Below are positions 1 through 38,243 of a stretch of DNA of 38,243 nucleotides, one piece after another. Origin of the DNA: a virus. Its lineage: Duplodnaviria > Heunggongvirae > Uroviricota > Caudoviricetes. The translations under genes and the position numbers were made by a program. The first letter of the stretch is position 1; each line of letters opens with the position of its first letter. The DNA lies in the IMG/VR virus record IMGVR_UViG_2721755660_000008, positions 1 through 38,243 of that record; one strand, written 5' to 3'. A model generated the notes under the pieces. That model did not search any database. It was not told where the DNA came from and saw nothing but the letters and a program-made list of their open reading frames with translations.

Positions 1-2133
1 TCACTTAAAAGGAGTGTTTATCCTAACAACTCTCAAATAAACATCTCTTATATTTTCACCTCCATTTGGCCTTAAAATTGTTGCTGAAATAACTCCACTT
101 TGTGAAGCAGATACTGTTGCGTTATATACTAATGAACTATTGAATTGTTGAGCGTGTATTTGCCTTGATGTTGTTTCAATTTGCTCTCCGGCTCTCATCA
201 TAACTGCATGTTCTGAAAAACACCCGCCAGCACCAGTTGTTGTTGTCGCTGTAACCTCAACTCTATAGAAATACATAGCAAGCACACCTGAGTTTACTGA
301 ATTATTTGGAACTGGCACTTGTACGGTTATTGAGACTGGGCCGCTATCAACTCCTGTTGTCTGAGCACACCAGCCAATTTCACCATTCTGAGATATTAAT
401 GTGAATATGCATCGATCTTTTGTCCCAGCGTTTACCTGATACGTTGTTGTATAGGTGGCGCCATAGAAATGCTCTACGGTTATGGCAGTACCGAAGTTCT
501 CTCCCCAACCAGTCCATGAAGGCCAGATACTGGCATTGCTTTTAATGGCTACGCCATTATTGATGCACTTCAGAGACACTTTCCCATTATTACAAGAACT
601 CAAGAGCACAGGGACTCCAGGAATGCTGTTCCTTAGTGTTATCTCAACATCCGGCTGCTCTGCGGTTACCAACATTAATGGCTCGACTGTTCTTGGAACC
701 GTATTGAGCGGTATGTTAATCTCCATGTCACGCACTCGCGTCCTTGTACCGCCACATAGAAATGCGCACACACCACCTACATTAGCAGGAAGATAAAGTC
801 GAACACCTTCAAAAGACAAATCAAAAACATCCGATTGAGAATTTGTGATGATTTGAATAAGGTGTATAGGGCCGTTAACATTTTCTCCCGTAAAATTACT
901 CTTACTGGTGATGTTTCTGTAAATACCACCTGTTCCTGATACTTTTGCCGCAAACACTGGTGTGTCCGTCATGGTGCAAACCAAACCATCAACAACACAC
1001 CCTGTTGACCCCGTGAGTTGTAAAGTTACATTGCAGCCGCCGTATCTGTTAGATAGAGGTTCTCCGAACTCACCACAGTTTGTTATAGAACCACTAGTGT
1101 TATTGATATACATCAGGTGTGACGGACCATACGCACCGAAACTTTCGTCATGCCGCAATGTCCCATACACGTACTCAATATTGCATCCTGCAAAGTTGTT
1201 AATAAGTGCGCATGAATAGTGTGTACAATAGATGTTAGAGAATAGAGAGCCTCTAAAATCACCCTCATAACCAGAAACAAGGAAGTCGTAGCGATTATCA
1301 CTGGTTTCACCGACTGCCATCGCATTAATCAATTTGAAACGATACGCGTTTGAATTCATCCCGATAAAGCCACAGAACGCAGCTTCCCACGGGCGAGTAA
1401 TTCCATAGCGAGTGGTTGTTGTGCCCCCCAAAGGATAGCCGCCTTTATAGACAGCATTAAATCCCATAATGGTCACATCAGGATTCCTGTTCATGAAGAC
1501 CAGAAATCCAGTTTTCTCATGAGTTATTTTAGCACCGTTAAAATCAATATATGCACCAGCGGGAGGAGTGATGACATTTTCCTCATTCATCACCATACGA
1601 TATGTGGAACCTCTCTTCATGAGGCATCTTCCAGTCATAATAGCATTAGTCACCGCCACTGTATCATCAGCTACACCATCTCCAATTGCTCCATATTGCT
1701 CTGGCGTTGCCCAATATGACAAACTATCCGCTACTGTACCAGCCAAGTATCCAATTTTAGTTGCACCATCTTCTTCAGACAGCTCACTTCGAAATTGATC
1801 AGGGTCATACTTCAGCACATTTGGGAATTTGAACTGCTGTGCACCATACGCATCATAAACAGCCATAGAATGGCCTTGCTCAGTTACGAATTTGGCAATC
1901 TGTCCGTTATATACAGGGTAACCAGCGGCGTTAATGATGATTGGTTGCGAAACGGGAACATGAGAGCCGTCTTCGTTCTCTACATAAACCTGAATCTGGT
2001 TTTCTGGATTTACCGGGTCAGTGTCAATTTTACCGATATAAATTTTGCCATTGGCTACGGCTTTAAAAGAACGAGCCATAGTGAAGAGTTGCGAAGGCAT
2101 GCTAACTACAACATTGGCTGTAATGTCTGTCAT
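1..2133 (-). CDS. Tailspike protein: P22 gp9-type N-terminal head-binding domain plus a different beta-helix (pectate-lyase-like) receptor-binding domain
   Basis: ORF 1..2169; N-terminus [11 protein letters not shown]...[10 protein letters not shown] matches P22 tailspike head-binding domain; start placed at Met13 (2133) with GGAG RBS upstream; motif [12 protein letters not shown] typical of beta-helix depolymerases. Confidence 0.9.
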
Positions 2134-2189
2134 TTGATTTGCTCCAGATACAAGAAATCGCCGCAGCATGGCTACGGTGAATTTTGGGC

Positions 2190-2214
2190 ATAAAAAAACC
2201 CAGCCGAAGCTGGG
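2190..2214 (-). terminator. Intrinsic terminator between ant-like gene and tailspike
   Basis: Minus-strand hairpin CCCAGC-ttcg-GCTGGG followed by TTTTTTTA. Confidence 0.55.
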
Positions 2215-2233
2215 TCGTTGCGTTGGTTATCTG

Positions 2234-3163
2234 TCAGTAGTTATGTACTGAAGGAGGTAATTCTTTATTCTTAAGTCTCATCCATGCGGAAAGATTCGCT
2301 GGTCCGTCTGGCTCATTAATATCAACATCTCGTGTGTGGTTTATTAAAACGTCTCTCGCCATTCCGATAACATACGAGAATTCATTACCGTAGTCGTAGC
2401 ATCTGCCGGAATAGTTCGATTGAATTTGTTTTAATGCCGGATACAGTTCGCGGAATAATGCCTGTGAGCGGTTGGCATAATCCCATAGCCATACAAGGCT
2501 GTTTGCTTCTTTTGCAGAAAGCTCGTCGGTTTTCTTCTCTTGTTTGCCGATGAACTCGCCTTCAAGTGGAACTCGAGCTGCAAGTGACAGTGCTTCGGCA
2601 AACTGCTCCTCACTGATTTCTTTGTATGAACACCCAAAATGAGATTTCAGTGACGACCACATGGTGATCATCGCCTTAGCCTGTTTTTCCTTTGGCAGAG
2701 ACTGACCGCGACTCATGACGAGTTGTTTAATGGCTTCCTGCTGTTCAGTGGTGATTTTACCCGGCAACGCCTTTTTAGCTTTGCGTGGGTTAACTACATG
2801 GCCTTTAGTCCAGTACTCGTATAGCACATCGTCACACTCTTCCTGATACTGGATTACCTTGTCGCGGATTTCAGGGCGGACTTTGTTTGGACTGATGGTT
2901 TGCAGCCAGCCAGCAAGTTTGCGAAGTGCCAAACAAATAATCTCACGGCACTGTTCATCACCAGGAAGCTGCATTGTGATTTTCACAATGGAGGTTTTAA
3001 ACCGTTGCTTTATTTTCGTAAACTGTGAAGCCCAATCCATACCCATACCTTCAACGATAGGTTTCATTGGGGTGTACGGCTCACCGTTGTGATTGACGAC
3101 ATAAAGCTCTGCGCCGTGGAATGGCACGTTGATAGTAGATACTGCTGTTGCTATACTTTTCAT
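2234..3163 (-). CDS. ant: Putative antirepressor (Ant-like)
   Basis: 309-aa ORF immediately downstream of an Arc-like RHH gene in the same orientation (P22 immI arrangement arc-ant-gene 9); N-terminal region resembles phage antirepressor N-domains; GAGGAA RBS. Confidence 0.5.
   Translation of the reverse strand: MKSIATAVSTINVPFHGAELYVVNHNGEPYTPMKPIVEGMGMDWASQFTKIKQRFKTSIVKITMQLPGDEQCREIICLALRKLAGWLQTISPNKVRPEIRDKVIQYQEECDDVLYEYWTKGHVVNPRKAKKALPGKITTEQQEAIKQLVMSRGQSLPKEKQAKAMITMWSSLKSHFGCSYKEISEEQFAEALSLAARVPLEGEFIGKQEKKTDELSAKEANSLVWLWDYANRSQALFRELYPALKQIQSNYSGRCYDYGNEFSYVIGMARDVLINHTRDVDINEPDGPANLSAWMRLKNKELPPSVHNY
3129..3157 (+). promoter_or_regulatory. Putative Psar-like promoter inside the 5' end of ant, firing antisense to ant
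   Basis: TTGATA-17 bp-TATACT on plus strand; predicted start about 3163-3165, directly opposite ant start codon and RBS. Confidence 0.45.
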
Positions 3164-3228
3164 GTCAGTTTTTCCTCAAAATTTACTGGCGATTTAAGCC
3201 CGGGCTACTCGCAATAGCTTGGGCTTTA
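3164..3228 (+). ncRNA. Putative Sar-like antisense RNA complementary to the ant translation initiation region
   Basis: Transcript from promoter at 3129-3157 would cover the ant RBS (3164-3180) and end at hairpin AAGCCCGGGCUA...UAGCUUGGGCUUU (3196-3227) followed by U-rich stretch; about 65 nt, like P22 sar. Confidence 0.35.
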
Positions 3229-3229
3229 C

Positions 3230-3376
3230 TCATTCTGGACAAACAATTCCATCCTTAGCTACTGACTCCTTTAGTCTCCTCAATACCTCATTACTGAACG
3301 ACCGATCATCCTTTTTCGCGGACTGCTCCAAAGCCTTTTCCAGCCATTCTGGCATCCTTAATGTCTTAACTTTCAT
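3230..3376 (-). CDS. arc: Arc-like ribbon-helix-helix repressor (48 aa)
   Basis: Hand-translated ORF absent from the 60-aa ORF track: MKVKTLRMPEWLEKALEQSAKKDDRSFSNEVLRRLKESVAKDGIVCPE; beta-strand KTLRMP plus two helices as in P22 Arc; AAGGAG RBS 6 nt upstream of ATG. Confidence 0.65.
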   Translation of the reverse strand: MKVKTLRMPEWLEKALEQSAKKDDRSFSNEVLRRLKESVAKDGIVCPE

Positions 3377-3387
3377 TTTTGCTCCTT

Positions 3388-3435
3388 TGTATGCGGTACG
3401 CATACATAGTATTTAGGTACGCATTGATAGTCAAT
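3388..3435. promoter_or_regulatory. immI-like operator/promoter region: 19-bp palindrome TGTATGCG-gta-CGCATACA (3388-3406), palindrome ATTGA-tag-TCAAT (3423-3435), direct repeat GGTACGCAT x2
   Basis: Perfect inverted repeats in the 104-bp arc/mnt divergent intergenic region. Confidence 0.5.
3406..3434 (-). promoter_or_regulatory. Putative Pant promoter for arc-ant
   Basis: Minus strand TTGACT-17 bp-TACTAT; predicted start falls inside the 19-bp palindrome. Confidence 0.5.
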
Positions 3436-3480
3436 AGATACCTACATATCCTGTGGTAAAAAATTATTCAGGATGCGCCG

Positions 3481-3732
3481 ATGTCTGATCGTAAGTACAA
3501 AAACCCTCAAGTGAATCTGAGGCTTCCTGTAGAGATAAAGGAACGTCTTATTGAACTGGCTGAGGCTAATTCTCGTTCATTAAATGCTGAGATGGTCGCA
3601 GCACTTGAAGCATGGACCGAAAAAAACAAACACATTCAAGCACTAGATCTTGCAACTATAGCATCGCGACTGATAGAGCTTGAGCATGATGTTGAGAAGT
3701 TAAAATGTATGCATGGCAATGGTGAAAAATGA
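3481..3732 (+). CDS. mnt: Mnt-like ribbon-helix-helix repressor (83 aa)
   Basis: N-terminus KNPQVNLRLPVEIKERLIELAEANSRSLNAEMVAALE is an Arc/Mnt-type RHH; same length as P22 Mnt; divergent from arc as in P22 immI. Confidence 0.6.
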   Translation: MSDRKYKNPQVNLRLPVEIKERLIELAEANSRSLNAEMVAALEAWTEKNKHIQALDLATIASRLIELEHDVEKLKCMHGNGEK

Positions 3733-4046
3733 AACGTATCGCTATCCTATTGCTCCTGTGTCTCTCGAGCATAGCTAACGCAGAAACAAAATCAGACGAT
3801 AGCAGTTTTGATGAAATACAAGGCCTCATGATAGCTTCTAAAATGGCTGGTATGTGTGGTGCAATCAAACAAATGGCAATATTCCAAGAATCTACAAACA
3901 TGCCAGGTGGGAATGAATTCTTACAGAGATTCCTTACTACAGAGCAAGCAAGGCTCGGGATGACTCCGCAGCAATTTCTTGAAGCATGTCAGAAATCAAT
4001 CTCTATTTATACCACCTATTACAATATGAGCTCTGAGAAAAAATAG
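3729..4046 (+). CDS. Small secreted (periplasmic) protein of unknown function, 105 aa
   Basis: Start overlaps mnt stop (ATGA); Sec-type signal peptide MKRIAILLLLCLSSIANA; AT-rich codons with several ATA. Confidence 0.6.
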   Translation: MKRIAILLLLCLSSIANAETKSDDSSFDEIQGLMIASKMAGMCGAIKQMAIFQESTNMPGGNEFLQRFLTTEQARLGMTPQQFLEACQKSISIYTTYYNMSSEKK

Positions 4047-4323
4047 ACTAGGATTTCAACGGCTTCCGCGTCCCTGAGTAATTCTGTTGCGGATTTGCTT
4101 CTTGCGGTGGTTTAAGCTGGAGAGCTTGGCTTCTGCTTCTGATATTTGCGCATCTAGATCTTTAAGCTCAAGATCTGAAAGTCGCTGGTCAAGCAGGAAG
4201 TCACTCCCTGTTACCGTTAGAACTCACAACATAAGCAATGTTGAATCCATAGCTAATATCGTTTTCCTGGCTGGCTCAGAACGTTTCGCAAACCTATTAT
4301 CAAGATTCCTGTTACATCCTCTA

Positions 4324-4581
4324 TTATGGGGCTTTGCCACCCCAGCCGCCGACCATGCCAGATTGAGAGAGTACGGGAAATGCCTCGATAACGATCTTGA
4401 TCGCTTCGTTGAGACGTTCAATATCGACATCGGAACCCATATTAGGTGGGCATCCCTGATAGCAGACTCGACCATTTTGGATGCTAACAAGGCTCTTGAG
4501 CATGGCATAATTAATTCCATAAAAACTGCAAGGCTGGTATCCAATCAGGCAAACTGGTGGGTTGTTTGATGGGTAAATCAT
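4324..4581 (-). CDS. Hypothetical Cys-containing protein, 85 aa
   Basis: AAGGAG RBS 5 nt upstream of ATG, directly after a terminator; no AGA/AGG/ATA codons, unlike the overlapping plus-strand ORF. Confidence 0.45.
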   Translation of the reverse strand: MIYPSNNPPVCLIGYQPCSFYGINYAMLKSLVSIQNGRVCYQGCPPNMGSDVDIERLNEAIKIVIEAFPVLSQSGMVGGWGGKAP

Positions 4582-4594
4582 GATTACTCCTTAT

Positions 4595-4625
4595 AAAAAA
4601 CCCACCTGACGGTGGGTTTCATTTC
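4595..4625. terminator. Bidirectional intrinsic terminator
   Basis: AAAAAA-CCCACC-tgac-GGTGGG-TTTCATTTC; flanked by A-run and T-run. Confidence 0.6.
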
Positions 4626-5045
4626 TTAATCTTGCTTCGTAGAAGGTATAAGAGATGCATTTGCCTCTTTTGGCTTCAATGTATACATCCCACCATTAAA
4701 TGGATCAACAGCAAGCCAACCGATTAACCCACCAAACACAAGGTTTCCACCAATATACCAACCATTAGCATTGGCTTTGATTGGCAGGGTAACTGGTTCG
4801 TACCCATCCTTTTCCATAGTGATCTGGTAGCTCTTTTTGCCAAAATAACTACCATCTGACTTGGCAAGAGTTACTCCTTGTGGAGTCTTGCCTTGCGCAA
4901 CAATCACGCCTGATTCATCTTTTACCTTAAAGCTCGCACCGGAAGGGTTGCTGTTCACTTGCACAAGTTGCGTTTCATCACCAACAATAGTTGCGCACCC
5001 AGATAACATGATAGCGCCAGCAACGACGCTAATAATCCTCTTCAT
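4626..5045 (-). CDS. Lipoprotein of unknown function (possible superinfection exclusion moron)
   Basis: ORF 4626..5057; signal peptide with lipobox LSGC (MKRIISVVAGAIMLSGC); start placed at second Met (5045); located between gp16-like gene and immI region where P22 carries sieA. Confidence 0.65.
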   Translation of the reverse strand: MKRIISVVAGAIMLSGCATIVGDETQLVQVNSNPSGASFKVKDESGVIVAQGKTPQGVTLAKSDGSYFGKKSYQITMEKDGYEPVTLPIKANANGWYIGGNLVFGGLIGWLAVDPFNGGMYTLKPKEANASLIPSTKQD

Positions 5046-5140
5046 ATCAATTTCCATATCTAAAAAACCGGAAACATCCTAATGACAAACCATTCAAATG
5101 TGAAGCACGAGATAAGATCAATCCATCCGTGGACGACTAA

Positions 5141-7309
5141 TTACTCCTGTGTCATTCCGCTTAGCGATGCCACAATCCCAGCCCTCGACAAACGCTGGAA
5201 CTCTTCGTTTCCTAGTGCATCGCGAATTGCTTTTACGGCGGCCTTATTTGCCATAAATCTGCGTTCCGCCGCCGCTAATGCGCCATCACTTGCCCCAACT
5301 TTAACTGCCTTTGTCGCCTCTTGAACAGCCTTTTCAATAGCGTAACGACCACTTCTGGTTGCGGATAATTTCGCTATCGATCCTTTTGCTATTGCATCAA
5401 TTGCTCCACCTGCAGCGCCACCCACTATTGCTCCAATAACACCTCCTCCAGAGAACCCTGCGATAGCGCCAGCGGTTGGAAAAGCGCCAGACAATACGCT
5501 CTCTAAAACTGGATGAAGGCCATTCTCAAGAGTGCTAATGGCTGGCATAGAGCGCCCTGTTTGTTCAACATATCGAAGTGGCTTTGTTGCTGCTCTTGCA
5601 AGTTCTCCAAACCCCCTAGCAATCCTACCAAGCTCTGGAGAATATCGACTAATTGCCTTCACGTTTTGTGGGGTAAGAATAGTCGCGATATGCTTAATTC
5701 CAGCCTCTTCAGACTTACCTCCTCGTACCCCTTGCGATACCGCATCTTGTAATATTGATGCAATTGCTGGCGCGCGTTCCGACTCAGGTAGGGCGCTTAT
5801 TATTTTATGGAACTGACCTGTTCCACTTTTTGCTGAACCCTGCAACGCCTTAGAGCCATTAGTTACCAACTGATCAGTTGCAAGGTCTCTACCAAACGCT
5901 GCTTCAGCCTGTTCTTGTGCTGTAAATCTTGCTTTTGATAGATCATTAGCTTTTTGCCAGTCATCAAGAAAACCGCCATTTTGAGCCATTATGCGCATAT
6001 CTTCCGTTGCTGCATCACGAAGCTCAGCCATGCGCCTTGCCGTATTTGCCTCACCAGACCTTATATACTTCTGCTCTGCGTCAGCAAGTTTACTTCGCCA
6101 TGCCTTCATGGCATCAAACGTGATTCCTTTTTTACCAGTTTTAGCATAAGCAGATGCGAATTGTTTCATCTCAGGAGTTAGCGGCATGCCAGCCAAAATA
6201 TCACCCTGAATTGTAGCGTTCAGGTTTGACATTCTGGCCTTTGCGTCAGGCATCGTGGAGCGGACGCTATCCCATGCGGCCTTTTCTGAATTTTTCATTT
6301 TATCAATACTTGCCAAAACCCTTTGTTTTATGGCTGCACTTTTTTCTGATGCAGTTCCTGCTTCAGCCCCAAACTCATCCAATGCTGAGTTAAATTTCGA
6401 CTCTATTTCACTGAATGCTTTGGTGTGTGCATCCTGTGTAATTCCGGGCTTTGACGCCAGAATCCCCTCCGCCTGAGCAAGACCACGACTACCTGATCTC
6501 ATGCCAGGAGTTAATGCGTTGATATCTATTCCAGCAGTATCTGCTGCTTTTGCTATTTCGTCTGACACATTAGCTGACTGTCTGGCAATAATCTCTCTTC
6601 CTGTACCAGACTTTGCCATTTTCGAAACATCAGCAGCGGAATTTATTGCCCCGCCACCAAGAACTTGAGGTGATTTAGAGGTTAAGATCCTTCCAGCCCC
6701 AGAAAGTATCCCCTGAGCACCAATATTGATACCACCGTTAATGGCAGCATTTTGTGCAAAGTCGCCCTCCTGATTTGCAGCATCAGCAAGAGAACCGGCA
6801 ATCATGTTTCCTGCGGAACCGATGTCTCCTGCTAGCTTTGCTGGCGCTCCAGCAGCTTTTGCTGCTGTGCCAATTGGCAGGAGATACCCACCAATTGTTT
6901 CACCGGCTTGCGCGTAAGGGTCTGTCGGTCGCTCGACAGGGCGATAAACATCATCCAAAACCTTGGGGCCGCCAAGCCCCTGGCTGATTGCATTAATCAG
7001 ACTTGCGCCACCCTGCAATACGTCAAATGGTATGTTTACCAGACCACGACCAGCCTGTTCTGCAATTTGCCCTGCACTTTGACCACCAGTGAGCCAATCG
7101 CCAGCTTGTTGCATCAATGATGGTTCTTCTTTCTGCTGCTGAGGTGGAGGGTATGCTGCATAAAACTGATCTCTTGCTTCAGCCCATTTGTCACCAGCCT
7201 TAGGGGCAACAACCTCATCAAAATATTGCGCTTGAGCCTGTGCTTTCTGTTCTTCAGTTAACGCCTGATACTGTGGAGAAGCGATAACATCTTTCCATGC
7301 TTTAGCCAT
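5141..7309 (-). CDS. DNA ejection/injection protein (P22 gp16-like), 722 aa
   Basis: Position after gp20 homologue; Gly/Ala-rich large protein; start overlaps gp20 stop (TAATG). Confidence 0.8.
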
Positions 7310-8658
7310 TAATCACCCCATAAAGACGAGAAACCGGACTTATTGCTGTCGCTTCCTGATTTTCGCTCACTAACATATGTGTCATAACCTGATGAACTAT
7401 ATCCCATTGATTCAGCCTCCATTGCTGCAACCTTTTGAAATACAGAATATTGCGATCGGATTTCAGATAACTGTTTTCTGACGACCTCTTCAGGCTGTGT
7501 TATATCGAGTTTCGCGATCAGGTTTTCCAGTTTTTGGCCTTCAGCATTGGAGAGGCTCCCCATACCTCGCATAATCTGCACGTTCTGGACAAACGCACCC
7601 GACTTTAATTCTTCTATCGCATTACGGTTTGCAAGCCCTTCAGCACTTGTGAAGACATCTATATTTCTTCCTTCGAAGCGACCGATACCTTCAAGCTCCT
7701 TCTTACCAAGCAAAGAATCTATTTTCTCTATCCCTCGCTCACCAGTAATCAACGCTTTGTTGTAATTATTGTTGCCATCAAGCCATCTCTTAGCCTGAGA
7801 CATTCTGGCTGACGTTGCAGCTTTACCGGTTAGAGGATCAATTCCCGTCGCTGCTATCTGTGAGTTAAGAGACAAAACATCCATATCCTGAAGTTGTCCT
7901 GCTCTTTCAAGGGCCGCCTGTGACTGCTTAAACACATACTTGTCGTGATTCAGTCTTGCCATTTGAGCCTTATAGGAAAGATCCTGCCCCCTAATAGCCC
8001 TCGCATTCGTCATGTCATTATTGCGAATGGTTTCGTTAATTCTTTGCTGCTCCTGCTGGCGACCAACCATCTTATCCTGAACAGCAAACGCCTTTTCTGG
8101 TCCAAGCGCACCGAGAGACATAGTAGTCAGCATGTGTGATAGCTGCTCTGGATTCTGGATACCTGTCTGAATCATCCAGTCAGCATTAGCACCAACGCGA
8201 TTTAACCTGTCCTTGTTGTTAGTAATGAATTTACTGTAGGCTTCCGGTCCCTGAGAAAGAGCGACGTTAGCCCTCATGGCTAAATCGCCCATATCGTTGC
8301 GTTGCTGATCATTAAGACCAGAAAACGCCTGTTGTGCCTGTGCAACAAACGCTGGATTTTCCTGGGCAAACTTAAATAGTCCCGATGGATCACCAGAAGC
8401 CCATGCATCAGCGTGAACCTTATTGAACGCACTAATAGCTTTCTGTTGCTGTTCCTGATTGTAAATATCAGCAACTCCAGCCAGACCACGTAACGCGGTC
8501 AGGCCAACGTTATTTGCACCTGAGCGAGCCAGTTCATTGTTTTCGCGGATCAGACCAAGCGTTGCGTTAATGTCGCTTGCCTTTGGCGCATTCTCATTTT
8601 GCGTACCGATGCCAGCCAGAAAACCACCAGAATTAATACCCTGTTGCCACGTAGCCAT
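7309..8658 (-). CDS. DNA ejection protein (P22 gp20-like)
   Basis: 449-aa ORF in conserved position between gp7 and gp16 homologues. Confidence 0.8.
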
Positions 8659-8668
8659 TGATTACCCC

Positions 8669-9364
8669 TTAAAACAACGAGCCAAGCAGACCAAGACCGC
8701 CGCCAACAGCAGCACCAATACCAGTACCAATACCTGGAACAATGCTGCCAAGCTGTGCTCCAGCAATTGCTCCAGAGGCAGCCCCGCCTATTGCAGATTG
8801 AAGACCGGAAGGTCTATTAGCGTTTGCCGCCGCCAGTGCCGCGCTTTGCTGTGAAATCTGGCTCATGTTGTTGGCATATGTTTGCCCGGCGTTTGCCTGA
8901 GCTTGCAGTGCGCCAAGACCAATATTTGCCAGATTCTGGTAGTTGTTCATCTGACCAGATAGCCATTGCTGACCAAGCGTTGGTGCGATTGTTGCTAACT
9001 GATTACCGGTTGCAGTGGAACCCAATCCACCTGTTGCTTCCGCTGCCGCCAGACTCTGATAGCGAGCCTGACCAGCAAGATCTTTGTACTGCTGAGAGTT
9101 GTAATACTGGTTAAGTGCCTGACCTTGCCCTTCCAGAGACGATAAGTTCTCGAGGCTGCCGACATACTTATCAGCCAGAGGAGTAAACGGCTTCAGGTTG
9201 TTCATGATGGTGTTGAACTGCTGATTTTGCAGGTCTGCGGCATACTTCTGAGCTTCTGCTGCATACTTTGCGCTTTTATCAGAACTGCCACCTTTCCCGC
9301 CTTTTTCAGGGCAATAAGGTTCCTCGCCGCGCAGTTTTCTGCCCAGCTTAAATGCATATAACAT
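8669..9364 (-). CDS. DNA ejection protein (P22 gp7-like)
   Basis: N-terminus MLYAFKLGRKLRGEEP matches P22 gp7; Gly/Ala/Gln-rich. Confidence 0.85.
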   Translation of the reverse strand: MLYAFKLGRKLRGEEPYCPEKGGKGGSSDKSAKYAAEAQKYAADLQNQQFNTIMNNLKPFTPLADKYVGSLENLSSLEGQGQALNQYYNSQQYKDLAGQARYQSLAAAEATGGLGSTATGNQLATIAPTLGQQWLSGQMNNYQNLANIGLGALQAQANAGQTYANNMSQISQQSAALAAANANRPSGLQSAIGGAASGAIAGAQLGSIVPGIGTGIGAAVGGGLGLLGSLF

Positions 9365-9366
9365 GG

Positions 9367-9822
9367 CTATCTCCCGTGATTCAGGAAGTCGATTAGTTCT
9401 TCGCGTGTGGCGCTGTAAAAAGTCACGTCATCCACGCCTTTAAAGTATTTCTTGATGGTTCCGACACGCTTAAGGCCAATCATTGCGCAGTAAATCTGCC
9501 CGTGGCGGAATTTGCGTGCGGCGAACGATGTGACACACTGAACGGTGGTGTTAGTCAGAATGTATCGCCAGAACGCCAGCCCGATTTCCTTGCTGAAGCC
9601 GCGAATCTCTGGCAGGTACATGGCGTGGCAATCGAATGTCAGCGGCTGAATCTCCTGATAGTAAACAATGCCGCCGAACTGCCCGTGCACGTTCACCTCA
9701 AAGTAACGGCATTCAGGTTTGTAGTCGTATCCATCACCGTTGTTGCTACCAGCAATAATGTCAGGGTGATTTCCGACTGCTTCTATCAGGTCGATGTTTC
9801 GCGTTGGTTTGAACTGAATCAT
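9367..9822 (-). CDS. Head assembly protein (P22 gp14-like)
   Basis: 151-aa ORF in the gp26-gp14-gp7 order of P22-like phages. Confidence 0.8.
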   Translation of the reverse strand: MIQFKPTRNIDLIEAVGNHPDIIAGSNNGDGYDYKPECRYFEVNVHGQFGGIVYYQEIQPLTFDCHAMYLPEIRGFSKEIGLAFWRYILTNTTVQCVTSFAARKFRHGQIYCAMIGLKRVGTIKKYFKGVDDVTFYSATREELIDFLNHGR

Positions 9823-20549: not shown

Positions 20550-21022
20550 ACCTCAATCTCTCTGACCGTTCCGCCTGCTTCTTTGAATTTTGCAATCAGG
20601 CTGTCAGCCTTATGCTCGAACTGACCATAACCAGCCCCCGGAAGTGAAGCCCAGATATTGCTGCAACGGTCGATAGCCTGACGGATATCACCGCGATCAA
20701 TCATCGGTAAAGCGCCACGCTCTTTAATCTGTTGCAGTGCCACAGCGTCCTGGCTTTTCGGAGAGAAGTCTTTCAGGCCAAGCTGCTTACGGTAGGCATC
20801 CCACCAACGGGAAAGAAGCTGGTAACGTCCGGCTGCTGTTGATTTGAGTTTTGGGTTTAGCGTGACAAGTTTGCGAGGGTGATCGGAGTAATCAGTGAAT
20901 AGCTCTCCGCCCACAATGACGTCATAACCATGATTTCTGGTTTTCTGCCGTCCGTTATCAGTTCCCTCTGACCACGCCAGCATATCGAGGAACGCCTTAC
21001 GTTGATTATTGATTTCCACCAT
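20546..21022 (-). CDS. R: Endolysin, lytic transglycosylase (lambda R-like)
   Basis: 158 aa [39 protein letters not shown], essentially lambda R as recalled. Confidence 0.95.
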
Positions 21023-21329
21023 CTTCTACTCCGGCTTTTTTAGCAGCGAAGCGTTTGATAAGCGAACCAATCGAGTCAGTACCGATGTAGCCGATGAACA
21101 CGCTCGTTATATAAGCGAGATTGCTACTTAGTCCGGCGAAGTCGAGAAGGTCACGAATGAACCAGGCGATAATGGCGCACATCGTTGCGTCGATTACTGT
21201 TTTTGTAAACGCACCGCCATTATATCTGCCGCGAAGGTACGCCATTGCAAACGCAAGGATTGCCCCGATGCCTTGTTCCTTTGCCGCGAGAATGGCGGCT
21301 AACAGGTCATGTTTTTCTGGCATCTTCAT
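21006..21329 (-). CDS. S: Holin/antiholin (lambda S-like)
   Basis: 107 aa starting [34 protein letters not shown] (dual-start motif). Confidence 0.95.
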
Positions 21330-21865
21330 GTCTTACCCCCAATAAGGGGATTTGCTCTATTTAATTAGGAATAAGGTCGATTACTGATAGAACAAATCCA
21401 GGCTACTGTGTTTAGTAATCAGATTTGTTCGTGACCGATATGCACGGGCAAAACGGCAGGAGGTTGTTAGCGCAACTTCTTGCCACCCGCTTTCACGAAG
21501 GTCATGTGTAGAAGGCCGCAGCATAACTATCACTGATGAGTTCAGGATAGCCAGTGGCTACGGCTCAGTTTGGGTTGTGGCGGTCGGTGCTGAACTCCGA
21601 CTTAATGACGATAGGCGTGTACCGACGCCTCGTTTTACTTCCTCCGCTTTCACGGCTTCACCCTAGACCAGCTTTACGAAATCCTCGTAAACCTAACCGC
21701 GGCAGATATGACCGGCACGGTGTGCCATATCACGGACCGGCGGGTGTCTCGTTCACCTGATTAACGCATCAGCCTGCGTATTCACCACAACGGAAAGAGC
21801 ACTGGCTAACCAGGCTCGCCGACTCTTCACGATTATCGGCTCAATGCTCTTACCTGTTGTGCAGA

Positions 21866-21926
21866 TATAAAAAATCCCGAAACCGTTATGCAGGCTCTAA
21901 CTATTACCTGCGAACTGTTTCGGGAT
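21866..21926 (-). terminator. tR'-like terminator ending a 6S-like short transcript
   Basis: Minus-strand stem AUCCCGAAAC...GUUUCGGGAU followed by UUUUUUAUAUCUG. Confidence 0.6.
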
Positions 21927-22067
21927 TGCATTTTGCAGACCTCTCAGCCTGCGATGGTTGGAGTTCCAGACGATACGTCGAAGTGACCAACTAGGCGGAA
22001 TCGGTAGTAAGCTCCGCCTCTTTTTATCTCACTACCATAACGAGCGAATTAACCCATCGTTGGGTCA

Positions 22068-22096
22068 AATTTACCCAACCTTATTCAAAAAGTCAA
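22068..22096 (-). promoter_or_regulatory. Late promoter pR' with overlapping qut region
   Basis: Minus strand TTGACT-17 bp-TAAATT just downstream of Q. Confidence 0.65.
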
Positions 22097-22138
22097 TATC
22101 ATGCCGTTAATATGTTGCCATCCGTGGCAATCATGCAG

Positions 22139-22762
22139 CTAACGTGTGACCGCATTCAATATGTTGTCTGCGATTGACTCTTCTTTGTGGCATTGCACCA
22201 CCAGAACGTCATACAGCGGCTTAACAGTGCGTGACCAGGTGGGTTGGGTAAGGTTTGGGATTAGCATCGTCACAGCGCGATATGCTGCGCTTGCTGGCAT
22301 CCTTGAATAGCCGACGCCTTTGCATCTTCCGCACTCTTTCTCGACAACTCTCCCCCACTGCTCTGTTTTTGCTATATCAACCGCACGGCCTGTACCGTGG
22401 CAATCTCTGCATCTTGCGCCCGGCGTCGCGGCACTACGGCAATAATCCGCATAAGCGAATGTTGCGAGCACTTGCAGTACCTTTGCCTTAGTATTTCCTT
22501 CGAGCTTTGCCACACCACGGTATTTCCCCGATACCTTGTGTGCAAATTGCATCAGATAGTTGATAGCCTTTTGTTTGTCGTTCTGGCTGAGTTCGTGCTT
22601 ACCACAGAATGCAGCCATTCCGAATCCGGCTTGTGATTGCGCCATCCCCATAGCAGCCATCACATCAGTACCGGAAAGAGAGTCAGAAGCTGTAGCCCGT
22701 GGTGAGTCGCTCATCATCGGGCTTTTTGGCGAATGAAATTTAGCTACGCTTTCGAGTCTCAT
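22139..22762 (-). CDS. Q: Late gene antiterminator Q (lambda-type)
   Basis: 207 aa MRLESVAKFHSPKSPMMSDSPRATASDS... matching lambda Q as recalled. Confidence 0.95.
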   Translation of the reverse strand: MRLESVAKFHSPKSPMMSDSPRATASDSLSGTDVMAAMGMAQSQAGFGMAAFCGKHELSQNDKQKAINYLMQFAHKVSGKYRGVAKLEGNTKAKVLQVLATFAYADYCRSAATPGARCRDCHGTGRAVDIAKTEQWGRVVEKECGRCKGVGYSRMPASAAYRAVTMLIPNLTQPTWSRTVKPLYDVLVVQCHKEESIADNILNAVTR

Positions 22763-22947
22763 CGTCTTCCCCTCTTGCCCTGTTTGACCATCAGGACGCC
22801 GTTAACTATTACGTGACGCTCGCCTTTTCTGTCTCGGTTGTACTTGAGCACTGTTCCTCTTGCACAGGAAAGCATCCTCGCCACTTCGGTCTGATTGCCT
22901 CGTGTCTGGATAAGAAGCTCTGGTATCGTTTGAATTGTGGCGTTCAT
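22759..22947 (-). CDS. ninH: NinH-like small DNA-binding protein
   Basis: 62 aa; motif GNQTEVARML.C.RGTV.KY...IVNGVLMV as in lambda NinH; ATGA overlap with Q. Confidence 0.75.
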   Translation of the reverse strand: MNATIQTIPELLIQTRGNQTEVARMLSCARGTVLKYNRDRKGERHVIVNGVLMVKQGKRGRR

Positions 22948-23306
22948 ACGTTCTCCAGTTCGGTGATTTTTATTCCAAGCCTTCCGCCTGGTACTTTCAC
23001 GCCACGAATTACGCGAATGTCATCGAATTGCTCGTCGTCTTCCGCAAATCCGGCGTGGATAAGGGAGTCGAGTAAACCTTTCAGGATGTTGTCGAGGTCG
23101 CGGCGGCGGGAGTCTGGAACGTCTGCGATGACTTTGATACGGAGTCGTGATTTGGTGAAAATGTCTAACTTGAGTTGGCGGATGATTTGCTGAACGTCTT
23201 TTCGGTATTTCTGGCCTTTATCGCTGATGTAGTATTGGCTTCCCCGTCTTCGCCAGTAGGTGTTCAGCGACGGCGGATATGGAAGCACAAACTGATATTC
23301 GTTCAT
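22944..23306 (-). CDS. rusA: Holliday junction resolvase RusA
   Basis: 120 aa; motifs PPS.N.YWRR and RRRDLDN. Confidence 0.9.
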   Translation of the reverse strand: MNEYQFVLPYPPSLNTYWRRRGSQYYISDKGQKYRKDVQQIIRQLKLDIFTKSRLRIKVIADVPDSRRRDLDNILKGLLDSLIHAGFAEDDEQFDDIRVIRGVKVPGGRLGIKITELENV

Positions 23307-23593
23307 GGCTTAATCTTCCCCTCCTTCAGCAGTATCGCCTGCGTCCTGATCACGCCTTCGAGGTGGTAAAGTCTGGCGTCTTTGTTGTCGAGATTATGGG
23401 TGCGTCGGTCGATTTCATCGTGACACGCGCTACAAGCCCATGCGCCGATCAGGTCGTCAGGCTTCATTCCCGTTCCGCAAATTCCAGCCATCCGGTAATG
23501 TGCCAGAACTGTAGTTTCAGGGTTGCCATTGCATACGCCGTAAATACGTACCTGGCATTCTCTGCCGCGTGCTTCTTTGCGTAGGTTAGCCAT
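23303..23593 (-). CDS. ybcO: DUF1364 family protein (YbcO-like)
   Basis: 96 aa Cys/His-rich protein in the ybcO-rusA arrangement known from DLP12-type nin regions. Confidence 0.7.
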   Translation of the reverse strand: MANLRKEARGRECQVRIYGVCNGNPETTVLAHYRMAGICGTGMKPDDLIGAWACSACHDEIDRRTHNLDNKDARLYHLEGVIRTQAILLKEGKIKP

Positions 23594-23862
23594 TATGGTT
23601 CACTCCAGTAATTCTCAATTGCAGCAGCCATTCTCTGCATCCACTCAGCCAGCTTTAACGCGGCTTCTCTTTCAGAACCACATTTAGGGAAATCCTTCAT
23701 TTCCATGCTGGCCTTATATGTTCTGAATGCCAGGTCTCCGGTAATAACCAACTCCTGATCAAGCACTGAGCGTTTATTCCGGTGTTGAACGTAATAGACA
23801 GATTCAGTCCGCATTTCTTCTCTGTCTTTTTTGAAGGAAATAAGCTCAGAGAAATCACTCAT
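23593..23862 (-). CDS. Hypothetical nin-region protein, 89 aa
   Basis: ORF with GAGGAA RBS; start overlaps stop of upstream small ORF. Confidence 0.55.
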   Translation of the reverse strand: MSDFSELISFKKDREEMRTESVYYVQHRNKRSVLDQELVITGDLAFRTYKASMEMKDFPKCGSEREAALKLAEWMQRMAAAIENYWSEP

Positions 23863-24025
23863 CGTCTTCTTCCTCGTACATTGAGCTATTCGGATCGCTC
23901 ATCAGTTCTGCGCAGCAATCGGAGCACACGTGAACTTCCAGCACATGCAGCTTCTGACCGCAGTTAGCGCACGTTAAAGCCCGCTCGACGCTTTCTTGTT
24001 CGTAACTTCGATTTGGGTCAATCAC
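23855..24025 (-). CDS. Small zinc-ribbon-like protein in ninF position (56 aa, GTG start)
   Basis: Hand-translated ORF absent from the ORF track: GTG overlapping ninE stop (GTGA), GAGGAA RBS; contains CANCG...CSDCC; stop overlaps next gene start. Confidence 0.45.
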
Positions 24026-24204
24026 CTTGTTTTCCTCGCACGTTCTCTAAGCCACCGGATATCCCACAGGTGAGCCGTGTAGTTGAAGGTTTTTACGTCA
24101 GATTCTTTCGGGATTGGCTTGCGTTTATTTCTGGAGCGTTTCGTTGGAAGGTATTTGCAGTTTTCGCAGATTATGTCGGTGATACTTCGTCGCTGTCTCG
24201 CCAC
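24022..24204 (-). CDS. ninE: NinE
   Basis: 60 aa [52 protein letters not shown], near-identical to lambda NinE as recalled. Confidence 0.85.
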
Positions 24205-24344
24205 ACGTCCTCCTTTTCCTGCGGTAGTGGTAACACCCCTGTTGGTGTTCTTTCACACCGGAGACACCATCGATTCCAGTAAGGCTGTCCTGGTCGAAAG
24301 CGATCGTCTTCCTTTCGCTCTCCACATCGATAACAGTGCTTCAT
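24171..24344 (-). CDS. ninD: NinD-like small zinc-binding protein (57 aa)
   Basis: ORF 24171..24362; start placed at [11 protein letters not shown] (ATGA overlap with methyltransferase stop); 34-nt overlap with ninE as in lambda ninD/ninE. Confidence 0.6.
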
Positions 24345-24931
24345 GCGATCACCATTTTGCATGGTTTAATCGCCATGCCGGGAGCCAGTTCAAAATCGGA
24401 GTCGCACTGATTTCCCCACATATCCCACCCGGTCACTTTGTCGCGGCTAAATAACTCACAGCGCGGCACGTCGCCAAGCAACTTAGCTAACATGTCTCTT
24501 ACGATCGGTGGTTTTGCACTGTGCTCCATTCTCGGTGCGGTAAAGTGCTGGCATATTGAAGCGTCCATTCTCTCAGGCAACCGCCCTCGAACGGCAAACA
24601 AGCAATCCTCGCTATTTGCCCGGGTCATATGCCCCATTCCGATCGCACTGTTGCCTTTGTGCTTATTGGTTTTGTGCCAAGTAAAGCCTTTCATAGTCAT
24701 CAACCTGAATCCCCACGCCTCAATTACCTTTAGCGCTTCGGCTGGCTGTGTCGGCACCCACCACATCGCTAACAAGCAAGATTCTGGATCCGCTAAATCC
24801 CATACTGGCAGTCGGCAAATGTCCTGAACATTCATAACATCGTATTTATGTCCAGCACCGCGATTGCCATCGTTGGCTTTGTCGCGATATTGCCAAGGCG
24901 GATCTGCGTAAATAAGTCGGTATTTGTTCAT
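24341..24931 (-). CDS. DNA N6-adenine methyltransferase (MT-A70-like)
   Basis: 196 aa; catalytic motif DPPW near N-terminus ([10 protein letters not shown]). Confidence 0.85.
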
Positions 24932-25368
24932 GCAGCTTTATCTCCCCATCTCGCTTTCCACTCCAGAGCCAGTCGCGCTTCGTCTGACCACTTAACGCCA
25001 CGCTCTGTACCGAATGCCTGTATAAGCTCTAATAACTCCGCAAATTCGCTTACACGCATCCTGCTGGTTGACTGGCCTATTACCACAAAGCCATTCCCGG
25101 CGAGGTTAGGAACAACGTCCTGCTGCTTTAATGCTGCTGTAAAAACGCACTTCCAGCTTTCTGCATCCAGCCAGCGACCATGCCATTCAACCTGACGCGA
25201 AACGTCACCAAGGCAAGCCCAAAGCTTCCGATTTTGGTCTAAGCTGCGGTTGCGCTCCTGAATGGTTACTACGATTGGTTTGGTTGGGTCTGGAAGGATT
25301 TGCTGTACTGCGTGAATAGCGTTTTGCTGATGTGCTGGAGATCGAATTTCAAAGGTTAGTTTTTTCAT
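24928..25368 (-). CDS. ninB: NinB recombination protein
   Basis: 146 aa MKKLTFEIRSPAHQQNAIHAVQQILPDPTKPIVVTIQERNRSLDQNRKLWACLGDV, matches lambda NinB as recalled. Confidence 0.9.
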   Translation of the reverse strand: MKKLTFEIRSPAHQQNAIHAVQQILPDPTKPIVVTIQERNRSLDQNRKLWACLGDVSRQVEWHGRWLDAESWKCVFTAALKQQDVVPNLAGNGFVVIGQSTSRMRVSEFAELLELIQAFGTERGVKWSDEARLALEWKARWGDKAA

Positions 25369-25561
25369 GACTTCCCTCTCTAACAGATTTCAAGTTATTC
25401 CACTCCGTTACCGCACTGCGATAATTCGCGGCCGCCACAGCAGCGTGGTTAGCGCAGTAGATTTGGCACCCGTTCTCCATGTCGAATATTGTCGGTGATT
25501 TTCCGCATTTACATTTTTTGGCACGCGGTGCGTCTGAACACATTCCGTTAACGGTGTCCAT
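25349..25561 (-). CDS. Small Cys-rich hypothetical protein, 70 aa
   Basis: ORF with GAGGGGG RBS directly after tR2-like terminator; CKCG and C..YC motifs. Confidence 0.5.
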   Translation of the reverse strand: MDTVNGMCSDAPRAKKCKCGKSPTIFDMENGCQIYCANHAAVAAANYRSAVTEWNNLKSVREGSHEKTNL

Positions 25562-25584
25562 CAGGATCCCCCTCGTTCTTAATC

Positions 25585-25616
25585 CAATAAAAAAGGGCTA
25601 CTGTGTAAATAGCCCC
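25585..25616 (-). terminator. tR2-like intrinsic terminator between replication and nin genes
   Basis: Minus-strand hairpin GGGGCUA-loop-UAGCCC followed by UUUUUUAUUGG. Confidence 0.5.
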
Positions 25617-25642
25617 TGTTATTAGCTCAGTGATGTAGATGG

Positions 25643-27019
25643 TCATACGTCCGCCCCTTGTGCATATCGTCTGCCACGCGCAGCAGGTGCATTTGATGCT
25701 GTGCAAATCTGTCTGGCTTCATCCTGGTCACATGCAACAAAGTGTCCGTTGCAGAACCGCTGGTAAACCGTACCAAGCGAGCCAAAACGGTTTTTTGTCA
25801 CAATGATTTCAGCAAATGGTGCGGCGCTACTGTTCTCGTCATATACCGCTTCCCGATAGAGCATGATGATTGAGTCTGCGTCCTGTTCAATGCTTCCTGA
25901 ATCACGCAAATCTGCGTTTGTCGGGCGTTTGTTTGGTCGCTTCTCAACATCGCGCGAAAGCTGACTCAGGGAGATAACAGGCGTTTTCAGGTCTTTCGCC
26001 ATCGCCTTCAGGCTTCCGGAGATGTGAGCAATTGCGAGGTCGTTGCGGTCTGCTTTCGGCTTCTCAATCAGGCCAAGATAATCCGCCATGATGAGTGAGA
26101 GGTTTGGATTTTCCTGTTTGTGCCGTTCTGCGATTGAGCGTATTTCTTCGACCGATAACCGCGAGGCATCGACTACCCATACATCCAAATCTGCAAGCTG
26201 ACTCATGCCGTTAGCAACACGTGCCCAGCCCTCGTCATCCATCGATGCAGGATTTCGCAGCACGCTAACCGACATCCTCCCGGCGTTGGCAATACTTCGC
26301 TCTGCAATCTGCAATGCGCTCATTTCCATCGAGAAAATCAACACTCCGCGCCGGACGTCAGAACCAGGAATAACGCGACTTGCAACGCCTTCGGCAATCT
26401 TCAGCGCCAGTTCGGTTTTCCCCATACCAGGACGAGCAGCGATTATCACCAGGTCTTCCGCGTTCATCCCTCCGGTGATAGCGTCAAGTTCTTCGATTCC
26501 GGTCTTCAGGGTATCGGACTCTTCTCCGTTCCTCAGACGCCTGTCAAGCGTGTCAGTGTAGTCGGTAATGATTTCCCCTAACCGTACCGGTTTAACCTCG
26601 TCACGGGGCTTTCTGATGGCTGAAAGACGCTTTACAAGCTCATCCATCGCCTGACTCGATGCGTCGATGGTTCCGCTCTGAATTGGTTCACGCATTTCAT
26701 CCATGATTTCCAGCACCAGACGGCGGTGATAGTTATCCGCGACCATTCCGGCATATCCCTTCAGGTTTGCGGCACTCGGGCAGTTTTTGCTGGTCATCAG
26801 GATTGACGTGAAATGCTCCTCTCCGCACGCCTCGGCAACCATCAGCGCGTCGATTAGGTTTCTGTTTCGCGCCTGCTTGCGGATAACCTCGAAGGCTTTC
26901 CGGTAGAGCGGAATTGAAAACGCTTCCGGCTCCAGCGTTGCCAGAACGTCACTGGCAGTTGGTGTTAATCCACCAATCAGCAGGCCACCGATAACGCTCG
27001 CTTCGATATCCTGTCTCAT
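25643..27019 (-). CDS. Replicative DNA helicase (DnaB-like, P22 gp12-type)
   Basis: 458 aa; Walker A GMGKT ([16 protein letters not shown]); ATGA overlap with O-like gene. Confidence 0.9.
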
Positions 27020-27963
27020 GCAATCCCCCTGTCTGCAAACTTCCCTTCCCGAACTCCCGTTAACGAATCTTCTCTCAGCAAGTAATCAAAATCTGCCGTC
27101 CAGCCAGTGTCGTTGTCTCCGAAGTAAAACGGCTTGGCCTGATGCACAAACGCCCTGACATACGCTCTGAAGCCGTCCACGTTTGGCGTTTTCAGTTGCG
27201 GGATGATTTTCTTCAGGCGGCGTTTGCGTTTCTCGTTGACCGCAACAGCATGTGGAAGTCTGTCGCCGACTTCGGTGTTGTAGGCGTTCAGGAAGGATTC
27301 GTAGTCGATTCGTTCTGCCTTGCGACGTTCAGGTTTAACCTGCCCATCGCCTCCCCCATTGGGGGGTAGGGGGGTATTATTTATATTCTTGTTAATACCT
27401 TCTTGTTCATGATGTGCGGCATCATGTGCGGTTGTTTGTGCGGCTTCATGTGTGGCATGTACGCTGAAAGCCGCGCCATTACTGGCTTCATCATGTGCGG
27501 CATCATGTGCGGTTGTTTGTGCGGCTTCATGTGCGGGTGAATTGTCCATTTTTTGAGCGTATTCATGGTAATTTGTGATGGTGATCACACGCCCTTTTTG
27601 CTTCTCTCCATCAATGGAAATCATCCCCTCTTTCACAAAAACCTGAAGCATCCGCTCAACCTGATCACGGCTTGCTGGCTTGCCATGCCTGTCGCATAAC
27701 TGAAGACCTAAATCAGCTGCTGTCACAACCAGTTGACCGGGTTGCAGATGCCATTCATGACCTTTGAAATTCGCTTTGTATGGCTTTCTGGCGGCATTCA
27801 GGAGAAGGTTTTCCCACAGGGTGCGAAGATAAACATCTTTCGCCCATGACTGTTTCAGAATGCTCCGGTACAACGGAATGTAACCAGTTTTCTGGTTCTC
27901 CATCCTGTTGCTCCTGCGCTCGTGTGCGGCGCTGAAATCGTAGATTTTTGCTGTATTGCTCAT
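27016..27963 (-). CDS. Replication initiation protein (O-like, P22 gp18-type) containing the iteron origin
   Basis: 315 aa; internal [13 protein letters not shown] peptide repeats encoded by DNA iterons; followed by helicase gene. Confidence 0.85.
27375..27540. repeat. Putative replication origin: two 48-bp direct repeats (27408-27455, 27489-27536), each with four ~12-bp ATGTGCGG-type iterons, beside an AT-rich stretch (27375-27400)
   Basis: Direct repeats CATGATGTGCGGCATCATGTGCGGTTGTTTGTGCGGCTTCATGTG(T/C)GG with 81-bp period inside the O-like gene. Confidence 0.6.
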
Positions 27964-27965
27964 AA

Positions 27966-28238
27966 CTACCTGCCTTGACGAAAGACCTTAAGAACATCGT
28001 TAAACTGACTTACGGATATGTCTTCTTTGAGCAGCTTTTCCAGAAATGCGTTTGGAATGAACGTATATCCCTCCTCTTTTGGTAGAGACGGGAGCAACGC
28101 CCTCGCCTCAGCCTTCAGAAGCTCAGTTCTGGCAACTTTCACAAAAGAGATTTGAGTTCTTTCATCAATGGAACGAAGGAAGCGCAAACGCTTAGCTTCT
28201 TTGTGTGTATCAGGTGGATTAAAGCCTTTGTTTCGCAT
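27966..28238 (-). CDS. Hypothetical basic protein between cII and O-like genes, 90 aa
   Basis: ORF 27966..28403 trimmed to Met56 (MRNKGFNPP) with GAGGT RBS, downstream of cII stop. Confidence 0.5.
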   Translation of the reverse strand: MRNKGFNPPDTHKEAKRLRFLRSIDERTQISFVKVARTELLKAEARALLPSLPKEEGYTFIPNAFLEKLLKEDISVSQFNDVLKVFRQGR

Positions 28239-28260
28239 ATAATTACCTCGTTGGATGTTG

Positions 28261-28557
28261 TTAAAATTCCATTTGTATTTGATCAGAACGCTCGGTTGCC
28301 GCCGGGCGTTTTTTATTGGTGAGTCCATCAAGCGCATACTTAAAAGCCCTGCTAATCGGACTGATGTCTGATGCCATTCCGAAAGCACACAAGACCGAAG
28401 CAATAAATCTCCAGTCCGTTCTGCTTATCTTCGATTCATGACAGCCAATCATCTTTGCCAGACCGCGCTGGGTAAGCGTTGACAGGTTGATGAGTAAATC
28501 TGTTTCTGCGCGATCAACGTCGCGCTGTGATAGTTTGCTGTAACTTGTTTGTTCCAT
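28261..28557 (-). CDS. cII: CII transcriptional activator
   Basis: 98 aa; C-terminus LTNKKRPAATERSDQIQMEF matches lambda CII; central HTH. Confidence 0.85.
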   Translation of the reverse strand: MEQTSYSKLSQRDVDRAETDLLINLSTLTQRGLAKMIGCHESKISRTDWRFIASVLCAFGMASDISPISRAFKYALDGLTNKKRPAATERSDQIQMEF

Positions 28558-28621
28558 TTCTTACTATTTCCATAGGTAAATAATCACCAATACTCATCTT
28601 TCGATGAGTGATTAATTAGTT

Positions 28622-28656
28622 ACCGCGTTGTCGGCGGTGCAGATTGATAAAGAGCG
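28622..28656 (-). promoter_or_regulatory. nutR-like site (boxA CGCTCTTTA and boxB hairpin ACCGCC-GACAA-CGCGGU)
   Basis: Minus-strand boxA followed by stem-loop, between cro and cII. Confidence 0.5.
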
Positions 28657-28663
28657 GTGTTAC

Positions 28664-28888
28664 TTATGCTGCCTGATTCGGTTTTGGAAACAGGTGTGGC
28701 AAATCGGGGCGAATTTCGTAAGCCTTGATCTGCCCTCCAGTGGCGTTAACGATGGCGGTAACTTTCTCTGGAGAGACCAACCCGCCTTTCAGCCATTTGT
28801 GTACTGCTGGCTGCGTTACACCACACTTGTCGGCAAGGCGCTTTTGGCTACCGACAATTTTCAAGGCTCGTTGAATTACTAAATTCAT
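28664..28888 (-). CDS. cro: Cro-like repressor
   Basis: ORF 28664..28909 trimmed to Met8 (AGAGGT RBS 6 nt upstream); HTH Q.KLADKCGVTQPAVHKW; divergent from cI. Confidence 0.75.
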   Translation of the reverse strand: MNLVIQRALKIVGSQKRLADKCGVTQPAVHKWLKGGLVSPEKVTAIVNATGGQIKAYEIRPDLPHLFPKPNQAA

Positions 28889-28921
28889 GAGCATACCTCT
28901 TGTGGTCATTACTTATAACCA

Positions 28922-28992
28922 AAGATAACTCAAGTTATAAAAAATAGCAATAACCTTTGTTATTTTACTTTGGATAACCGTAGTTATAGATT
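28922..28992. promoter_or_regulatory. OR region: three 14-bp operators of form ATAAC-N4-GTTAT (28925-28938, 28950-28963, 28974-28987) with putative PR (minus, TTGCTA-17-TATCTT) and PRM (plus, leaderless cI)
   Basis: Three inverted repeats spaced 24-25 bp between the divergent cro and cI starts. Confidence 0.55.
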
Positions 28993-28999
28993 TGTGGGT

Positions 29000-29707
29000 A
29001 TGAAAACATTCGCAGAAAGACTAAATGCAGCCATGAGCTCAGCAGGGGTATCACAATCACAGCTTGCTGACATGGTTGGAATATCTCAGCCAGCCATACA
29101 GAAGATGTCGTCCGGTAAAACAAACGGATCTCGCAAGATGGTTGAATTAGCCAATGCTTTAAAAGTGCGCCCTGAATGGCTTAGTTCTGGTATTGGTGAA
29201 ATGAGGGATGGTGCACATGAAGAACCATCCAATGTCCGTGAGTCATCTTTAAAAGCTGTGGTATGGGAAGACATTAAAAGAAACGATGACGAGTTTGTTG
29301 CGTTGCCTCTTCTTAACGTTTCGCTTTCAGCTGGAAGCGGTAGCTGCGAGCTAGAGGAATCATCGGAGTTCTCTTTGGTTTTCAGAAAGCACTATCTGAA
29401 AAAGATGGGAGTATCTGAAAGATCAGCCAAGCTAGTTAGGGTTGTAGGGCAAAGCATGGAACCAACGCTTCACGATGGCGATGTTGTTGGTGTTAACACG
29501 CAAGATACCACCATCAGAGATGGTAAAACCTACGCTATTTGCCAGTCTGATTTGTTACGAGTAAAAACATTAATCGCCACCCCTACATCGGTGATAATCA
29601 GATCAATAAATCGCGAAGAGTACCCGGATGAAGTAATGGATAGAGATGAATTTCATGAAACCGTAAGGATTATTGGCAGAGTATTCTGGTCGTCTCATAG
29701 TTGGTAA
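29000..29707 (+). CDS. cI: CI-type prophage repressor (HTH plus LexA-like S24 peptidase domain)
   Basis: ORF 28970..29707 (TTG) trimmed to ATG at 29000; HTH SQSQLADMVGISQPAIQKM; C-terminal VVGQSMEPTLHDGD catalytic Ser motif. Confidence 0.85.
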   Translation: MKTFAERLNAAMSSAGVSQSQLADMVGISQPAIQKMSSGKTNGSRKMVELANALKVRPEWLSSGIGEMRDGAHEEPSNVRESSLKAVVWEDIKRNDDEFVALPLLNVSLSAGSGSCELEESSEFSLVFRKHYLKKMGVSERSAKLVRVVGQSMEPTLHDGDVVGVNTQDTTIRDGKTYAICQSDLLRVKTLIATPTSVIIRSINREEYPDEVMDRDEFHETVRIIGRVFWSSHSW

Positions 29708-29747
29708 CCGATAATCAGAAGAAGACTTACGGAAGTGCGGAGGGATA

Positions 29748-30044
29748 ATGGAATTTCTGATAGTTTTTGTTGTTGTTTTGGTCATCATTCTTTTTGTTTT
29801 GCTAAGCATTAGTAAAAAGCTATCTCAAGTGATTGAACATAGCTCTAATCGCGCAAAAGAAGAAGAGCATCTAATTGATATAAAAGAGATTCTCTCTGAT
29901 ATAAAAATCACATTAGATGAAATAAAATACACAACAGATCTAATTGAACAGTATAAAATACCAACCCCAAACGAGAGAAAAGCAATAGATCAATATCGTA
30001 TTGACTTAGAAATCGACGAAATGCTAAGCAAAAGAAAAGACTAA
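29748..30044 (+). CDS. Small membrane-anchored protein of unknown function, 98 aa, rex position
   Basis: GGAGG RBS 40 nt after cI stop, same strand; N-terminal TM helix FLIVFVVVLVIILFVLLSI then charged helical region; AT-rich codons. Confidence 0.6.
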   Translation: MEFLIVFVVVLVIILFVLLSISKKLSQVIEHSSNRAKEEEHLIDIKEILSDIKITLDEIKYTTDLIEQYKIPTPNERKAIDQYRIDLEIDEMLSKRKD

Positions 30045-30049
30045 AAACA

Positions 30050-30078
30050 CCCGGCCTCAGCGCCGGGTTTTCTTTTCC
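30050..30078 (+). terminator. Intrinsic terminator ending the cI operon (tImm-like)
   Basis: CCCGGC-ctcagc-GCCGGG followed by TTTTCTTTTCC. Confidence 0.6.
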
Positions 30079-30254
30079 TGCCGTTCACCACCCAATCACC
30101 CATCATCATCATAGACAAGCATCAAGCAAAAGGTAACACCTTCACCCCGCACGCAAGCCCTCAAACACCAATCAATCAGCAACATTTACAAAAATAAAAT
30201 ACCTTTGTTATCCATCACTTATAACTTATTTACCACAAAATATAAATTAGGTTA

Positions 30255-30283
30255 TTGACCACACCTATAACCTAAGTTATCTT
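30255..30283 (+). promoter_or_regulatory. Putative PL promoter with overlapping OL operator (ATAAC-ctaa-GTTAT at 30267-30280)
   Basis: TTGACC-17 bp-TATCTT; operator half-sites identical to those in OR. Confidence 0.55.
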
Positions 30284-30328
30284 TAAGCCATCAGCAGGAA
30301 GCTGGAAGCCAAACGGAACAGATTGGCA

Positions 30329-30363
30329 GGCTCTTTAACTTCGATGGGGCGCTGACAAAGCGC
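30329..30363 (+). promoter_or_regulatory. nutL-like site (boxA GCTCTTTAA and boxB hairpin GCGCU-GACAA-AGCGC)
   Basis: Located between PL and the N-like gene. Confidence 0.55.
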
Positions 30364-30482
30364 AAACAGATACCAAACGAGATGGGTTTGGCGGTGATGT
30401 GAATTGCAGCTGCAACGACAGCAACCAGAAGATCAGCACCTGGCGCATCACCACCAAAGCCATTTCACATGAGGAAAACATC

Positions 30483-30791
30483 ATGACGGTAATCGTGTAT
30501 GGGAAATCAACATTCGCAGGAAATGCCAAAACTCGCCGTCATGAGCGGCGCAGAAAGCTGGCTATTGAGCGTGATGCTATCTGTAACATCATTGATTCTA
30601 TCTTCGGCACAGACAGTGAGGAGCCTGTTCAGGAAGCCCCAAGAAAGCGTTTAAGCCTTTCTGAAAAAGCAATATCACTCGGCAACATTCGTAACCAAAA
30701 TACCGACGAATGCAGTGGAAGTATTTGCCTGACAAACGTAGCCATTTACGCGGCAGGCTACCGGAAATCAAAACAACTGACGGCGAGGTAA
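30483..30791 (+). CDS. N-type antitermination protein (P22 gp24-like)
   Basis: ORF 30399..30791 (GTG) trimmed to ATG at 30483 with GAGGAA RBS; Arg-rich motif GNAKTRRHERRRKLAIE; C-terminus LYAAGYRKSKQLTAR. Confidence 0.85.
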   Translation: MTVIVYGKSTFAGNAKTRRHERRRKLAIERDAICNIIDSIFGTDSEEPVQEAPRKRLSLSEKAISLGNIRNQNTDECSGSICLTNVAIYAAGYRKSKQLTAR

Positions 30792-30793
30792 TT

Positions 30794-31246
30794 ATGGATT
30801 TAAATAAATTGGAAGCGTTATTAGAAGCATCAGTAAAAAATTTTATATCAGTAATTGATGAAAAAACTGAAGATATTAAGAAGGCAAATATTATCGAACT
30901 TGTAAAAACAAGAGCCAGTACATTTGAGCACCTTCCTGATGATGTCCGGTCAGCGGCAATTCACGTATATGTAACGGCACTAAGCAATATTGAACCCCCA
31001 ATTGATGAAGAATCAAGAGATATTCAGAGAAAACGGTTTGAGATGTTAGCCAGCAACATTATCGCGGGTTTTACACAGCTCTTAACAAAAGAGCCTGCCA
31101 GTGAAGCTGTTCGCCAGCAGGCTCAGGTAATGATTAATCAGGCAGAAACTATTTCACGTGAGCGAAAAGCATTTGATAAATCGGTTTCTGAACTTCCAAC
31201 ACCTCAACCACAGCCGCTGAACCTTCCTTCTCAACAAACTGAATAA
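30794..31246 (+). CDS. Hypothetical helical protein, first gene after N, 150 aa
   Basis: ORF 30710..31246 trimmed to Met29 (MDLNKLEALLE) 3 nt after N stop with GAGGT RBS; AT-rich 5' half. Confidence 0.55.
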   Translation: MDLNKLEALLEASVKNFISVIDEKTEDIKKANIIELVKTRASTFEHLPDDVRSAAIHVYVTALSNIEPPIDEESRDIQRKRFEMLASNIIAGFTQLLTKEPASEAVRQQAQVMINQAETISRERKAFDKSVSELPTPQPQPLNLPSQQTE

Positions 31247-31403
31247 CTTCATCAAGATGCTTTTTTGCATGTGATGATTGCTCAGGTGGCATAGCAGAAA
31301 CAATCGAAATGATTGCTTGCTGGAGCGCGAGGTTTTCAGTGCTCAGTTTTGAAACTCTGTCGTTTAAATCCTCAATGATTTTAACAAGAGATACATCTGA
31401 CAT
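31149..31403 (-). CDS. Hypothetical protein, 84 aa, oppositely oriented within the PL operon
   Basis: ORF 31149..31445 trimmed to Met15 (MSDVSLVKIIEDL) with AAGGAG RBS 5 nt upstream; 3' end overlaps 3' end of the 150-aa gene by 98 nt. Confidence 0.5.
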   Translation of the reverse strand: MSDVSLVKIIEDLNDRVSKLSTENLALQQAIISIVSAMPPEQSSHAKKHLDEVIQFVEKEGSAAVVEVLEVQKPIYQMLFAHVK

Positions 31404-31415
31404 GTGAACTCCTTC

Positions 31416-31463
31416 TTTTGACTGTGGAAACAACAGTCTACCCATTTCCTTTGACTGTGGAAA
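31416..31463. repeat. Two 14-bp direct repeats TTTGACTGTGGAAA (31417-31430, 31450-31463), 33-bp period, in the divergent intergenic region
   Basis: Exact 14-bp duplication between the 84-aa gene start and the membrane protein gene. Confidence 0.6.
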
Positions 31464-31542
31464 GTGAAGGAACCACCGAGCCTGATGTGGTTAAAAGACA
31501 GGCACAATCTCTACTACCGCAATCCACTATTTAAGGTGATAT

Positions 31543-31992
31543 ATGGAAGAACAAGCAAACAAGATTCTCGTAGAACTACTGCAAAAAGCCAGTAATGGAA
31601 TAGACGCGGCTGTTTCATTTAGCCAAGCACAGATTCCTGATGTTGTTCATCAGTTGCTGCTATGGAATATGGTTGACAGTCTGATTAAAACATTAATTGC
31701 CATTCTAACAATCCCACTGGTTTTCTGGTTTATGAAGAAGCAGTGCCAAAGAGTTGAGACAGGTAAAATCGGTGATGAAGGATATTCATGGGAGAAGGGA
31801 AATCCCAAATACAGGCCGACAATGGTTTGGGATAGCAAAGGTGATATTAATCTTATTATCATGCCATTAGTTGGAGTTTTGGCTCTGTGGGGGATTTTTA
31901 TTATTAGTGCAGTAACCAATATGACATGGTTAAAAATTTTGCTGGCTCCAAAGCTTTACCTTATCGAATATGCAGCATCATTGGTTAAGTAA
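31543..31992 (+). CDS. Two-TM membrane protein of unknown function, 149 aa (candidate exclusion/abortive-infection moron)
   Basis: AAGGTGA RBS; hydrophobic segments LIKTLIAILTIPLVFWFM and INLIIMPLVGVLALWGIFIISAV; AT-rich codons; own terminator downstream. Confidence 0.6.
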   Translation: MEEQANKILVELLQKASNGIDAAVSFSQAQIPDVVHQLLLWNMVDSLIKTLIAILTIPLVFWFMKKQCQRVETGKIGDEGYSWEKGNPKYRPTMVWDSKGDINLIIMPLVGVLALWGIFIISAVTNMTWLKILLAPKLYLIEYAASLVK

Positions 31993-31996
31993 TTTC

Positions 31997-32022
31997 AGGC
32001 CGCATAGTCGGCCTTTATTTTT
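31997..32022 (+). terminator. Intrinsic terminator after membrane protein gene
   Basis: AGGCCG-catagt-CGGCCT followed by TTATTTTTGG. Confidence 0.55.
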
Positions 32023-32141
32023 GGCACTAACAACAGAATAAACACTGCACTGTGTATTCATTCCAACGAGTGAATACACGGAGCAATGTCGCTCGTAACT
32101 AAACAGGAGCCGACTTGTTCTGATTATTGGAAATCTTCTTT

Positions 32142-32167
32142 GCCCTCCAGTGTGAGGGCGTTTTTTT
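32142..32167 (+). terminator. Intrinsic terminator immediately upstream of the 322-aa gene
   Basis: GCCCTC-cagtgt-GAGGGC followed by GTTTTTTT; GGAGG RBS of next gene follows. Confidence 0.6.
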
Positions 32168-32179
32168 GATGGAGGATAT

Positions 32180-33148
32180 ATGAGTGAAGTAACAGATTTA
32201 GTTGTTATTGAAAAAGCAAATGCAATGACTGTATTTCAGTCTGCCGACCAGATTGAAGAAATCCTTCAAAAGGTTGAACGCGAAGTTATGTCCTTTGTGC
32301 CTGATATCACAACGGCAAAGGGCAGAAAGGAGATCGCTTCTCTGGCGTATAAAGTTGCGCAGACGAAAACATATCTCGATGGTCTTGGCAAAGACCTTGT
32401 TGCTGAACTGAAGGAAATTCCAAAGCTAATTGATGCCAACCGCAAGACAGTGCGTGATCGCCTTGATGAGCTGAAAGCCAAGGCACGCCAGCCTCTTACT
32501 GATTATGAGGAAGAACAGGCGCGGATTAAAGCTGAAGAAGAAGCTAAGGCAGCAGCTGAAGCTCTCGCAAAGCAAATTGAGTCTGACCATGAAATAGCGA
32601 TTTTGATGGATCGCGAATTTGACCGCCAAAGAGAAGAGGCAAGACTCAAAGCGGAGCAGGAAAAGCGAGAGCATGAAGAACGCTTAAAAAGAGAAGCTGA
32701 AGAGAAAGCCAGAGCAGAAGCCGAAGCAAAGGCAAAAGCCGAAATTGAAGCAGCAGCAAGGCGAGAAGCAGAAGCTAAGGCCGCAGCGGAACGTGCAGAG
32801 CGTGAACGCATTGAAGCAGAGCAACGAGCACAGCGCGAAGCAAAAGAGGCAGCAGAACGAGCTGAAAGAGAAAAGCAGGCGGCAATTGAAGCAGAACGCC
32901 GAAAAGCACAGGAGGAGGCTGAACGAATCCGGCGCGAGGCTGAAGCAAAAGAGCAAGCCAGAATAGCAGAAGAAAAAAGAATCAAGGAAGAAGAAGAGCG
33001 TAGAGCAAAGGATAAAGCTCACCGGAAAGAAGTAAATAACAAAATACTTGCTGACCTTATCAAGGTTGGTGCATCAGAAGATGTTGCTAAAAATATCATA
33101 ACAGCCATCGTAAAAGGCGAAGTATTCGCAACAAAAATAACCTACTAA
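32180..33148 (+). CDS. Hypothetical protein with ~150-residue E/R/K/A-rich coiled-coil repeat region, 322 aa
   Basis: GGAGG RBS; low-complexity central region (AEAKAKAEIEAAARREAEAKAAAERAERERIEAEQRAQ...). Confidence 0.7.
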   Translation: MSEVTDLVVIEKANAMTVFQSADQIEEILQKVEREVMSFVPDITTAKGRKEIASLAYKVAQTKTYLDGLGKDLVAELKEIPKLIDANRKTVRDRLDELKAKARQPLTDYEEEQARIKAEEEAKAAAEALAKQIESDHEIAILMDREFDRQREEARLKAEQEKREHEERLKREAEEKARAEAEAKAKAEIEAAARREAEAKAAAERAERERIEAEQRAQREAKEAAERAEREKQAAIEAERRKAQEEAERIRREAEAKEQARIAEEKRIKEEEERRAKDKAHRKEVNNKILADLIKVGASEDVAKNIITAIVKGEVFATKITY

Positions 33149-33172
33149 TAAAACCAACATAAGGAACCACCC

Positions 33173-33304
33173 ATGATTTACGCAATCGCGGGAGGCGCTC
33201 GCATGGGTGCCTTCCAATTAAATGAATCTTTACTTGAACGAATCACCCGTAAATTACGTGACGGATGGAAAAGAGTTGAGGTCTTATTATGCGCAATGAA
33301 ATAG
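33173..33304 (+). CDS. cIII: CIII-like FtsH inhibitor (43 aa)
   Basis: Hand-translated: MIYAIAGGARMGAFQLNESLLERITRKLRDGWKRVEVLLCAMK; core ESLLERITRKLRDGWKR as in lambda CIII; GGAA RBS. Confidence 0.7.
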   Translation: MIYAIAGGARMGAFQLNESLLERITRKLRDGWKRVEVLLCAMK

Positions 33305-33441
33305 CCATCAATCACCAGATGCTTCGTGCTGCACAGAACAAAGCAGTAATAGCCAGATTTATTGGTGATTCAAAAATGTGGCTTGAAGCAAATAAAGCGA
33401 TGAAATCAGCTATCAACCTTCCGTGGTATCGCAGGAAATGA
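33289..33441 (+). CDS. kil: Kil-like small protein (50 aa)
   Basis: Hand-translated: MRNEIAINHQMLRAAQNKAVIARFIGDSKMWLEANKAMKSAINLPWYRRK; GAGGT RBS; position after cIII; FIGD motif recalled from lambda Kil. Confidence 0.45.
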   Translation: MRNEIAINHQMLRAAQNKAVIARFIGDSKMWLEANKAMKSAINLPWYRRK

Positions 33442-33596
33442 GTTTTACAGATAACTGGTCAGACGAAGAATTCATTCGTCAGATGAAAGAATTAATCGGT
33501 AGCGAAGGAGATATTCATGTCACTTGCAACCACAGTGAAGGAGAGCAAGTTACAGAGACGCATGTACACGCAGAAAGCTCTCTGGTATCGCCATAA
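33438..33596 (+). CDS. Small hypothetical protein (52 aa)
   Basis: ATGA-coupled ORF after kil-like gene: MSFTDNWSDEEFIRQMKELIGSEGDIHVTCNHSEGEQVTETHVHAESSLVSP. Confidence 0.3.
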   Translation: MSFTDNWSDEEFIRQMKELIGSEGDIHVTCNHSEGEQVTETHVHAESSLVSP

Positions 33597-33695
33597 TGGT
33601 GACCGCGAAGGAATGCGGGTATGCCTTAATTTGTCCCGAGTCGAAGTATTAAATCAGCGTTATTTCCTTGGGCCGTGTCCATTCTGAGGTGAATT

Positions 33696-34403
33696 ATGGA
33701 TTTGAACAAATTCGATGAGCCATTCAGCCCTGAAGATATCGAATGGCGAATACAGCAAAGCGGTAAAACACGCGATGGCAAGGTGTGGGCTATGGTGCTG
33801 GCTTATGTCACGAACCGGGCAATCATGAAACGCCTGGACGATGTTTGCGGCAAAGCAGGATGGCGCAATGAATACCGCGATATTCCCAACAACGGCGGCG
33901 TTGAATGCGGCATATCAATAAAGATTGATTCCGAATGGGTAACCAAATGGGATGCTGCTGAAAACACGCAGGTAGAAGCCGTCAAAGGTGGTCGTTCCGG
34001 TGCAATGAAGCGCGCTGCCGTTCAGTGGGGAATCGGTCGGTATCTGTATAACCTTGAGGAAGGTTTCGCACAAACATCTCTCGATAAAAAGCAGGGGTGG
34101 CACAGGGCAAAACTGAAGGATGGAACAGGATTTTACTGGCTCCCTCCATCGCTTCCGGGATGGGCAATCCCAGCATCAGATAACAAACCATCACCAGAAA
34201 ATACCAACCAGAAATCTCCATCGGTTGACTGCGAACAAATCCTGAAAGACTTCAGCGATTATGCGTCAACAGAAACTGACAAGAAAAAACTCATCGAGCG
34301 TTATCAGCGTGACTGGCAATTAATGGCTGGCAATGAGGATGCGCAGGCTAAATGCGTTCAGGTAATGAACATCAGAGTTAACGAACTAAAACAGGCGGCA
34401 TAA
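33696..34403 (+). CDS. Rad52-family single-strand annealing protein
   Basis: 235 aa; motifs VLAYVTNRAIMKRLDDVCGKAGW and GAMKRAAVQWGIGRYLYNL resemble the Rad52 N-terminal domain. Confidence 0.7.
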   Translation: MDLNKFDEPFSPEDIEWRIQQSGKTRDGKVWAMVLAYVTNRAIMKRLDDVCGKAGWRNEYRDIPNNGGVECGISIKIDSEWVTKWDAAENTQVEAVKGGRSGAMKRAAVQWGIGRYLYNLEEGFAQTSLDKKQGWHRAKLKDGTGFYWLPPSLPGWAIPASDNKPSPENTNQKSPSVDCEQILKDFSDYASTETDKKKLIERYQRDWQLMAGNEDAQAKCVQVMNIRVNELKQAA

Positions 34404-34910
34404 ATGGCAAGCAGAGGCGTAAATAAGGTGATTATCCTTGGTCGGGTAGGACAAGACCCGGAAGTTCGATACTCACCATCAGGAACAGCGTTCGCTAACC
34501 TGACAATAGCCACGTCAGAACAATGGCGAGATAAAAATACTGGCGAGCAAAAGGAATTGACTGAATGGCATCGTGTTGCTGTATCCGGGAAACTGGCTGA
34601 GGTCGTGGGGCAGTATGTGAAAAAAGGTGATCAGATTTATTTCGAGGGAATGCTGAGAACCAGAAAGTGGAAAGACCAGTCAGGGCAAGACCGTTACACA
34701 ACCGAGGTTCATGTCGGAATTAATGGCGTGATGCAAATGCTTGGCGGAATTGGCGACAGCAAACAACAAGCAGCCAGCAGGCAATCACAGAAGCCACAGC
34801 AGCAATCATCACCAGCACAACACAACGAACCTCCGATGGATTTTGACGACGATATCCCATTTGCACCAGTAACTCTCCCCTTCCCTCGTCACGCTATTCA
34901 CGCAATTTAA
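34404..34910 (+). CDS. ssb: Single-stranded DNA-binding protein SSB, with 15-aa extension after the DDDIPF tip
   Basis: [23 protein letters not shown]...[15 protein letters not shown]...[11 protein letters not shown]-fold; C-terminus ...[26 protein letters not shown]. Confidence 0.9.
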
Positions 34911-34923
34911 TCAGGAGAAAATC

Positions 34924-35220
34924 ATGCCAGCGCCTCTGTATGGTGCGGATGACGCGCGCCGCTGTTCCGGCAATTCCGTATCGGAGGTGCTGGATAAATT
35001 CAGAAAAAACTACGATCGAATAATGTCTCTACCGCAGGAAACGAAAGAGGAAAAGGAATTTCGCCACTGTATATGGCTTGCAGAGAAAGAAGAACGCGAG
35101 CGAATTTACCAGACATCAATCCGACCATTCCGCAAAGCCACATATACCCACTTCCCTGAATATATCGACCCGCGCCTGCGTAATTACCGCTCACGCTATG
35201 GCGCTATCAGTAATGACTGA
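34924..35220 (+). CDS. Hypothetical ea-region protein, 98 aa
   Basis: ORF with GGAGA RBS after ssb. Confidence 0.5.
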
Positions 35221-35230
35221 GGAATTTACC

Positions 35231-35398
35231 ATGATAGGACTTGCATACAATCCCGGCATTCTTCCGGCAGAAATGATTATTCGCCAACGCGTAAAGCCAA
35301 TGCCATCGAGAGAGGAATTGCTAAAGAGAAATTCTTTTCCGTCAGTGAATCAAAACAAATATCTGAATGCGATGTGGCGCAAAGGAGGCAACCAGTGA
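35231..35398 (+). CDS. Small hypothetical protein (55 aa)
   Basis: ORF 35078..35398 trimmed to MIGLAYNPG start with GAGGAA RBS 6 nt upstream. Confidence 0.3.
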
Positions 35399-35975
35399 GC
35401 AAGATTGACTATCAGGCACTGCGTGCTAAGGCAGAGAAAGCAACGTGTGGTGTGTGGTCGCTCGAATATGGAGAGGGCCGATTTGATGGTGATGATGCAC
35501 TAATTCATCGCGAGGCTGCTGGATATATTCCTATTTGCAGAATTGAAGGAGCGCATCCAGAAAGCGGTTTCGATGAAGATTTCCAAATGGAACAGCAGGC
35601 CAATGCTGAATTCATCGCCGCAGCCAGTCCAGTTACCGTGCTGGCATTGTTGGATGAACGGAAAGAAACCAGCAATACATCAAATGCCGCGACCAGGAGA
35701 ACGAGGATATTGCGCTAACGGTAGGGAAGCTGAGAGTTGAGCTGGAAGCAGCAAAATCAAAACTCAACGAGCAGCGTGAATATTACGAGGGAGTAATCGC
35801 GGATGGAAGTAAGCGCATTGCTGAACTGGAAGCGCGGGAAATACTGCTCCCGGAACGTAGCAGTATGCTTCATCGAACAGATTTTCACGAGGATTACCAA
35901 ACGGTAATGGCATACAAAGTTTCTGAGGTCATCGCTGCAATCCGCGCCGCTGGCATTCGCATCAAAGGAGAGTGA
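35395..35975 (+). pseudogene. Ead/Ea22-like gene split between two reading frames (N-terminal 107 codons in one frame to 35718, coiled-coil C-terminal part in the -1 frame to 35975)
   Basis: GTG start with AAGGAGG RBS; frame A ends ...LALLDERKETSNTSNAATRRTRILR*; the -1 frame is open from about 35660 and encodes ...ENEDIALTVGKLRVELEAAKSKLNEQREYYEGVIADGSKRIAELEAR... with no start codon. Confidence 0.4.
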
Positions 35976-35976
35976 G

Positions 35977-36168
35977 ATGTACGGACAAATATCAATCGTT
36001 CGACCAGGAGCATGTGACGATCGCGAAATACGAATAATTATTCGTCTGGCAATGGGGAAAACAATAACTGCTCTCATTACCCCAGAAAATCTCGCATTAG
36101 CATTAACCGGAAAGTCAGACCAGCCAGTAGAGCTAAAGCTGCGAAATGTTGAGATTAAGGTGAAATAG
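35977..36168 (+). CDS. Hypothetical protein, 63 aa
   Basis: ORF with GGAGAG RBS directly after the Ea22-like coding region. Confidence 0.5.
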   Translation: MYGQISIVRPGACDDREIRIIIRLAMGKTITALITPENLALALTGKSDQPVELKLRNVEIKVK

Positions 36169-36170
36169 CT

Positions 36171-36665
36171 ATGACCACTATTACCAAAGAACGTATTGAA
36201 TTGTTCATTAAAAATCCGCTTGAAAACGGGCTTACTCGTGGCGAACAAATGGAACTGGCACGAATTGCTCTGGCATCGCTGGAAGCAGAACCGGTGGCGT
36301 GGAAGGTAACATTCACGCAAATTGATCGTGAATATAACACGTTCACTGGTATGTATTCTGACAAAGCAGAAGTCGAACGGTGGGTGCGGCTGCATAAAGC
36401 ATGTAATTTTCGGGCAGATATAACACCGCTTTATACCGCCAAGCCAGTGCCGGTAACTCCGGATAGTTGGATAAGCTGTAGTGAGCGAATGCCGAAAGGG
36501 TATGCTGATGTGTTAGTGACCGACGGAGAGCATGTCGAGGTTAAATGGTGGGATGAATCTGGGTATTGGAATAGTTGGACGGAACTTAACTCAGATATCT
36601 TTGCCGATGAAATAACTCACTGGATGCCGCTACCAGAACCGCCGCAGGAGGTTAAACGTGGCTAA
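36171..36665 (+). CDS. DUF551-domain protein (ea-region)
   Basis: 164 aa; C-terminal W-rich region DSWISCSERMPKGYADVLVTDGEHVEVKWWDESGYWNSW typical of DUF551. Confidence 0.7.
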   Translation: MTTITKERIELFIKNPLENGLTRGEQMELARIALASLEAEPVAWKVTFTQIDREYNTFTGMYSDKAEVERWVRLHKACNFRADITPLYTAKPVPVTPDSWISCSERMPKGYADVLVTDGEHVEVKWWDESGYWNSWTELNSDIFADEITHWMPLPEPPQEVKRG

Positions 36666-36727
36666 CCTGCAACTTGCCGTCAAAGGTGAATAACAATCCT
36701 CGCACTCGCGGGGATTTCTTTTATCTG

Positions 36728-36753
36728 AACTCGCTACGGCGAGTTTTGTTTTA
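36728..36753 (+). terminator. Weak intrinsic terminator after DUF551 gene
   Basis: AACTCGC-tacg-GCGAGTT followed by TTGTTTTA. Confidence 0.4.
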
Positions 36754-36765
36754 TGGAGATGATAA

Positions 36766-36933
36766 ATGCACTTCCGAGTCACAGGAGAATGGAATGGAGA
36801 GCCATTCGACAGGGTTATCGAAGCAGAGGACATCAACGACTGCTATAACCACTGGATGATATGGGCGCAGATAGCACATGCAGACGTAACCAATATTCGA
36901 ATTGAAGAACTGAAAGAACACCAAACCGCCTGA
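36766..36933 (+). CDS. Small hypothetical protein (55 aa)
   Basis: Hand-translated ORF below the 60-aa ORF-track cutoff: GGAG RBS 7 nt upstream; MHFRVTGEWNGEPFDRVIEAEDINDCYNHWMIWAQIAHADVTNIRIEELKEHQTA; strong terminator follows. Confidence 0.5.
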   Translation: MHFRVTGEWNGEPFDRVIEAEDINDCYNHWMIWAQIAHADVTNIRIEELKEHQTA

Positions 36934-36948
36934 TGGCGGTTTTTTTCT
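36924..36948 (+). terminator. Intrinsic terminator upstream of xis
   Basis: ACCGCC-tgat-GGCGGT followed by TTTTTTTC. Confidence 0.65.
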
Positions 36949-36973
36949 TGCGTGTAATTGCGGAGACTTTGCG

Positions 36974-37192
36974 ATGTACTTGACACTTCAGGAGTGGAAC
37001 GCACGCCAGCGACGCCCAAGAAGCCTTGAAACAGTTCGTCGATGGGTGCGCGAATGCAGGATATTCCCTCCTCCGGTTAAGGATGGAAGAGAGTATCTGT
37101 TCCACGAATCAGCGGTAAAGGTTGACTTAAATCGACCAGTAACAGGTAGCCTTTTGAAGAGGATCAGAAATGGGAAGAAGGCGAAGTCATGA
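36974..37192 (+). CDS. xis: Excisionase (lambda Xis-type)
   Basis: 72 aa MYLTLQEWNARQRRPRSLETVRRWVRECRIFPPPVKDGREYLFHESAVKVDL, matches lambda Xis as recalled. Confidence 0.9.
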   Translation: MYLTLQEWNARQRRPRSLETVRRWVRECRIFPPPVKDGREYLFHESAVKVDLNRPVTGSLLKRIRNGKKAKS

Positions 37193-38243
37193 GCGCCGGG
37201 ATTTACCCCCTAACCTTTATATAAGAAACAATGGATATTACTGCTACAGGGACCCAAGGACGGGTAAAGAGTTCGGATTAGGCAGAGACAGAAGGATAGC
37301 AGTTTCAGAGGCTATTCAGGCCAATATTGAGTTGCTTTCCGAGAACAGGCGTGAGTCACTGATAGACAGAATTAAAGGCGCTGACGCAATCACTCTTCAT
37401 GCGTGGCTTGACCGATATGAAACAATCCTCAGCGAGAGGGGTATCAGACCGAAAACTCTACTCGACTACGCCAGCAAAATCAGGGCAATCCGAAGAAAAT
37501 TGCCGGACAAACCGCTCACTGACATATCAACGAAAGAAGTGGCAGCAATGCTAAACACCTACGTAGCAGAAGGTAAAGCAGCTTCCGCAAAATTAATCAG
37601 GTCAACCCTTGTTGACGTTTTTCGTGAGGCAATAGCCGAGGGGCATGTGGAAACGAATCCGGTAACAGCAACCCGCACAGCAAAGTCAGAAGTAAGGCGC
37701 TCAAGGCTGACAGCTAATGAATATGTCGCGATTTACCATGCAGCCGAACCTCTCCCAACTTGGCTGAGGCTGGCAATGGATTTGGCTGTCGTTACAGGGC
37801 AGAGAGTCGGCGATTTGTGCAGAATGAAATGGTCAGACATAAACGACAACCATCTTCACATTGAACAGAGCAAAACAGGGGCTAAACTCGCCATTCCGCT
37901 GACGCTAACGATTGACGCGCTCAATATCTCATTGGCTGATACACTACAGAAATGCAGGGAGGCCAGCAGCAGTGAAACTATAATCGCATCAAAGCATCAC
38001 GATCCGCTTTCCCCGAAAACAGTATCGAAGTATTTTACAAAGGCGAGAAATGCATCTGGACTCTCATTTGATGGAAACCCGCCAACATTCCATGAACTGC
38101 GTAGCCTGTCAGCTAGGCTATACCGGAACCAGATTGGCGATAAGTTTGCTCAACGTCTTCTCGGGCATAAATCAGATTCAATGGCGGCACGGTACAGGGA
38201 CAGCCGTGGACGGGAATGGGACAAAATTGAAATCGACAAATGA
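37170..38243 (+). CDS. int: Tyrosine integrase (lambda Int-type)
   Basis: 357 aa MGRRRSHERRDLPPNLYIRNNGYYCYRDPRTGKEFGLGRDRR...; C-terminal catalytic region HELRSLSARLY...LLGHKSDSMAARYRDSRGREWDKIEI; overlaps xis. Confidence 0.95.
   Translation: MGRRRSHERRDLPPNLYIRNNGYYCYRDPRTGKEFGLGRDRRIAVSEAIQANIELLSENRRESLIDRIKGADAITLHAWLDRYETILSERGIRPKTLLDYASKIRAIRRKLPDKPLTDISTKEVAAMLNTYVAEGKAASAKLIRSTLVDVFREAIAEGHVETNPVTATRTAKSEVRRSRLTANEYVAIYHAAEPLPTWLRLAMDLAVVTGQRVGDLCRMKWSDINDNHLHIEQSKTGAKLAIPLTLTIDALNISLADTLQKCREASSSETIIASKHHDPLSPKTVSKYFTKARNASGLSFDGNPPTFHELRSLSARLYRNQIGDKFAQRLLGHKSDSMAARYRDSRGREWDKIEIDK

What the first reader, a model, noticed from the sequence alone, without database searches (positions are those of the whole stretch)
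1..2133. Tailspike with conserved head-binding domain but a different receptor-binding/depolymerase domain
Residues 1-~115 match the P22-type tailspike head-binding domain, while the remaining ~600 residues do not match the P22 or HK620 receptor-binding domains as I recall them and carry a [11 protein letters not shown] motif typical of pectate-lyase-like beta-helices. This predicts a polysaccharide depolymerase of unknown O-antigen or capsule specificity, and thus the host range of the phage.
Basis: partly seen in the sequence, partly recalled or inferred. Interest (0 to 1): 0.45.

Follow-up and report, generated by a model that had tools for sequence, protein, structure and literature searches.

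The report
P22-type tailspike, new O168-linked domain
This is the tailspike gene of a P22-like E. coli prophage: it keeps the standard tail-attachment domain but carries a rare, uncharacterised sugar-cutting beta-helix domain that, from the strains carrying it, most likely targets the O168 O-antigen. It is a useful but unsurprising new member of a well-known modular family.

Summary

The domain belongs to a very small family: 15 clusters at E<1e-30 among 1.84 billion representative proteins. The family is joined to P22-type, T7-type and TSP1/gp66-type N-terminal anchors, on podo- and siphoviruses.

Among 5,426 complete E. coli genomes only two carry it. Both are among the seven genomes with the O168 wzy gene. 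They sit in different prophage backbones at different integration sites, yet the receptor-binding DNA is identical. I therefore predict specificity for the O168 O-antigen, which is closely related to Shigella dysenteriae type 4.

Hydrolase versus lyase chemistry is unresolved. An invariant YGPSH-centred motif marks the likely active site.

Verdict: a new member of a known kind, of modest interest.

The parts
1..2133 (-). Complete tailspike CDS (gene 9 equivalent), 710 aa; stop codon at 1-3, ATG at 2131-2133
   Evidence: ORF list. The same CDS is annotated in OkiPb01715. The exact protein is found on 5 public contigs.
1795..2133 (-). Head-binding (tail-attachment) domain, aa 1-113
   Evidence: Pfam PF09008, E=5.6e-65, positions 1-113 of 113. 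Matches Sf6 and P22 structures. About 88-95% nt identity to HK620, Sf6, CUS-3 and other P22-like phages over the first ~340 nt only.
1792..1815 (-). LKYDPDQF linker (aa 107-114), where similarity to other P22-like tailspike genes ends; module junction
   Evidence: Megablast matches stop at query nt 332-345. Coordinates.
1519..1794 (-). Neck plus cap and first rungs of the beta-helix (aa 114-205); shared with other E. coli P22-type tailspikes, so there is a second mosaic junction near aa 205
   Evidence: P0007 is 98-100% identical up to aa ~200 and 20-68% afterwards. PHROG profiles match only up to aa 185-206.
1660..1692 (-). [11 protein letters not shown] cap motif (aa 148-158)
   Evidence: Located. 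This is the only part that matches PDB beta-helix enzymes by profile and AlgE4 by hhalign.
487..1518 (-). Distinctive right-handed beta-helix body (aa ~206-549), the predicted glycan-binding and glycan-cleaving domain
1108..1164 (-). Most conserved motif of the family, [19 protein letters not shown] (aa 324-342). Y335, G336, P337, H339 and Y342 are invariant in 21 sequences down to 18% identity. Candidate active-site loop.
   Evidence: Alignments A1, A3 and A4. Coordinates.
4..486 (-). C-terminal beta-sandwich domain (aa ~550-710); the most divergent part of the family
   Evidence: Long antiparallel strands in the model. Identity to homologues is lowest in aa 550-700. There is a small Foldseek match to the T4 gp9 C-terminal domain (rank 47), but which query residues it covers was not shown.
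2142..2145 (-). Shine-Dalgarno GGAG, 8 nt upstream of the ATG
   Evidence: Sequence read.
2197..2216 (-). Intrinsic terminator stem-loop (T-tract runs on to 2192) between ant and the tailspike gene
   Evidence: Terminator scan; sequence.

Best explanation
Window 1-2133 (minus strand) is the tailspike gene of a P22-like temperate podovirus integrated in E. coli. The protein is modular.

Residues 1-113 are the conserved head-binding domain that plugs the spike into the tail machine. This part is shown.

Residues ~116-205 are a neck and beta-helix cap shared with other E. coli P22-type spikes. This part is shown.

Residues ~206-710 are a beta-helix body plus a C-terminal beta-sandwich. They belong to a small, uncharacterised receptor-binding family that has been exchanged horizontally between podoviruses and siphoviruses. 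This part is shown.

By analogy with P22, Sf6 and HK620 spikes, the protein should form a homotrimer. It would bind the host's surface polysaccharide along the helix and cleave it endolytically, so that the virion can work its way down to the outer membrane. This is inferred.

The substrate is most likely the E. coli O168 O-antigen, which is closely related to the S. dysenteriae type 4 O-antigen. This is inferred from the lysogen serotype.

The active site is probably the stack of conserved residues on successive rungs: D283, H305/Y306, R327/H328, Y335/H339/Y342, E355, Q372 and K397. This is inferred from conservation and the ~22-residue spacing.

Whether cleavage is hydrolytic or by beta-elimination is not resolved.
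For: Domain identity: PF09008 E=5.6e-65; Sf6 and P22 structures match aa 1-121.

Gene context is that of P22 gene 9. It lies after the ant/arc/mnt immunity region and the ejection proteins, at the prophage end; the window's other end is a lambda-type integrase.

Rarity: the word-indexed search of 5.8 billion proteins found only 20 full-length relatives. Exhaustive HMMER over 1.84 billion representatives found 15 at E<1e-30.

Module exchange: relatives carry PF09008, PF18668 or PF03906 N-termini. They sit on an HC6/Sf11-like siphovirus and a Kagunavirus-like siphovirus.

Specificity: only 2 of 5,426 complete E. coli genomes carry the domain. Both are among the 7 genomes with O168 wzy. The chance of that is about 1.4e-6 if the two are independent.

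The two prophages are integrated at different sites, torT versus ybhB/bioA, with different neighbouring genes. The spike genes differ by 57 nt in the first 400 nt but by 0 nt in nt 700-2133. So the same receptor-binding module sits in two different phages of O168 hosts.

Inferring tailspike specificity from prophage host serogroup is a published approach (PMC10408124).
Against: No enzymatic or binding data exist. Only two complete carrier genomes could be serotyped, and they may be related strains (both bovine-associated). A lineage-specific capsule or another glycan is therefore not excluded. The serotypes of the other carriers (GCA_047837325.1 and three SRA assemblies) could not be determined with these tools. 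Five other O168 genomes lack the gene. The trimeric state and the active-site geometry were not modelled. Fold matches do not discriminate between hydrolases and lyases.
Confidence: 0.65

Rival explanations
1. The spike is a genuine depolymerase, but its substrate is not the O168 O-antigen. It would instead be another surface glycan shared by the carrier strains, such as a K-antigen or group 4 capsule variant, colanic acid, or enterobacterial common antigen.
For: Some P22-like phages carry capsule-specific spikes, for example the CUS-3 endosialidase (annotation). The best PHROG profile is labelled 'colanic acid degradation'. The two serotyped carriers might belong to one lineage and share more than their O-antigen.
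Against: The PHROG match covers only residues 1-185, which is the shared anchor and cap, not the specificity-bearing body. Colanic acid and ECA are nearly universal in E. coli, whereas this domain occurs in only 2 of 5,426 genomes, and both are O168. Most characterised P22-like spikes target O-antigen (established knowledge; PMC10408124).
Confidence: 0.2
2. The domain is a polysaccharide lyase rather than a glycoside hydrolase. It would cleave next to a uronic acid in the O-unit by beta-elimination, using the invariant Tyr/His/Arg cluster. This is a mechanistic sub-hypothesis compatible with the main explanation.
Confidence: 0.35
3. The spike only binds its receptor and has no catalytic activity, or the gene is a decaying remnant in a defective prophage.
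For: No catalytic residues have been demonstrated. Prophage genes can decay.
Against: The ORF is intact. It differs from two other lysogens at only 3 and 12 residues. The exact protein recurs on 5 public contigs. The window carries a full set of P22-like virion, lysis, replication and integration genes. A sharply conserved polar motif on the helix face across 21 sequences down to 18% identity argues for an active site.
Confidence: 0.07
4. The receptor-binding domain is already a characterised tailspike of known specificity.
For: None found.
Against: No match beyond the anchor and cap in PDB, INPHARED phage genomes by DNA or tblastn, PHROGs or NCBIfam. In BFVD the only relative is an unnamed 30%-identical metagenomic phage protein. 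No paper in the searchable library links O168 to a tailspike.
Confidence: 0.03

Closest known systems
Sf6 gp14, HK620 gp9 and P22 gp9 tailspikes (P22-like podoviruses; endorhamnosidases and an endo-N-acetylglucosaminidase)
   Same: The N-terminal head-binding domain is nearly identical: almost residue-for-residue with Sf6 over aa 1-121 and closely similar to P22 over aa 1-119. The gene position in the prophage is the same. The overall plan is the same: anchor, neck, right-handed beta-helix, C-terminal domain. HK620 has the highest TM-score among the listed matches (0.48).
   Different: Beyond the anchor, identity is only 8-12%, with no detectable sequence homology. The catalytic Asp/Glu pairs of those enzymes cannot be mapped onto this protein. 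The predicted substrate (O168) differs.
Uncharacterised E. coli prophage spikes P0002/P0003 (82% identical over the receptor-binding domain) and P0007-P0009 (~49%), plus siphovirus spikes P0004-P0006 (62-76%)
   Same: Same receptor-binding family over its full length, including the YGPSH motif.
   Different: They carry different N-terminal anchors (PF18668, PF03906) or diverge in the C-terminal third (66% identity or less in aa 550-700). Their specificity may differ. None has been characterised.
Coliphage K5A lyase KflA (PDB 2x3h) and AlgE4 mannuronan C5-epimerase A-module (PDB 2pyg)
   Different: Identity is 9-13%. Profile comparison aligns only the cap. There is no evidence that the catalytic residues coincide. 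Hydrolases score nearly as well.
Serogroup-specific tailspike subtypes of E. coli phages (Pas et al. 2023, PMC10408124)
   Same: The same principle applies: conserved anchors, receptor-binding domains swapped across genera (including Lederbergvirus and Kagunavirus), and specificity inferred from the host serogroup.
   Different: That study assigned O2, O8, O16, O18, 4s/O22, O26, O45, O77, O78, O103, O104, O111, O145 and O157. O168 does not appear in its text or its held supplements.

Membership tests
P22-type tailspike (gene 9 family; Pfam PF09008 Head_binding) | N-terminal head-binding domain | tested here: met
   PF09008 E=5.6e-65, 217 bits against a cutoff of 24, full profile. PDB matches to Sf6 and P22.
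P22-type tailspike (gene 9 family; Pfam PF09008 Head_binding) | Gene sits at the end of the virion gene block of a P22-like genome, after the ejection proteins and the ant/arc/mnt immunity region | tested here: met
   ant (P22_AR_N/C) lies at 2234-3163, directly upstream. Gene order in the matching prophage of OkiPb01715 is portal, gp5 capsid, gp4, gp10, needle, DNA transfer proteins, arc, ant, spike.
P22-type tailspike (gene 9 family; Pfam PF09008 Head_binding) | Right-handed parallel beta-helix receptor-binding domain | tested here: met
P22-type tailspike (gene 9 family; Pfam PF09008 Head_binding) | Homotrimer with endoglycosidase activity on the host O-antigen | not testable with these tools
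   Only a monomer was modelled.
P22 / Sf6 / HK620 receptor-binding domain families | Detectable sequence homology of the beta-helix domain | tested here: not met
   phmmer alignments end at aa 119-121. Structural matches show 8-12% identity.
Pectate_lyase_3 (Pfam PF12708) beta-helix depolymerases | Pfam profile match above the gathering threshold | tested here: not met
   PF12708 is not among the hits even at E<=1. Only the cap motif is shared with PF12708-annotated proteins.
Uronate-acting beta-helix lyases/epimerases (K5 lyase KflA; AlgE-type) | Fold similarity | tested here: met
Uronate-acting beta-helix lyases/epimerases (K5 lyase KflA; AlgE-type) | Catalytic motif equivalence (for example AlgE YG(F/I)DPH(D/E)) | tested here: inconclusive
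   hhalign of the family profile against AlgE4 (sequence verified against 2pyg) aligned residues 29-68 only. A structural superposition was not available.
O168-specific receptor-binding protein (proposed) | Carriers have the O168 O-antigen gene cluster | tested here: met
   2 of 2 complete carrier genomes have O168 wzx/wzy, against 7 of 5,426 overall. The sample is small.
O168-specific receptor-binding protein (proposed) | Binding or cleavage of O168 polysaccharide | not testable with these tools
   Needs purified protein and LPS.

The most novel reading that the evidence does not exclude
The ~20-cluster family defined by residues ~206-710 may be a new carbohydrate-active enzyme family. Its members would be beta-helix endo-lyases using a Tyr/His centre (the YGPSH loop plus R327/H328). 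This member would cut the O168 / Shigella dysenteriae type 4 O-antigen at a uronic acid. If so, it would be the first O168/SD4-specific depolymerase and a new catalytic solution on the tailspike scaffold.
Probability: 0.2. Interest if true: 0.5.

Novelty: new member of a known kind. Interest (0 to 1): 0.3.

Why it matters
Tailspikes set the host range of P22-like phages. They are also used as serogroup-specific reagents for detecting pathogens, for engineering tailocins and phages, and for stripping O-antigen.

I found no tailspike for E. coli O168 (a bovine/food-associated serogroup) or for the closely related Shigella dysenteriae type 4 O-antigen in the structures, phage genomes or literature searched. 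A validated one would extend the catalogue of serogroup-specific receptor-binding proteins.

The family is also unusually small and sharply bounded, and it has a clear conserved motif. That makes it a tractable target for defining a possibly new glycan-cleaving active site.

Conceptually, though, it fits the established picture of modular tailspike exchange.

Tried and rejected
**Profile search of PDB.** The search with the receptor-binding-domain alignment found only cap-motif matches.

**hhalign against AlgE4.** This tested whether YGPSH corresponds to the epimerase/lyase motif YGFDPH. Only residues 29-68 aligned, so the idea stays unsupported.

**'Colanic acid degradation' label.** This label on the best PHROG was rejected because that match covers residues 1-185 only.

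**Upstream ATG at 2169.** It was rejected as the start. There is no Shine-Dalgarno box, it lies just after the terminator, and both the family N-terminus and RefSeq use 2133.

**More distant copies in complete E. coli genomes.** A blastn search with 11-base words found none beyond the two carriers.

**O168 repeat-unit structure.** I could not retrieve it. Perepelov 2007, Liu 2008 and the review supplement are not held. Only the title-level relation to S. dysenteriae type 4 and one linkage, alpha-L-Fuc-(1->3)-GlcNAc, could be cited.

**Literature linking O168 to tailspikes.** None was found.

**O-antigen-modifying genes and defence genes.** I checked several accessory ORFs of the window and found none.

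**Strain serotype from papers.** Papers mentioning GB089 did not give its serotype. It was obtained from the wzy search instead.

Full report
**Observation.**
The region holds one long ORF on the minus strand, with ATG at 2133 and the stop at 1-3, encoding 710 aa. The same 2133-nt CDS is annotated by RefSeq in the closest complete genome, E. coli OkiPb01715. The exact protein is encoded on five public contigs.

A longer reading from an ATG at 2169 is unlikely to be used. The protein starts MTDITANVV like P22/Sf6 gp9. A GGAG box lies 8 nt before the 2133 ATG. A strong intrinsic terminator (stem 2197-2216, followed by a T-tract) separates ant from this start.

**Anchor domain.**
Residues 1-113 match Pfam Head_binding (PF09008) end to end, with E=5.6e-65. 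They align almost residue-for-residue with Sf6 gp14 (7sg7, aa 1-121) and closely with P22 gp9 (aa 1-119).

At DNA level, 26 phage genomes match only the first 332-345 nt of the gene, at about 88-95% identity. These include HK620, Sf6, CUS-3, Sf101 and several E. coli podoviruses. In 5,426 complete E. coli genomes, 1,132 carry a match; of the matches listed, all but two cover only the first ~340-380 nt. The similarity ends at the LKYDPDQF linker (aa 107-114), the classical module junction.

**Receptor-binding part.**
Residues 116-710 have no PDB sequence match. No Pfam family passes threshold and NCBIfam gives nothing. PHROG matches stop at aa 185-206. tblastn against 50,697 phage genomes gives only weak hits (30-54% identity) to the first 46-120 residues. 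Those residues contain [11 protein letters not shown] (aa 148-158).

A family profile finds the same short cap in Phi92 gp150, CBA120 TSP1, fungal beta-1,3-glucanases and mannuronan epimerases.

**Predicted structure.**
An AlphaFold2 model built on a 21-sequence alignment is confident (mean pLDDT 87.1, pTM 0.82). It shows regular short strands typical of a right-handed beta-helix up to about aa 530, then a C-terminal beta-sandwich at about aa 550-710.

Foldseek instead ranks phage tailspikes first (AM24, Phi92 gp150, HK620 with TM 0.48, Sf6), with E-values of 1e-9 to 1e-7. In BFVD the only real relative is an unnamed 758-aa metagenomic phage protein at 30% identity.

The fold class is therefore certain, no close structure exists, and the fold ranking cannot decide the chemistry.

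**Family size and modularity.**
The word-indexed search of 5.8 billion proteins returned only 20 full-length relatives (30-100% identity), both with the single sequence and with a profile. Everything else hits only the cap. An exhaustive HMMER profile search of 1.84 billion representatives gave 15 proteins at E<1e-30 and 38 at E<1e-10. The weaker of these mostly match the cap only.

The relatives carry different N-terminal anchors: PF09008 (P22-type), PF18668 (TSP1/gp66-type), PF03906 (T7 fibre-type), or none recognised. Two were placed in context:

- P0004 (76% identical) follows the tape-measure and tail-tip genes of a ~47-kb siphovirus. That phage resembles Escherichia phage HC6, Shigella phage Sf11 and Salmonella phage NX263.
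- P0013 (38% identical) sits on a Kagunavirus-like siphovirus close to K1H.

Identity profiles show mosaic junctions inside the protein:

- P0007 is 98-100% identical to the window protein up to aa ~200, then 20-68%.
- P0002 is 96-100% identical up to aa 200, 76-86% in the helix body, and 66-70% in aa 550-700.

The most conserved stretch across all members is aa ~300-350. The least conserved is the C-terminal domain.

**Candidate active site.**
In a 21-sequence alignment that includes members down to 18% identity, the only invariant polar residues are Y178, Y335, H339 and Y342. The last three lie in the motif GT(L/K)RHxxSxxxYGPSHLxY (aa 324-342). Near-invariant residues are D283, H305, Y306, R327, S331, E355, Q372 and K397.

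Their spacing of roughly 22 residues equals one helix rung, so they should stack along one face. This is an inference, because model coordinates could not be inspected.

**Host specificity.**
Only two of 5,426 complete E. coli genomes carry the distinctive domain. They are OkiPb01715 (bovine faeces) and GB089 (ground beef), at 99.6% and 100% nt identity over the last 1500 nt. No more distant copies appear even with sensitive blastn.

The O-antigen cluster of OkiPb01715 is O168. It contains the O168 wzx and wzy genes, the GDP-fucose pathway genes, four glycosyltransferases and an acyltransferase. The O168 wzy gene occurs in just seven complete genomes, and both carriers are among them. If the two carriers are independent, the chance of this is (7/5426)x(6/5425), about 1.4e-6.

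Several facts support independence:

- The prophages are integrated at different loci: next to torT in OkiPb01715 and next to ybhB/bioA in GB089.
- They have different neighbouring genes.
- GB089 is not among the twelve listed genomes that share at least 66% of the window's first 25 kb.
- The two spike genes differ at 57 positions in the first 400 nt but at none in nt 700-2133.

The same receptor-binding module thus sits in two different P22-like phages that lysogenised O168 strains. Using the lysogen's serogroup to predict tailspike specificity is an established approach (PMC10408124).

O168 is structurally close to the S. dysenteriae type 4 O-antigen (title of Perepelov et al. 2007, cited in PMC7685785). 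It contains alpha-L-Fuc-(1->3)-GlcNAc (PMC10606467). The full repeat unit could not be retrieved. My recollection that it contains glucuronic acid is unverified.

**Caveats on specificity.**
The sample is two genomes, and they could be related strains. Other carriers could not be serotyped. A capsule or other glycan is not excluded.

**Comparison with what is known, and novelty.**
Functionally and architecturally this is a P22-type tailspike. The membership features that could be tested are met: anchor domain, gene position and beta-helix fold. It is not a member of the P22, Sf6 or HK620 receptor-binding families, and it does not reach the Pfam Pectate_lyase_3 threshold.

No characterised protein shares the distinctive domain. 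No publication in the searchable library links a tailspike to O168.

It is therefore a new member, with a new specificity module, of a well-known modular kind. A specialist would not be surprised by it. Its value is practical (an O168/SD4-specific reagent) and enzymological (a small, sharply defined family with a clear candidate catalytic motif).

**Rest of the window.**
It is a complete P22-like prophage running from the spike stop to a lambda-type integrase (37170-38243). It has the usual virion, lysis, Q-like antiterminator, replication, CI-like repressor, recombination (Rad52-like) and SSB genes. It is 98% identical over 90% of its first 25 kb to the OkiPb01715 prophage. No O-antigen-modifying or known defence genes were found in the accessory ORFs examined.

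Noticed in passing
window 1-38243: The window appears to be a whole P22-like prophage, cut exactly from the tailspike stop codon to the stop codon of a lambda-type integrase (37170-38243, +). In related genomes the spike end lies ~500 nt from torT. The first 25 kb are 98% identical over 90% of their length to a prophage of E. coli OkiPb01715.
   Followed up: partly
window 3729-4046 (+): A 105-aa ORF with a signal peptide (MKRIAILLLLCLSSIANA...) sits in the immunity-I region between arc/mnt and the ejection genes. It matches only an unknown-function PHROG (phrog_19844) and may be a secreted or periplasmic moron.
   Followed up: partly
window 4626-5057 (-): A 143-aa ORF lies downstream of the last DNA-transfer (gp16-like) gene. 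In OkiPb01715, RefSeq labels the 139-aa ORF at the same position 'peptidase associated/transthyretin-like domain' protein. Here it has no Pfam hit, and only phrog_6823 (unknown function).
   Followed up: partly
window 35757-36395 (-): A 212-aa ORF runs antisense to the early-left genes near the integrase. It has no hit in Pfam, PHROGs or PADLOC, and it overlaps a DUF551 ORF on the + strand. It could be spurious or an unannotated moron.
   Followed up: partly
window 32180-33148 (+): A 322-aa early-region protein with no Pfam domain matches three unknown-function PHROGs. Two of them each cover one half of it, suggesting a fusion of two modules.
   Followed up: no
L008 (GB089, NZ_CP013663.1) 5430-5888: An HNH endonuclease gene is inserted directly upstream of the GB089 copy of the tailspike, on the opposite strand. 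It is absent from the window and from OkiPb01715. It may be a homing element near the module junction.
   Followed up: no
NZ_CP067426.1 (E. coli 'O22:H8' strain 154), 2168713-2169945: A genome labelled O22:H8 carries a wzy gene 100% identical to O168 wzy, so the serotype label and the genotype disagree.
   Followed up: no
window 1-2133 vs whole window: The tailspike gene has lower G+C (42.9% in both the anchor and the receptor-binding part) than the prophage as a whole (47.2%).
   Followed up: no

Follow-up and report, generated by a model that had tools for sequence, protein, structure and literature searches.

Ever since 1987, the sar RNA has belonged to the textbook examples of antisense regulators; sar of phage P22 is represented by Rfam family RF00262, and studies of it include those of Liao et al. 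(1987), of Wu et al. (1987) and of Schaefer & McClure (1997). The c4 antisense RNA of the immI region of phages P1 and P7 is a small RNA by which translation of an antirepressor operon is blocked through covering of the ribosome-binding site. Like sar, c4 is a small phage RNA directed against antirepressor translation, but no homology exists between the two, and c4, which is encoded ahead of its target on the same strand, is released from the operon transcript by processing and binds via short loop sequences. OOP of lambda and a23/paQ are, like sar, short cis-antisense RNAs of lambdoid phages with hairpin terminators. They are unrelated to sar in sequence, possess their own promoters (constitutive or C1/CII-activated) and target the 3' end of cII/c1 or of the Q/23 gene, not an intercistronic ribosome-binding site. 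The P22 RefSeq record annotates oop and a23.

In P22, sar is described as repressing the translation of Ant by an antisense mechanism (PMC13397905). The role of sar is documented for P22 and assumed in other P22-like phages (PMC2629481, PMC12111858, PMC13397905, PMC3134472). Among the P22-like phages, sar has been annotated or measured in epsilon34 and UAB_Phi20, and P22 sar has been recovered by small-RNA sequencing (PMC2629481, PMC12111858, PMC13397905); epsilon34 is reported to encode Sar (PMC2629481). In the published records of CUS-3, SEN22, TL-2011b and S.Kent, sar is unannotated, and in several of them arc is unannotated as well.

The window, by which the whole analysed stretch of 38,243 nt of a P22-like E. 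coli prophage is meant, was found to contain a complete P22-type immI region, in which mnt, Pmnt/Pant, arc, a 66-nt spacer, ant and then the adjoining tailspike gene follow one another (Table 1). In P22-like phages, immI is situated between the genes for the ejection proteins and that for the tailspike. At its left end, the window has a late region of the P22 type, which is read from the minus strand. Between arc and mnt, the Pant-like and Pmnt-like sites are divergent and overlap (3406-3452), and two palindromes are located there, so that all the parts of an immI region are present and the Pant/Pmnt and O_arc/O_mnt layout of the annotated P22 record is mirrored by the arc-mnt interval of the window. 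Identity to the P22 counterparts by BLASTP was 57% for Ant, 31% for the Arc-like protein and 42% for the N-terminus of the Mnt-like protein; because the latter two values are so low, the operator specificities of Arc and Mnt probably differ from those of P22. The arc-like product matched the Pfam Arc family at 25.1 bits (cut-off 20.4), and an identical 147-nt CDS for this gene is present in RefSeq.

The nearest published phages are CUS-3, with 91% identity across most of the region, and SEN22, with 87.5% identity across the arc-sar part. Among 5,426 complete E. coli genomes, 33 cover at least 80% of the stretch from 3050 to 3500 (451 bp), and the identity is 99.3-99.8% in the 15 listed of these 33; for the E. 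coli strains 702/18 and UMNF18, it is 99.6-99.8%. The sar allele of the window recurs in IMG/VR contigs with 0-1 differences.

Table 1. Features of the immI region of the window and of the predicted sar-like RNA
Feature	Position	Strand	Basis or remark
Tailspike gene	1-2169	-	P22 head-binding domain, Pfam Head_binding 217 bits
ant (antirepressor, 309 aa)	2234-3163	-	Pfam P22_AR_N 152 bits, P22_AR_C 100 bits
ant ATG	3163-3161	-	Identical start annotated by RefSeq in a 99.8% identical E. coli prophage
arc-like repressor gene (48 aa; RBS AAGGAG ahead)	3230-3376	-	Stop codon 3230-3232
mnt-like repressor gene (83 aa)	3481-3732	+	Pfam Arc domain 40.2 bits
Pant-like promoter TTGACT-17-TACTAT	3434 to 3406	-	In operator-like palindrome
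Pmnt-like promoter TTGATA-17-TATCCT	3424-3452	+	In operator-like palindrome
Predicted sar-like antisense RNA, ~67 nt	3164-3230	+	Rfam RF00262, leave-clade-out model R2, fold
Stem-loop I, 6-bp stem (3164-3169 with 3185-3190), 15-nt loop	3164-3190	+	Fold
Anti-SD UCCUC in loop I	3173-3177	+	Opposite ant SD GAGGA
ant mRNA target: SD GAGGA (complement of 3173-3177) and AUG (3163-3161)	3161-3177	-	Sequence
Stem-loop II, 12-bp stem (3196-3207 with 3215-3226), loop CUCGCAA	3196-3226	+	Fold
Psar -35 TTGATA	3129-3134	+	5/6 consensus matches; in ant codons 11-12
Psar -10 TATACT	3152-3157	+	17-nt spacer from -35; in ant codons 3-4
Psar extended -10 TGcTATACT	3149-3157	+	TG 3149-3150; ant codons 3-5 (Ser-Ile-Ala)

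The predicted RNA spans the 66-nt arc-ant spacer in the antisense orientation, with the 5' end beside the ant AUG and the 3' end touching the arc stop codon. The 5' end was placed according to the promoter geometry and the homology to P22, and the 3' end according to the alignment, with a tolerance of about 3 nt on either side. In the original prediction, the RNA was expected to end at a stem-loop in the spacer after about 65 nt; a 12-bp hairpin was indeed found there, and the length was corrected to about 67 nt, from 3164 to about 3230. In the P22 RefSeq record, the sar RNA is annotated at 15021-15090(-), Psar at 15097-15125(-) and the terminator at 15021-15058, while ant begins with its ATG at 15091 and arc ends at 15022, and the geometry of the window agrees with it to the base. 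The likeness to P22 sar in position, orientation and size, which had been proposed from the letters of the window, was therefore borne out almost base for base. The window copy would be a diverged allele of a known element and an ordinary part of a known switch, as judged from its sequence.

A promoter of the form TTGATA-17-TATACT had been predicted on the plus strand in the first codons of ant, and it was located at 3129-3157(+), with an extended -10 element besides. At the sequence level, a promoter of its own, antiparallel to ant, is thus available to the RNA: 10 of 12 hexamer positions match the consensus in addition to the extended -10, and G3164, which directly adjoins the ant start codon, lies 7 nt past the -10 hexamer. 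The -10 hexamer and TG of P22 Psar (TGCTATACT) are identical to those of the window. The -35 hexamer of the window (5/6) is nearer to the consensus than that of P22 (GTGTTA, 3/6), and this exchange is due to the window ant being two codons shorter there. Taken alone, the sequence match of Psar is weak evidence: 0.48 sites with at least 10/12 matches plus TG were expected per shuffled 38-kb window and 1 was observed, and by the consensus scan no enrichment of promoter-like sites was detected in the 2-kb region (3 found versus 3.3 expected). The same scan misses the experimentally defined Psar of P22. The element stands above chance because of its exact position, the homology to P22 Psar and sar, and the conservation and covariation in the relatives.

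The RNA of the window was predicted to fold into two stem-loops at -24 kcal/mol (z = -4.3; none of 200 shuffles was as stable), with all 18 pairs of the two hairpins being standard. With the anti-SD in the 5' loop and a length of 67 nt, the architecture is the same as that of P22 sar. Stem II holds two G-U pairs, its loop comprises 7 nt, and it is followed by the tail UUACUCAUU, which is weakly U-rich and contains no classical U-run. Stem-loop II is presumed, by analogy with P22, to be the sar terminator. It was not flagged in a consensus terminator scan, by which the experimentally defined sar terminator of P22 was likewise missed, and since P22 Psar and the sar terminator both escape such scans, the missing flag is weak counter-evidence. 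In the relatives described below, the 8 nt past stem II contain on average 4.1 T on the sar strand versus 2.7 on the opposite strand.

An alignment with P22 sar had been suggested as a check, and it showed that the box TGCTATACT..TCATGT is identical in both, and the hairpins can be aligned. P22 sar folds into the same two-hairpin shape; its loop I, too, contains an anti-SD, and its 3' hairpin likewise lacks a strong U-run. The sizes are about 67 nt for the window RNA and 68-70 nt for P22 sar, and the sequence identity of the two is 66%. Stem II is one or two pairs shorter in the window (12 bp) than in P22 (14, according to the folds), and loop II measures 7 nt in the window and 4 nt in P22. 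Relative to P22, stem II carries three double compensatory changes (U-G to G-U, A-U to G-C and G-C to A-U), and in stem I there are three of the wobble-preserving kind.

The Rfam model RF00262 was matched by 3164-3230(+) over its whole length (model positions 1-68 of 68) at 31.3 bits, with an E-value of 1.9e-4 in a search of 451 nt, the gathering score being 43. When the whole window was searched with Rfam at gathering thresholds, no match was obtained, and sar appeared only with E-value thresholds. Elsewhere, RF00262 scored 84.6 for CUS-3 and 44.8 for TL-2011b, and eight clearly syntenic alleles, out of 11 tested besides that of the window, scored 29-39, below the gathering score as well. That score serves as a cut-off for annotation and was tuned to alleles of the P22 type. 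To avoid circularity, a covariance model of 12 alleles (R2), from which the window type was left out, was also used, and it matched 3164-3235(+) at 48.8 bits (E 3.3e-8) as the sole significant match on both strands of the 38 kb.

For the analysis of relatives, IMG/VR was scanned with the conserved 18-mer, by which 120 loci were obtained; after removal of six chance matches, 68 distinct 72-nt sequences were left, all of which fold into two hairpins. In plain MAFFT alignments of 39 and of 16 alleles, the 3' arm of stem I was put in the wrong place, and RNAalifold recovered stem II alone from them. MAFFT was replaced by a hand-annotated alignment of 12 sequences and by covariance-model alignments, in which 90 matches were collapsed to 54 distinct rows. 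Among these 54 relatives, 98.8% of the pair cells were standard, a percentage somewhat inflated by the fitting of the alignment to the model, and 9 of 19 pairs were changed on both sides, the double changes being visible in the raw sequences. The observed pairing values were reached by none of 500 shuffles, and partners slid by 1-3 columns paired in 24-47% of the cells. In stem I, all six pairs vary, five of them are changed on both sides, and 98.3% of the cells are paired; in stem II, 99% of the cells are paired.

The two strands were also compared for folding. In all of the 62 alleles compared, the fold of the sar strand was more stable than that of the ant-mRNA strand, with means of -29.3 versus -19.4 kcal/mol (mean gap 9.9 kcal/mol) and values of -24.0 versus -18.4 kcal/mol in the window. 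The advantage of the sar strand comes from the G-U pairs, and a structure that is specific to one strand points to selection on the plus-strand RNA, not on the mRNA leader.

As the -10 element is fixed by construction in a collection made with the 18-mer, the conservation of the promoter was re-tested on 71 further loci, which were retrieved via similarity of the Ant N-terminal domain alone. With the covariance model, at least 20 of these 71 loci proved to contain a sar-like element immediately upstream of ant and antisense to it, in genera including Yersinia, Erwinia, Mangrovibacter, Klebsiella, Proteus, Providencia, Xenorhabdus, Photorhabdus, Mixta, Pectobacterium and others. In 19 of 21 Ant-similarity loci, the predicted RNA 5' end is preceded at a distance of 6-7 nt by the motif TGnTAnnnT, and the -35 hexamers TTGATA, TTGATT or TTGATG were found at 17-nt spacing. 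The information content is highest at the TTG of the -35 and in the extended -10, with hardly any in the spacer; hexamers that are kept while the sequence separating them varies freely mark a promoter and not a conserved peptide. On the basis of their sequences, these loci show a predicted sar-like RNA accompanying ant widely across Enterobacterales; in those few loci that were examined for it, the RNA lies in a full arc-ant cassette.

From sequence anatomy, homology, geometry, structural covariation and strand bias, the element of the window is very probably a functional homologue of P22 sar, that is, the cis-encoded antisense RNA of immI. We infer its transcription, its RNA ends, the termination at hairpin II and the repression from P22. 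According to the mechanism proposed, a sigma-70 promoter with an extended -10, situated in the first 12 codons of ant, would fire against the direction of ant, and transcription would start at G3164, beside the ant AUG. The resulting RNA of about 67 nt would end behind hairpin II, where the arc stop codon lies, and, being encoded in cis, would be perfectly complementary to the entire arc-ant intercistronic leader. Loop I would offer UCCUC to the Shine-Dalgarno sequence GAGGA of ant, and the duplex would hide the ribosome-binding site of ant, so that Ant synthesis would be stopped. Both the Pant transcripts and the read-through of the late operon would be affected, and the translation of arc would be spared.

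It was considered whether Psar works mainly by transcriptional interference, i.e. by collision or blocking of polymerases, with the RNA product being secondary; polymerases coming from Pant (about 235 nt off and convergent) or from a late promoter would then be blocked and ant transcription would be lowered. The convergence of Psar and Pant fits such an arrangement, and with a -35 of 5/6 in place of the 3/6 of P22 GTGTTA, promoter occupancy could be high. Selection on RNA structure, however, cannot be explained in this way: covariation is seen in both helices, 9 pairs having changed in both partners, the structure is specific to the sar strand in all of the 62 alleles owing to its G-U pairs, and the anti-SD sits in a conserved loop. 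Wu et al. 1987 are said to have found that P22 sar acts in trans. Interference as the main mode of action, which is also at variance with the description of P22 sar as a repressor of Ant translation (PMC13397905), is therefore regarded as improbable, although interference could add to the effect of the RNA. Very improbable is a reading in which the hairpins serve in the leader of the ant mRNA, be it as a processing site, as a translational operator or as an attenuator between arc and ant, no functional antisense RNA is made, and the plus-strand promoter is a by-product of conserved N-terminal codons of Ant. The hairpins of any cis-antisense pair exist in complementary form on the mRNA, and the promoter hexamers do fall in coding sequence, but the minus-strand fold is the weaker one in every allele, including that of the window, and the minus-strand version is without a T-rich tail. 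Moreover, the hexamers and TG are kept, the intervening codons being free to vary, and unrelated N-terminal types of Ant have the identical 18-nt TTGCTATACTnnTCATGT. Stem II as a terminator or attenuator on the minus strand was rejected on account of the weaker fold and the lack of a T-rich tail on that strand.

The sub-threshold Rfam score and the identity of only 66% to P22 sar would be in keeping with a sar relic that has decayed and lost its function in a defective prophage. Against it, arc, ant and mnt are all intact, the 18 hairpin pairs are standard without exception, the promoter is nearer to the consensus than that of P22, the allele recurs in IMG/VR contigs, the surrounding 451 bp are covered to at least 80% in the 33 complete E. 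coli genomes, and the related SEN22 allele differs by compensated changes; such a relic is extremely improbable. A plus-strand ORF (3148-3258, 36 aa, TTG start) was also rejected as a coding sequence, since its frame is broken in the relatives by loop indels of 1-3 nt.

The functional homologue of P22 sar that is proposed here adds little in biological terms, the class of element being long known. The window allele and most alleles that are not of the P22 type are overlooked by the Rfam model and RefSeq. In the RefSeq E. coli genomes, sar is not annotated, and the 66-nt arc-ant spacer is left empty. The RNA arm of antirepressor control is thus unseen in many prophages of E. coli and Salmonella, in Stx phages and in other enterobacterial prophages. 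The wide occurrence of the predicted RNA with ant and the mosaic junction at the promoter/start box are of use for the modelling of prophage induction or of antirepressor cross-talk between co-resident prophages.

The alleles were finally compared with one another. The nearest published sar allele is the unannotated copy of SEN22, with 88% identity to that of the window. CUS-3 and TL-2011b have the ant N-terminus and the TTGATA-17-TATACT promoter in common with the window, and in CUS-3, TL-2011b and S.Kent the same promoter is joined to a different RNA body, the homology breaking at the transcription start. The sar alleles are reshuffled at the promoter/start box, which doubles as a mosaic junction. 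A tentative and rather doubtful reading is that the alleles represent immunity specificities at the RNA level, by which ant of incoming phages with the same allele would be silenced and other alleles would be left unaffected. On this reading, the near-consensus Psar would make sar abundant in lysogens, the variants of stem I, the loop and stem II would reflect diversifying selection as in plasmid incompatibility RNAs, and the variants would be shuffled at the conserved 18-nt promoter/start junction. If it is true, sar specificity classes would exist for trans-repression between co-infecting or co-resident phages. At least 10 stem-I variants were counted among the alleles, and cross-allele duplexes were predicted at less than half of the self energy. 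In the same comparison, YYZ-2008 was grouped with the P22-like/lambdoid phages carrying sar alleles.

The 18-nt box TTGCTATACTnnTCATGT serves as a mosaic junction. At least four different bodies of sar, the antisense RNA opposite the ant leader, were found joined to the window-type ant N-terminus together with its TTGATA -35 hexamer, and the homology of the window to TL-2011b and S.Kent ends at about 3166. The loci taken together with this part of the window for the junction were L001, L124, L126, L006, L041, L051, L071 and L087. The coordinates of the box and of the other features are listed below.

Features of the window and of phage YYZ-2008
Feature	Sequence	Position	Strand	Remark
Tailspike	window	1-2169	minus	P22-type head-binding domain, residues 1-113
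18-nt box TTGCTATACTnnTCATGT	window	3146-3166		spans the extended -10 of Psar, the start site and the ATG of ant
Palindrome 1, CTTTGTATGCG/CGCATACATAG	window	3385-3409		at Pant start
Palindrome 2, 18-nt arms	window	3410-3448		across Pant/Pmnt promoters
105-aa ORF	window	3729-4046	plus	overlaps mnt stop codon (ATGA)
143-aa ORF	window	4626-5057	minus	lipobox-like motif LSGC
Arc-like ORF	YYZ-2008	1621-1794	minus	unannotated, upstream of ant
Mnt-like ORF	YYZ-2008	1878-2222	plus	unannotated, upstream of ant

The window ant is itself mosaic, its two parts matching different phages. The C-terminal two-thirds (2234-2925) has about 93% DNA identity to ant of many Stx1/Stx2-converting phages, and the matches of the N-terminal third (2926-3163) are CUS-3 and S.Kent-type phages.

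In Enterobacteria phage YYZ-2008 (L125, NC_011356, region 1480-2222), a Stx-type siphovirus (Pankowvirus), a sar-like element was scored at 42.7 bits by R1, the covariance model of sar-like RNAs, and its promoter reads TTGATT-17-TAAACT. The region amounts to an entire immI cassette sitting among tail genes, of which ant is the sole part annotated in the record. Among the loci retrieved through Ant N-terminal similarity (genome_contigs, L127-L197), sar-like matches adjoin ant homologues in many Enterobacterales genera. The loci from Acinetobacter (L156), Paraburkholderia (L185) and an Armatimonadia MAG (L169) have weaker two-hairpin candidates beside ant, and most of the matches and candidates taken together fall below the Rfam gathering score. 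A second sar-like match lies about 0.8-1.1 kb off in some loci (L159, L142, L136 and L140).

In the window, two palindromes (3385-3448) flank or overlap the Pant/Pmnt hexamers, palindrome 1 at the position of O_mnt and palindrome 2 at that of O_arc in P22. Both are different in sequence from the operators of P22, which fits an identity of 31-42% between the Arc and Mnt homologues and those of P22.

The receptor-binding part of the tailspike appears unlike those of P22, CUS-3 and SEN22, and no match was obtained by Pfam search beyond residue 113 (about 600 residues). The 105-aa ORF, with a signal-peptide-like segment at its N-terminus (MKRIAILLLLCLSSIANA) and no match in the Pfam search, sits at the variable 'ant moron' position, which is taken by orf59a and sieA in P22. 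The single Pfam match of the 143-aa ORF was PEGA, sub-threshold at 17.5 bits versus a cut-off of 20.8; this ORF may encode a moron-borne lipoprotein.

Follow-up and report, generated by a model that had tools for sequence, protein, structure and literature searches.

The immI region of phage P22 (BK000583) is the closest described system to the locus considered here. A short Arc-type and a longer Mnt-type RHH repressor, the latter with a C-terminal helix, are encoded there together with the antirepressor Ant, in the order mnt, Pmnt/Pant, arc, sar, ant, and the promoter of the sar RNA lies inside ant. In the strong promoter Pant, a dyad covers the start and the spacer contains conserved sequence; among the annotated operators, Omnt (14822-14844) lies over the Pant start and Oarc (14798-14818) in the Pant spacer, with Oarc affecting both promoters. 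The 29-bp windows of the two P22 promoters (14793-14821 versus 14826-14798) lie on opposite strands and overlap, with ~37 bp between the starts. The recognition residues are R2, H6, N8 and R10 in Mnt, and Q9, N11 and R13 in Arc, which reads TAGA boxes; Knight and Sauer reportedly concluded in 1989 that the specificity of both proteins is set by N-terminal residues. The ant moron has been described as hypervariable, with CUS-3 and HS-1 apparently lacking arc (Villafane et al., 2008; PMC2629481).

The DNA analysed here (hereafter the window) is the 38,243-nt IMG/VR record IMGVR_UViG_2721755660_000008, and contains a complete P22-type immI (“ant moron”) module between homologues of gene 16 and the tailspike gene. 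The components of the module are as follows:

2234-3163, minus strand: ant (antirepressor), 309 aa, Pfam P22_AR_N 7e-45 and P22_AR_C 7e-29
3129-3157, plus strand: Psar-like promoter within the 5' end of ant, TTGATA-17-TATACT with TG ahead of the second hexamer, 10/12 matches in the promoter scan
3164-3230, plus strand: predicted sar-like antisense RNA with two hairpins, in the arc-ant gap (66 bp)
3230-3379, minus strand: Arc-like RHH repressor gene, 48 aa, product starting MKVKTLRMPEWLE, Pfam Arc 1.6e-5 (above the family cut-off)
3481-3732, plus strand: Mnt-like RHH repressor gene, 83 aa, product starting MSDRKYKNPQVNLRLP, Pfam Arc 3e-10
3729-4046, plus strand: 105-aa ORF whose N-terminus resembles a signal peptide, in an ATGA overlap with the mnt stop codon

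Gene order, orientation and the gene 16-tailspike location are shared with P22 immI, as is the pairing of a short Arc-type repressor with a longer Mnt-type repressor bearing a predicted C-terminal helix; a putative sar-like RNA likewise has its predicted promoter inside ant. Ant and its P22 counterpart share 57% identity (E 2e-120). The ORF at 5141-7309 is the gene-16 homologue, with a match to P22 gp16 (2e-63, N-terminal part) and 76% identity to the CUS-3 DNA transfer protein, and the tailspike homologue carries the P22 Head_binding domain (5.8e-65). The Psar-like promoter sits at the same place relative to ant and sar as does Psar of P22. The arc-ant gap aligns with the Rfam sar family (RF00262) over its full length (1-68; 31.3 bits, E 3.4e-4), at a score below the gathering score of 43, and the segment at 3164-3230 folds stably into two hairpins (z = -2.95). 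The original prediction of an immI-type control region is upheld by the flanking genes, which are both Pfam Arc, by the Ant homologue and the candidate sar RNA, and by the placement of the module, with the gene-16 homologue on one side and the tailspike homologue on the other. We put the probability that the spacer at 3380-3480 is the cis-regulatory core of the immunity-I (antirepressor) switch of a P22-like E. coli prophage at about 0.9. The window also encodes an integrase and, at 28970-29707, an HTH + S24-peptidase (LexA-type) repressor that is a plausible target for Ant.

The Arc-like gene is the first gene of the ant operon, reading from an ATG at 3379 to a stop at 3230-3232, with the Shine-Dalgarno sequence AAGGAG at 3386..3381; its product is 32% identical to P22 Arc. 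A longer version of this ORF, beginning at an in-frame ATG at 3403 within the palindrome described below, was rejected, as CUS-3-type relatives lack this ATG and AAGGAG serves the one at 3379. A 104-bp arc/mnt spacer had been predicted; a divergent spacer is present there, but its true limits are 3380-3480, since 3377-3379 is the Arc-like start codon. In E. coli genomes, both small genes are labelled as Arc family by PGAP.

Of the solved structures, P22 Mnt (1mnt, E 4.5e-5) matches the Mnt-like protein best, and the two are 42% identical over the RHH domain. The recognition strand of the Mnt-like protein, PQVNLRLP, is the strand of crystallised Arc F10V (1baz) and includes Arc's residues Q-N-R; in the Arc-like protein the strand is VKTLRMP (V/T/R). 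In both cases the strand is not that of the corresponding P22 repressor. A single-sequence AF2 model (pLDDT 77, pTM 0.33) places a separate amphipathic helix at the C-terminus (residues 57-78), with a 3-4 hydrophobic repeat formed by L57, I60, L64, L67, V71, L74 and M77, which is compatible with a Mnt-like oligomerisation (coiled-coil) helix. Relatives of the Mnt-like protein combine the same N-terminal domain with unrelated, longer C-termini (79-132 aa). The Mnt-like protein is also found as an operator-less second gene within tandem Mnt arrays, in keeping with an action in trans. The 105-aa ORF, which is probably co-transcribed with mnt, gave no match in a Pfam search.

Within and around the spacer, the following elements were recognised:

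3388-3406, no strand: dyad 1, TGTATGCG-gta-CGCATACA (whole: TGTATGCGgtaCGCATACA), an 8-3-8 palindrome found once in the window
3395-3415 and 3416-3436, plus strand: 21-bp direct repeat units, each headed by GGTACGCAT, 76% identical, with a weaker third unit at 3437-3457
3406-3434, minus strand: predicted Pant-like promoter, -35 TTGACT (3434..3429), 17-nt spacer, -10 TACTAT (3411..3406)
3410-3448, no strand: central dyad, centre ~3429, with arms TAGGTA (3414-3419) and TACCTA (3439-3444), that is TAGGTA-N19-TACCTA, around ATTGA-tag-TCAAT
3424-3452, plus strand: predicted Pmnt-like promoter, -35 TTGATA (3424-3429), 17-nt spacer, -10 TATCCT (3447-3452)
3448-3474, plus strand: inverted repeat ATCCTG...CAGGAT, joining the Pmnt -10 to the mnt Shine-Dalgarno

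The minus-strand promoter TTGACT-17-TACTAT had been predicted from the same letters, and a promoter scan recovered it at these positions; the claim that the promoters are divergent agrees with family-wide conservation, which falls on the key hexamer positions. For Pant, AGTCAA is invariant across the family and the -10 is TA(C/A)TAT, i.e. ATA(G/T)TA. For Pmnt, TTG..A and TA...T are kept and the other positions drift, the -35 being TTG(A/C)TA; within the -10, T3447 is kept in at least 42 and A3448 in at least 41 of the 46 unique cores (see below), T3452 is kept in all 46, and TACTAT is the Pmnt -10 of several relatives. Pant and Pmnt stand back-to-back as mirror images about 3429, the only position that they share. 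A P22-like overlapping Pmnt with GATAGT (3426-3431) as its -10 is disfavoured, because A3427C, which removes the -11 A of that promoter, is tolerable in a -35 hexamer and not in a -10; the variant occurs in 10 unique cores, all with a strong TACTAT at 3447-3452. In folds of single mnt leaders, the regions of 3448-3474 pair in many relatives; RNAalifold applied to 15 diverse leaders found no consensus structure that would represent a conserved hairpin sequestering the mnt Shine-Dalgarno. The inverted repeat between this Shine-Dalgarno and the Pmnt -10 casts some doubt on the predicted mnt start point.

Dyad 1 adjoins the Pant -10, with 1 bp shared, and covers the predicted start (~3399) rather than lying beyond it. 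The perfect 8-3-8 palindrome proposed for the Pant start is present at 3388-3406, but it is a minority allele: perfection depends on the C that the window has at 3394, which occurs in 5 of the 46 unique cores, most having T. Pairing is near-universal for the outer five positions (TGTAT/ATACA; 39-46 of the 46 cores), whereas the inner three pair in 32, 5 and 30; the family form is TGTAT(G)-N-(C)ATACA, which in the window reads TGTATG-N7-CATACA. The left arm is missing or rearranged in one clade (L068-L072) and in L075, where the proteins are similar. The second proposed palindrome, ATTGAtagTCAAT, is present at 3423-3435, at the Pant -35, but is fully accounted for by the abutting Pant and Pmnt -35 hexamers, because the two promoters mirror each other about 3429. 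The larger central dyad has one TAGGTA/TACCTA arm in each promoter spacer; as an inverted repeat (3410-3427 / 3431-3448) it has 18-nt arms that are complementary at 14/18 positions (78%), and 30-46 of the 46 unique cores keep its symmetry at positions 2-6 and 10-15 away from the centre. The predicted 9-bp direct repeat stands, with GGTACGCAT at 3395 and 3416 as the only two copies in 38 kb. The third 21-bp unit of the window resembles the first two at only ~50%; the family conserves GGTAyGCAT and GGTACGyAT.

In simulated 104-nt spacers, a perfect palindrome with arms of at least 8 arises with p ~0.019 (matching composition) and an exact 9-mer direct repeat with p ~0.035 (3.5%). Over the whole window, 6 such palindromes were seen against 4.9 expected, and the single-sequence significance is therefore only moderate. 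The self-match of 3388-3452 at lag 21 is 57% (p<0.0004, corrected over 30 lags). A heptad (omega/MetJ-like) array was rejected, with a self-similarity at lag 7 of 0.29 (p = 0.30), lag 21 being significant. MetJ, omega of pSM19035 and CopG are small RHH dimers that bind short phased repeats (direct or inverted) along a promoter; the spacing in those arrays is 7-9 bp as against 21 in the window, and the only homology seen is in the RHH fold.

Searches with both repressor proteins yielded 170 loci, in 165 of which the core is recognisable, giving 46 unique cores. The loci span E. coli, Arsenophonus, Phlomobacter, Xenorhabdus, Photorhabdus and Chimaeribacter. The class is common in E. coli, with 158 carriers (UTI89-type and O104:H4 strains among them) in 5,426 complete genomes. 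The core consensus is tttGTAtgtGGTAcGCATACATAgTAtttaGGTACGcATTGaTAGTCAATAgaTAcctAC.TA..cT, and nucleotide identity to the window is distributed as follows:

65-bp core (3388-3452): 77-97%
mnt (first 150 nt): 62-81% in loci of lineages other than that of the window; CUS-3, with a near-identical mnt, reaches 99%
arc: 60-90%
mnt leader: 33-68% in diverged loci, as compared with 89-93% in L076 and CUS-3

The non-coding core thus exceeds the flanking genes in cross-genus conservation, and is therefore under strong selection. Based on the aligned sequences, we regard this cross-genus conservation as the decisive evidence against a chance origin of the features. Part of the conserved sequence is left unexplained by the promoters, namely GGTAyGCATACA (3' of the Pant -10), GGTACG (Pant spacer) and the TAGGTA/TACCTA arms. 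Protein-DNA covariation across the 165 loci yielded no operator assignment: the Mnt-like partners all keep PQVNLR(L/M)P and no natural swaps were found. The Arc-like strand variants KVKTLRMP, PSSVRFP and PVSVRMP accompany an essentially unchanged core. Two loci of a different class (L034 and L042) encode an arc protein starting MKVRDIAPLGIRIP and a mnt protein starting MKGARDISPLGIRIP, which share the strand PLGIRIP; their motif CTACACCGTG is found at the Pant start, 21 bp off in the Pant spacer, and a third time on the Pmnt side. This layout, as read from the two loci, supports the site arrangement as a design feature.

The control region of the window is a distinct, widespread and strongly conserved specificity class of the known P22 immI switch. 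As in P22, a strong Pant has a dyad over its start together with conserved spacer sequence. However, neither the Oarc (ATGATAGAAGCACTCTACTAT) nor the Omnt (GGTCCACGGTGGACC; TCCAC.GTGGA) sequence of P22 was found in the window, CUS-3 or L034. The expectation that the operators would differ from those of P22 and have a distinct specificity holds on both sides of the interaction, with the Oarc and Omnt sequences absent and the DNA-contact strands of both repressors altered; the window does not have P22 immunity specificity. Whereas the P22 promoter windows overlap, the -35 hexamers abut in the window and the predicted starts are ~60 bp apart. The dyad at the Pant start is 8-3-8 in the window (conserved as 5/6-N-5/6) and 8-1-8 in P22, and the 21-bp phased repeat that joins the sites is a further difference from P22.

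CUS-3 (CP000711) and UTI89-type prophages belong to the same specificity class, with a control region 92.8% identical to that of the window over 372 bp. The first mnt of CUS-3 is the Mnt-like gene of the window, and CUS-3 has in addition a second, P22-type mnt. Its Arc-like gene is diverged (58% amino-acid identity to that of the window) and unannotated: the ‘bsq2 boundary sequence’ of CUS-3 encodes a 46-aa Arc-like protein whose N-terminus is that of the window's Arc-like protein. CUS-3 also differs in that arc and ant are separated by an additional Cys-rich ORF, and in having the majority TGTATGTG arm instead of the perfect palindrome. A literature search found no experimental work on this specificity class.

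From these features we infer promoter activity, start points and the pairing of each protein with an element. Pant (minus strand, start near 3399) would drive the Arc-like gene and then ant, and Pmnt (plus strand, start near 3459) would drive the Mnt-like gene and the 105-aa ORF. The candidate repressor targets are the Pant-start dyad at 3388-3406 and the larger dyad on the shared -35 region, and the 21-bp phasing (GGTACGCAT at 3395 and 3416) would tie both dyads together, with the sites on one helix face. In a lysogen, the Mnt-like protein would occupy the Pant-start dyad, such that arc and ant are silent and Pmnt is free. After infection, the Arc-like protein made from Pant could bind the central dyad and turn both promoters off, limiting Ant. 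The sar-like antisense RNA would exert post-transcriptional control over ant, at translation. The assignment of the Mnt-like protein to 3388-3406 and of the Arc-like protein to the central dyad is made by analogy, because in P22 the position of the Pant-start dyad is that of Omnt and the position of the spacer/central dyad is that of Oarc; we consider the chances of this assignment to be evenly balanced. The clade L068-L072 and L075 count against it, being without the left arm of dyad 1 despite similar proteins.

The swapped arrangement, in which the Arc-like protein would sit on the Pant-start dyad and autoregulate arc-ant, and the Mnt-like protein would sit on the central dyad and repress both Pant and its own Pmnt, is possible but rather unlikely. 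The Mnt-like strand PQVNLRLP, identical to that of Arc F10V, has the contact residues Q-N-R of P22 Arc, which could mean that the TAG-rich central element is bound by the Mnt-like protein instead; the sole TAGA and most of the TAG triplets fall within that element (3427-3438). However, the window lacks an inverted TAGA...TCTA pair like that of Oarc, and the site of the P22 maintenance repressor is a near-perfect palindrome at the Pant start. A Mnt-only locus (L006) that retains TACGCATTGATAGTCAATAGATACCTAC, with everything to the left of it gone, also fits the swapped arrangement, although this breakpoint is a single case and the promoter needs the retained segment anyway.

It is also conceivable, but in our estimation improbable, that the switch follows a logic unlike that of P22, in which the three 21-bp-phased sites form a composite operator array read jointly by two RHH repressors of unlike recognition strands, with tandem Mnt arrays (2-3 genes of mixed specificities, the extra copies operator-less) acting as modular trans-immunity. 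If so, Mnt arrays could silence the antirepressors of superinfecting or co-resident heteroimmune P22-like phages. Distinct from this, both repressors might read one set of 21-bp-phased sites (~3397, 3418 and 3439) and differ solely in affinity, oligomeric state and timing, in which case the operators would be of one type. The lag-21 periodicity spans the whole core, and GGTACGCAT is common to the Pant start (dyad 1) and the Pant spacer, which suggests that one protein may read both and weighs against the preferred assignment; GGTACGCAC is a third in-phase copy in some relatives, and in L034 and L042, where both proteins share PLGIRIP, one motif fills all three positions. In the window, however, the recognition strands of the two proteins differ (VKTLRMP versus QVNLRLP) and the third unit is the ~50% match noted above; we judge a common set of sites to be quite improbable here.

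That the palindromes are not protein operators at all, ATTGAtagTCAAT being two -35 hexamers and the 8-3-8 element a hairpin/terminator or chance, is very improbable: a scan flags 3388-3406 as terminator-like on the plus strand, the -35 hexamers alone suffice for the second palindrome, the single-sequence probability of the first is only ~0.02 with the window count near expectation, and the C/T variation at 3394 and 3399 is G.U-compatible in a plus-strand RNA, but compensatory double changes number 0 in 46 unique cores, non-pairing variants are common inside dyad 1 (13/46 at 3393/3401 and 9/46 at 3394/3400), no plus-strand gene ends here, the T-run is poor, and the core, including the sequence between the hexamers, is conserved across genera above the neighbouring genes. 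An RNA hairpin or terminator at dyad 1 was rejected given the lack of compensatory changes and the common inner-pair mismatches; in addition, the predicted Pant start lies inside the palindrome, and the minus-strand RNA would therefore be without one arm.

The preferred reading, with the Mnt-like protein at the Pant start and the Arc-like protein on the central dyad, concerns a class that is widespread, in E. coli and in insect and nematode symbionts, and whose control region is better conserved than its genes. The class provides a natural second example of Arc/Mnt-type RHH proteins evolving new DNA specificities, including a protein of Mnt architecture that has the contact residues of Arc yet is associated with entirely different DNA. 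The unannotated Arc-like gene corrects the published inference that CUS-3-type ant morons are arc-less. Antirepressor modules decide whether another phage induces a resident prophage, and their specificity classes therefore define phage immunity and prophage cross-talk at a second level.

The gap between the Arc-like gene and the antirepressor gene (ant) of the window contains a match to the sar antisense RNA family, which has a predicted fold of two hairpins (z = -2.95) and scores below the Rfam gathering score (31.3 bits, E 3.4e-4). This and the further features of the window are:

2972-2990, inside the ant coding sequence: perfect 8-3-8 palindrome CATTGTGAtttTCACAATG
within 3129-3230, plus strand: sar-like antisense RNA (family RF00262 of Rfam)
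in the 5' end of ant, plus strand: Psar-like promoter TTGATA-17-TATACT (sequence scan)
3448-3474, plus strand: inverted repeat ATCCTG...CAGGAT, in which the putative -10 of Pmnt pairs with the Shine-Dalgarno sequence of mnt
3729-4046, plus strand: ORF of 105 aa whose N-terminus resembles a signal peptide (MKRIAILLLLCLSSIANA)

If the inverted repeat at 3448-3474 forms an RNA hairpin, the mnt transcript must start upstream of 3448. Comparable leader pairings, with sequences differing from that of the window, occur in many relatives, and RNAalifold yielded no consensus structure for the mnt leader. The 105-aa ORF is probably expressed together with mnt from the prophage, because its start overlaps the mnt stop codon (ATGA); it had no match in a Pfam search, and its position parallels that of orf59a/sieA in P22.

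The ant-internal palindrome resembles TTGTGATATCACAA repeats located 5' of RHH genes in two Proteus loci (L011 and L012). In an Armatimonadia MAG (L010), the interval between divergent genes (about 1400-1500) carries GGACCACCGTGGTCC three times, a sequence similar to the core of P22 Omnt. The RHH gene downstream of them begins with MSRDDPQFKLRLP; these repeats are a putative P22-Mnt-like operator outside Proteobacteria.

Published work inferred that arc is absent from phage CUS-3 (PMC2629481). The 'bsq2 boundary sequence' of this phage (L001, CP000711) contains:

about 3689-3892, minus strand: Cys-rich 67-aa ORF between the Arc-like ORF and ant
about 3889-4031, minus strand: unannotated Arc-like 46-aa ORF (MKVKTLRMPEKLEKIL...)

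In many relatives, the PQVNLRLP N-terminal RHH domain and the same control core are fused to unrelated, longer C-terminal domains of 94-132 aa (L118, L121, L125, L127, L130-L133, L136, and L138-L140). The DNA-binding module is thus inherited as a unit with its operators, and the part responsible for oligomerisation or effector function is swapped.

Tandem arrays of two or three Mnt-type RHH genes were identified in 14 of 80 viral loci, including L030, L033, L037, L081, and:

4135-4664 of CUS-3
1244-2036 of L034
1244-1752 of L042

The arrayed genes differ in their recognition strands (NPQVNLRLP, the P22-type DPHFNFRMP, IAPYSVRMP, IAPFGLRMP, and ISPLGIRIP). No cognate operator lies near the extra copies: P22 Omnt is absent from CUS-3, and TGTATG-N7-CATACA from L034. 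One possibility is that these additional Mnt-type genes work in trans and counter antirepressors of heteroimmune phages.

Follow-up and report, generated by a model that had tools for sequence, protein, structure and literature searches.

What does a small, apparently exported protein do when its gene is joined to the repressor gene that maintains a prophage? The question is raised by a 105-codon open reading frame (ORF) in a stretch of 38,243 nucleotides (the window, meaning the whole DNA analysed), whose gene content around the ORF is that of a P22-like (Lederbergvirus-type) prophage or phage. In P22-like phages, the region between genes 16 and 9 is a fast-changing 'ant moron' that contains immI, sieA, and assorted uncharacterised genes (PMC2629481; Villafane et al. 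2008). The ORF sits in the same place, between the gene 16 and gene 9 homologues and beside mnt, arc, and ant. Repressor operons of prophages have long been known as a source of accessory genes (rexAB, sieA, sieB, and others) that protect the host. From the position of the ORF, a role as a lysogenic-conversion or exclusion factor, as proposed in the preliminary description of the locus, is plausible. The features to which the text refers are listed below.

1-2169, minus strand: head-binding tailspike gene (gene 9 homologue)
2234-3163, minus strand: antirepressor gene ant, with P22_AR_N and P22_AR_C domains
3230-3403, minus strand: Arc-family gene (arc)
3385-3409: second inverted repeat (repeat search)
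3410-3448, unstranded: operator-like inverted repeat with 18-nt arms, 78% complementary (repeat search)
3434-3406, minus strand: divergent Pant-like site, TTGACT-17-TACTAT (consensus scan, 9/12 matches)
3424-3452, plus strand: Pmnt-like sigma-70 site, TTGATA-17-TATCCT (consensus scan, 9/12 matches)
3481-3732, plus strand: mnt-like ribbon-helix-helix repressor gene, 83 aa (Pfam Arc PF03869, E=3.1e-10)
3721-3732, plus strand: candidate translational-coupling junction (GGTGA at 3721-3725, AAA, ATGA at 3729-3732)
3729-4046, plus strand: 105-codon ORF, with its ATG at 3729-3731 (read from the sequence)
3729-3782, plus strand: signal peptide of 18 codons, MKRIAILLLLCLSSIANA (rule-based reading; predicted SPase I cut after Ala18)
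3783-4046, plus strand: mature 87-aa predicted periplasmic domain and stop codon (AF2 models, alignments, core dN/dS)
4056-4197, minus strand: convergent XhlA-like coiled-coil gene (phrog_7586), a 3' remnant of ~47 codons
5141-7309, minus strand: DNA-transfer protein gene (gene 16-like)

The ORF overlaps the mnt gene within the 'ant moron' slot

The stop codon of mnt (TGA, 3730-3732) and the start codon of the ORF (ATG, 3729-3731) share a 4-nt overlap, ATGA at 3729-3732. This overlap was read directly from the sequence and agrees with the preliminary description. The upstream GGTGA (3721-3725) is Shine-Dalgarno-like and complementary to the 16S 3' end. The mnt gene itself is 95% identical to the annotated mnt of CUS-3, and its product shares 28% identity with P22 Mnt at equal length and position. 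The ORF contains 39.9% GC, compared with 47.2% for the window, with a GC3 of 0.39; 4 of its 9 Ile codons are ATA. The AT-rich composition with several ATA codons reported earlier is thus confirmed.

The earlier assumption that mnt is monocistronic in P22 was not supported. In the P22 record BK000583, the mnt terminator is annotated 3' of orf59a, which makes a small ORF behind mnt the rule in this region and not a departure from it. The sieA gene then follows downstream of mnt in the same orientation, with its own promoter. The window ORF shares with the P22 'ant moron' (mnt-orf59a, sieA, hkc genes) the location and the orientation of mnt and sieA. Both regions are variable between relatives and have mosaic boundaries, and orf59a, as a small ORF before the annotated mnt terminator, corresponds in layout to the small ORF behind mnt here. 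What is particular to the window is the overlap with mnt and the exported product. P22 has a 99-nt gap behind mnt, whereas the window ORF overlaps it by 4 nt. The cargo also differs from that of P22, since it belongs to a different, exported family (phrog_19844). Unlike the other 'unique' genes of the region, the window ORF has hundreds of relatives outside P22-like phages.

The ORF is a conserved gene of a widespread family

The ORF is a real gene under purifying selection. The overall dN/dS was 0.15 against a 72% identical homologue from E. coli and 0.09 against a 65% identical homologue from Citrobacter freundii. The corresponding values for the core (residue 34 to the end) were 0.09 and 0.04. 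Selection was relaxed in the linker that follows the signal peptide (residues 19-33). Synonymous sites are saturated while the protein sequence stays constrained. An antisense ORF at 3656-3901 (minus strand) was judged spurious because the selection acts on the plus frame.

These data bear directly on the reading that the frame is conserved but non-functional or untranslated, being retained by its position on a recombination junction beside mnt. The mnt 3' end and the ORF start do form a mosaic boundary. However, strong purifying selection on the protein with saturated synonymous sites, together with hundreds of diverged homologues that retain the length, the signal peptide, and the invariant residues, makes this reading hardly credible.

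By its profile match, the ORF is a member of phrog_19844 (PHROGs), a family without assigned function; residues 1-105 align to profile positions 1-105 of 105 with E=1.1e-69. A word-indexed search returned only 11 close clusters, all from Enterobacteriaceae. An exhaustive HMM search of 1.84 billion representatives returned 257 clusters at E<=0.001, 164 of them with E<=1e-10, where clusters are counted at 50% identity and nearly all members are ~100 aa long. Named sources are Pseudomonas, Methylophaga, Luteimonas, Yersinia, Nitrosomonas, Burkholderiales, and Sulfurimonas. A profile scan of GTDB contigs, for which the alignment was restricted to members with the MPGG[D/N]EF motif, added Limnobaculum, a Chromatiaceae metagenome-assembled genome (MAG), and a Pseudobdellovibrionaceae MAG. 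The family therefore spans several proteobacterial classes and one Pseudobdellovibrionaceae MAG.

Across 61 diverse members, C43, F52, Q53, E72, R75, and C87 are invariant, and K38, G41, G44, T56, G60, G61, F64, R67, F68, and Y94 are near-invariant. The conserved core reads K-x-x-G-x-C-G ... F-Q-x-x-T-K-M-P-G-G-D/N-E-F-x-x-R-F-x-x-T-E-x-A-R-L-G. Searches of Pfam, NCBIfam, and PADLOC with the ORF protein, and of Pfam with the 61 relatives, returned no family. Neither the single protein nor the profile gave a match below E=0.29 among the PDB sequences, and a literature search for WP_000820796 found nothing.

The product is predicted to be a small exported helical protein

The N-terminus of the ORF product consists of MKRIAILLLLCLSSIANA followed by ETK. 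K2 and R3 lie in the n-region, the hydrophobic core spans 12 residues, and positions -3 to -1 are occupied by A-N-A. The division into MKR, IAILLLLCLSSI, and ANA before E follows the rules for a signal peptide, namely a positive n-region, an h-region of 7-15 residues, and small residues at -3 and -1; a lipobox was absent in this rule-based reading. A hydrophobic N-terminal segment is present in 120/120 aligned members that bear the K..G.C motif. The alignments show that the signal-peptide sequence drifts across the family while its export character is retained. The GenBank record of the homologue in Kapi1 (Kapi1_059) likewise carries a DeepTMHMM signal-peptide call. The Sec signal peptide claimed in the preliminary description is thus upheld as a rule-conforming export signal. 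From these features, cleavage after Ala18 and a periplasmic location are inferred.

Exactly two Cys, C43 and C87, are located in the mature part, as had been noted before, and both are invariant in the family. A third, C11, lies inside the signal peptide and is not conserved.

Structure prediction, one of the checks suggested in the preliminary description, was then run with AF2. With 9 sequences the pLDDT was 74; with the mature part only and 121 sequences, the pLDDT was 88.8 and the pTM 0.71. The latter model contains three helices at mature residues 6-38, 43-58, and 62-85 (precursor ~24-56, 61-76, and 80-103). The invariant G-x-C-G on helix 1 and C87 on helix 3 would lie at heights compatible with a C43-C87 disulfide. 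Some of the invariant polar residues could be structural instead of forming a binding surface. A Foldseek search against BFVD gave no match below E=0.8.

Two short motifs in the conserved core resemble those of known families. The window protein contains LTTEQ at residues 69-73, similar to the LTXXQ motif of CpxP/Spy, but Q73 is not conserved in the family (consensus T-E-x/A-A-R-L-G), and there was no Pfam match. The consensus string M-P-G-G-D-E-F (GGNEF in the window) recalls GGDEF diguanylate cyclases; it lies in a helix-helix loop of a 100-aa protein, and no PF00990 match was found. Both identities were rejected.

The mnt joint is kept while both partners are exchanged

The conservation of the joint was surveyed in 43 IMG/VR loci. 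In 11 of them the ORF is 99-100% identical to that of the window, and it overlaps the upstream Mnt gene by 4 nt every time. Near-identical copies of the ORF stand behind at least four Mnt alleles, of the window, P22, Kapi1, and C. freundii types, and the latter three types of Mnt are only 30-36% identical to the window Mnt. Conversely, the 72% ORF variant stands behind a window-type Mnt in 10/43 loci. Both partners are therefore swappable while the joint is kept. The 72% E. coli variant and the 65% C. freundii variant have the identical 4-nt overlap with mnt; the overlap was seen in loci L002, L009, and L012 and in 21 viral loci. The physical coupling of the ORF to mnt, as described earlier, accordingly holds well beyond the window: it recurs with at least four divergent alleles of Mnt and with both the 72% and the 65% variant.

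The mnt alleles that otherwise cannot be aligned are conserved over their final ~20-35 nt, which encode ...(L)K.M(Y/H)G(N/K)(G/D)(E/A)K and the stop. In Kapi1, the same mnt joint leads into a different ORF, Kapi1_062. In a lambda-like prophage of Yersinia enterocolitica, the ORF homologue comes after a relic of an mnt 3' end; a 208-nt gap separates it from the 148-aa Arc-domain gene upstream, and it faces the gene of a Bro-N/P22_AR_C antirepressor. Two viral contigs (L054 and L055) have a layout similar to this prophage. Megablast comparison with phages placed mosaic breaks near 3709 and 4197, and an ungapped comparison placed the right-hand mosaic boundary at ~4181-4197. CUS-3, SEN22, and P22 lack the ORF, so that it is present, absent, or exchanged among syntenic relatives. 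These results show that the mnt/ORF junction is a recombination joint and that the ORF is a mosaic mobile cassette.

Expression from the mnt promoter is the simplest reading

The operator-like repeat at 3410-3448 spans the -35 hexamers of two divergent promoter-like sites. The Pmnt-like and Pant-like sites overlap each other and the inverted repeat with 18-nt arms, in a P22-like arrangement; as promoter-like sites they are consensus matches only, and the number of such sites is not above the shuffled expectation. The position of the repeat fits the Omnt/Oarc layout of the P22 record, by which it may be assigned to Mnt or Arc.

In the consensus scan, no promoter-like or terminator-like site was found on the plus strand between the Pmnt-like site (3424-3452) and the ORF; therefore, expression from the mnt transcript is the simplest reading. 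No outstanding terminator hairpin was found 3' of the ORF, either in the scan or by folding (z-score -0.33). The ORF would then be expressed in the lysogen from Pmnt, possibly in the constitutive manner that the preliminary description had predicted. In Kapi1, the sole relative with lysogen RNA-seq, mnt was below the detection threshold (PMC12922286), and the activity of Pmnt in the lysogens of relatives is therefore not guaranteed.

Neighbours in the slot encode envelope proteins

The genes that follow the ORF differ between its variants. In C. freundii, a SieA-like membrane protein gene (phrog_7745, 2.2e-6) begins 13 nt after the homologue, and the two form one apparent operon. The 72% variant is followed by a gene for a 161-aa lipoprotein (phrog_6067). 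Behind the near-identical ORF copies in viral contigs, a convergent XhlA-like gene (phrog_7586) was found in 11/11 cases.

The last of these neighbours could point to a role in the phage life cycle, with the ORF product as a periplasmic modulator of lysis timing or virion release that works with the XhlA-like gene. A lysis regulator located in the periplasm is known from T4 (RI). Several findings speak against this role, which is considered very unlikely: the 72%, 65%, and Yersinia variants have no XhlA-like neighbour; in the window, the XhlA-like gene is truncated at the right-hand mosaic boundary, with ~47 codons of its 3' end left, beside an intact ORF; homologues exist outside phages; and the ORF runs against the direction in which the late genes are transcribed and is linked to the repressor that maintains lysogeny.

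Given the slot that the ORF occupies and the envelope proteins encoded together with its homologues (the SieA-like protein and the lipoprotein), the most likely role of the product would be a protective one for the lysogen at the envelope.

Beyond immI, the gene has no fixed companion

Homologues outside immI were found in various settings. The Pseudomonas homologue shares an island with genes for an integrase and a resolvase, with CBASS, and with an HsdR N-terminal-domain gene. The Methylophaga homologue is at an integrase-flanked site, and that of the Chromatiaceae MAG is in an integrase/AlpA island. At three further groups of loci, the neighbours were named from ORF translations alone: the Nitrosomonas homologue adjoins CRISPR-array-like repeats (recognised from repeat-like ORF translations) and IS-like ORFs; the Pseudobdellovibrionaceae MAG homologue lies between ORFs resembling scpA and scpB; and homologues in other phages lie in a baseplate-like cluster with the gene opposing its flanking genes, in an apparently recombination-related region, and beside a Pseudomonas tail-fibre-like gene. 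The phage-borne homologues lie in late or early regions, and some of them, L056 among these, run opposite to the flanking late genes. Some homologues are in ordinary chromosomal settings with no visible mobile context.

All-against-all clustering of the neighbouring ORFs, at 15 and then 34 non-immI loci, found no partner gene in more than two independent loci. Upstream ORFs of 131 aa (Sulfurimonas) and 133 aa (Chromatiaceae) were considered as a conserved partner with a 4-nt overlap, but they are unrelated to each other. These data show that outside immI the gene travels alone, as single-gene mobile cargo.

A rival reading takes the product for an orphan periplasmic immunity protein. It could be an inhibitor of a widespread antibacterial enzyme that acts in the periplasm (a bacteriocin, a lysozyme, a lytic transglycosylase, or a T6SS or Rhs effector with amidase or lipase activity), guarding the host against competitors or host lysozyme and not against phages. 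Tai4/Rap T6SS immunity proteins, Ivy, MliC/PliC, PliG, and LprI/DUF1311 proteins are small and exported and neutralise enzymes that act in the periplasm; helical and disulfide-bonded examples occur among them. The predicted ORF product is likewise small, exported, helical, and Cys-paired, and its gene occurs singly on many mobile elements and islands. One homologue (L026) is encoded downstream of an Rhs protein gene, at a distance of ~1.2 kb; the C-terminal domain of this Rhs protein has a GHSLG lipase-like motif. That the motif is invariant from class to class speaks for a conserved target, for instance the active site of an enzyme. However, no effector is adjacent in any other locus, and the 34 loci have no conserved neighbour. 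Cognate immunity proteins usually co-diverge with their toxins, whereas the core here is strongly conserved. The ORF product also differs from the Tai4/Rap proteins and the lysozyme inhibitors in having no Pfam match; no family-model or fold match to Ivy, MliC/PliC, PliG, or LprI/DUF1311 was obtained. Membership in any of these groups was rejected, and the immunity-protein reading as a whole is regarded as unlikely.

A conserved target could instead be a component of the host. The ORF product would then be a lysogenic-conversion factor that binds a conserved periplasmic component, such as a cell-wall or LPS/O-antigen enzyme, Tol-Pal, Lpt, or a sensor, and phage exclusion would be a side effect. 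Conservation of the motif in hosts of several proteobacterial classes argues for such a cellular target, and homologues in chromosomal settings without visible mobile context agree with it. Kapi1, which carries a 47% identical homologue, alters the host O-antigen via a gene that has not been pinned down (PMC8787464); yet the phenotype has not been mapped to the homologue, which is absent from the candidates of those authors (PMC8787464). There is no link to a characterised pathway, and the patchy distribution on mobile elements is atypical of a housekeeping partner. This reading, too, is judged improbable.

A stand-alone periplasmic moron protein is the preferred reading

The preferred reading is that the ORF product is a prophage-expressed, exported, stand-alone periplasmic moron protein; its probability is put at about 0.55. 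In the mechanism proposed, the ORF would be transcribed together with mnt from Pmnt, a promoter that in P22 remains active in the repressed prophage. It would be translated by termination-reinitiation at the ATGA after mnt, with the GGTGA Shine-Dalgarno sequence aiding. The 105-aa precursor would be exported by Sec and cut after Ala18. The 87-aa product would fold in the periplasm into a three-helix bundle, probably with a C43-C87 disulfide across the tight-packing site G-x-C-G. As a single-gene module, it would bind a component that is resident in, or arriving at, the periplasm. There it would interfere with an incoming agent, for which genome delivery by superinfecting phages is the first choice.

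A specific role in superinfection exclusion, acting at the genome-delivery step of superinfecting phages, is a tentative proposal. SieA blocks injection via the periplasmic/membrane gp20-gp16 conduit (PMC10883804; Leavitt et al. 2024), and this action is counted in favour of an exclusion role for a gene in the same slot. On the other side, Nitrosomonas, Sulfurimonas, Methylophaga, Pseudomonas, and the Pseudobdellovibrionaceae MAG have homologues that share the invariant residues. Finding this motif in bacteria that are unlikely to encounter P22-like phages speaks for a widely conserved target and is a poor fit to a target specific to P22-like ejection proteins.

A wider version of the preferred reading takes the distribution of the family into account and is speculative. 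The family may be an unrecognised, widespread, single-gene envelope-defence module, a mobile three-helix protein of the periplasm whose invariant face would plug a conserved activity on which many invaders depend to cross the wall or periplasm, for example, muralytic enzymes of virions or secretion systems. In P22-like prophages, this module would be wired to the maintenance repressor and made while the prophage is silent.

Two features of the locus are notable: an uncharacterised exported family of at least 257 clusters moves between phages and islands as a single gene, and its coupling to Mnt persists through swaps of the repressor allele and of the cargo allele. Should the product prove to act in exclusion or immunity, a slot known until now for the membrane protein SieA would gain a soluble periplasmic mechanism, and a family without a Pfam model would gain a name. 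If it has no such phenotype, the ORF would be one more 'ant moron' gene without assigned function.

Comparison with known exclusion proteins

The ORF was compared with two exclusion proteins in particular. It shares with P22 sieA the slot, the orientation, and the status of a prophage accessory gene; both have envelope products, that of the ORF by prediction. SieA is an integral inner-membrane protein, whereas the ORF product is predicted to be soluble with a cleavable signal peptide. The product is not SieA-like: phrog_7745, a multi-pass inner-membrane family, was not matched, and the sole hydrophobic segment of the ORF protein is the signal peptide.

T4 Spackle (Sp) is a periplasmic inhibitor of the gp5 tail lysozyme. 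It is a small, helical, disulfide-containing periplasmic protein that blocks superinfection at the cell-wall step. The precursors of Sp and of the ORF product are both ~100 aa long with a signal peptide; Sp comes from a lytic phage, whereas the ORF is in a prophage repressor operon. Homology was rejected after an hhalign comparison of a 121-sequence profile with Sp, which gave a probability of 1.5% over 10 aligned columns in the signal peptides only. No shared fold with Sp and no specific fold match were found, PADLOC gave no match, and neither sequence nor fold tied the product to a known exclusion protein. A likeness in the way of working to T4 Spackle or to periplasmic immunity proteins may exist without family membership.

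Occurrence of the gene pair in E. coli

Complete E. coli genomes were also searched with an 851-bp query (window 3400-4250), at least 80% of which is carried by 23 of the 5,426 genomes. In RefSeq, the pair in E. coli is annotated as an Arc-family protein and a hypothetical protein.

Conserved 3' end of mnt and its downstream genes

The 3' end of mnt, whose stop codon overlaps the start of ORF 3729-4046 by ATGA, was compared with the corresponding region of five loci outside the window. The shared element and its location are as follows.

about 3690-3732, and in L001, L012, L034, L036 and L038: mnt 3' end, with a common C-terminal tail and ATGA joint

The Mnt alleles of these loci and the window have a mutual identity of only 30-49%, and all carry the common C-terminal tail ...LK.M(Y/H)G(N/K)(G/D)(E/A)K. 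Behind them, the ATGA joint opens into differing cargo genes, either ORF 3729-4046 or Kapi1_062. In contrast, P22 Mnt has a different C-terminal end and no overlapping downstream gene. The conserved mnt 3' end together with the ATGA looks like a dedicated joint for recombination and coupling, similar in kind to the 'boundary sequence' annotated in CUS-3.

The second type of cargo is found in the P22-like phage Kapi1.

L001 2573-3749: Kapi1 (MT813197) mnt region with mnt, Kapi1_062, Kapi1_059 and Kapi1_060

Kapi1_062 is a cytoplasmic-looking ORF of 69 aa, ATGA-coupled to Kapi1 mnt. It is followed on the same strand by Kapi1_059, the 47% homologue of ORF 3729-4046, and by Kapi1_060, a 60-aa ORF predicted to be secreted. 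The mnt transcript was not detected above threshold in Kapi1 lysogens (PMC12922286). The Kapi1 papers describe an O-antigen change that is unmapped to any gene (PMC8787464), and also describe 'hyp19' as undeletable and its neighbours as toxic.

Inverted repeats between arc and mnt

3385-3409: inverted repeat, 11-nt arms
3410-3448: neighbouring inverted repeat, 18-nt arms

Both repeats overlap the Pant-like site and the Pmnt-like site, which are divergent. They are probably Arc/Mnt operators and differ in sequence from their P22 counterparts.

Genes to the right of the ORF

4056-4197 (-): remnant of a truncated XhlA-like coiled-coil gene (phrog_7586), 3' part only
4087-4569 (+): 160-aa ORF
4324-4581 (-): 85-aa ORF, overlapping the 160-aa ORF
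4598-4619: terminator closing the lipoprotein gene, a strong hairpin, then a T-run on the minus strand
4626-5057 (-): 143-aa lipoprotein, lipobox LSGC

The intact XhlA-like gene encodes 61-92 aa, as in E. coli OkiPb01715 and Kapi1_061. The frame of the remnant is broken by stop codons upstream of about 4200, and this break coincides with the mosaic boundary at about 4181-4197. The 85-aa ORF matches phrog_7758 over its full length (1.1e-61). The 160-aa ORF, which runs on the opposite strand, weakly resembles ClpP/head-maturation proteases (phrog_94, 6e-7; PF00574, 0.023). In phage phiv205-1 it bears the name 'head maturation protease', but this protease label could be a relic or a mistake. The lipoprotein gene comes directly after the gene 16 homologue. 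Its product matches phrog_6823 over the full length and a PEGA domain weakly (E=0.0038), and is a candidate for a further envelope moron. It resembles the Cor exclusion lipoprotein in the signal peptide alone.

Family members in other loci

In Yersinia lambda-like siphophage prophages (L015 5050-6869, L054 and L055), an immI-like module lies within the tail gene region, with a homologue of ORF 3729-4046 downstream. Three parts make up the module: an Arc-domain protein (142-170 aa), an antirepressor of the Bro-N/P22_AR_C type, and a small divergent ORF, which in L015 is related to Arc. Two further small ORFs with signal-peptide-like N-termini are found downstream in L054, on the opposite strand.

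An Rhs/SpvB-type toxin locus (L026 1-5309) lies about 1.2 kb upstream of another family member, the only effector-proximal one seen among the loci examined. The GHSLG lipase-like motif of this locus lies in its 362-aa C-terminal piece. One 4.4 kb soil-metagenome contig (L089) carries two family copies in opposite orientation, at 287-553 (+) and 3933-4181 (-).

Follow-up and report, generated by a model that had tools for sequence, protein, structure and literature searches.

A self-contained lipoprotein moron and a probable late-operon gene antisense to an inverted ClpP-like moron in a P22-like Escherichia coli prophage

The gene-16 end of the 'ant moron' in this P22-like E. coli prophage holds two unrelated things. 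In our preferred reading, to which we give a probability of about 0.68, one is a self-contained lipoprotein moron of bacterial origin, and the other, ORF85, is a late-operon gene overprinted antisense to an inverted ClpP-like moron. The window analysed here is the whole 38,243-nucleotide stretch of IMG/VR record IMGVR_UViG_2721755660_000008; a search against Rfam gave no family in any part of it. In P22, the interval from gene 16 to the tailspike gene has been described as a region in rapid flux (PMC2629481). The features of the interval are as follows.

5076..5104, minus strand: candidate sigma-70 promoter for the lipoprotein moron (-35 TTCACA 5104-5099, 17-nt spacer, -10 TAGGAT 5081-5076)
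4626..5045 including the stop codon, minus strand: prolipoprotein gene, 139 aa, lipobox LSGC
4595..4619, minus strand: intrinsic terminator of the lipoprotein transcript (hairpin 4619-4598, T-run 4600-4595)
4587..4592, minus strand: Shine-Dalgarno (SD) AAGGAG of ORF85, 5-nt spacer to the ATG at 4581
4324..4581, minus strand: ORF85, 85 codons and stop, phrog_7758, antisense to the ClpP-like gene (its frame -1), in late-operon orientation
4198..4569, plus strand: 3' remnant of a 178-aa ClpP-like moron gene, 123 codons and stop, 99.5 % nucleotide identity to phiv205-1 10883-11308
4056..4197, minus strand: 3' remnant of an XhlA-family / Emek orf61-like coiled-coil gene, 46 codons and stop, no start codon

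Results

ORF85 and its sense partner

The original prediction had ORF85 as a free-standing gene for a five-Cys, Cys-rich protein. This description did not hold, since the protein has four cysteines (positions 11, 18, 40 and 44) and its gene is embedded antisense in a ClpP-like remnant, where it runs codon for codon opposite the final 81 ClpP-like codons, an arrangement that had been overlooked. The Cys/Gly/Pro-rich composition of ORF85 is likely a by-product of antisense coding. The placement of an AAGGAG ribosome binding site right after the T-run of a terminator was accurate (AAGGAG at 4592-4587, ATG at 4581, end of the ORF at 4324), and because the site directly follows the terminator, ORF85 would be reachable by read-through only. 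Expression by read-through, also proposed earlier, agrees with the strong ribosome binding site directly past the terminator and with the presence in the same minus-strand late operon, at its head, of a Q-type antiterminator encoded in the window (PF03589, E = 9e-58). Database matches of ORF85 were near-identical gene calls only.

The sense partner lacks its first 55 codons and has no apparent start or ribosome binding site, and for these reasons the copy in the window is probably a pseudogene. An intact relative matches Pfam CLP_protease (PF00574) with 46.7 bits (E = 4.3e-12), whereas the 160-aa ORF at 4087-4569 that holds the fragment reaches 15 bits (E = 0.023), below the PF00574 cut-off of 20.2; we therefore regard the window copy as the remnant of a ClpP family member. 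The full 178-aa protein of ClpP fold has an invariant Ser and an invariant His. Compared with known ClpP and phage proteases (PF00574, NF045542), it is minimal, stands alone as a moron and often shares a transcript with mnt; it is not a head-module prohead protease, and it falls far below the curated cut-offs of equivalog models (49.7 versus 120 bits). The module is absent from E. coli LF82 and intact in E. coli STEC384 and APEC IMT5155 (P22-like) and in ED1a (lambdoid).

The ClpP-like gene is cut by a recombination junction at 4197/4198, beyond which lies the XhlA-like remnant, 99.3 % identical to CREC-591 (annotated by PGAP as 'hemolysin XhlA family protein') and 98.6 % to Emek. This junction is not spanned in one high-identity piece by any locus compared here or by any of 5426 complete E. 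coli genomes (0/5426), and the sole single-piece full-length match across it among those genomes, H69, is 82.9 % identical. Illegitimate recombination at 4197/4198 would have removed ClpP-like codons 1-55, so that ORF85 alone would be intact in the window. An in-frame fusion of the XhlA-like remnant to upstream minus-strand ORFs was also considered and is ruled out by an intervening stop at 4224-4226 and by the missing start codon.

Conservation of the antisense frame

Most enterobacterial lineages of the ClpP-like gene (52-100 % identical) have an SD and ATG adjoining its stop codon. The distance past the stop is 3 nt, or 12 nt for the E. coli group, and the arrangement, with an antisense frame open for 77-99 codons, extends down to lineages of 44-60 % ClpP identity. 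In all contexts examined ORF85 points the same way as the late genes on either side. Taken alone, an open -1 frame of 85 codons is mildly unusual (synonymous-shuffle P = 0.004 for the E. coli allele), and, as judged from the sequences compared, its conservation across other lineages is far beyond chance.

These observations have to be weighed against the possibility that ORF85 is a meaningless shadow ORF, a -1 frame that tends to be open, is called when the ClpP-like gene is damaged and has an SD and ATG by coincidence. Frame -1 is the frame likeliest to hold long shadow ORFs, and high-GC relatives have long open antisense frames from composition alone. The homology of the plus strand to ClpP is clear, with sense substitutions most frequent at codon position 3, then 1, then 2, and gene callers switch between both frames at one locus (L007 versus L004-L008). 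ORF85 is only 18-31 % identical between groups, and its invariant residues mirror sense constraints, being forced by the WWV and LDNDLxRF motifs of the sense protein; its AF2 model is poor as well (pLDDT 51, from a shallow alignment). We nevertheless consider this explanation improbable, for four reasons. First, a GGAG-type SD and an ATG are kept beyond the ClpP-like stop, outside the sense gene, in diverged lineages whose spacer sequences differ. Second, the codons TTA, CTA and TCA, which place a stop in the antisense frame, make up 0/159 of Leu and Ser codons in the overlap and 101/295 outside (Fisher P ~1e-22, with lineages that are not independent), whereas A-ending codons of other families barely change (24 % against 20 %); in lineages without ORF85 the same three codons occur both outside (31/105) and inside (10/62) the overlap region. 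Third, the start and the open frame were lost jointly in eight unique sequences from about five lineages. Fourth, sense synonymous divergence halves in the overlap, and solely in pairs that retain the ORF: third-position differences affect 232 of 496 codons outside and 99 of 417 inside (five independent pairs), with no such drop in pairs where one partner has lost ORF85. Recent shared ancestry of the 3' half was ruled out as the cause of this drop, as amino-acid divergence is higher there. Differences at positions 1 and 2 rise in the overlap of the same five pairs. Pooled P-values in these comparisons overstate significance because the lineages are phylogenetically related.

A further possibility is that ORF85 is translated but that only the act of translation matters, either by limiting Rho-dependent polarity or RNase attack or by disturbing mnt/ClpP-like expression, and thereby tuning the tailspike and tail genes. 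Such a role would suit a gene that is always found where late transcription enters an inverted ClpP-like moron and whose amino-acid sequence diverges fast between groups. The selection estimates speak against it. The ratio pNN/pNS was 0.41 in the overlap (CI 0.27-0.59), compared with 0.95 for the 5' control, by a home-made estimator applied to few pairs, and together with a 2.4-fold drop in changes that are synonymous in the sense and nonsynonymous in the antisense frame it indicates that the encoded residues are constrained, beyond mere openness of the frame. Controls without the ORF gave 0.81, which is also below 1 and comes from more saturated comparisons, and the ratio may be too low because NS changes substitute similar residues in the sense protein. 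Moreover, ORF85 spans just about a third of the antisense stretch, and polymerase modified by lambdoid Q proteins is already termination-resistant. Overall, we hold a role of translation alone to be unlikely.

We conclude that ORF85 is probably a genuine late-operon overlapping gene. It combines a conserved start and ribosome binding site outside its partner, a frame open beyond synonymous shuffles and a signature of purifying selection with internal controls. Several lineages keep the ClpP-like gene without it, and ORF85 is therefore dispensable.

The lipoprotein moron

The second element was correctly proposed as a 139-aa lipoprotein with the lipobox L-S-G-C, but the minus-strand ORF of 4626..5057 reaches too far upstream: the start is the ATG at 5045, because homologues begin with MKK or MKR and the ATG at 5057 is ACG in phage Gally. 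The signal peptide is MKRIISVVAGAIMLSG|C, with Ala at +2, and has the charged n-region, hydrophobic h-region and lipobox ([LVI][ASTVI][GAS]C) of bacterial lipoproteins; among 36 homologues Cys17 is invariant and G16 nearly so. Residues ~22-93 form a predicted PEGA-like beta-sandwich, with a PEGA (PF08308) score of 17.5 bits under a Pfam gathering threshold of 20.8, and a Gly-rich motif, NGWYIGGNLVFGGLIGWLAVDPFNGGMYTL, is found at the C-terminus.

The gene has a promoter-like site upstream, scoring 9/12 in a consensus scan, with hexamers kept in epsilon34 and STEC384 and a TAAGAT version in Gally; it predicts a transcript start near 5069. Downstream, the hairpin at 4598-4619 folds on the minus strand with -16.2 kcal/mol (z = -3.8) and is followed by UUUUUUAU; on either strand, 0/200 shuffles fold as well. 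What had been called a strong bidirectional terminator is thus a real hairpin with a canonical minus-strand U-run, yet an asymmetric one, its plus-strand tail UUUCAUUUCUU being weaker. On the plus strand, the same hairpin is situated 3' of the ClpP-like frame.

The lipoprotein belongs to phrog_6823 (E = 2.6e-86) and to a large family of bacterial lipoproteins with the PEGA-like beta-sandwich and Gly-rich C-terminal motif, for which 715 and 5382 homologues were counted. Homologues of 68-77 % identity are morons between the tail chaperone and the tape measure gene in E. coli and Proteus and, in Pseudescherichia, between gpI and gpJ, while those at 57 % and 67 % identity stand in non-phage chromosomal contexts. 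Phages have taken in copies at several sites of tail and ejection gene clusters, and the gene is mobile between phage types. Among longer relatives, Pfam gave a single fusion only, to an OmpA-like barrel, and literature searches returned nothing on this lipoprotein family.

A 99 % identical gene, GALLYPH_14, is carried by prophage Gally of the AIEC strain E. coli LF82. In the published LF82 RNA-seq its log2(fpkm+5) reaches 9.4-11.0, while the neighbouring injection gene stays at 3.6-4.1; LB stationary phase is the exception (6.2 versus 4.8), and expression is 3.84 log2 higher in macrophages than in that phase (PMC9928086, tables S1/S4). The lipoprotein transcript is thus ~50- to 130-fold above that of the adjacent late gene, LB stationary phase excepted, and transcription of this copy in the lysogen does not depend on the upstream late gene. 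With its promoter-like site and terminator, its varying insertion sites and the prophage transcription of the Gally copy, the window gene reads, from its sequence, as a self-contained moron made of promoter-like site, gene and terminator.

Superinfection exclusion and the sieA position

The interval had been described as the sieA position. This stands for the map interval, since the lipoprotein, like P22 SieA and the 'ant moron' (immI region), lies between gene 16 and the tailspike gene. It does not extend to orientation, as the lipoprotein gene is co-oriented with gene 16, whereas in P22 sieA and mnt share an orientation and gene 16 lies on the other strand. Nor does it extend to the product: P22 SieA is an inner-membrane protein unrelated in sequence to the lipoprotein (BLASTP E = 0.039 over 31 residues, not meaningful), while the product of epsilon34 gene 15 is of the same family (93.8 % nucleotide identity).

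Phage exclusion lipoproteins exist, Cor and Llp among them, and it is conceivable that the lipoprotein, perhaps with ORF85, replaces SieA in superinfection exclusion by blocking a receptor or DNA entry. A prophage-expressed envelope protein adjoining the ejection genes would suit such a task, and homologues recur within tail gene clusters, some of them between tail chaperone and tape measure, a slot that we take to be that of the HK97 exclusion moron gp15. Besides the unlike orientation and the lack of SieA homology, several points make this rather doubtful. Matches to Cor cover the signal peptide only (NF047972, 13.3 bits over residues 5-33 with a cut-off of 31; PHROG Cor, phrog_1119, E = 7.7e-4 over residues 5-24), and PADLOC returned no match for the lipoprotein, ORF85, the 105-aa ORF or the ClpP-like protein. 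The same lipoprotein is found in podoviruses and siphoviruses, presumably with different receptors, and the family is very large, with more distant members in ordinary chromosomal neighbourhoods. Cor (phi80/N15/HK022), Llp (T5) and Bor/Iss (lambda) resemble it as small phage lipoproteins with their own expression signals among late or tail genes; past the signal peptide, however, the window lipoprotein is unrelated to them and has its PEGA-like sandwich, its Gly-rich C-terminus and its very large bacterial family. A receptor- or entry-blocking role is therefore a guess, and we lean towards a general envelope or host fitness function, with interference with phage entry as the second option.

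Discussion

By the +2 rule, Ala at +2 predicts a lipidated protein that the Lol system would deliver to the outer membrane, on its inner face, where its beta-sandwich and Gly-rich C-terminal segment may act on the envelope as a lysogenic-conversion factor. ORF85 may have been born when the antisense strand of an inverted ClpP-like moron gene was overprinted. While the phage is a prophage, the minus-strand terminator would silence it, and the plus strand would be transcribed, giving mnt and, in the parental arrangement, the ClpP-like product. During lytic growth, Q-modified polymerase would pass the terminator en route to the tailspike gene, and ORF85 would then be translated from its AAGGAG/ATG. 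Our best guess for the role of ORF85 is modulation in the late phase, in connection with the ClpP-like moron. A more specific proposal, which we regard as a long shot, is that the pair forms a two-strand, two-state module, with the protease made in the lysogen, often via the mnt promoter, and ORF85 only under antiterminated late transcription, antagonising, replacing or redirecting the protease.

ORF85 can be compared with pop/ompA, ano, asa and laoB of EHEC and olg1/olg2 of Pseudomonas, which are likewise embedded antisense in an older annotated gene, presumably by overprinting, carry a separate SD and start, and are passed over or called inconsistently by annotation pipelines. The evidence for those genes is mostly Ribo-seq and phenotypic data from a single strain, whereas ORF85, a gene predicted from sequence, has comparative support from at least eight diverged phage lineages. 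Unlike them, it belongs to a mobile phage moron, lies in frame -1 and is in late-operon orientation while its partner is prophage-oriented. A large screen in E. coli mentions no Clp gene, and our literature searches found nothing on ORFs that run antisense to ClpP-like genes of phages.

In bacteria and phages, genes embedded antisense in others are still contested because most candidates rest on single-strain expression data. ORF85 is a clean test case, since several independent signatures coincide in it: start signals outside the partner, a frame kept open, joint loss and a local synonymous drop. A single Leu codon change, synonymous in the ClpP-like gene, would knock it out. At the same locus annotation pipelines call either frame, and the analysis identifies a widespread ClpP-like moron in the immI/ant-moron region. 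The lipoprotein emerges as a widespread prophage-expressed envelope protein that is macrophage-induced in an AIEC strain. If the two-strand module were true, it would be a phage accessory system with both components encoded on opposite strands of the same codons, and their physical overlap would guarantee joint inheritance.

Genomic context of the lipoprotein gene and ORF85

The window is a P22-like (Lederbergvirus-type) E. coli prophage with the following features.

Features of the window
1-2169, minus strand, tailspike
2234-3163, minus strand, ant
3230-3403, minus strand, arc
3481-3732, plus strand, mnt
3729-4046, plus strand, 105-aa exported protein
4056-4197, minus strand, XhlA-family remnant (46 codons, coiled-coil, without promoter or start codon)
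4324-4581, minus strand, ORF85 (ATG at 4581, end at 4324; 85 codons, 4 Cys)
4587-4592, minus strand, Shine-Dalgarno AAGGAG of ORF85 (4592-4587), 5 nt ahead of the ATG at 4581
4626 to 5057 (or 5045), minus strand, lipoprotein ORF, encoding MKRIISVVAGAIMLSGC..., with a classical lipobox
5141-7309, minus strand, gp16-type ejection gene (gene end at 5141)
7309-8658, minus strand, gp20
22139-22762, minus strand, Q-family antiterminator (PF03589, E = 9e-58)

Because Q lies upstream on the minus strand together with a holin and Rz, the interval 4324-5057 falls within the late transcription unit ending at the tailspike. This region was named the 'ant moron' by Villafane et al., who reported rapid genetic flux there (PMC2629481). 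A lipoprotein ORF with a lipobox next to the gp16-type gene, as in the original prediction, is present on the minus strand. Its assignment to the 'sieA position' holds in that P22 sieA adjoins gene 16, but sieA lies on the strand opposite that gene. The operon slot held in P22 by sieA/orf59a is occupied by the 105-aa ORF, whose ATG overlaps the mnt stop codon (ATGA). This ORF has a cleavable-looking signal peptide (MKRIAILLLLCLSSIANA, cut before E) and matches phrog_19844 end to end; these features suggest a periplasmic protein that is expressed from the prophage and shares a transcript with mnt.

The lipoprotein is a captured envelope protein

An ORF from 5057 does exist, as predicted, but the start is at 5045, since the homologues all open with MKK or MKR and Gally, an E. 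coli LF82 prophage with a copy identical at 137 of 139 residues, has ACG in place of the upstream ATG. The gene shares 93.8 % DNA identity with epsilon34 gene 15, its product matches phrog_6823 end to end (E = 2.6e-86), and the 90 % clustered database contains 715 homologues. A profile of 36 homologues, in which Cys17 is invariant, retrieved 5382 cluster representatives at E <= 1e-3 (2011 at E <= 1e-10), and the C-terminal motif NGWYIGGNxVFGGLIGWLxVDPFNGGMYTLxP is largely invariant across homologues. In the AF2 model, residues 21-90 form a beta-sandwich (pLDDT 83-95 in blocks 21-60 and 71-90, dipping to 77 at 61-70), residues 91-120, including the Gly-rich segment, have pLDDT of about 48-58, and a small hairpin ends the C-terminus. 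The Pfam PEGA score is slightly under threshold, and from the Ala at +2 we infer sorting to the outer membrane.

Sequence comparison showed no relationship to SieA, likeness to Cor was confined to the signal peptide in PHROG and NCBIfam models, and the PADLOC defence models gave no match. The protein belongs to none of the Cor, Llp, Bor and SieA families; among phage moron lipoproteins, a well-known class, it is a new and uncharacterised member. Homologues of 68-77 % identity to the window's protein are always phage morons, though their insertion sites differ: in E. coli lambdoid and Proteus prophages they separate tail chaperone from tape measure, and in Pseudescherichia gpI from gpJ. Homologues of 57 % and 67 % identity occupy ordinary chromosomal settings, adjoining pepN or ymgB. 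These settings together indicate a bacterial envelope lipoprotein repeatedly captured by phages.

A promoter-like site, TTCACA-17-TAGGAT, lies at 5104-5076 and is kept in epsilon34 and STEC384. Published RNA-seq values (log2(fpkm+5)) for the Gally lipoprotein were 9.8-10.5 in conditions B1/B6, which appear to be macrophage-free bacteria, and, within macrophages, 11.0 and 9.4-9.5, against 3.6-4.1 in all conditions for the adjoining injection gene (PMC9928086). This shows that a near-identical allele is expressed independently from its prophage; its absence from the authors' moron list is explained by the low values in LB stationary phase, just 6.2/4.8 (PMC9928086).

The ClpP-like gene and its truncation

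The segment 4198-4623 is 99.5 % identical at the DNA level to part of phage phiv205-1, whose plus strand there encodes a 178-aa ClpP-like protein immediately downstream of mnt (Pfam CLP_protease, E = 4.3e-12, with ClpP-related NCBIfam and PHROG models matching too). Its 68 homologues (178-200 aa) come from Enterobacterales and beyond, and plus-strand substitutions are most frequent at codon position 3, then 1, then 2, so this strand is genuinely coding in the family. The window retains only codons 56-178. On its left side, at 4198, the ClpP-like remnant abuts the 3' end of an XhlA-family gene of the opposite strand at an illegitimate recombination junction; this XhlA-family fragment is named 'hemolysin XhlA family protein' by PGAP in E. 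coli CREC-591, and its Emek counterpart is orf61. The intact right-hand parent, found in STEC384 and one further locus (L078), reads mnt, ClpP-like gene and terminator, with the lipoprotein gene convergent. The truncation looks like a rare and recent rearrangement, because the junction 4197/4198 was absent as one aligned high-identity piece from the fetched loci and from 5426 complete E. coli genomes: each of nine high-identity full-coverage genome matches was split in two, and one more match, in H69, was a single piece at 82.9 % identity.

The minimal ClpP-like protein (178-187 aa, Ser and His invariant) is encoded by an inverted moron that is widespread in late operons (phiv205-1, L001, 3836-4372; L029, 5001-5537; L031, 5001-5540; also L004-L008), without a PADLOC match. 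P22-like phages carry it downstream of mnt, a Leclercia prophage has it between lysis genes and terminase, and in Pantoea/Erwinia phages it lies beside tape-measure genes. In four E. coli lambdoid prophages (L004, L005, L007, L008; about 12200-16400), a complete immI-like module (Mnt-like, ClpP-like, Arc, Ant) separates the tail genes L and K. Their tail cluster also has a porin moron in the M-L interval and the lipoprotein homologue in the T-H interval; L006 shares the porin and the lipoprotein homologue but has no such module. In phiv205-1, the 160-aa product of the gene convergent on the ClpP-like gene (4425-4907, minus strand) weakly matches NsnC in PADLOC (E = 8.9e-6), which suggests that other cargo at this slot may be defence-related.

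ORF85 as an antisense frame within the ClpP-like gene

The predicted AAGGAG after the terminator and the 85-codon ORF were both found, with four Cys in place of the five proposed. The terminator, described as strong and bidirectional, has a stable hairpin (4619-4598, 10-bp stem on the minus strand, -16.2 kcal/mol; 0/200 shuffles fold as well) followed by UUUUUUAU, but a canonical U-run on the minus strand only. Some phage annotations carry ORF85 as a hypothetical protein (phrog_7758), with the overlap unmentioned.

Codon for codon, ORF85 is the exact reverse complement (frame -1) of the final 81 codons of the ClpP-like gene, and could be a mere shadow ORF of that gene. We compared 108 ClpP-like loci, giving 64 unique sequences, and several observations speak against this explanation. 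Start signals are conserved just beyond the ClpP-like stop codon: CAT abuts it in lineages whose ClpP-like protein is 44-60 % identical to that of E. coli and ends 12 nt past it in the E. coli group, and GGAG, GGAGG or GAGG precedes the minus-strand ATG with spacer bases that vary by lineage. In about eight diverged groups, 77-99 antisense codons can be read from this ATG before a stop. Only the sense codons TTA, CTA and TCA create antisense stops, and in ORF-bearing lineages they account for 101/295 Leu and Ser codons where there is no overlap and for 0/159 across the final 75 codons, while A-ending codons for other amino acids are near-constant (24 % vs 20 %). Synonymous-shuffle P ranges from 0.0004 to 0.12 by lineage, pooled values being inflated because the lineages are related. 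Where the Shine-Dalgarno and ATG are missing, the frame is closed too, with open stretches of 34-53 codons in seven loci (L011, L091, L093, L113, L106, L025, L112) and much weaker depletion of antisense-stop codons; L077 has 77 open codons, yet a stop interrupts the homologous region and no start codon lies close to the ClpP-like stop. In a Pantoea-group locus (L094) the 88-codon frame is open and the start reads ATA, which may mean that the start was lost very recently or is non-canonical.

Antisense residues also appear constrained. Five close pairs that are phylogenetically independent of one another differ at the sense third position in 232/496 codons of the 5' part and in 99/417 codons of the overlap, whereas at positions 1 and 2 the differences increase, from 68/992 to 81/834; pairs with the ORF lost in one partner show no such drop (0.59 to 0.54 and 0.58 to 0.54). 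By our own OLGenie-style count, pNN/pNS is 0.41 in the overlap (bootstrap CI 0.27-0.59), against 0.95 for the same frame in the 5' control and 0.81 in ORF-lacking pairs, which are more saturated; sense-synonymous, antisense-nonsynonymous divergence is 0.30 vs 0.705 in the control. In favour of a shadow ORF, antisense proteins are just 18-31 % identical between groups, their invariant residues are dictated by the sense protein, and AF2 gave no confident fold. From these comparisons, we estimate a probability of about 0.8 that the ORF85 frame is under selection and translated, and we lean, less firmly, towards its protein product being what matters.

Proposed expression and significance

Wherever its context was examined, the ClpP-like gene is inserted in inverted orientation into a late operon, and ORF85 points the same way as the late genes on either side (tape measure, gpL, lysis genes, gp16). 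Some E. coli alleles have no terminator ahead of ORF85, which directly follows the upstream late gene. In the window, the lipoprotein terminator is immediately upstream and leaves no room for a promoter, so ORF85 transcription should depend on read-through. Read-through by Q-modified polymerase is established behaviour in lambdoid late operons and, given the Q gene, would allow ORF85 to be transcribed during lytic growth, while in the lysogen the opposite strand, that of the mnt operon, would be the active one. Several lineages keep the ClpP-like gene without ORF85, which is thus dispensable in them, and this argues against a strict antidote model.

A literature search found no published description of ORF85. 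Public gene calls give either the 85-aa antisense ORF (L007, 14365-14622) or the ClpP-like gene (L004/L005/L008, about 14376-14912), never both, and such either-or calls at near-identical loci illustrate how annotation suppresses overlapping frames. ORF85 would join the antisense embedded overlapping genes, a class that is small and debated. The published E. coli and Pseudomonas examples have expression data, whereas ORF85 has multi-lineage comparative evidence instead and, unlike them, lies within a mobile phage moron in which each strand is expected to be active in a different state of the life cycle.

Follow-up and report, generated by a model that had tools for sequence, protein, structure and literature searches.

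The locus described here lies in the early-left (PL) operon of a lambdoid prophage, within the 38,243-nt stretch of DNA that was analysed as a whole (the window), and an identical source locus is found in E. coli 09-00049 (NZ_CP015228.1). By alignment it is the sieB/ral region of that operon, the slot to which it had been assigned when the DNA was first annotated. Positions 31470-31545 are 98.7% identical to lambda 34355-34430, a stretch that runs from the start of sieB to orf28/ral, and 93.4% identical to the corresponding part of P22. The ATG of a minus-strand 84-aa gene occupies the position of the lambda sieB ATG relative to this conserved segment, and a plus-strand gene for a 149-aa membrane protein begins on the other side of it. 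The four elements listed in the initial annotation, namely the 84-aa ORF, a pair of repeats, the 149-aa ORF and a terminator, are all present where it had placed them (Table 1), and the intergenic region between the two genes measures 139 bp (31404-31542) rather than the 140 first reported. What did not survive is the view of these elements as a single divergent cassette: there are two independent modules here. A search of the literature for the slot or the cassette yielded nothing beyond sieB and sas.

Table 1. Features of the sieB/ral region, in window coordinates
Feature	Position	Strand	Basis
N-proximal ORF, 150 aa, mosaic	30794-31246	+	PGAP annotation
Module 1, a complete moron occupying the sieB slot of the operon	about 31084-31469	-	promoter signature, RBS, gene, terminator
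Intrinsic terminator of the 84-aa gene: 15-bp stem 31124-31091, then TTTTGTT	31084-31124	-	RNA fold
84-aa gene: soluble all-helical protein, coiled-coil-like N-terminus, conserved MPPEQ motif	31149-31403	-	ORF, selection, predicted structure
RBS AAGGAG, 5 nt before the ATG	31409-31414	-	read directly from sequence
Proximal repeat (TTTCCACAGTCAAA on the minus strand), over the predicted start (about 31428) and first 5'UTR bases	31417-31430	-	sequence; P22 alignment
Predicted -10 hexamer TAGACT	31435-31440	-	aligned with P22 sieB -10 TAAACT
Distal repeat, over the -35 region	31450-31463	-	sequence; signature
Predicted -35 hexamer TTTCCA, the first six bases of the distal repeat	31463-31458	-	conserved signature
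Conserved lambda/P22 leader and RBS through the 149-aa start codon (the lambda orf28 start codon)	31470-31545	+	alignment
Two interleaved helices (pseudoknot-like)	31471-31503		covariation
149-aa protein, two TM segments, phrog_3054	31543-31992	+	profile match, hydropathy
Terminator-like hairpin 31997-32014 and T run, at the junction with lambda-identical sequence, resembling the post-ral hairpin	31997-32024	+	hairpin scan, alignment
Trailer nearly identical to lambda 33925-34090, with hairpin 32141-32160 matching that of lambda	32010-32175	+	alignment

The two genes and their products

Comparison with its relatives indicates that the 84-aa ORF, with the AAGGAG RBS already noted ahead of it, is a real gene. 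Its close relatives form 12 protein clusters, every one exactly 84 aa long and with 75-98% identity, while more distant members of the family have 22-38% identity; an exhaustive profile search of 1.84 billion representatives returned only seven clusters (84-87 aa). Measured against divergent copies, the gene has a pN/pS of 0.19-0.23, indicative of purifying selection, and 48 of the 74 differences fall in third codon positions. Downstream lies an intrinsic terminator whose long-stemmed hairpin has a calculated folding energy of -24.3 kcal/mol. An equivalent hairpin and T run follow every divergent family member examined, their stem sequences altered with compensatory changes. The suggestion of a self-contained moron holds for the 84-aa gene, whose own terminator, at 31091-31124, had been left out of the coordinates first given. 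The gene has a GC content of 40.4%, against 47.2% for the window. It carries no annotation in the source genome NZ_CP015228.1 and is annotated as WP_096952992.1 in strain PEC41; its absence from the RefSeq annotation of the source is explained by the plus-strand ORF that overlaps it.

The product of this gene is a soluble, helical and probably dimeric protein. The highest hydropathy over any 19 residues is 1.0, so that a TM segment is not expected, and the AlphaFold2 model, which is of low confidence (pLDDT 62.7), contains four helices. Profile comparison gave weak coiled-coil matches only, and profile searches of the proteins of the locus against PDB sequences gave nothing or generic coiled coils. 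Profile searches detected no DNA-binding domain in the 84-aa protein, whether HTH, RHH or of another type, and a tblastn search with it against 50,697 phage records gave no match. Neither accessory protein had been recognised when the DNA was first read, and this still holds: profile searches of Pfam, PHROG, NCBIfam and PADLOC matched neither to a characterised family and gave no functional assignment for the 84-aa, the 149-aa or the N-proximal 150-aa protein. A small upstream ORF that begins at the distal repeat (ATG at 31445) and would extend the protein to 98 aa was considered and rejected, as it is not conserved.

The 149-aa gene is AT-rich, as originally described (GC 38.7% against 47.2% for the window), and its product is hydrophobic at about residues 43-65 and 100-128, in agreement with the two TM helices attributed to it. 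It matches PHROG 3054 over residues 1-149 and all 137 profile positions (E 1.4e-62), and its relatives, in 477 clusters across the Enterobacterales, are all named hypothetical. The AlphaFold2 model is again of low confidence (pLDDT 63.1), and a Foldseek search against viral structures found uncharacterised proteins only. The gene exactly replaces lambda orf28 and ral between the conserved leader and the trailer, and is followed first by the terminator-like hairpin and T run that had been noticed previously, then by the hairpin at 32141-32160, whose lambda counterpart we take from the lambda map to be tL1. A consensus scan of the plus strand found no promoter-like site upstream of the gene. Since it has no recognisable promoter of its own and retains the orf28-ral leader and RBS together with the post-ral hairpin and tL1, the 149-aa gene is most likely N-dependent. 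Its product would most likely be a delayed-early PL protein, and not the partner of the 84-aa protein.

A predicted sieB-type promoter and its paired repeats

Two exact copies of TTTGACTGTGGAAA lie in the intergenic region at 31417-31430 and 31450-31463, 33 bp apart from start to start as first reported. The repeat grows to 18 nt if one mismatch is accepted, and by our own arithmetic an exact 14-mer direct repeat would be expected about 3e-5 times in 139 random bases. The TTGACT hexamers within the copies had been taken as possible plus-strand -35 elements. No -10 partner accompanies them, and it is on the minus strand that a conserved promoter signature is found. The signature is that of a predicted weak sigma-70 promoter, which would drive the 84-aa gene. 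In position and in layout this promoter is the homologue of the P22 sieB promoter, which has been mapped. It agrees with the consensus at four of six positions in the -35 hexamer and four of six in the -10 hexamer, and a simple promoter scan did not flag it. According to the GenBank annotation of the curated P22 record (BK000583), the interval homologous to this one contains the sieB promoter and the start of its RNA; by alignment, that start is the first base of the P22 proximal repeat. Among 83 unique relatives the -10 element has the form T-A-n-n-n-T, with positions 1, 2 and 6 near-invariant, and stands 17 bp from the -35; the CTT ahead of the searched motif is near-invariant too, though it lay outside the search pattern. 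A second promoter, with the proximal copy as its -35, was rejected in the absence of a conserved -10, and a simple scan for a sas-like antisense promoter found none in P22 or the window.

The promoter is not tied to the gene that it precedes here. The initial annotation had treated the repeats as a control region shared by, or specific to, the two adjacent genes; the same 60 bp, 100% identical, in fact stand before unrelated small genes. At least 14 unrelated small-gene families across the Enterobacterales follow the window's repeat type. Over the whole sample the sieB-type cassette has 18 cargo families, SieB and GhoS-like proteins included, of which 17 are uncharacterised, in at least 16 genera of Enterobacterales. 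The GhoS-like proteins that the same promoter cassette drives elsewhere score 22.7 bits against Pfam GhoS, where the cut-off is 21.

Immediately upstream of the promoter is a conserved element in which two helices interleave, helix B formed between 31471-31476 and 31487-31492 and helix A between 31480-31484 and 31499-31503. In the 74 distinct sequences compared, pairing reaches 99.5% in helix A, where two pairs are changed on both sides (35 cells), and 86% in helix B, where four are. The covariation score was reached by none of 500 shuffles, and controls in which the pairing was slid were 19-44% paired. Counts of G-U pairs on the two strands are 26 versus 10, with one terminal pair dominating the difference, and favour neither strand as the carrier of the element. 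None of the Rfam 15 covariance models matched within 31471-31503, even at E values up to 5. The element is also present in lambda (about 34397-34429) and in P22.

From these features, slot 1 would be a transcription unit directed against PL, in which a weak sieB-type sigma-70 promoter is followed by a 5'UTR some 25 nt long, the RBS, the 84-aa gene and the intrinsic terminator. By analogy with P22 sieB, the unit would be transcribed in the lysogen while PL is repressed. On induction or infection it would be silenced, as PL polymerases modified by N ran head-on through slot 1 and made antisense RNA. The slot and the promoter suggest that the 84-aa protein is most likely a prophage-expressed factor for phage conflict or host modification. 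The repeats are intrinsic to this type of promoter; the distal copy would supply the -35 region and the proximal copy the start and first bases of the mRNA. A plain promoter, however, does not need the same sequence at -35 and +1, and the repeats are therefore not fully accounted for by the promoter alone.

It is possible, and we suggest it tentatively as a refinement of this model, that the repeats are a pair of operators and that the slot-1 promoter is repressed or gated by a DNA-binding factor, of the host or of a phage, that occupies both. The two copies are on the same face of the helix, three turns apart, one over the -35 and the other over +1. A single architecture is found with three repeat types: type A, ACCCCTACAG, in P22 and lambda; type B, TTCCACAGTCAA(A), in the window; and a third, type C, TCCCCAACA. 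These differ from one another, yet within each the -35 and +1 sequences are identical, and the spacing is constant at 33-34 bp. An exact 11-mer pair is kept from Proteus, Providencia and Photorhabdus to Escherichia while the neighbouring sequence varies. Almost all genuine instances, moreover, keep both copies. When the proximal copy alone was used for scanning, a distal copy (at most one mismatch, 32-34 bp away) accompanied 102 of 119 hits, most of the others appearing by eye to be unrelated sequence. Scanning with the distal copy alone gave 145 hits with a proximal copy (at most one mismatch) and 54 without, and among the latter only two genuine cassettes were recognised by eye, both of them single-copy deletion variants.

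Set against this, no candidate factor was found, and the 38-kb window contains no further copy of the motif, with up to three mismatches, beyond the level of chance. The factor cannot be the product of the downstream gene. Lambda and P22 repressors recognise different operators; an immunity repressor is unlikely to bind the repeats because the two phages have one repeat type in common. We know of no convincing match between the repeats and the site of a known E. coli regulator, and to our knowledge none of the sites for DnaA, LexA, CRP, IHF, NarL, IscR, GalR, OmpR or sigma-E fits all three types. The type-B copy agrees with a DnaA box in 8 of its 9 positions, but types A and C show no such resemblance.

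Rather unlikely, in our judgement, is the explanation that the repeats themselves regulate nothing and represent a 33-bp promoter/5'UTR unit present in 1.6 tandem copies, each copy being separately useful; as an extension of this, cargo might also be exchanged by recombination at the copies, which would act as short conserved junctions. The similarity between units does run past the core into an AGGAA or RBS-like stretch, homology between loci with different cargo ends right after the proximal copy and the RBS, and the single-unit deletion variants L289 and L330 are what recombination between the copies would give. Separate constraints on a -35 and on a 5'UTR would not, on the other hand, hold the copies identical within three diverged types, and it is not obvious how gene conversion, acting over 10-14 bp, would do so.

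A broader proposal, which we also put forward tentatively, is that the sieB-type cassette goes beyond a basal promoter and is a conserved, portable platform for expression that marks a hypervariable prophage slot. The duplicated motif would then be a regulatory site, either an operator pair or a signal acting at the RNA level, the slot a general hotspot of phage conflict in the Enterobacterales, and the 84-aa protein one of its effectors. For gene discovery, the cassette (structured element, repeat, -10, repeat, RBS) provides a sequence handle on genes that are probably expressed from prophages, and the slot is already known to house an exclusion gene. For annotation, the immediate consequence is that a real and selected gene is absent from the RefSeq record of the source genome.

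Independent assortment of the two genes

A divergent regulator-effector cassette, as first envisaged, would have its two genes inherited together. They assort independently: of 5426 complete E. coli genomes, the 149-aa coding sequence is present in 242 and the 84-aa gene in 6. Among 128 segments with this promoter type, the window and the locus identical to it in the source genome being counted with them, both genes occur together only in those two copies, and otherwise the membrane gene adjoins the promoter only in one segment (L046), where it is next to another cargo gene. Homologues of the 84-aa gene elsewhere face cIII or a gene with an Nmad5 domain, and in other phages the membrane gene lies directly after N or beside sieB.

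We consider it probable, then, that the locus holds a sieB-type transcription unit running against PL in slot 1 and a separate membrane gene in slot 2. These would be two adjoining slots for accessory genes in a lambdoid early-left operon, the contents of which are exchanged independently. The contrary idea, that the 84-aa and 149-aa genes form a divergent regulator-effector or antitoxin-toxin pair, both controlled by the 84-aa protein through binding to the repeats, now appears highly improbable. It draws on the divergent arrangement of the genes around an intergenic region bearing repeats, and on their sizes and predicted locations, a small soluble and a small membrane protein being a common layout in toxin-antitoxin and abortive-infection systems. 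Yet the genes co-occur, among the loci examined, in this prophage only, an identical repeat region serves the unrelated cargo families described above, the 84-aa protein has no DNA-binding domain, the 76 bp upstream of the membrane gene are the leader of lambda ral, and PADLOC gave no match.

The N-proximal ORF might at first sight seem to be linked with the 84-aa gene. Residues 1-96 of its product form a separate module, which tblastn also finds at loci without the 84-aa gene, and the tail (residues 98-150) has tblastn matches only where the 84-aa gene is present. Residues 97-150 are, however, read antisense across the terminator and 3' end of the 84-aa gene, and the apparent linkage is for that reason largely an artefact. 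Where the two ORFs overlap, the 84-aa frame is constrained (pN/pS 0.2), in contrast to the plus frame, which has a pN/pS of about 0.9 and is shortened by stops in relatives. The least probable reading of all, that the 84-aa ORF is spurious and the annotated plus-strand 150-aa ORF is the sole real gene, can appeal to the 98-nt overlap and to PGAP having annotated just the plus-strand ORF in NZ_CP015228.1, but it is contradicted by the exact length of 84 aa kept down to 75% identity and the still more distant members of the family, by the predominance of third-position differences and, within the overlap, selection on the minus-strand frame only, by the gene's own RBS, promoter signature and terminator, and by the annotation of the same gene by PGAP in PEC41.

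Comparison with known systems

The layout of the locus bears a superficial similarity to type V GhoS/GhoT and similar pairs. It differs from them in that neither protein resembles its would-be counterpart, GhoS for the 84-aa protein and GhoT for the membrane protein, and the genes are not co-inherited. The second module resembles the orf28-ral/tL1 segment of lambda, with which it has in common the 76-bp leader and RBS, the first three codons (ATGGAAGAA) included, as well as some 165 bp of trailer in which the tL1 hairpin lies. The 149-aa coding sequence placed between them is nevertheless unrelated to Ral and encodes a two-TM protein of PHROG 3054.

Morons, as described by Juhala, Hendrix and colleagues, are units of promoter, gene and terminator that are inserted in lambdoid operons and expressed from the prophage. 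The 84-aa unit resembles them in several respects. It has a promoter signature of its own, for which the evidence is comparative, and its own terminator; the GC content of the gene is below that of its surroundings (40% versus 47%); and the unit is absent where the flanking genes abut, as in HF4s, where N is directly followed by the membrane gene. The P22 sieB precedent suggests that it might also be expressed from a repressed prophage. It departs from the usual moron in being antisense inside the operon, and in being entered, over 160 nt, by a plus-strand ORF from upstream that crosses its terminator and 3' end.

The sieB locus of P22 and lambda is the nearest relative of the first module, though not in its cargo. 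The 84-aa protein is soluble and helical, whereas SieB is a membrane protein of roughly 190 aa; there is no sequence match between them, searches of Pfam, PHROG, NCBIfam and PADLOC gave no match of the 84-aa protein to SieB, and the 84-aa gene lacks an internal second start of the Esc type. The repeats differ also, being TTTCCACAGTCAAA at 33 bp here and ACCCCTACAG at 34 bp in P22 and lambda. In position, the two loci are alike, both lying after N and before ral, against PL and with the same conserved segment upstream. The promoters have a common plan, with a repeat over the -35, a TAnnnT -10 element, a second copy of the repeat at +1 and a short 5'UTR. Lambda and P22 themselves carry the identity between the -35 and +1 of the sieB promoter, together with the covarying two-helix element.

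Relationship between the 84-aa and 149-aa genes

The locus is a sieB-type promoter cassette (structured element, repeat, -10, repeat, RBS) with a different, uncharacterised cargo, situated beside an independent replacement of the ral slot. The window is a lambdoid prophage with its plus strand oriented along PL; over 30790-32030 it matches E. coli 09-00049 (NZ_CP015228.1) with 100% identity. The initial annotation placed the locus in a sieB/ral-type slot, and this is borne out by the flanks and the ATG position, which match lambda, and by the promoter interval, which matches P22.

Features of the locus (plus-strand coordinates; repeat copies are named on the minus strand)
Feature	Position	Strand	Remarks
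S24/HTH repressor gene	28970-29707
98-aa single-TM protein gene	29748-30044		rexAB position, after repressor; belongs to phrog_18389; single hydrophobic segment, N-terminal
Hairpin	30049-30068		3' of 98-aa gene; terminator score on both strands
N-type antiterminator gene	ends 30791
150-aa ORF	30794-31246	plus	after N
Terminator of 84-aa gene	31124-31091	minus	15-bp stem, then TTTTGTT
84-aa gene	31149-31403	minus	AAGGAG 5 nt before ATG
Proximal repeat copy	31417-31430
Predicted transcription start	~31428	minus	within proximal copy
-10 hexamer TAGACT	31440-31435	minus
Distal repeat copy	31450-31463
-35 hexamer TTTCCA	31463-31458	minus	first bases of distal copy; 17 bp from -10
Helix B	31471-31476 with 31487-31492
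Helix A	31480-31484 with 31499-31503
149-aa gene	31543-31992	plus
Terminator-like hairpin	31997-32014		after 149-aa gene
Inverted repeat	32042-32089		22-nt arms; inside lambda-like trailer
Hairpin TTGCCCTCCAGTGTGAGGGCGA and T run	32141-32160		common to lambda trailer
322-aa protein gene	32180-33148		highly charged, Ala/Glu/Lys/Arg-rich; AT skew up to 0.78
cIII, kil, Rad52-type recombinase genes			in this order after 322-aa gene

The two genes had also been proposed to form a divergent regulator-effector pair with a common control region. Neighbour and genome-count evidence contradicts this: the genes are inherited separately and the repeat region is common to other genes. In further E. coli prophages the identical 60-bp repeat region stands before different small genes, with ral on the opposite side, and opposite homologues of the 84-aa gene lies cIII (PEC41, locus L077) or an Nmad5-domain gene. 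Among 128 fetched segments with the window's repeat type, the 149-aa gene neighbours the cassette only in this prophage, counted as the window plus the identical locus in its source, and in one other locus, L046, where the cargo beside it differs from the 84-aa gene. The 149-aa coding sequence is found in 242 of 5426 complete E. coli genomes and the 84-aa gene in 6. Furthermore, the 149-aa gene directly follows N in phage HF4s and lies beside sieB in Salmonella phage Oslo. Description as a self-contained moron does hold for the 84-aa gene.

The 149-aa ORF was found as annotated, with two hydrophobic segments and a GC content of 38.7% vs 47.2% for the window. It shares leader and opening three codons with lambda orf28, and ~32010-32175 is again near-identical to lambda, here to 33925-34090, which lies between ral and ea10; this stretch includes a hairpin with T run which in lambda we take to be tL1. 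With lambda leader on its 5' side and lambda trailer on its 3' side, the gene thus exactly replaces orf28 and ral. No promoter-like site was seen on the plus strand upstream of it, and from this arrangement it is most likely an N-dependent early gene. The terminator claimed as its own is present as a terminator-like hairpin, but this marks where the sequence passes into the conserved trailer, and a comparable hairpin follows ral in lambda.

Further downstream, the 322-aa protein has no Pfam family; its homologue in phage HF4s is annotated as 'similar to phi80 Agt; Gam antitoxin'.

The 84-aa gene and the overlapping plus-strand frame

The minus-strand 84-aa ORF and its RBS are present as first described, and its pattern of conservation indicates that it is a real gene. 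Identity is 75-98% among 12 protein clusters, every one 84 aa long; pN/pS is 0.19-0.23 against divergent copies, and third codon positions hold 48 of 74 differences. In the 98 nt overlapping the plus-strand ORF the 84-aa frame is constrained (pN/pS 0.2), whereas the plus frame has a pN/pS of ~0.9 and stop codons in relatives. The gene's terminator lies beyond the coordinates of the initial annotation. An equivalent hairpin and T run occur in family members down to 38% identity, the stems being altered yet still pairing. PGAP calls the gene in strain PEC41 (WP_096952992.1) and leaves it out of the RefSeq record for the source genome (NZ_CP015228.1 1197688-1198058, window 31100-31470).

The 150-aa ORF is a mosaic, or fusion. 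Its residues 1-96 are found without the 84-aa gene (loci L007 and L037), and residues 97-150 are an antisense reading of the terminator and 3' end of that gene. Each member of the 84-aa family is overlapped by some plus-strand ORF ending 53-131 nt inside it, and there was no sign of selection on the plus-strand tail over the 84-aa gene. At other loci the point at which the 150-aa tail begins is the start of a separate small ORF (ATGAAT...) that has an RBS of its own.

Profile searches had been proposed earlier for both proteins. The 149-aa protein matches phrog_3054 (E 1.4e-62) and also 477 protein clusters across Enterobacterales, none of them named; it is best conserved at residues 1-42 and 127-149, and its TM segments are variable. 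The 84-aa protein had no match in PADLOC or NCBIfam, its family being very small at 7 clusters in 1.84 billion representatives. It is soluble (maximum 19-residue hydropathy 1.0), with a low-confidence predicted structure of four helices; it also has a heptad-like segment at the N-terminus, and a motif, MPxEQ, that is conserved, and its coiled-coil similarities are weak. Judged by its slot and promoter type, it may have a role in conflict and be expressed from the prophage. In E. coli Z1323CEC0019 (NZ_CP148401.1 2475991-2477674) part of the gene and the promoter region match ~1.3 kb apart, suggesting an insertion that split the unit.

Distribution and cargo of the cassette

Viral contigs were scanned four times, requiring both copies of TCCACAGTCAA, only the conserved hairpin arm, only the proximal copy and RBS, or only the distal copy; all counts are lower bounds. 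The hairpin-arm scan found three repeat types that are laid out alike: type A (ACCCCTACAG, 34 bp spacing, lambda and P22), type B (TTCCACAGTCAA(A), 33 bp, the window) and type C (TCCCCAACA, 33 bp). Downstream of cassettes of all three types, the both-copies and proximal-only scans gave at least 132 distinct proteins in at least 18 families. Among the proximal-only matches listed, 102 of 119 have a distal copy with at most one mismatch at 32-34 bp, and most of the remainder were judged by eye to be unrelated sequence. Among the distal-only matches listed, 145 have a proximal copy with at most one mismatch; the 54 others include, by eye, only two genuine cassettes (L289 and L330), which are single-unit deletion variants without a -10.

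Cargo varies with repeat type. Type A carries mostly SieB (at least 77 loci), and type B carries GhoS-like proteins (at least 46 loci; Pfam GhoS 22.7 bits, cut-off 21), a ~60-aa family (at least 38), the 84-aa family (at least 25, 17 variants), a ~69-aa family (at least 25) and further families. GhoS is an endoribonuclease and type V antitoxin; the GhoS-like family, of 91-100 aa and above the Pfam cut-off, is the commonest type-B cargo listed, with examples at loci L015-L133 and in Proteus, Photorhabdus and Enterobacter genomes (L366, L372, L415). In species-representative genomes type-B cassettes occur in Proteus, Providencia, Photorhabdus, Xenorhabdus, Yersinia, Serratia, Rahnella, Erwinia, Pantoea, Mixta, Izhakiella, Klebsiella, Enterobacter, Leclercia, Pseudescherichia and Trabulsiella, the last carrying an 84-aa family member. 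The 11-mer TCCACAGTCAA is also present in short tandem arrays in the cyanobacteria Microcoleus and Calothrix and in Moraxella (L368, L376, L378) with no cassette context, and these look unrelated to the phage element.

Structure of the promoter region and its counterparts in lambda and P22

Two interleaved helices, which covary over a set of 74 distinct sequences, lie directly upstream of the distal repeat, in the stretch separating the sieB-type promoter from the ral leader. Pairing is 99.5% in helix A, where GCCTG/CAGGC is swapped for GCCGG/CCGGC or GCTGG/CCAGC, and 86% in helix B, where four pairs show compensatory changes. None of 500 shuffles equalled the observed covariation score, and slid controls were 19-44% paired. 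The order of segments would allow an H-type pseudoknot, and the loop lengths appear to suit the PL-sense strand better; G-U counts do not decide between the strands. The element, which had no match in Rfam, is also in lambda (~34397-34429), P22 (locus L013, 1502-1534) and all three repeat types.

The two exact TTTGACTGTGGAAA copies reported 33 bp apart were confirmed, and extend to 18 nt with one mismatch. A sigma-70 signature was evident in 83 unique type-B sequences at positions outside the search patterns: CTT ahead of the motif is near-invariant, giving TTTCCA, and after a 17 bp spacer the hexamer T-A-n-n-n-T is near-invariant at positions 1, 2 and 6. A basal promoter needs no identical sequence at -35 and +1, yet three diverged repeat types each keep two copies alike at fixed spacing, so the repeats are not explained by the promoter alone. 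We considered that they could be an operator pair for some factor, a duplicated unit doubling as a recombination junction, or sequences acting at the RNA level in the PL antisense transcript. The motif has no other copies in the window. In the deletion variants L289 and L330 one repeat copy is fused directly to the RBS and the 33-bp unit with the -10 is absent, as expected from recombination between two copies; these variants are presumably promoter-dead.

At 31470-31545 the window matches lambda 34355-34430 with 98.7% identity; this lambda stretch lies between orf28/ral and the start of sieB, which is at 34482, sieB being transcribed against PL. Identity of the segment to P22 is 93.4%. Relative to this conserved segment, the lambda sieB ATG and the 84-aa ATG share their position. 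The curated P22 record BK000583 annotates the sieB promoter and sieB RNA start in the interval matching the window's repeat region, and the P22 -10, TAAACT, aligns with the window's TAGACT. A different direct repeat, ACCCCTACAG, occurs in P22 and lambda as two copies 34 bp apart, one lying over the -35 region and the other having the annotated RNA start as its first base, and the window repeats sit at these same two positions.

Follow-up and report, generated by a model that had tools for sequence, protein, structure and literature searches.

The N-type antiterminator gene of this lambdoid prophage is directly followed by two convergent open reading frames (orfs) whose 3′ ends overlap, which poses the question of whether both are genes or one of them has been misassigned. 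The window, meaning the whole stretch of DNA that was analysed, is 38,243 nt long; the part considered here is its immunity and early-left region, in which the + strand is read in the pL direction.

Organization of the locus

A pL-like promoter (TTGACC-17-TATCTT, 30255-30283, + strand), found by a consensus scan between the cI-like repressor gene (28970-29707) and N, is predicted to drive both N and the orf behind it. The N-type antiterminator gene (30483-30791, + strand, 102 aa) matches Pfam N_peptide (1.5e-38) and PHROG 271 (4e-39). The plus orf (30794-31246, + strand, 150 aa) begins with an ATG at 30794, 2 nt past the TAA of N, has its ribosome-binding site GAGGT (30784-30788) within the last codons of N, and ends with the stop codon TAA at 31244-31246. 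The minus orf (31403-31149, − strand, 84 aa) begins with an ATG at 31403, preceded at a distance of 5 nt by the ribosome-binding site AAGGAG (31409-31414), and ends with the stop codon TAG at 31151-31149. The sequence-only reading had described two such orfs behind N, each with a ribosome-binding site and overlapping by about 98 bp, and the coordinates agree: the segment that codes on both strands (31149-31246) spans 98 nt with both stop codons counted. Within it, position 1 of the plus codons faces position 1 of the minus codons, plus position 2 faces minus position 3, and plus position 3 faces minus position 2; the two frames therefore make opposite predictions for where substitutions accumulate.

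The segment is rare, being found in 12 of 5,426 complete E. coli genomes. Sequenced phages lack it: when the 84-aa protein and the N-terminal domain of the plus orf were compared by tblastn with 50,697 phage records, nothing was returned, and the cassette is therefore known from prophages only. The comparison set consisted of 19 distinct close or moderately diverged loci, compared as DNA, to which more distant relatives, taken from Hafnia, Enterobacter and Trabulsiella and from viral contigs of metagenomes, were added. RefSeq/PGAP annotation calls both orfs in one relative (L002) and the plus orf alone in three (L001, L004, L005); of the five annotated relatives with an 84-aa gene, three have it left out by RefSeq. 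Two loci have a damaged minus gene beside an intact plus orf: in L005, the 84-aa gene has had its promoter and first 9 codons replaced by an IS1203 insertion (around 3084-3139), and in L016, codons 1-58 of the 84-aa gene are deleted next to an IS3-type transposase (1002-1223).

The minus gene and its product

An exhaustive profile search of 1.84 billion representatives recovered, for the minus family, proteins of 84-87 aa only, down to 29% identity. AlphaFold2 supplied with 24 diverse sequences returned a three-helix model (helices 2-37, 40-60 and 63-81) with pLDDT 90.3; the model made from 13 close sequences was poor (pLDDT 62.7). Neither the plus nor the minus protein matched a family in Pfam, PHROGs, PADLOC or NCBIfam, where sub-threshold coiled-coil noise was all that appeared (these searches also took in two neighbouring orfs and two distant 84-aa members), and PDB sequence profiles gave nothing for either family, nor was a match to a known fold obtained. 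Three candidate identities for the 84-aa protein were rejected. Herpes_BLRF2 (PF05812) is matched weakly by 19 of the 24 members (best 2e-4), over the N-terminal helix only and below the gathering threshold of 25.8 bits, the protein of the window scoring 18.1 bits. For the AroQ chorismate mutase fold, neither a Pfam CM_2 signature nor a significant structural match was obtained. Identity with SieB finds no support from BLASTP against the P22 protein (E = 4.8) or from PHROG, Pfam or PADLOC matches. The position of its gene makes a prophage-expressed accessory factor for exclusion or defence the most likely role of the minus protein.

The position in question is that of sieB. In the annotated lambda imm434 and curated P22 records, sieB is the immediate neighbour of N (gene 24), read from the opposite strand and provided with its own mapped promoter. 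The minus gene likewise follows N on the opposite strand, and does so in all family members. It is preceded by a promoter-like site and 5′ leader (31409-31463, − strand) made up of a −35 hexamer TTTCCA (31458-31463), a 17-nt spacer and a −10 hexamer TAGACT (31435-31440), with a predicted transcript start near 31428. In alignment, this −10 hexamer falls on TAAACT, the −10 of the annotated sieB promoter of P22. The site matches the consensus at 8 of 12 positions, which is under the threshold of the scan, and was not reported by it; hexamers, spacing and repeats are nevertheless kept in every lineage, and the site is treated here as a candidate promoter with presumed function.

The repeats are two direct copies of TTTCCACAGTCAAA (31450-31463 and 31417-31430; also written TTCCACAGTCAAA and TTTGACTGTGGAAA) that lie over the −35 hexamer and over the start and leader with a period of 33 nt. 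They are kept in all lineages of the family, down to about 35% protein identity, and one locus (L004) has lost exactly one copy by a 33-nt deletion. The sieB promoters of P22 and lambda have a repeat, ACCCCTACAG, at the −35 hexamer and at the transcript start, the same layout in another sequence. In two E. coli prophages, the promoter/repeat cassette of the minus gene precedes unrelated genes of 60 aa (L003, 2787-2969, − strand) and 54 aa (L042, 1328-1492, − strand), which share the motif A-A-x-Q-[IV]-x-x-E-L-x-[KR]-A-G; no Pfam match was found for either. The slot after N is therefore open to alternative cargo. Finding the same repeats ahead of unrelated genes disfavours a role for them as auto-operators bound by the 84-aa protein. 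The sieB slot seems to accept cargo in general, several unrelated small genes being carried there behind a portable promoter cassette that is recognizable by its characteristic direct repeat.

Beyond the candidate promoter lies a linker (31470-31545), closed by the ribosome-binding site and ATG (31543) from which the next pL gene is read. Its identity to lambda, lambda imm434, P22 and some 130 further phage records is 93-99%; in lambda and P22 it lies upstream of the sieB promoter. The linker, in which a hairpin AACCAC-N10-GTGGTT is present, may be a recombination joint or may belong to the control region of sas/sieB.

At its other end, the minus gene is followed by a predicted intrinsic terminator (31084-31124, − strand) that folds into an 11-bp stem (31091-31101/31114-31124) followed by UUUUGUU. 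The hairpin starts 25 nt past the minus stop codon and falls inside codons 98-111 of the plus orf; with its 12-nt loop, it was not reported by the consensus scan. Its seven consensus pairs are paired in 100% of cases in 11 lineages, and four pairs show compensatory changes, a result reached by 0 of 500 shuffles. Thirteen of the 77 cells of this comparison are G-U pairs in the minus-sense RNA, which would become A-C mismatches on the plus RNA, and the plus strand lacks a U-tract behind the hairpin; the structure therefore reads as a terminator working in one direction, that of the minus gene.

The composition of the plus orf

The plus orf falls into two parts of different history. Codons 1-97 (30794-31084, + strand), the start of which is coupled to the stop of N, form an N-terminal domain with an excess of third-position changes that belongs to a PGAP-called coding sequence. 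Codons 98-150 (31085-31246, + strand) form a C-terminal module of about 53 aa that is homologous to a free-standing orf of 54-68 aa in deeper lineages (L017, L014, L015, L034/36, L037/38, L039, L040, L041). The free-standing orfs have a strong ribosome-binding site, gagaggtNNNNatg and variants of it, and all run convergently into the 84-aa gene, with the relative frame unchanged and overlaps of 89-134 nt; Pfam yielded no match for them or for the alternative cargo genes. This convergent arrangement is present in all nine deep lineages examined, although the co-occurrence of plus and minus orfs is physically forced by their overlap.

Relatives of the plus orf differ at both ends. Some are 150 aa long and others 138 aa, stopping 12 codons earlier, and the stop at codon 139 is present in about half of the close relatives. 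Relatives of 99 aa (P0009-P0015, L003) consist of the N-terminal domain with another C-terminus; the domain therefore does not need the module. Conversely, a 123-aa protein has an unrelated N-terminus and the same last ~50 residues as the plus orf. A second, independent fusion of the module is found in L018/19, and the two fusions, which involve different N-terminal domains, are both in frame. In several deep lineages (L017, L037-L041), the minus gene occurs without the N-terminal domain of the plus orf. Each gene can exist without most of its partner, but never without the shared overlap. Sequence comparison indicates that the plus tail descends from an ancestral small orf belonging to the cassette and that the arrangement is not an accident of annotation.

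Constraint on the two reading frames

Variation was counted as minimal substitutions per position class, in the order plus 1/minus 1, plus 2/minus 3, plus 3/minus 2. Upstream of the module (30794-31084), the counts are 18/14/30, with plus third positions varying most, as expected of a coding plus frame. On the far side of the overlap (31247-31403), they are 31/75/10, a strong signature of coding in the minus frame. In the overlap itself (31149-31246), they are 16/35/12; the peak is at minus position 3, which is plus position 2, and the minus frame dominates. Nei-Gojobori estimates follow the same pattern. The minus frame has a pN/pS of 0.15-0.34 in all segments, the overlap included, and the plus frame has 0.37 in the N-terminal domain and 0.38-0.53 in codons 98-118; in the overlap, where the “silent” sites of the plus frame are second positions of the minus frame, the plus value is about 1 up to codon 138 (31148-31207) and 1.8 beyond.

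A finer measure is the fraction of sequence pairs with the same amino acid that use different codons for it. In the minus gene, this fraction is 0.59 (about 0.57-0.59) outside the overlap (codons 1-52) and 0.53 opposite plus codons 139-150 (minus codons 53-65), and it is suppressed to 0.35 opposite plus codons 119-138 (minus codons 66-84), with a permutation P of 0.0008 in eight deep lineages and 0.002 in all 19 sequences. Minus residues E70, V71 and Q72 have zero synonymous variation; they lie opposite the plus motif (V/L)-S-E-(L/F), which the small orfs have in common. V66I, a conservative substitution in the minus protein, creates the plus stop at codon 139, so that the minus protein wins where the frames conflict. 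The end point of the plus frame varies, lying 59, 86, 92, 95 or 131 nt into the minus gene.

These patterns indicate that priority in the overlap belongs to the minus protein and that the plus frame is a weaker second constraint reaching to about codon 135-138, where the motif V/L-S-E-L lies. The constraint on the plus tail appears weak, given a pN/pS of about 1 or higher in the overlap and a shifting end point, and codons 139-150 appear to be an unconstrained extension, free to vary or to be cut off. On this comparative evidence, neither orf seems to be misassigned and both are evidently real genes. The sequence-only reading had offered two possibilities and named conservation of both frames in related prophages as a way to decide; that comparison was made, both frames are conserved, and of the two possibilities it is the reality of both genes that holds and the misassignment of one that fails. 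For annotation, the ambiguity is settled: the plus and minus genes should both be called. The antisense coupling suggested by the same reading is plausible. The plus protein has no recognisable relatives to bear on its remark that anti-defence or host-takeover genes are often the first behind N, and the sieB slot on the opposite strand is the more informative context. Three features were added to it, namely the fusion of the plus orf to an ancestral C-terminal third, the terminator of the minus gene inside the plus orf, and the dispensability of the last 12 plus codons. As an example of antisense dual coding in a phage, the locus is clean and verified by comparison, with a terminator inside the partner gene and a hierarchy of constraint that can be measured.

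A model of opposite-phase expression

The explanation considered probable, if well short of assured, is that both orfs are real and form a conserved cassette of the pL arm, in which an autonomous minus unit occupies the sieB slot and the two genes are expressed in opposite phases. The minus gene would be autonomous by virtue of its sieB-type promoter, short leader and strong ribosome-binding site, the gene for a three-helix protein and a one-way terminator. The plus orf would be the first pL gene past N, and its small-orf part would cross the terminator and about 95 nt of the 3′ end of the minus gene. In the lysogen, with pL repressed, the minus gene would be transcribed and its transcript would stop at the terminator inside the silent plus orf. 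Upon induction or infection, N-modified polymerase from pL would pass the wrong-way hairpin and cross the minus gene and its promoter, and expression of the minus gene would cease through collision, occlusion of its promoter and antisense pairing over its full length. N, the plus protein and the products of later genes would then be made while the minus gene is silenced. If pL transcription across the minus gene silences it in this manner, the two proteins would be made in opposite phases.

Alternative explanations

Unlikely, but deserving serious weight, is the alternative that only the minus gene matters in the overlap and that the C-terminal third of the plus orf, like the free-standing small orf, is a functionless translated run-on whose frame is open owing to the codon content of the minus gene and the sequence of the terminator. 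Such a run-on would account for the unfavourable pN/pS of the plus frame in 31148-31207 and beyond, for the variable stop positions with 12 codons lost in about half of the relatives, and for the 99-aa variants that do without the module. Furthermore, the small-orf motif K-(K/E)-P...Q-A coincides with the U-tract and stem arms of the terminator, and its conservation may reflect constraint on RNA rather than on protein. When the minus gene was resampled synonymously, the antisense frame was open for at least 86 nt with a probability of 0.06-0.6 per lineage, and values of up to 0.3-0.6 in single lineages suit a run-on. The product over the nine lineages, on the other hand, is about 1e-4, a hand calculation with uniform codon choice that has the character of an upper bound and somewhat overstates the independence of the lineages; on this estimate, the openness of the antisense frame is apparently more than chance. 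A run-on also sits poorly with the retention of a start codon, a strong ribosome-binding site and a frame of 54-68 codons in nine deep lineages with synonymous sites near saturation, with the in-frame position of both independent fusions, and with the suppression of synonymous change in the minus gene only where all variants still share the plus frame (P ~0.001).

That suppression could have another cause, a nucleotide-level element within the 3′ part of the minus gene, for example a site for RNase or for antisense pairing, or an RNA structure; this alternative is regarded as decidedly unlikely. The region adjoins the conserved terminator, the plus pN/pS there is not below 1, and the analogous P22 locus is under the control of a cis antisense RNA (PMC12197685), all of which speaks for an element of this kind. 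However, Rfam returned zero families over 30000-31800, no conserved pairing was seen outside the terminator stem, and the plus motif (V/L)-S-E-(L/F) faces the minus codons that are invariant.

The last alternative, that one orf has been mis-called (the minus as a chance antisense frame in a longer plus gene, or the plus as spurious), could appeal to the PGAP annotation of the plus orf alone in three relatives and to the lack of a known family for either protein, but it is extremely improbable in view of the minus frame's pN/pS, its 31/75/10 pattern, its same-length homologues at 29-40% identity, its pLDDT of 90 and its occurrence without the plus N-terminal domain, and of the plus frame's third-position excess, its pN/pS of 0.37 and its intactness where the minus gene is disrupted (L005, L016).

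Comparison with known systems

The known system closest in layout to the preferred reading, a conserved cassette with an autonomous minus unit, is sieB/esc/sas. In P22, sieB is expressed from the prophage and kept under control by a cis antisense RNA, sas (PMC12197685, PMC7067206, PMC10461980), through antisense transcription from the lytic strand (PMC12197685). SieB made by a prophage keeps out superinfecting phages, Esc and sas conferring self-protection. The minus gene shares with sieB of P22 and lambda the slot after N, the opposite strand and convergent orientation, and a promoter of its own (a candidate in this case); the alignment of its −10 hexamer with that of P22, the layout of repeats at the −35 hexamer and transcript start, and the 93-99% identical upstream linker are further likenesses. 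The proposed logic of a minus gene that would be on in the lysogen and off under antisense transcription from pL also matches that of P22 sieB. The differences lie in the genes themselves. The minus gene encodes 84 aa, predicted to be soluble and helical, in contrast to the 192 aa of SieB, without sequence similarity between the two, and an internal in-frame start of the Esc type was not identified in it. N and sieB of lambda and P22 adjoin each other but do not overlap, and the non-coding sas lies over the 5′ end of sieB, whereas here a coding orf of the pL strand lies over the 3′ end of the minus gene.

The cassette also resembles the morons of lambdoid phages, being a small gene with a promoter-like site and an intrinsic terminator, set against the direction of the operon, mosaic in distribution, and with one promoter cassette serving varied cargo. 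The factor-independent terminator of its own that marks a moron is present as a hairpin and U-tract with covariation in 11 lineages. Unlike in a moron, the terminator and 95-98 nt of the gene also code for a neighbouring gene of the operon, and this overlap is conserved rather than incidental. On these analogies, the cassette is best described as an accessory unit of the sieB-slot or moron type that is convergent with pL, its unusual part being the conserved dual coding.

Convergent transcripts that overlap at their 3′ ends, permitting antisense control, are familiar in temperate phages and prophages from lambda cII/OOP and from type I toxin-antitoxin pairs such as txpA/RatA. In those pairs, one partner is a non-coding RNA, and the toxin of a type I pair is a small hydrophobic peptide. 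The present locus has predicted convergent transcripts and a 3′ overlap in common with them but differs in that both partners are hydrophilic protein-coding orfs, neither of which resembles a membrane toxin. A type I toxin-antitoxin system was rejected as an identification for the locus: both orfs are hydrophilic, the minus protein is modelled as soluble, its partner is a conserved orf with a ribosome-binding site, and there is no Rfam match.

A more specific and rather unlikely proposal is that the 84-aa protein and the small convergent orf are a two-protein pair, the former acting during lysogeny as an effector (an exclusion or abortive-infection factor, for instance) and the latter an antidote made from pL in the lytic phase; the C-terminal helix of the 84-aa protein and the V/L-S-E-L segment would co-evolve through shared nucleotides. 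Its logic would be analogous to that of SieB/Esc/sas, with the difference that the proteins are unrelated and the dual coding is true. If correct, the pair would constitute a new compact prophage exclusion system.

Neighbouring genes

Several other genes around the cassette deserve mention. An orf of 98 aa directly 3′ of the repressor gene (29748-30044, + strand) takes the place that rexAB has in lambda; it has a membrane-like segment near its N-terminus and a match to PHROG 18389 (1.8e-61). The next pL gene past the cassette (31543-31992, + strand, 149 aa) encodes a protein with hydrophobic segments that matches PHROG 3054 (1.4e-62), and it again adjoins the cassette in L020. Further along, a 322-aa orf (32180-33148, + strand), of which an equal-length counterpart has been called in L021, has a central region of about 200 residues that is extremely rich in E, A, K and R, repetitive, and presumably a single long helix. 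In L017, L021 and L038, a gene with an Nmad5 domain (PF18757) recurs 3′ of the cassette on the pL strand, on the promoter side.

What the first reader, a model, noticed from the sequence alone, without database searches (positions are those of the whole stretch)
34404..34910. Phage SSB with a 15-residue extension masking the canonical DDDIPF C-terminal tip
The protein is a clear SSB with the acidic tail ...[11 protein letters not shown], but the ORF continues for 15 more codons ([15 protein letters not shown]) before the stop. In E. coli SSB the free C-terminal DDDIPF mediates partner binding, so an extension could alter or abolish those contacts (a possible decoy), or may reflect loss of the original stop codon.
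Basis: partly seen in the sequence, partly recalled or inferred. Interest (0 to 1): 0.4.

Follow-up and report, generated by a model that had tools for sequence, protein, structure and literature searches.

The report
Phage SSB with capped C-terminal tip
This phage single-stranded-DNA-binding protein really carries 15 extra residues after the usually terminal DDDIPF docking motif; the cap is a conserved, widespread and apparently undescribed feature of phage and prophage SSBs, not an error or a lost stop codon.

Summary
ORF 34404-34910 (+) encodes a 168-aa SSB: OB fold, disordered linker, [11 protein letters not shown], then [15 protein letters not shown] and a stop. It lies between a Rad52-type annealase and Abc2 in a P22/HK620-like phage.

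The stop-loss or sequencing-error reading is refuted.
- The same cap occurs in HK75, mEp235, mEpX2, epsilon34, ECP1 and CP-1639, and about 300 of 5,426 complete E. coli genomes hold most of this gene.
- About 110 of the 120 nearest protein clusters across Enterobacterales carry it. It is always 15 aa, with conservative changes and pN/pS of about 0.35.
- IPF-[AS]P-short-tail caps also occur in Pseudomonas (9 or 11 aa), Rhizobiales (APEWR) and other lineages.
- In a sample of viral contigs encoding FDDDIPF, about 26% of protein clusters are capped.

Curated SSB models end at IPF, no PDB chain holds the cap, and I found no paper describing it.

In Sf6, Huey and IME10 an HNH homing-endonuclease gene sits exactly between the F153 and A154 codons.

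The function is inferred, not shown. The cap most likely removes the free carboxylate that host partners anchor and adds a lineage-specific second motif, which would retune partner choice.

The parts
34404..34910 (+). ssb gene, 168 aa plus TAA stop: a Rec-module SSB of the HK75/mEp235 type
   Evidence: ORF list. Pfam PF00436 E = 1.6e-36. phrog_44 E = 1.6e-66. 99.2-99.4% nt identity to the ssb genes of mEp235, HK75 and mEpX2.
34419..34715 (+). OB-fold ssDNA-binding domain (residues 6-104)
   Evidence: Pfam match to residues 6-104. In the AlphaFold2 model the block-mean pLDDT is 75-90 over residues 11-100, with the beta strands and one helix of an OB fold.
34743..34829 (+). Intrinsically disordered Q/P-rich linker (about residues 114-142)
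   Evidence: pLDDT is below 50 for residues 114-168. These columns are highly variable in the 64-sequence alignment.
34830..34862 (+). Canonical SSB-Ct acidic tip [11 protein letters not shown] (residues 143-153)
   Evidence: Read from the sequence. Identical to the E. coli SSB C-terminus in PDB 1eqq/4mz9. Curated SSB profiles end here.
34863..34907 (+). 15-residue cap [15 protein letters not shown] (residues 154-168), followed by TAA at 34908-34910
   Evidence: About 110 of the 120 nearest clusters carry it, always at 15 aa. pN/pS is about 0.35-0.40 across 15 Enterobacterales-type sequences. It is predicted disordered and does not dock on its own OB fold.
34862..34863 (+). Empty insertion site of the phrog_2340 HNH endonuclease cassette, between the F153 and A154 codons
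   Evidence: Alignment of the window and ECP1 (empty) against Huey and Sf6 (occupied). Some alleles keep the Ala codon, reading ...PDE|APVTL. Occupied alleles have a recoded tip, NFDDSDIPF or NFDDEIPF.
33696..34403 (+). Rad52/22-family single-strand annealing protein. Its TAA stop abuts the ssb ATG. Its last 55 aa form a P22-Erf-type C-terminal domain.
   Evidence: Pfam PF04098 E = 5e-26. phrog_1097. The C-terminal domain is shared with an ERF-type annealase (38% identity, E = 1e-12) and with P22 Erf (77% identity).
34924..35220 (+). abc2 (anti-RecBCD), the downstream partner gene of the Rec module
   Evidence: Pfam PF11043 E = 4e-61.

Best explanation
The 15 residues are a genuine, selected C-terminal cap on a phage recombination-module SSB.

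Shown: the cap is an old, length-invariant peptide under protein-level purifying selection. Its consensus is [AS]P-[VI]-[TG]-L-[PQ]-[FY]-P-x-H-x-I-[HY]-x-[ILV]. It belongs to a broader class of phage and prophage SSBs in which DDDIPF is followed by [AS]P and a lineage-specific tail of 4-16 aa. It is predicted disordered. It is native to ssb rather than to the HNH gene that shares it in Sf6 and Huey.

Inferred mechanism: the peptide bond after F153 removes the free alpha-carboxylate that SSB-interacting proteins clamp with a basic residue. That turns the SSB-Ct from a strictly C-terminal motif into an internal one. The tail adds a second short linear motif. The phage SSB would then dock poorly on the host's carboxylate-dependent partners (such as ExoI, RecQ, PriA, chi and RecO) and would instead engage a partner that reads tip plus cap together. 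This would reserve phage SSB-coated ssDNA for the phage's own recombination and replication pathway. The identity of that partner is unknown.
For: - Reality and spread. The ORF and its domains are confirmed. The identical cap occurs in HK75, mEp235, mEpX2, epsilon34, g341c, NM-3, ECP1, HZ41 and CP-1639, even where ssb is only 73% identical. 303 of 5,426 complete E. coli genomes hold at least 80% of the gene.
- Selection. About 110 of 120 nearest 90%-identity clusters, from Klebsiella, Citrobacter, Enterobacter, Salmonella, Kluyvera, Pluralibacter and Phytobacter, carry a 15-aa tail with conservative variation. pS is 0.67 against pN 0.24-0.27 over 15 sequences from different species.
- Class. 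A scan of species-representative genomes for DDDIPF[AS]P gave 110 short-tail ORFs, 81 of them confirmed as OB-fold proteins, with lineage-specific tails of fixed length. 118 of 120 Pseudomonas relatives end AP[LM]H[HY]LAGA. A sample of viral contigs encoding FDDDIPF, not selected for what follows it, gave 79 canonical and 28 capped clusters.
- Modularity. Tip plus cap also occurs on proteins with no Pfam domain and no PF00436 SSB match (P0138, P0133, P0136, P0126).
- Native to ssb. HNH relatives elsewhere end right after the HNH motif, and the phrog_2340 profile ends 16 residues before the C-terminus of Sf6 gp26.
- Disordered motif. pLDDT is below 50 for residues 114-168 and there is no self-docking.
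- Carboxylate dependence. [quoted passage not shown] The same is true of the other solved partner complexes, from my own knowledge.
- Precedent. The last six residues of HK620 SSB are needed for work with its cognate annealase (PMC5928155).
Against: - No binding, genetic or structural data exist for any capped SSB. Lambdoid 'SSB-1' proteins are stated to be unstudied experimentally (PMC12315714).
- The tip DFDDDIPF stays almost invariant in capped proteins. That is unexpected if it were simply silenced, and it would fit equally well a pro-form that is later cleaved at F|AP.
- Only [AS]P is common to all lineages. The rest of the tail differs completely between lineages, which argues against a single shared partner.
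- Phages whose ssb has been uncapped by the HNH insertion (Sf6, Huey, IME10) are viable, so the cap is dispensable for growth.
- No neighbouring gene tracks the cap. Capped SSBs sit beside Rad52-like, ERF, Sak4-like or RecT annealases. The Erf-type annealase C-terminal domain occurs with capped SSBs, canonical SSBs and no SSB at all.
Confidence: 0.5

Rival explanations
1. Pro-peptide. The cap is removed by an endoprotease at F153|A154-P155, releasing a canonical free DDDIPF tip at a chosen time or place. The tail serves only as the recognition or handle sequence.
For: The only feature shared by all cap classes is [AS]P immediately after IPF, which is the pattern expected of P1'-P2' residues at a cleavage site. 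The tip itself remains perfectly canonical in capped proteins. Uncapped derivatives function in viable phages.
Against: No protease with this specificity is known to me. None is encoded consistently next to capped ssb genes. Tails are under sequence and length constraint within lineages, which is more than a disposable pro-peptide would seem to need.
Confidence: 0.15
2. Turnover tag. The mostly non-polar C-terminal end (..HAI, ..YAI, ..AGA, ..NII, ..SVM) is a degron for cytoplasmic AAA+ proteases that limits the level or lifetime of the phage SSB.
For: Most cap classes end in aliphatic residues. From my own knowledge, non-polar C-termini and MuA-like ..KAI ends are ClpXP or tail-specific degradation signals.
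Against: Some classes end polar or charged (APEWR, APHFDGQF). A degron does not explain the invariant [AS]P or the conserved internal positions (L158, H163, I165). This was not tested.
Confidence: 0.1
3. Scar or neutral read-through. The extension is left over from deletion of the HNH gene seen in Sf6 and Huey, which fused ssb to the last 14 HNH codons, or it results from a mutated stop codon. On this view it has no function.
For: The window's last 14 residues are identical to the C-terminus of the Sf6 and Huey endonuclease. phiKp_30 shows that the HNH gene does decay by internal deletion.
Against: HNH relatives in other contexts lack the tail, and the family profile stops before it. Capped SSBs are far more diverse and widespread than HNH-occupied alleles. 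Tails diverge mostly synonymously and never change length. Some HNH alleles retain the Ala codon of 'AP' at the junction, which marks insertion into a pre-existing capped gene.
Confidence: 0.03
4. Nucleotide-level constraint. The 45 bp are kept because they are a homing-endonuclease target or flank, or a translational-coupling element for the downstream gene, and not for the peptide they encode.
For: The 45 bp are nearly invariant among E. coli and Salmonella phages even where ssb is only 73% identical. The HNH cassette inserts at its 5' edge.
Against: Across genera the DNA varies freely at synonymous sites while the peptide is kept. The tail is followed by two unrelated downstream genes, abc2 or a DnaQ-like exonuclease, each with its own ribosome-binding site after the stop. 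Other lineages have unrelated tails.
Confidence: 0.05
5. Sequencing or assembly error in this window.
For: None.
Against: The identical reading frame occurs in many independently sequenced phages and in hundreds of genomes.
Confidence: 0.01

Closest known systems
E. coli chromosomal SSB (PDB 1eqq/4mz9; TIGR00621, PRK09010)
   Same: Same N-terminal OB fold, disordered Q/P-rich linker and identical acidic tip [13 protein letters not shown].
   Different: In E. coli SSB the phenylalanine is the last residue, and partners bind its free carboxylate. Here 15 more residues follow. The gene is a phage Rec-module paralogue.
Lambdoid Rec-module 'SSB-1' proteins (Sf6 gp27, ES18 gp48, HK75-type modules; Genome Res 2025, PMC12315714)
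   Same: [quoted passage not shown]
   Different: Sf6 and ES18 SSBs end at ..IPF because an endonuclease gene follows. The HK75/mEp235/epsilon34/ECP1 type, like the window, is capped. The paper does not mention the cap and says these SSBs are unstudied experimentally.
HK620 SSB (HkaK, 'SSB-2') and its C-terminal NDYPPF tail (PMC5928155)
   Same: A phage Rec-module SSB whose C-terminal peptide mediates work with the cognate annealase.
   Different: It has an unrelated fold family and a free C-terminal motif, with no canonical tip and no cap.
Genes split by homing-endonuclease insertion (for example the phage Aeh1 nrdA 'genes-in-pieces' case; from my own knowledge)
   Same: In sister phages a free-standing HNH gene sits inside the 3' end of ssb. 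It supplies a stop for the upstream part and reads into the remaining host codons.
   Different: Only 14-15 codons are split off, and the SSB body keeps a complete canonical tip. The window itself carries the uninterrupted allele.
Beta-clamp-binding hexapeptides (QLxLx[LF], e.g. Hda QLSLPL, Pol IV QLVLGL; from my own knowledge)
   Same: P-V-T-L-P-F, and the broader P-[IV]-G-L-Q-[YF], place hydrophobic residues at positions 2, 4 and 6, as the hexapeptide motif does.
   Different: The leading Gln is absent. The other cap classes (APLHHLAGA, APEWR) do not fit. This is a resemblance only and was not tested.

Membership tests
Bacterial SSB family (PF00436 / TIGR00621) | N-terminal OB-fold ssDNA-binding domain | tested here: met
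   PF00436 E = 1.6e-36 over residues 6-104. TIGR00621 E = 4.5e-49. The AlphaFold2 OB fold has a block-mean pLDDT of 75-90.
Bacterial SSB family (PF00436 / TIGR00621) | Intrinsically disordered linker followed by an acidic tip D-F-D-D-D-I-P-F | tested here: met
   Residues 114-142 have pLDDT below 50. [11 protein letters not shown] lies at residues 143-153.
Bacterial SSB family (PF00436 / TIGR00621) | The tip is the extreme C-terminus, so Phe carries a free alpha-carboxylate for partner docking | tested here: not met
   Fifteen residues follow F153. All curated SSB profiles end at residue 153.
Bacterial SSB family (PF00436 / TIGR00621) | Homotetramer that binds ssDNA | not testable with these tools
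   Only a monomer model could be made.
Lambdoid Rec-module SSB-1 (HK75-type module: annealase, SSB, anti-RecBCD) | Located between the annealase and abc2 in the early-left operon of a lambdoid or P22-like phage | tested here: met
   Rad52-like gene at 33696-34403, ssb at 34404-34910, abc2 at 34924-35220. The window matches HK620/Sf6-type phages. The module type is described in PMC12315714.
Capped SSB-Ct class (defined in this report) | IPF immediately followed by [AS]P | tested here: met
   F153-A154-P155 in the window. [AS]P was also seen in protein sets retrieved without any constraint on the tail.
Capped SSB-Ct class (defined in this report) | Short tail (4-16 aa) of fixed length within a lineage, under purifying selection | tested here: met
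   15 aa in all Enterobacterales relatives. pN/pS about 0.35. 9 aa in 117 of 120 Pseudomonas relatives, with one further cluster carrying an 11-aa tail.
phrog_2340 HNH endonuclease cassette (Sf6 gp26 type) | HNH-type ORF (..HHCDYSKP..WLC..CH..WH..) between ssb and abc2 | tested here: not met
   The window has only 13 nt between the ssb stop and the abc2 start. It aligns as the empty site against Huey and Sf6. The shared 14 aa lie outside the HNH family profile.
Beta-clamp-binding motif | Q-L-[SD]-L-F or Q-L-x-L-x-[LF] | tested here: inconclusive
   PVTLPF fits positions 2, 4 and 6 but lacks Gln. No binding or complex prediction was possible.

The most novel reading that the evidence does not exclude
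IPF-[AS]P caps define a previously unrecognised, widespread class of mobile-element SSBs, about a quarter of viral proteins that carry FDDDIPF. In this class the universal SSB-Ct docking motif is deliberately made internal and joined to a lineage-specific second motif. On this reading it is a general phage strategy to rewire the SSB interaction hub. It could insulate phage ssDNA from host nucleases, helicases and SSB-sensing defence systems, or recruit a host factor such as the sliding clamp. It would also set SSB-annealase compatibility in recombineering.
Probability: 0.3. Interest if true: 0.75.

Novelty: new variant of a known kind. Interest (0 to 1): 0.55.

Why it matters
The free C-terminal DDDIPF of SSB is treated as a near-universal docking handle for at least 17 genome-maintenance proteins. 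It is also a drug target and a design rule for portable recombineering systems. A large, conserved class of phage SSBs that keep the handle but block its carboxylate would show that the hub can be re-addressed by a short appendage.

The question is directly testable. Peptide-binding assays, mass spectrometry of the native protein, and stop-codon knock-ins in HK75 or mEp235 would all address it.

Three further points follow.
- Phage SSBs are triggers of several defence systems: the DARNA, DRT10 and AbpAB papers seen here, plus Retron-Eco8 from my own knowledge.
- Rec-module partner specificity may depend on the cap.
- Automatic annotation (PGAP) labels these genes simply as 'ssb'.

The neighbouring HNH insertion gives a natural capped/uncapped allele pair for experiments.

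Tried and rejected
- **HNH-deletion scar.** This was my first working idea after seeing Sf6 and Huey. I rejected it for three reasons. HNH homologues elsewhere and the PHROG profile lack the tail. Capped SSBs are much older and more diverse than the HNH-occupied alleles. Some HNH alleles keep the Ala codon at the junction.
- **Tail as a boundary sequence belonging to abc2 or P22 abc1.** A blastn search of the 50-nt tail found it only at the ends of ssb or of the HNH gene. It is followed by either abc2 or a DnaQ-like exonuclease.
- **Self-docking of the cap on the OB fold.** The AlphaFold2 monomer built from a 64-sequence alignment leaves residues 114-168 disordered.
- **Finding the partner by gene neighbourhood.** Neighbours are highly mosaic, and capped SSBs sit beside Rad52-like, ERF, Sak4-like (AAA_24) or RecT annealases, YqaJ, RdgC or Abc2.
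- **Erf-type annealase C-terminal domain as a candidate partner.** It is enriched next to 15-aa caps (7 of 11 capped against 7 of 75 canonical). But it also occurs with genuinely canonical SSBs and in P22, which has no SSB, so the link is not exclusive and is confounded by phylogeny.
- **Tail-only profile search.** The tool used all 34 columns, so the tip contributed to the hits. It still revealed tip plus cap on non-SSB scaffolds.
- **Literature.** 'DIPFAP' has no hit in the paper library. Papers on phage SSB tails and lambdoid Rec modules do not mention the cap.
- **PDB.** Only the tip matches.
- **Caveat on the first tail scan.** The first viral-contig scan allowed only synonymous variants, so it cannot be used for selection. 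I replaced it with scans and protein searches that place no constraint on the tail.

Full report
**1. The observation**

The ORF at 34404..34910 on the + strand is 168 codons long and ends ...[28 protein letters not shown], followed by TAA.
- Pfam SSB (PF00436) matches residues 6-104 with E = 1.6e-36.
- The curated NCBI SSB models TIGR00621, PRK06341 and PRK06642 align up to residue 153 and end there. The 15 residues A154-I168 (nt 34863-34907) therefore lie beyond every known SSB profile.
- The gene sits in a recombination module. A Rad52/22-family annealase (33696-34403) has its TAA stop directly abutting the ssb ATG, and abc2 (anti-RecBCD, 34924-35220) follows 13 nt after the ssb stop.
- The window as a whole is a P22/HK620/Sf6-like phage or prophage.

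**2. Not an accident of this sequence**

The same 168-aa gene occurs at 99.2-99.4% nt identity in phages mEp235, HK75 and mEpX2, and at 88.8% in epsilon34, g341c and NM-3. ECP1, HZ41 and CP-1639 carry a different ssb allele (72-74% nt identity) with the same tail. Of 5,426 complete E. coli genomes, 412 have a match and 303 hold at least 80% of the gene. PGAP annotates it simply as ssb.

**3. The link to an HNH endonuclease, and its direction**

In Huey (98.6% identical flanks) and in Sf6, IME10, N7 and Bas106, ssb stops immediately after ..IPF. A 155-159-aa endonuclease gene (phrog_2340) lies between ssb and abc2, and its last residues are ..[18 protein letters not shown]. The Sf6 GenBank note already remarks on '14 contiguous amino acids identical to E. 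coli SSB'.

This could mean the window's tail is a deletion scar. The evidence points the other way.
- Homologues of the endonuclease in other phages end just after the HNH motif: Pectobacterium DU_PP_I at ...NNDPVY* and Vibrio 252E42.2 at ...GEGKNAL*. The PHROG profile ends at residue 143 of 159.
- Capped SSBs are far more diverse than the occupied alleles (see section 4).
- In some occupied alleles the junction reads ...PDE|APVTL with the Ala codon intact. The cassette therefore lies exactly between the F153 and A154 codons of a pre-existing capped gene.
- Among the viral-contig loci that carry the tail, 76 of the 95 empty alleles (80%) encode the tip [11 protein letters not shown]. Occupied alleles almost all encode ...NFDDSDIPF or ...NFDDEIPF, 20 of the 21 with a recognisable tip. 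This is the recoded-target and co-conversion pattern expected of a homing endonuclease.

Two further records fit this picture. phiKp_30 carries an internally deleted copy of the cassette. ES18 has an unrelated HNH gene at the same place, after an NFDDEIPF** end. The 3' end of ssb is thus an endonuclease landing site, and the window carries the uninterrupted allele.

**4. The cap is conserved and widespread**

A protein search with the window's SSB returned 120 top clusters at 90% identity. About 110 of them, from E. coli, Salmonella, Klebsiella, Citrobacter, Enterobacter, Kluyvera, Pluralibacter and Phytobacter, carry a tail after IPF that is always 15 residues. Examples of the conservative variation are [60 protein letters not shown] and SPVGLQYGKHRVYAL.

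For 15 Enterobacterales-type sequences retrieved without any constraint on the tail beyond AP, pS is 0.67 and pN is 0.24-0.27 in the tail. That is an uncorrected ratio of 0.35-0.40, or roughly 0.2 by my own Jukes-Cantor correction of those proportions. The peptide, and not merely the DNA, is therefore under purifying selection.

It yielded 110 ORFs with short tails, 81 of which were confirmed as OB-fold proteins using a deliberately narrow profile. The tails are lineage-specific.
- Enterobacterales: 15 aa.
- Alteromonadales and related lineages: 14 aa (APIGLQYPALLSVM).
- Pseudomonas: 9 aa (APLHHLAGA) or 11 aa (APISRLLLNII).
- Rhizobiales: 5 aa (APEWR).
- Psychrobacter: APHFDGQF.

Of the 120 nearest clusters to a Pseudomonas example, 118 are capped, nearly all with 9 residues.

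In a sample of viral contigs chosen only for encoding FDDDIPF, 84 hits stop after F and 34 continue for 25 residues or fewer, 21 of them starting AP or SP. After de-replication at 90% identity this is 79 canonical against 28 capped clusters.

A profile of tip plus cap also found the module on proteins with no Pfam domain (P0138, P0133, P0136, P0126). The broad core is IPF-AP-[IV]-G-L-Q-[YF].

**5. What is known**

- No PDB chain contains the cap.
- The string DIPFAP has no hit in the paper library.
- A 2025 survey of lambdoid Rec modules names the HK75-type module and says these SSB-1 proteins have not been studied experimentally. It does not mention the extension.
- Work on HK620 SSB shows that a phage SSB's last six residues are needed for cooperation with its annealase.

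**6. Mechanism**

Shown: the cap is predicted disordered and does not dock on its own OB fold. It is selected as a peptide. It is modular. It is not tied to one annealase family, since the neighbours include Rad52-like, ERF, Sak4-like and RecT annealases, YqaJ, RdgC and Abc2.

Also shown: the annealases next to 15-aa caps often share a 55-aa C-terminal domain with P22 Erf. That domain, however, also accompanies canonical SSBs and occurs in P22, which has no SSB.

Inferred: SSB partners anchor the terminal carboxylate. RecO Arg132 does so, and from my own knowledge ExoI, RecQ, chi and PriA do likewise. The peptide bond after F153 should therefore weaken canonical docking, while the tail supplies a second motif. 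My best reading is that the cap re-addresses the phage SSB away from host partners and towards an as yet unknown reader of tip plus cap.

Live alternatives are a pro-peptide cleaved at F|AP and a degradation tag. The pro-peptide idea is favoured by the universal [AS]P and the untouched tip. Scar, DNA-level constraint and sequencing error are effectively excluded.

**7. Verdict**

The 'lost stop codon' reading is wrong. The 'altered contacts' reading is plausible but unproven. The feature is a member of a conserved, common and apparently undescribed variant of the SSB C-terminus. I rate it a new variant of a known kind, of moderate to good interest, and directly testable.

Noticed in passing
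window 34862/34863; L001 (Huey) 1963-2445; L002 (Sf6) 1975-2463; L364 2959-3447: A free-standing HNH endonuclease gene (phrog_2340) is inserted exactly between the F and A codons of the tip/cap boundary in sister phages. It supplies the ssb stop codon and reads into the 14-15 cap codons. Occupied alleles have a recoded tip (NFDDSDIPF or NFDDEIPF), while most empty alleles encode DFDDDIPF. This is a homing-endonuclease signature.
   Followed up: yes
L005 (Klebsiella phage phiKp_30) 2351-2546: Decayed copy of the same HNH cassette. The start (MKICSRCH) and the 3' end ([17 protein letters not shown]..) are retained, but the middle is replaced or deleted. The region is unannotated in the record.
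   Followed up: partly
L009 (Vibrio phage 252E42.2) 572-1626: An HNH homologue (53% identity) also lies just downstream of an ssb gene. That ssb reads ...DFDDDRS*, followed in frame by GACATCCCGTTCTAA (DIPF*). The tip appears to be interrupted by a 9-nt insert carrying a stop codon.
   Followed up: no
L362 (phage ES18) 1801-2834: An unrelated HNH gene (T7 gene 7.7-like) occupies the same position, after an ssb that ends NFDDEIPF** with no cap remnant. The ssb 3' end seems to be a recurrent landing site for different endonuclease families.
   Followed up: partly
window 34233-34400 (last 55 aa of the annealase); L146: The Rad52-like annealase shares only its C-terminal 55 residues with an ERF-family annealase (38% identity, E = 1e-12) and with P22 Erf (77% identity). 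This indicates a shuffled C-terminal domain on non-homologous annealase cores. It is a candidate SSB-contact domain but is not exclusive to capped SSBs.
   Followed up: partly
window 34401-34406: The annealase stop TAA is immediately followed, in the same frame, by the ssb ATG (TAAATG), which suggests translational coupling. The same arrangement is seen in Sf6, Huey, epsilon34, ECP1 and ES18.
   Followed up: no
proteins P0138, P0133, P0136, P0126, P0140: Proteins with no Pfam SSB (PF00436) match carry the complete acidic tip plus an AP-[IV]GLQY-type cap. P0138, P0133, P0136 and P0126 have no Pfam match at all, and P0140 has only a weak sub-threshold one. They may be unrecognised ssDNA-binding or recombination proteins that use the same docking module.
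   Followed up: partly
L251 versus proteins P0131/P0132: Near-identical SSB C-terminal regions (..EFEFMNVNQQGQQQ..) exist in both canonical (..DDDIPF*) and capped (..DDDIPFSPIGLQYGKSRIYALS) forms. Caps are therefore gained or lost between close relatives.
   Followed up: no
L163 (Rheinheimera MAG) 5713 and 6261: Two capped SSB-type C-termini (APMGLECRRMLHCI and APMGLECWRMLHCV) lie about 550 bp apart on the same strand, which may be a tandem duplication.
   Followed up: no
L148, L175 (Gallionella): SSBs capped with APHGKNGAGVSWSAM or APMGKPGAGVSWRAM lie directly downstream of a 417-465-aa ORF that I provisionally read as reverse-transcriptase-like. No domain search was run on it, so that reading is unverified.
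   Followed up: no

Follow-up and report, generated by a model that had tools for sequence, protein, structure and literature searches.

Ea22 of phage lambda is a tetrameric protein of 182 aa, encoded in the exo-xis region, that favours lysogeny; its C-terminal domain alone fails to reproduce the activity of the full-length protein, suggesting that this activity depends on the rest (PMC10834534, PMC7093339). The tetrameric, pro-lysogenic activity has been shown by experiment for lambda and Stx-phage Ea22 (PMC7093339, PMC10834534). In HK620, hkaG, one of the ead genes of the P22 group, is annotated as one ead/Ea22-like family protein and occupies the same position in a P22-like genome as the gene described here.

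The DNA analysed is IMG/VR virus record IMGVR_UViG_2721755660_000008, all 38,243 nt of which are referred to as the window. The window comprises a whole P22/HK620-like prophage with a tailspike gene (1-2169, minus strand), portal, terminase, lysis, replication and immunity genes and a lambda-type integrase gene. The integrase stop codon ends on the last base of the window, and in an identical public contig torS follows directly (L162, 5850-6324). A related prophage, L161, is located between torS and torT.

We consider it probable, at roughly 85%, that the ea22-like locus of the window is an Ead/Ea22-family accessory gene of a P22/HK620-like Escherichia coli prophage residing beside torS, and that a GGG run in this gene has very recently been shortened by one G. 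The locus is an ordinary frameshift-truncated copy of a well-known and very common family, and there is nothing new in its site, mechanism or family.

Organization of the ea22-like locus

The genes of this region are arranged in the order Rad52-like, SSB, anti-RecBCD, DUF2737, ea22, a 63-aa ORF, DUF551, a 55-aa ORF, Exc and Int (Table 1). The position of ea22, in the early-left accessory region that extends from the recombination genes to xis/int, is the one characteristic of the family. The TGA of the DUF2737 gene overlaps the ea22 start codon GTG at 35395 (GTGA). A first reading of this DNA, made without database searches (the sequence-only reading), had described a GTG-initiated ORF with a strong ribosome-binding site, an Ead/Ea22-like N-terminus and a nonsense tail with a stop at 35718, and each of these elements was found where it had been placed. 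Residues 1-89 of the ORF are the authentic Ea22 N-terminal region, and residues 90-107 (KETSNTSNAATRRTRILR) form an out-of-frame tail of 18 residues. A longer version of 114 aa, beginning at the upstream GTG 35374, has no record in the exact-protein look-up.

In the -1 frame, a TGA at 35655-35657 is followed by an open stretch that begins at 35658 and ends with the TGA at 35973-35975. Its translation starts with TERNQQYIKCRDQENEDIALTVGKLRVELEAAKSKL and ends with AAGIRIKGE before the stop codon (in full, TERNQQYIKCRDQENEDIALTVGKLRVELEAAKSKLNEQREYYEGVIADGSKRIAELEAREILLPERSS MLHRTDFHEDYQTVMAYKVSEVIAAIRAAGIRIKGE). It had been described earlier as open to 35975, as continuing Ea22 and as devoid of a start codon; the first two points hold throughout and the third as far as ATG 35865, which is the first ATG, GTG or TTG of the frame and is preceded by about 69 codons without a start. 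The ATG of the 63-aa ORF is placed 1 nt past the stop codon of intact ea22 and its Shine-Dalgarno sequence (AAAGGAGAG) within the ea22 3' end; normally, the 63-aa ORF would be well placed for translational coupling to full-length ea22.

Table 1. Coordinates of the ea22-like locus and its immediate neighbours in the window.
Feature	Position	Strand	Basis or remark
55-aa DUF2737 gene, upstream	35231..35398	+	PF10930 in the gene called on L162 (identical to the window)
Shine-Dalgarno sequence AAAGGAGG	35381..35388	+	6 nt 5' of GTG 35395; read directly from the sequence
Truncated ea22-like ORF, 107 codons + TAA	35395..35718	+	Translation VSKIDY...LLDERKETSNTSNAATRRTRILR, then stop
Mutation site, GG vs GGG in every intact allele	35660..35661	+	Alignment with intact homologues
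Out-of-frame remainder of ea22 (-1 frame; 104 codons for the coiled coil and the short C-terminal part)	35661..35975	+	Translation, ORF list
63-aa ORF, downstream	35977..36168	+	Same gene annotated after intact ea22 in L001, L002 and L163-L166

Relation to the Ead/Ea22 family

When one G is put back into the mutation site, the gene encodes a protein of 193 aa instead of the 107 aa encoded as it stands. The restored protein matches the Pfam family PF13935 (Ead_Ea22; gathering score 27 bits) with 128 bits over the whole profile (1-139), whereas the actual 107-aa ORF reaches 61.6 bits and covers profile positions 1-83 only. The Ead/Ea22-like assignment proposed from the sequence is thereby borne out. 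A search of NCBIfam gave no family match for the protein, and the only match in a PDB sequence search, a coiled-coil one to BRE1, was insignificant (E = 0.78). The N-terminal region, the coiled coil and the C-terminal region are not encoded by a single uninterrupted ORF, as the frame breaks at 35660-35661. Judged from its sequence, the locus represents the Ead/Ea22 family in disrupted form and not as a functional full-length member.

Lambda Ea22 is likewise a member of PF13935, and over lambda residues 15-105 it shares 68% identity with the restored protein. In the restored protein, the central coiled-coil segment LLDERERNQQYIK.RDQENEDIALTVGKLRVELE.AKSKLNEQREYYEGVI is nearly identical to that of lambda, and the C-terminal motif AGIRIKGE is common to both proteins. 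This terminal motif aside, the C-terminal ~45 aa show no relation to the C-terminal domain of lambda Ea22. Ahead of the mutation site, the N-terminal region of the restored protein comprises 89 residues and exceeds that of lambda, which has ~44, and the site coincides with the start of the central region of lambda Ea22 (lambda residues ~44-45). Unlike lambda ea22, the copy in the window is frameshifted. The DNA of HK620 hkaG is 92% identical to that of the window over 91% of the gene, with mosaic differences in mid-gene that divide the alignment into two pieces.

In their intact form, the 34 nt that surround the mutation site are found exactly in lambda ea22 and in lambda-sized contigs. They were also encountered in assemblies of unrelated organisms, among them Streptococcus equinus, Shewanella canadensis, Streptomyces, Prevotella and Piscirickettsia (among L125-L160). 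The contigs from unrelated organisms include three of 48,542, 48,442 and 48,392 nt (L126, L129 and L140, respectively), and many others are below 1.2 kb and of low coverage. These lambda-sized and short low-coverage contigs suggest contamination of the assemblies concerned with phage lambda DNA.

A one-base deletion in a GGG run

A megablast comparison found the gene family in 2,568 of 5,426 complete E. coli genomes, with full-length matches of up to 97% identity. In four of the matches (L001-L004), the annotation gives one ead/Ea22-like CDS of 579-585 nt, and all four have GGG at the site. In the five-way alignment of these genes with the window, the sole column gapped in the window alone is found within GAACGGGAAAG, which in the window is GAACGGAAAG. 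Alignment with intact Ea22-like genes, which had been proposed as a check, thus located the indel as GG instead of GGG, and of the two readings offered at first, single-nucleotide indel or programmed frameshift, the former proved apt: 1 nt is missing from a run of three Gs. The lost G falls between codon 89 (CGG, Arg, the last one shared) and codon 90 (GAA in the intact gene, AAA here), and which of the three Gs was lost is indistinguishable.

The restored 193-aa protein is on public record exactly (P0016, 124 contigs, UniRef UPI000BE81A76, e.g. EEC7793327.1). Since the two frames together, minus one base, reproduce a protein known from that many contigs, the two-frame pattern is not due to chance. 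Intact alleles were identified in the E. coli drafts GCA_032666325.1, GCA_014371465.1, GCA_044508735.1 and GCA_033692575.1 (L163-L166), in which the gene is 582 nt long and, once the G is removed, has 0 mismatches to the window in 581 nt. Compared with L163, the missing G is the sole difference of the window between 32047 and 36526 (about 4.4 kb); compared with L165, two substitutions and one 3-nt indel occur besides the G in 6.2 kb. An intact allele differing by the indel alone, as expected for a recent frameshift pseudogene, is therefore available. The neighbours of the gene in the intact-allele assemblies are those of the window (Rad52-like, SSB, anti-RecBCD and DUF2737 upstream, the 63-aa ORF downstream), and in L165 the integrase DNA is 99.8% identical to that of the window and is likewise followed by torS. 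What distinguishes the intact allele is GGG and a product of 193 aa, in contrast to GG and 107 aa in the window.

As no other change separates the window from L163 in the interval compared, the deletion is very recent. This recency explains why the -1 frame is still perfect, and the preservation of that frame is thus no evidence of selection for a gene read in two frames. Exact matches to the intact 34-mer (GGG) number at least 120 in viral contigs and 36 in genome contigs. All complete ORFs in the loci fetched with it (143 of 143) read through the site in one frame and continue for at least 42 codons downstream, and translation of 139 of the fetched loci gave 89 distinct mosaic proteins of 83-392 aa. 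A phase-variable tract was also considered as a candidate and rejected, the run being merely GGG/GG. Runs of this length are generally too short for slipped-strand switching.

Recoding and independent expression of the second half

The sequence-only reading had left room for a programmed frameshift. A programmed -1 ribosomal frameshift or transcriptional slippage would yield both the 107-aa product and a full-length fusion, and it could account for a -1 frame that is perfectly kept and has no start of its own, as well as for the rare AGG, AGA, AGG and ATA codons in the zero-frame tail. However, these codons are the out-of-frame reading of CAG GAG AAC GAG GAT ATT, and the recency of the deletion accounts for the preserved frame. 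The search for a slippery heptamer (X XXY YYZ), which had been recommended, found none at any zero-frame position of the gene, the overlap at 35658-35715 included, and the gene contains no homopolymer of 5 or more. The RNA downstream of the site (35662-35780, 119 nt) has a minimum free energy of -23 kcal/mol, compared with -22.45 ± 3.34 kcal/mol for shuffled sequences (z = -0.16), and so gives no sign of a structure. Moreover, every homologue examined is single-frame with GGG, namely L001-L004, L163-L166 and the complete ORFs fetched with the 34-mer. Programmed frameshifting is effectively refuted by these observations, and we regard recoding of either kind as extremely improbable.

Expression of the second half as a gene in its own right has a probability close to nil. 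It is prompted by a public gene call on L162, in which an ORF of 98 aa that hits Ead_Ea22 is predicted at window positions 35679-35975 (L162 3285-3581). The first codon of this ORF is ATC and no Shine-Dalgarno sequence precedes it, whereas the first canonical start codon, ATG 35865, leaves only 36 aa. Two ORFs with an independent start for the second, an organization that would have spoken against a frameshift, do not occur among the homologues (L001-L004, L163-L166). The public 98-aa 'second gene' is an annotation artefact created by the frameshift.

Spread and reality of the deleted allele

The deleted allele was found through the exact-protein look-up alone. The exact 107-aa product is present on three NCBI draft contigs (50-200 kb) under two protein accessions, EFF3638512.1 and EFI3215681.1. 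One of the three, L162 (GCA_012643165.1, AASYOC010000011.1), shows no difference from the window in any of the 5,849 nt compared and has torS directly after the integrase gene. In nucleotide searches, a 65-nt probe placed on the site matched 14 of the complete E. coli genomes, 13 of them over its full length at 98.5% with 66 bases in place of the 65 of the probe, i.e. one extra base, and the fourteenth only partially at 93.7%. The probe had no exact match among the 5,426 complete E. coli genomes, and the corresponding 33-mer with GG had no exact match in genome_contigs, viral_contigs or metagenome_contigs.

If the missing G were a homopolymer miscall, the true genome would have GGG and an intact gene of 193 aa. 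Such a sequencing or assembly error would fit a change of one base in a short homopolymer that is the sole difference from the intact allele over about 4.4 kb, and it would fit the absence of the deleted allele from complete genomes and the three contig collections. On the other hand, the same truncated product is encoded on three contigs with two accessions, and two of these contigs differ in size (123,755 and 127,031 nt). A run of three bases is also a poor substrate for homopolymer errors, and about 30 kb compared with a relative contain no other isolated indel found in coding sequence. We therefore consider an error unlikely. Because the truncated product comes from more than one assembly, a true mutation inherited within a small lineage is favoured over a one-off sequencing error, with the proviso that the three carrier drafts could be re-sequenced or clonal isolates and hence not independent.

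In the comparison with the related prophage L161, for which about 30 kb were aligned, no further isolated indel was seen in coding sequence, an indel at the edge of an alignment block (30285) being left aside. It is the third isolated 1-nt indel relative to L161; the other two, at 32161 and 36946, are both located in T-runs between ORFs. At 32161 the run is a T7 with the preceding A missing and forms the tail of an intrinsic terminator upstream of the ORF at 32180, and at 36946 it is T7 versus T6, between the 55-aa ORF and xis. The large structural genes of the window are all open. An error-prone assembly or a decaying prophage was considered as well and is not supported, given the intact structural genes and a comparison with L161 free of other isolated coding indels.

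Probable consequences for Ea22 and the prophage

Following the loss of one G, translation would start at GTG 35395, proceed through 89 authentic residues and 18 out-of-frame codons and terminate at the TAA at 35716-35718. The 104 codons at 35661-35975, which have neither a start codon nor a ribosome-binding site, would thus remain untranslated. With the coiled coil and the C-terminal region missing, Ea22 function is probably lost or severely altered. We infer this loss with the caveat that residues 1-89 stay intact in the truncated product, which is predicted to be well expressed from its strong ribosome-binding site. Coupling to the 63-aa ORF at 35977 is probably reduced, as termination would now take place 258 nt upstream. 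No effect on phage viability is expected, and the prophage taken together is probably not affected, since Ea22 is dispensable and the remainder of the 38-kb prophage looks intact.

A different view of the same allele is that the 107-aa product, with its 89 authentic residues and basic tail of 18 residues, keeps or gains an activity of its own and represents a truncation selected in a small E. coli lineage, in place of neutral decay. Such an activity could, for example, consist in partner binding without the coiled coil, but we regard a selected truncation as quite improbable.

Given the loss of one G as the preferred explanation, the appropriate annotation for the ORFs at 35395-35718 and about 35661-35975 is a single frameshifted ead/Ea22-like pseudogene, and not two genes or a recoding site. 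The locus provides a clean example of very recent decay in an accessory gene that is not essential to the prophage. Provided that the mutation is real, the strain is also a natural ea22 truncation mutant, with which the reported pro-lysogenic effect of Ea22 could be put to the test in a P22-like phage.

Other decayed alleles and the neighbouring accessory region

A different decayed ea22 allele was observed at 11 loci, ten from IMG/VR and one from a GTDB genome contig (L009, L014, L041, L043, L073, L083, L090, L109, L112, L123 and L143). It has an extra A (AAAA to AAAAA) in ...ACAGCAAAATCAAAACTC..., resulting in an 83-aa product that ends in ETAKIKTQRAA, and a 4-nt deletion a few codons further on restores the original frame. 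The presence of this allele indicates that frameshift decay of ea22 is recurrent.

The DUF551 gene (36171-36665) encodes 164 aa in the window, L163 and L166 and 279-281 aa in L164 and L165, and its L161 counterpart is broken into three fragments annotated as pseudogenes. Mosaicism is pronounced in this accessory region, as is the tendency to decay. A further short Ea22-like product, P0003, is 65 aa long, ends in ...EDFQM and is encoded on 28 contigs, including one of 4.9 Mb; it may be another truncated allele of the same N-terminal region.
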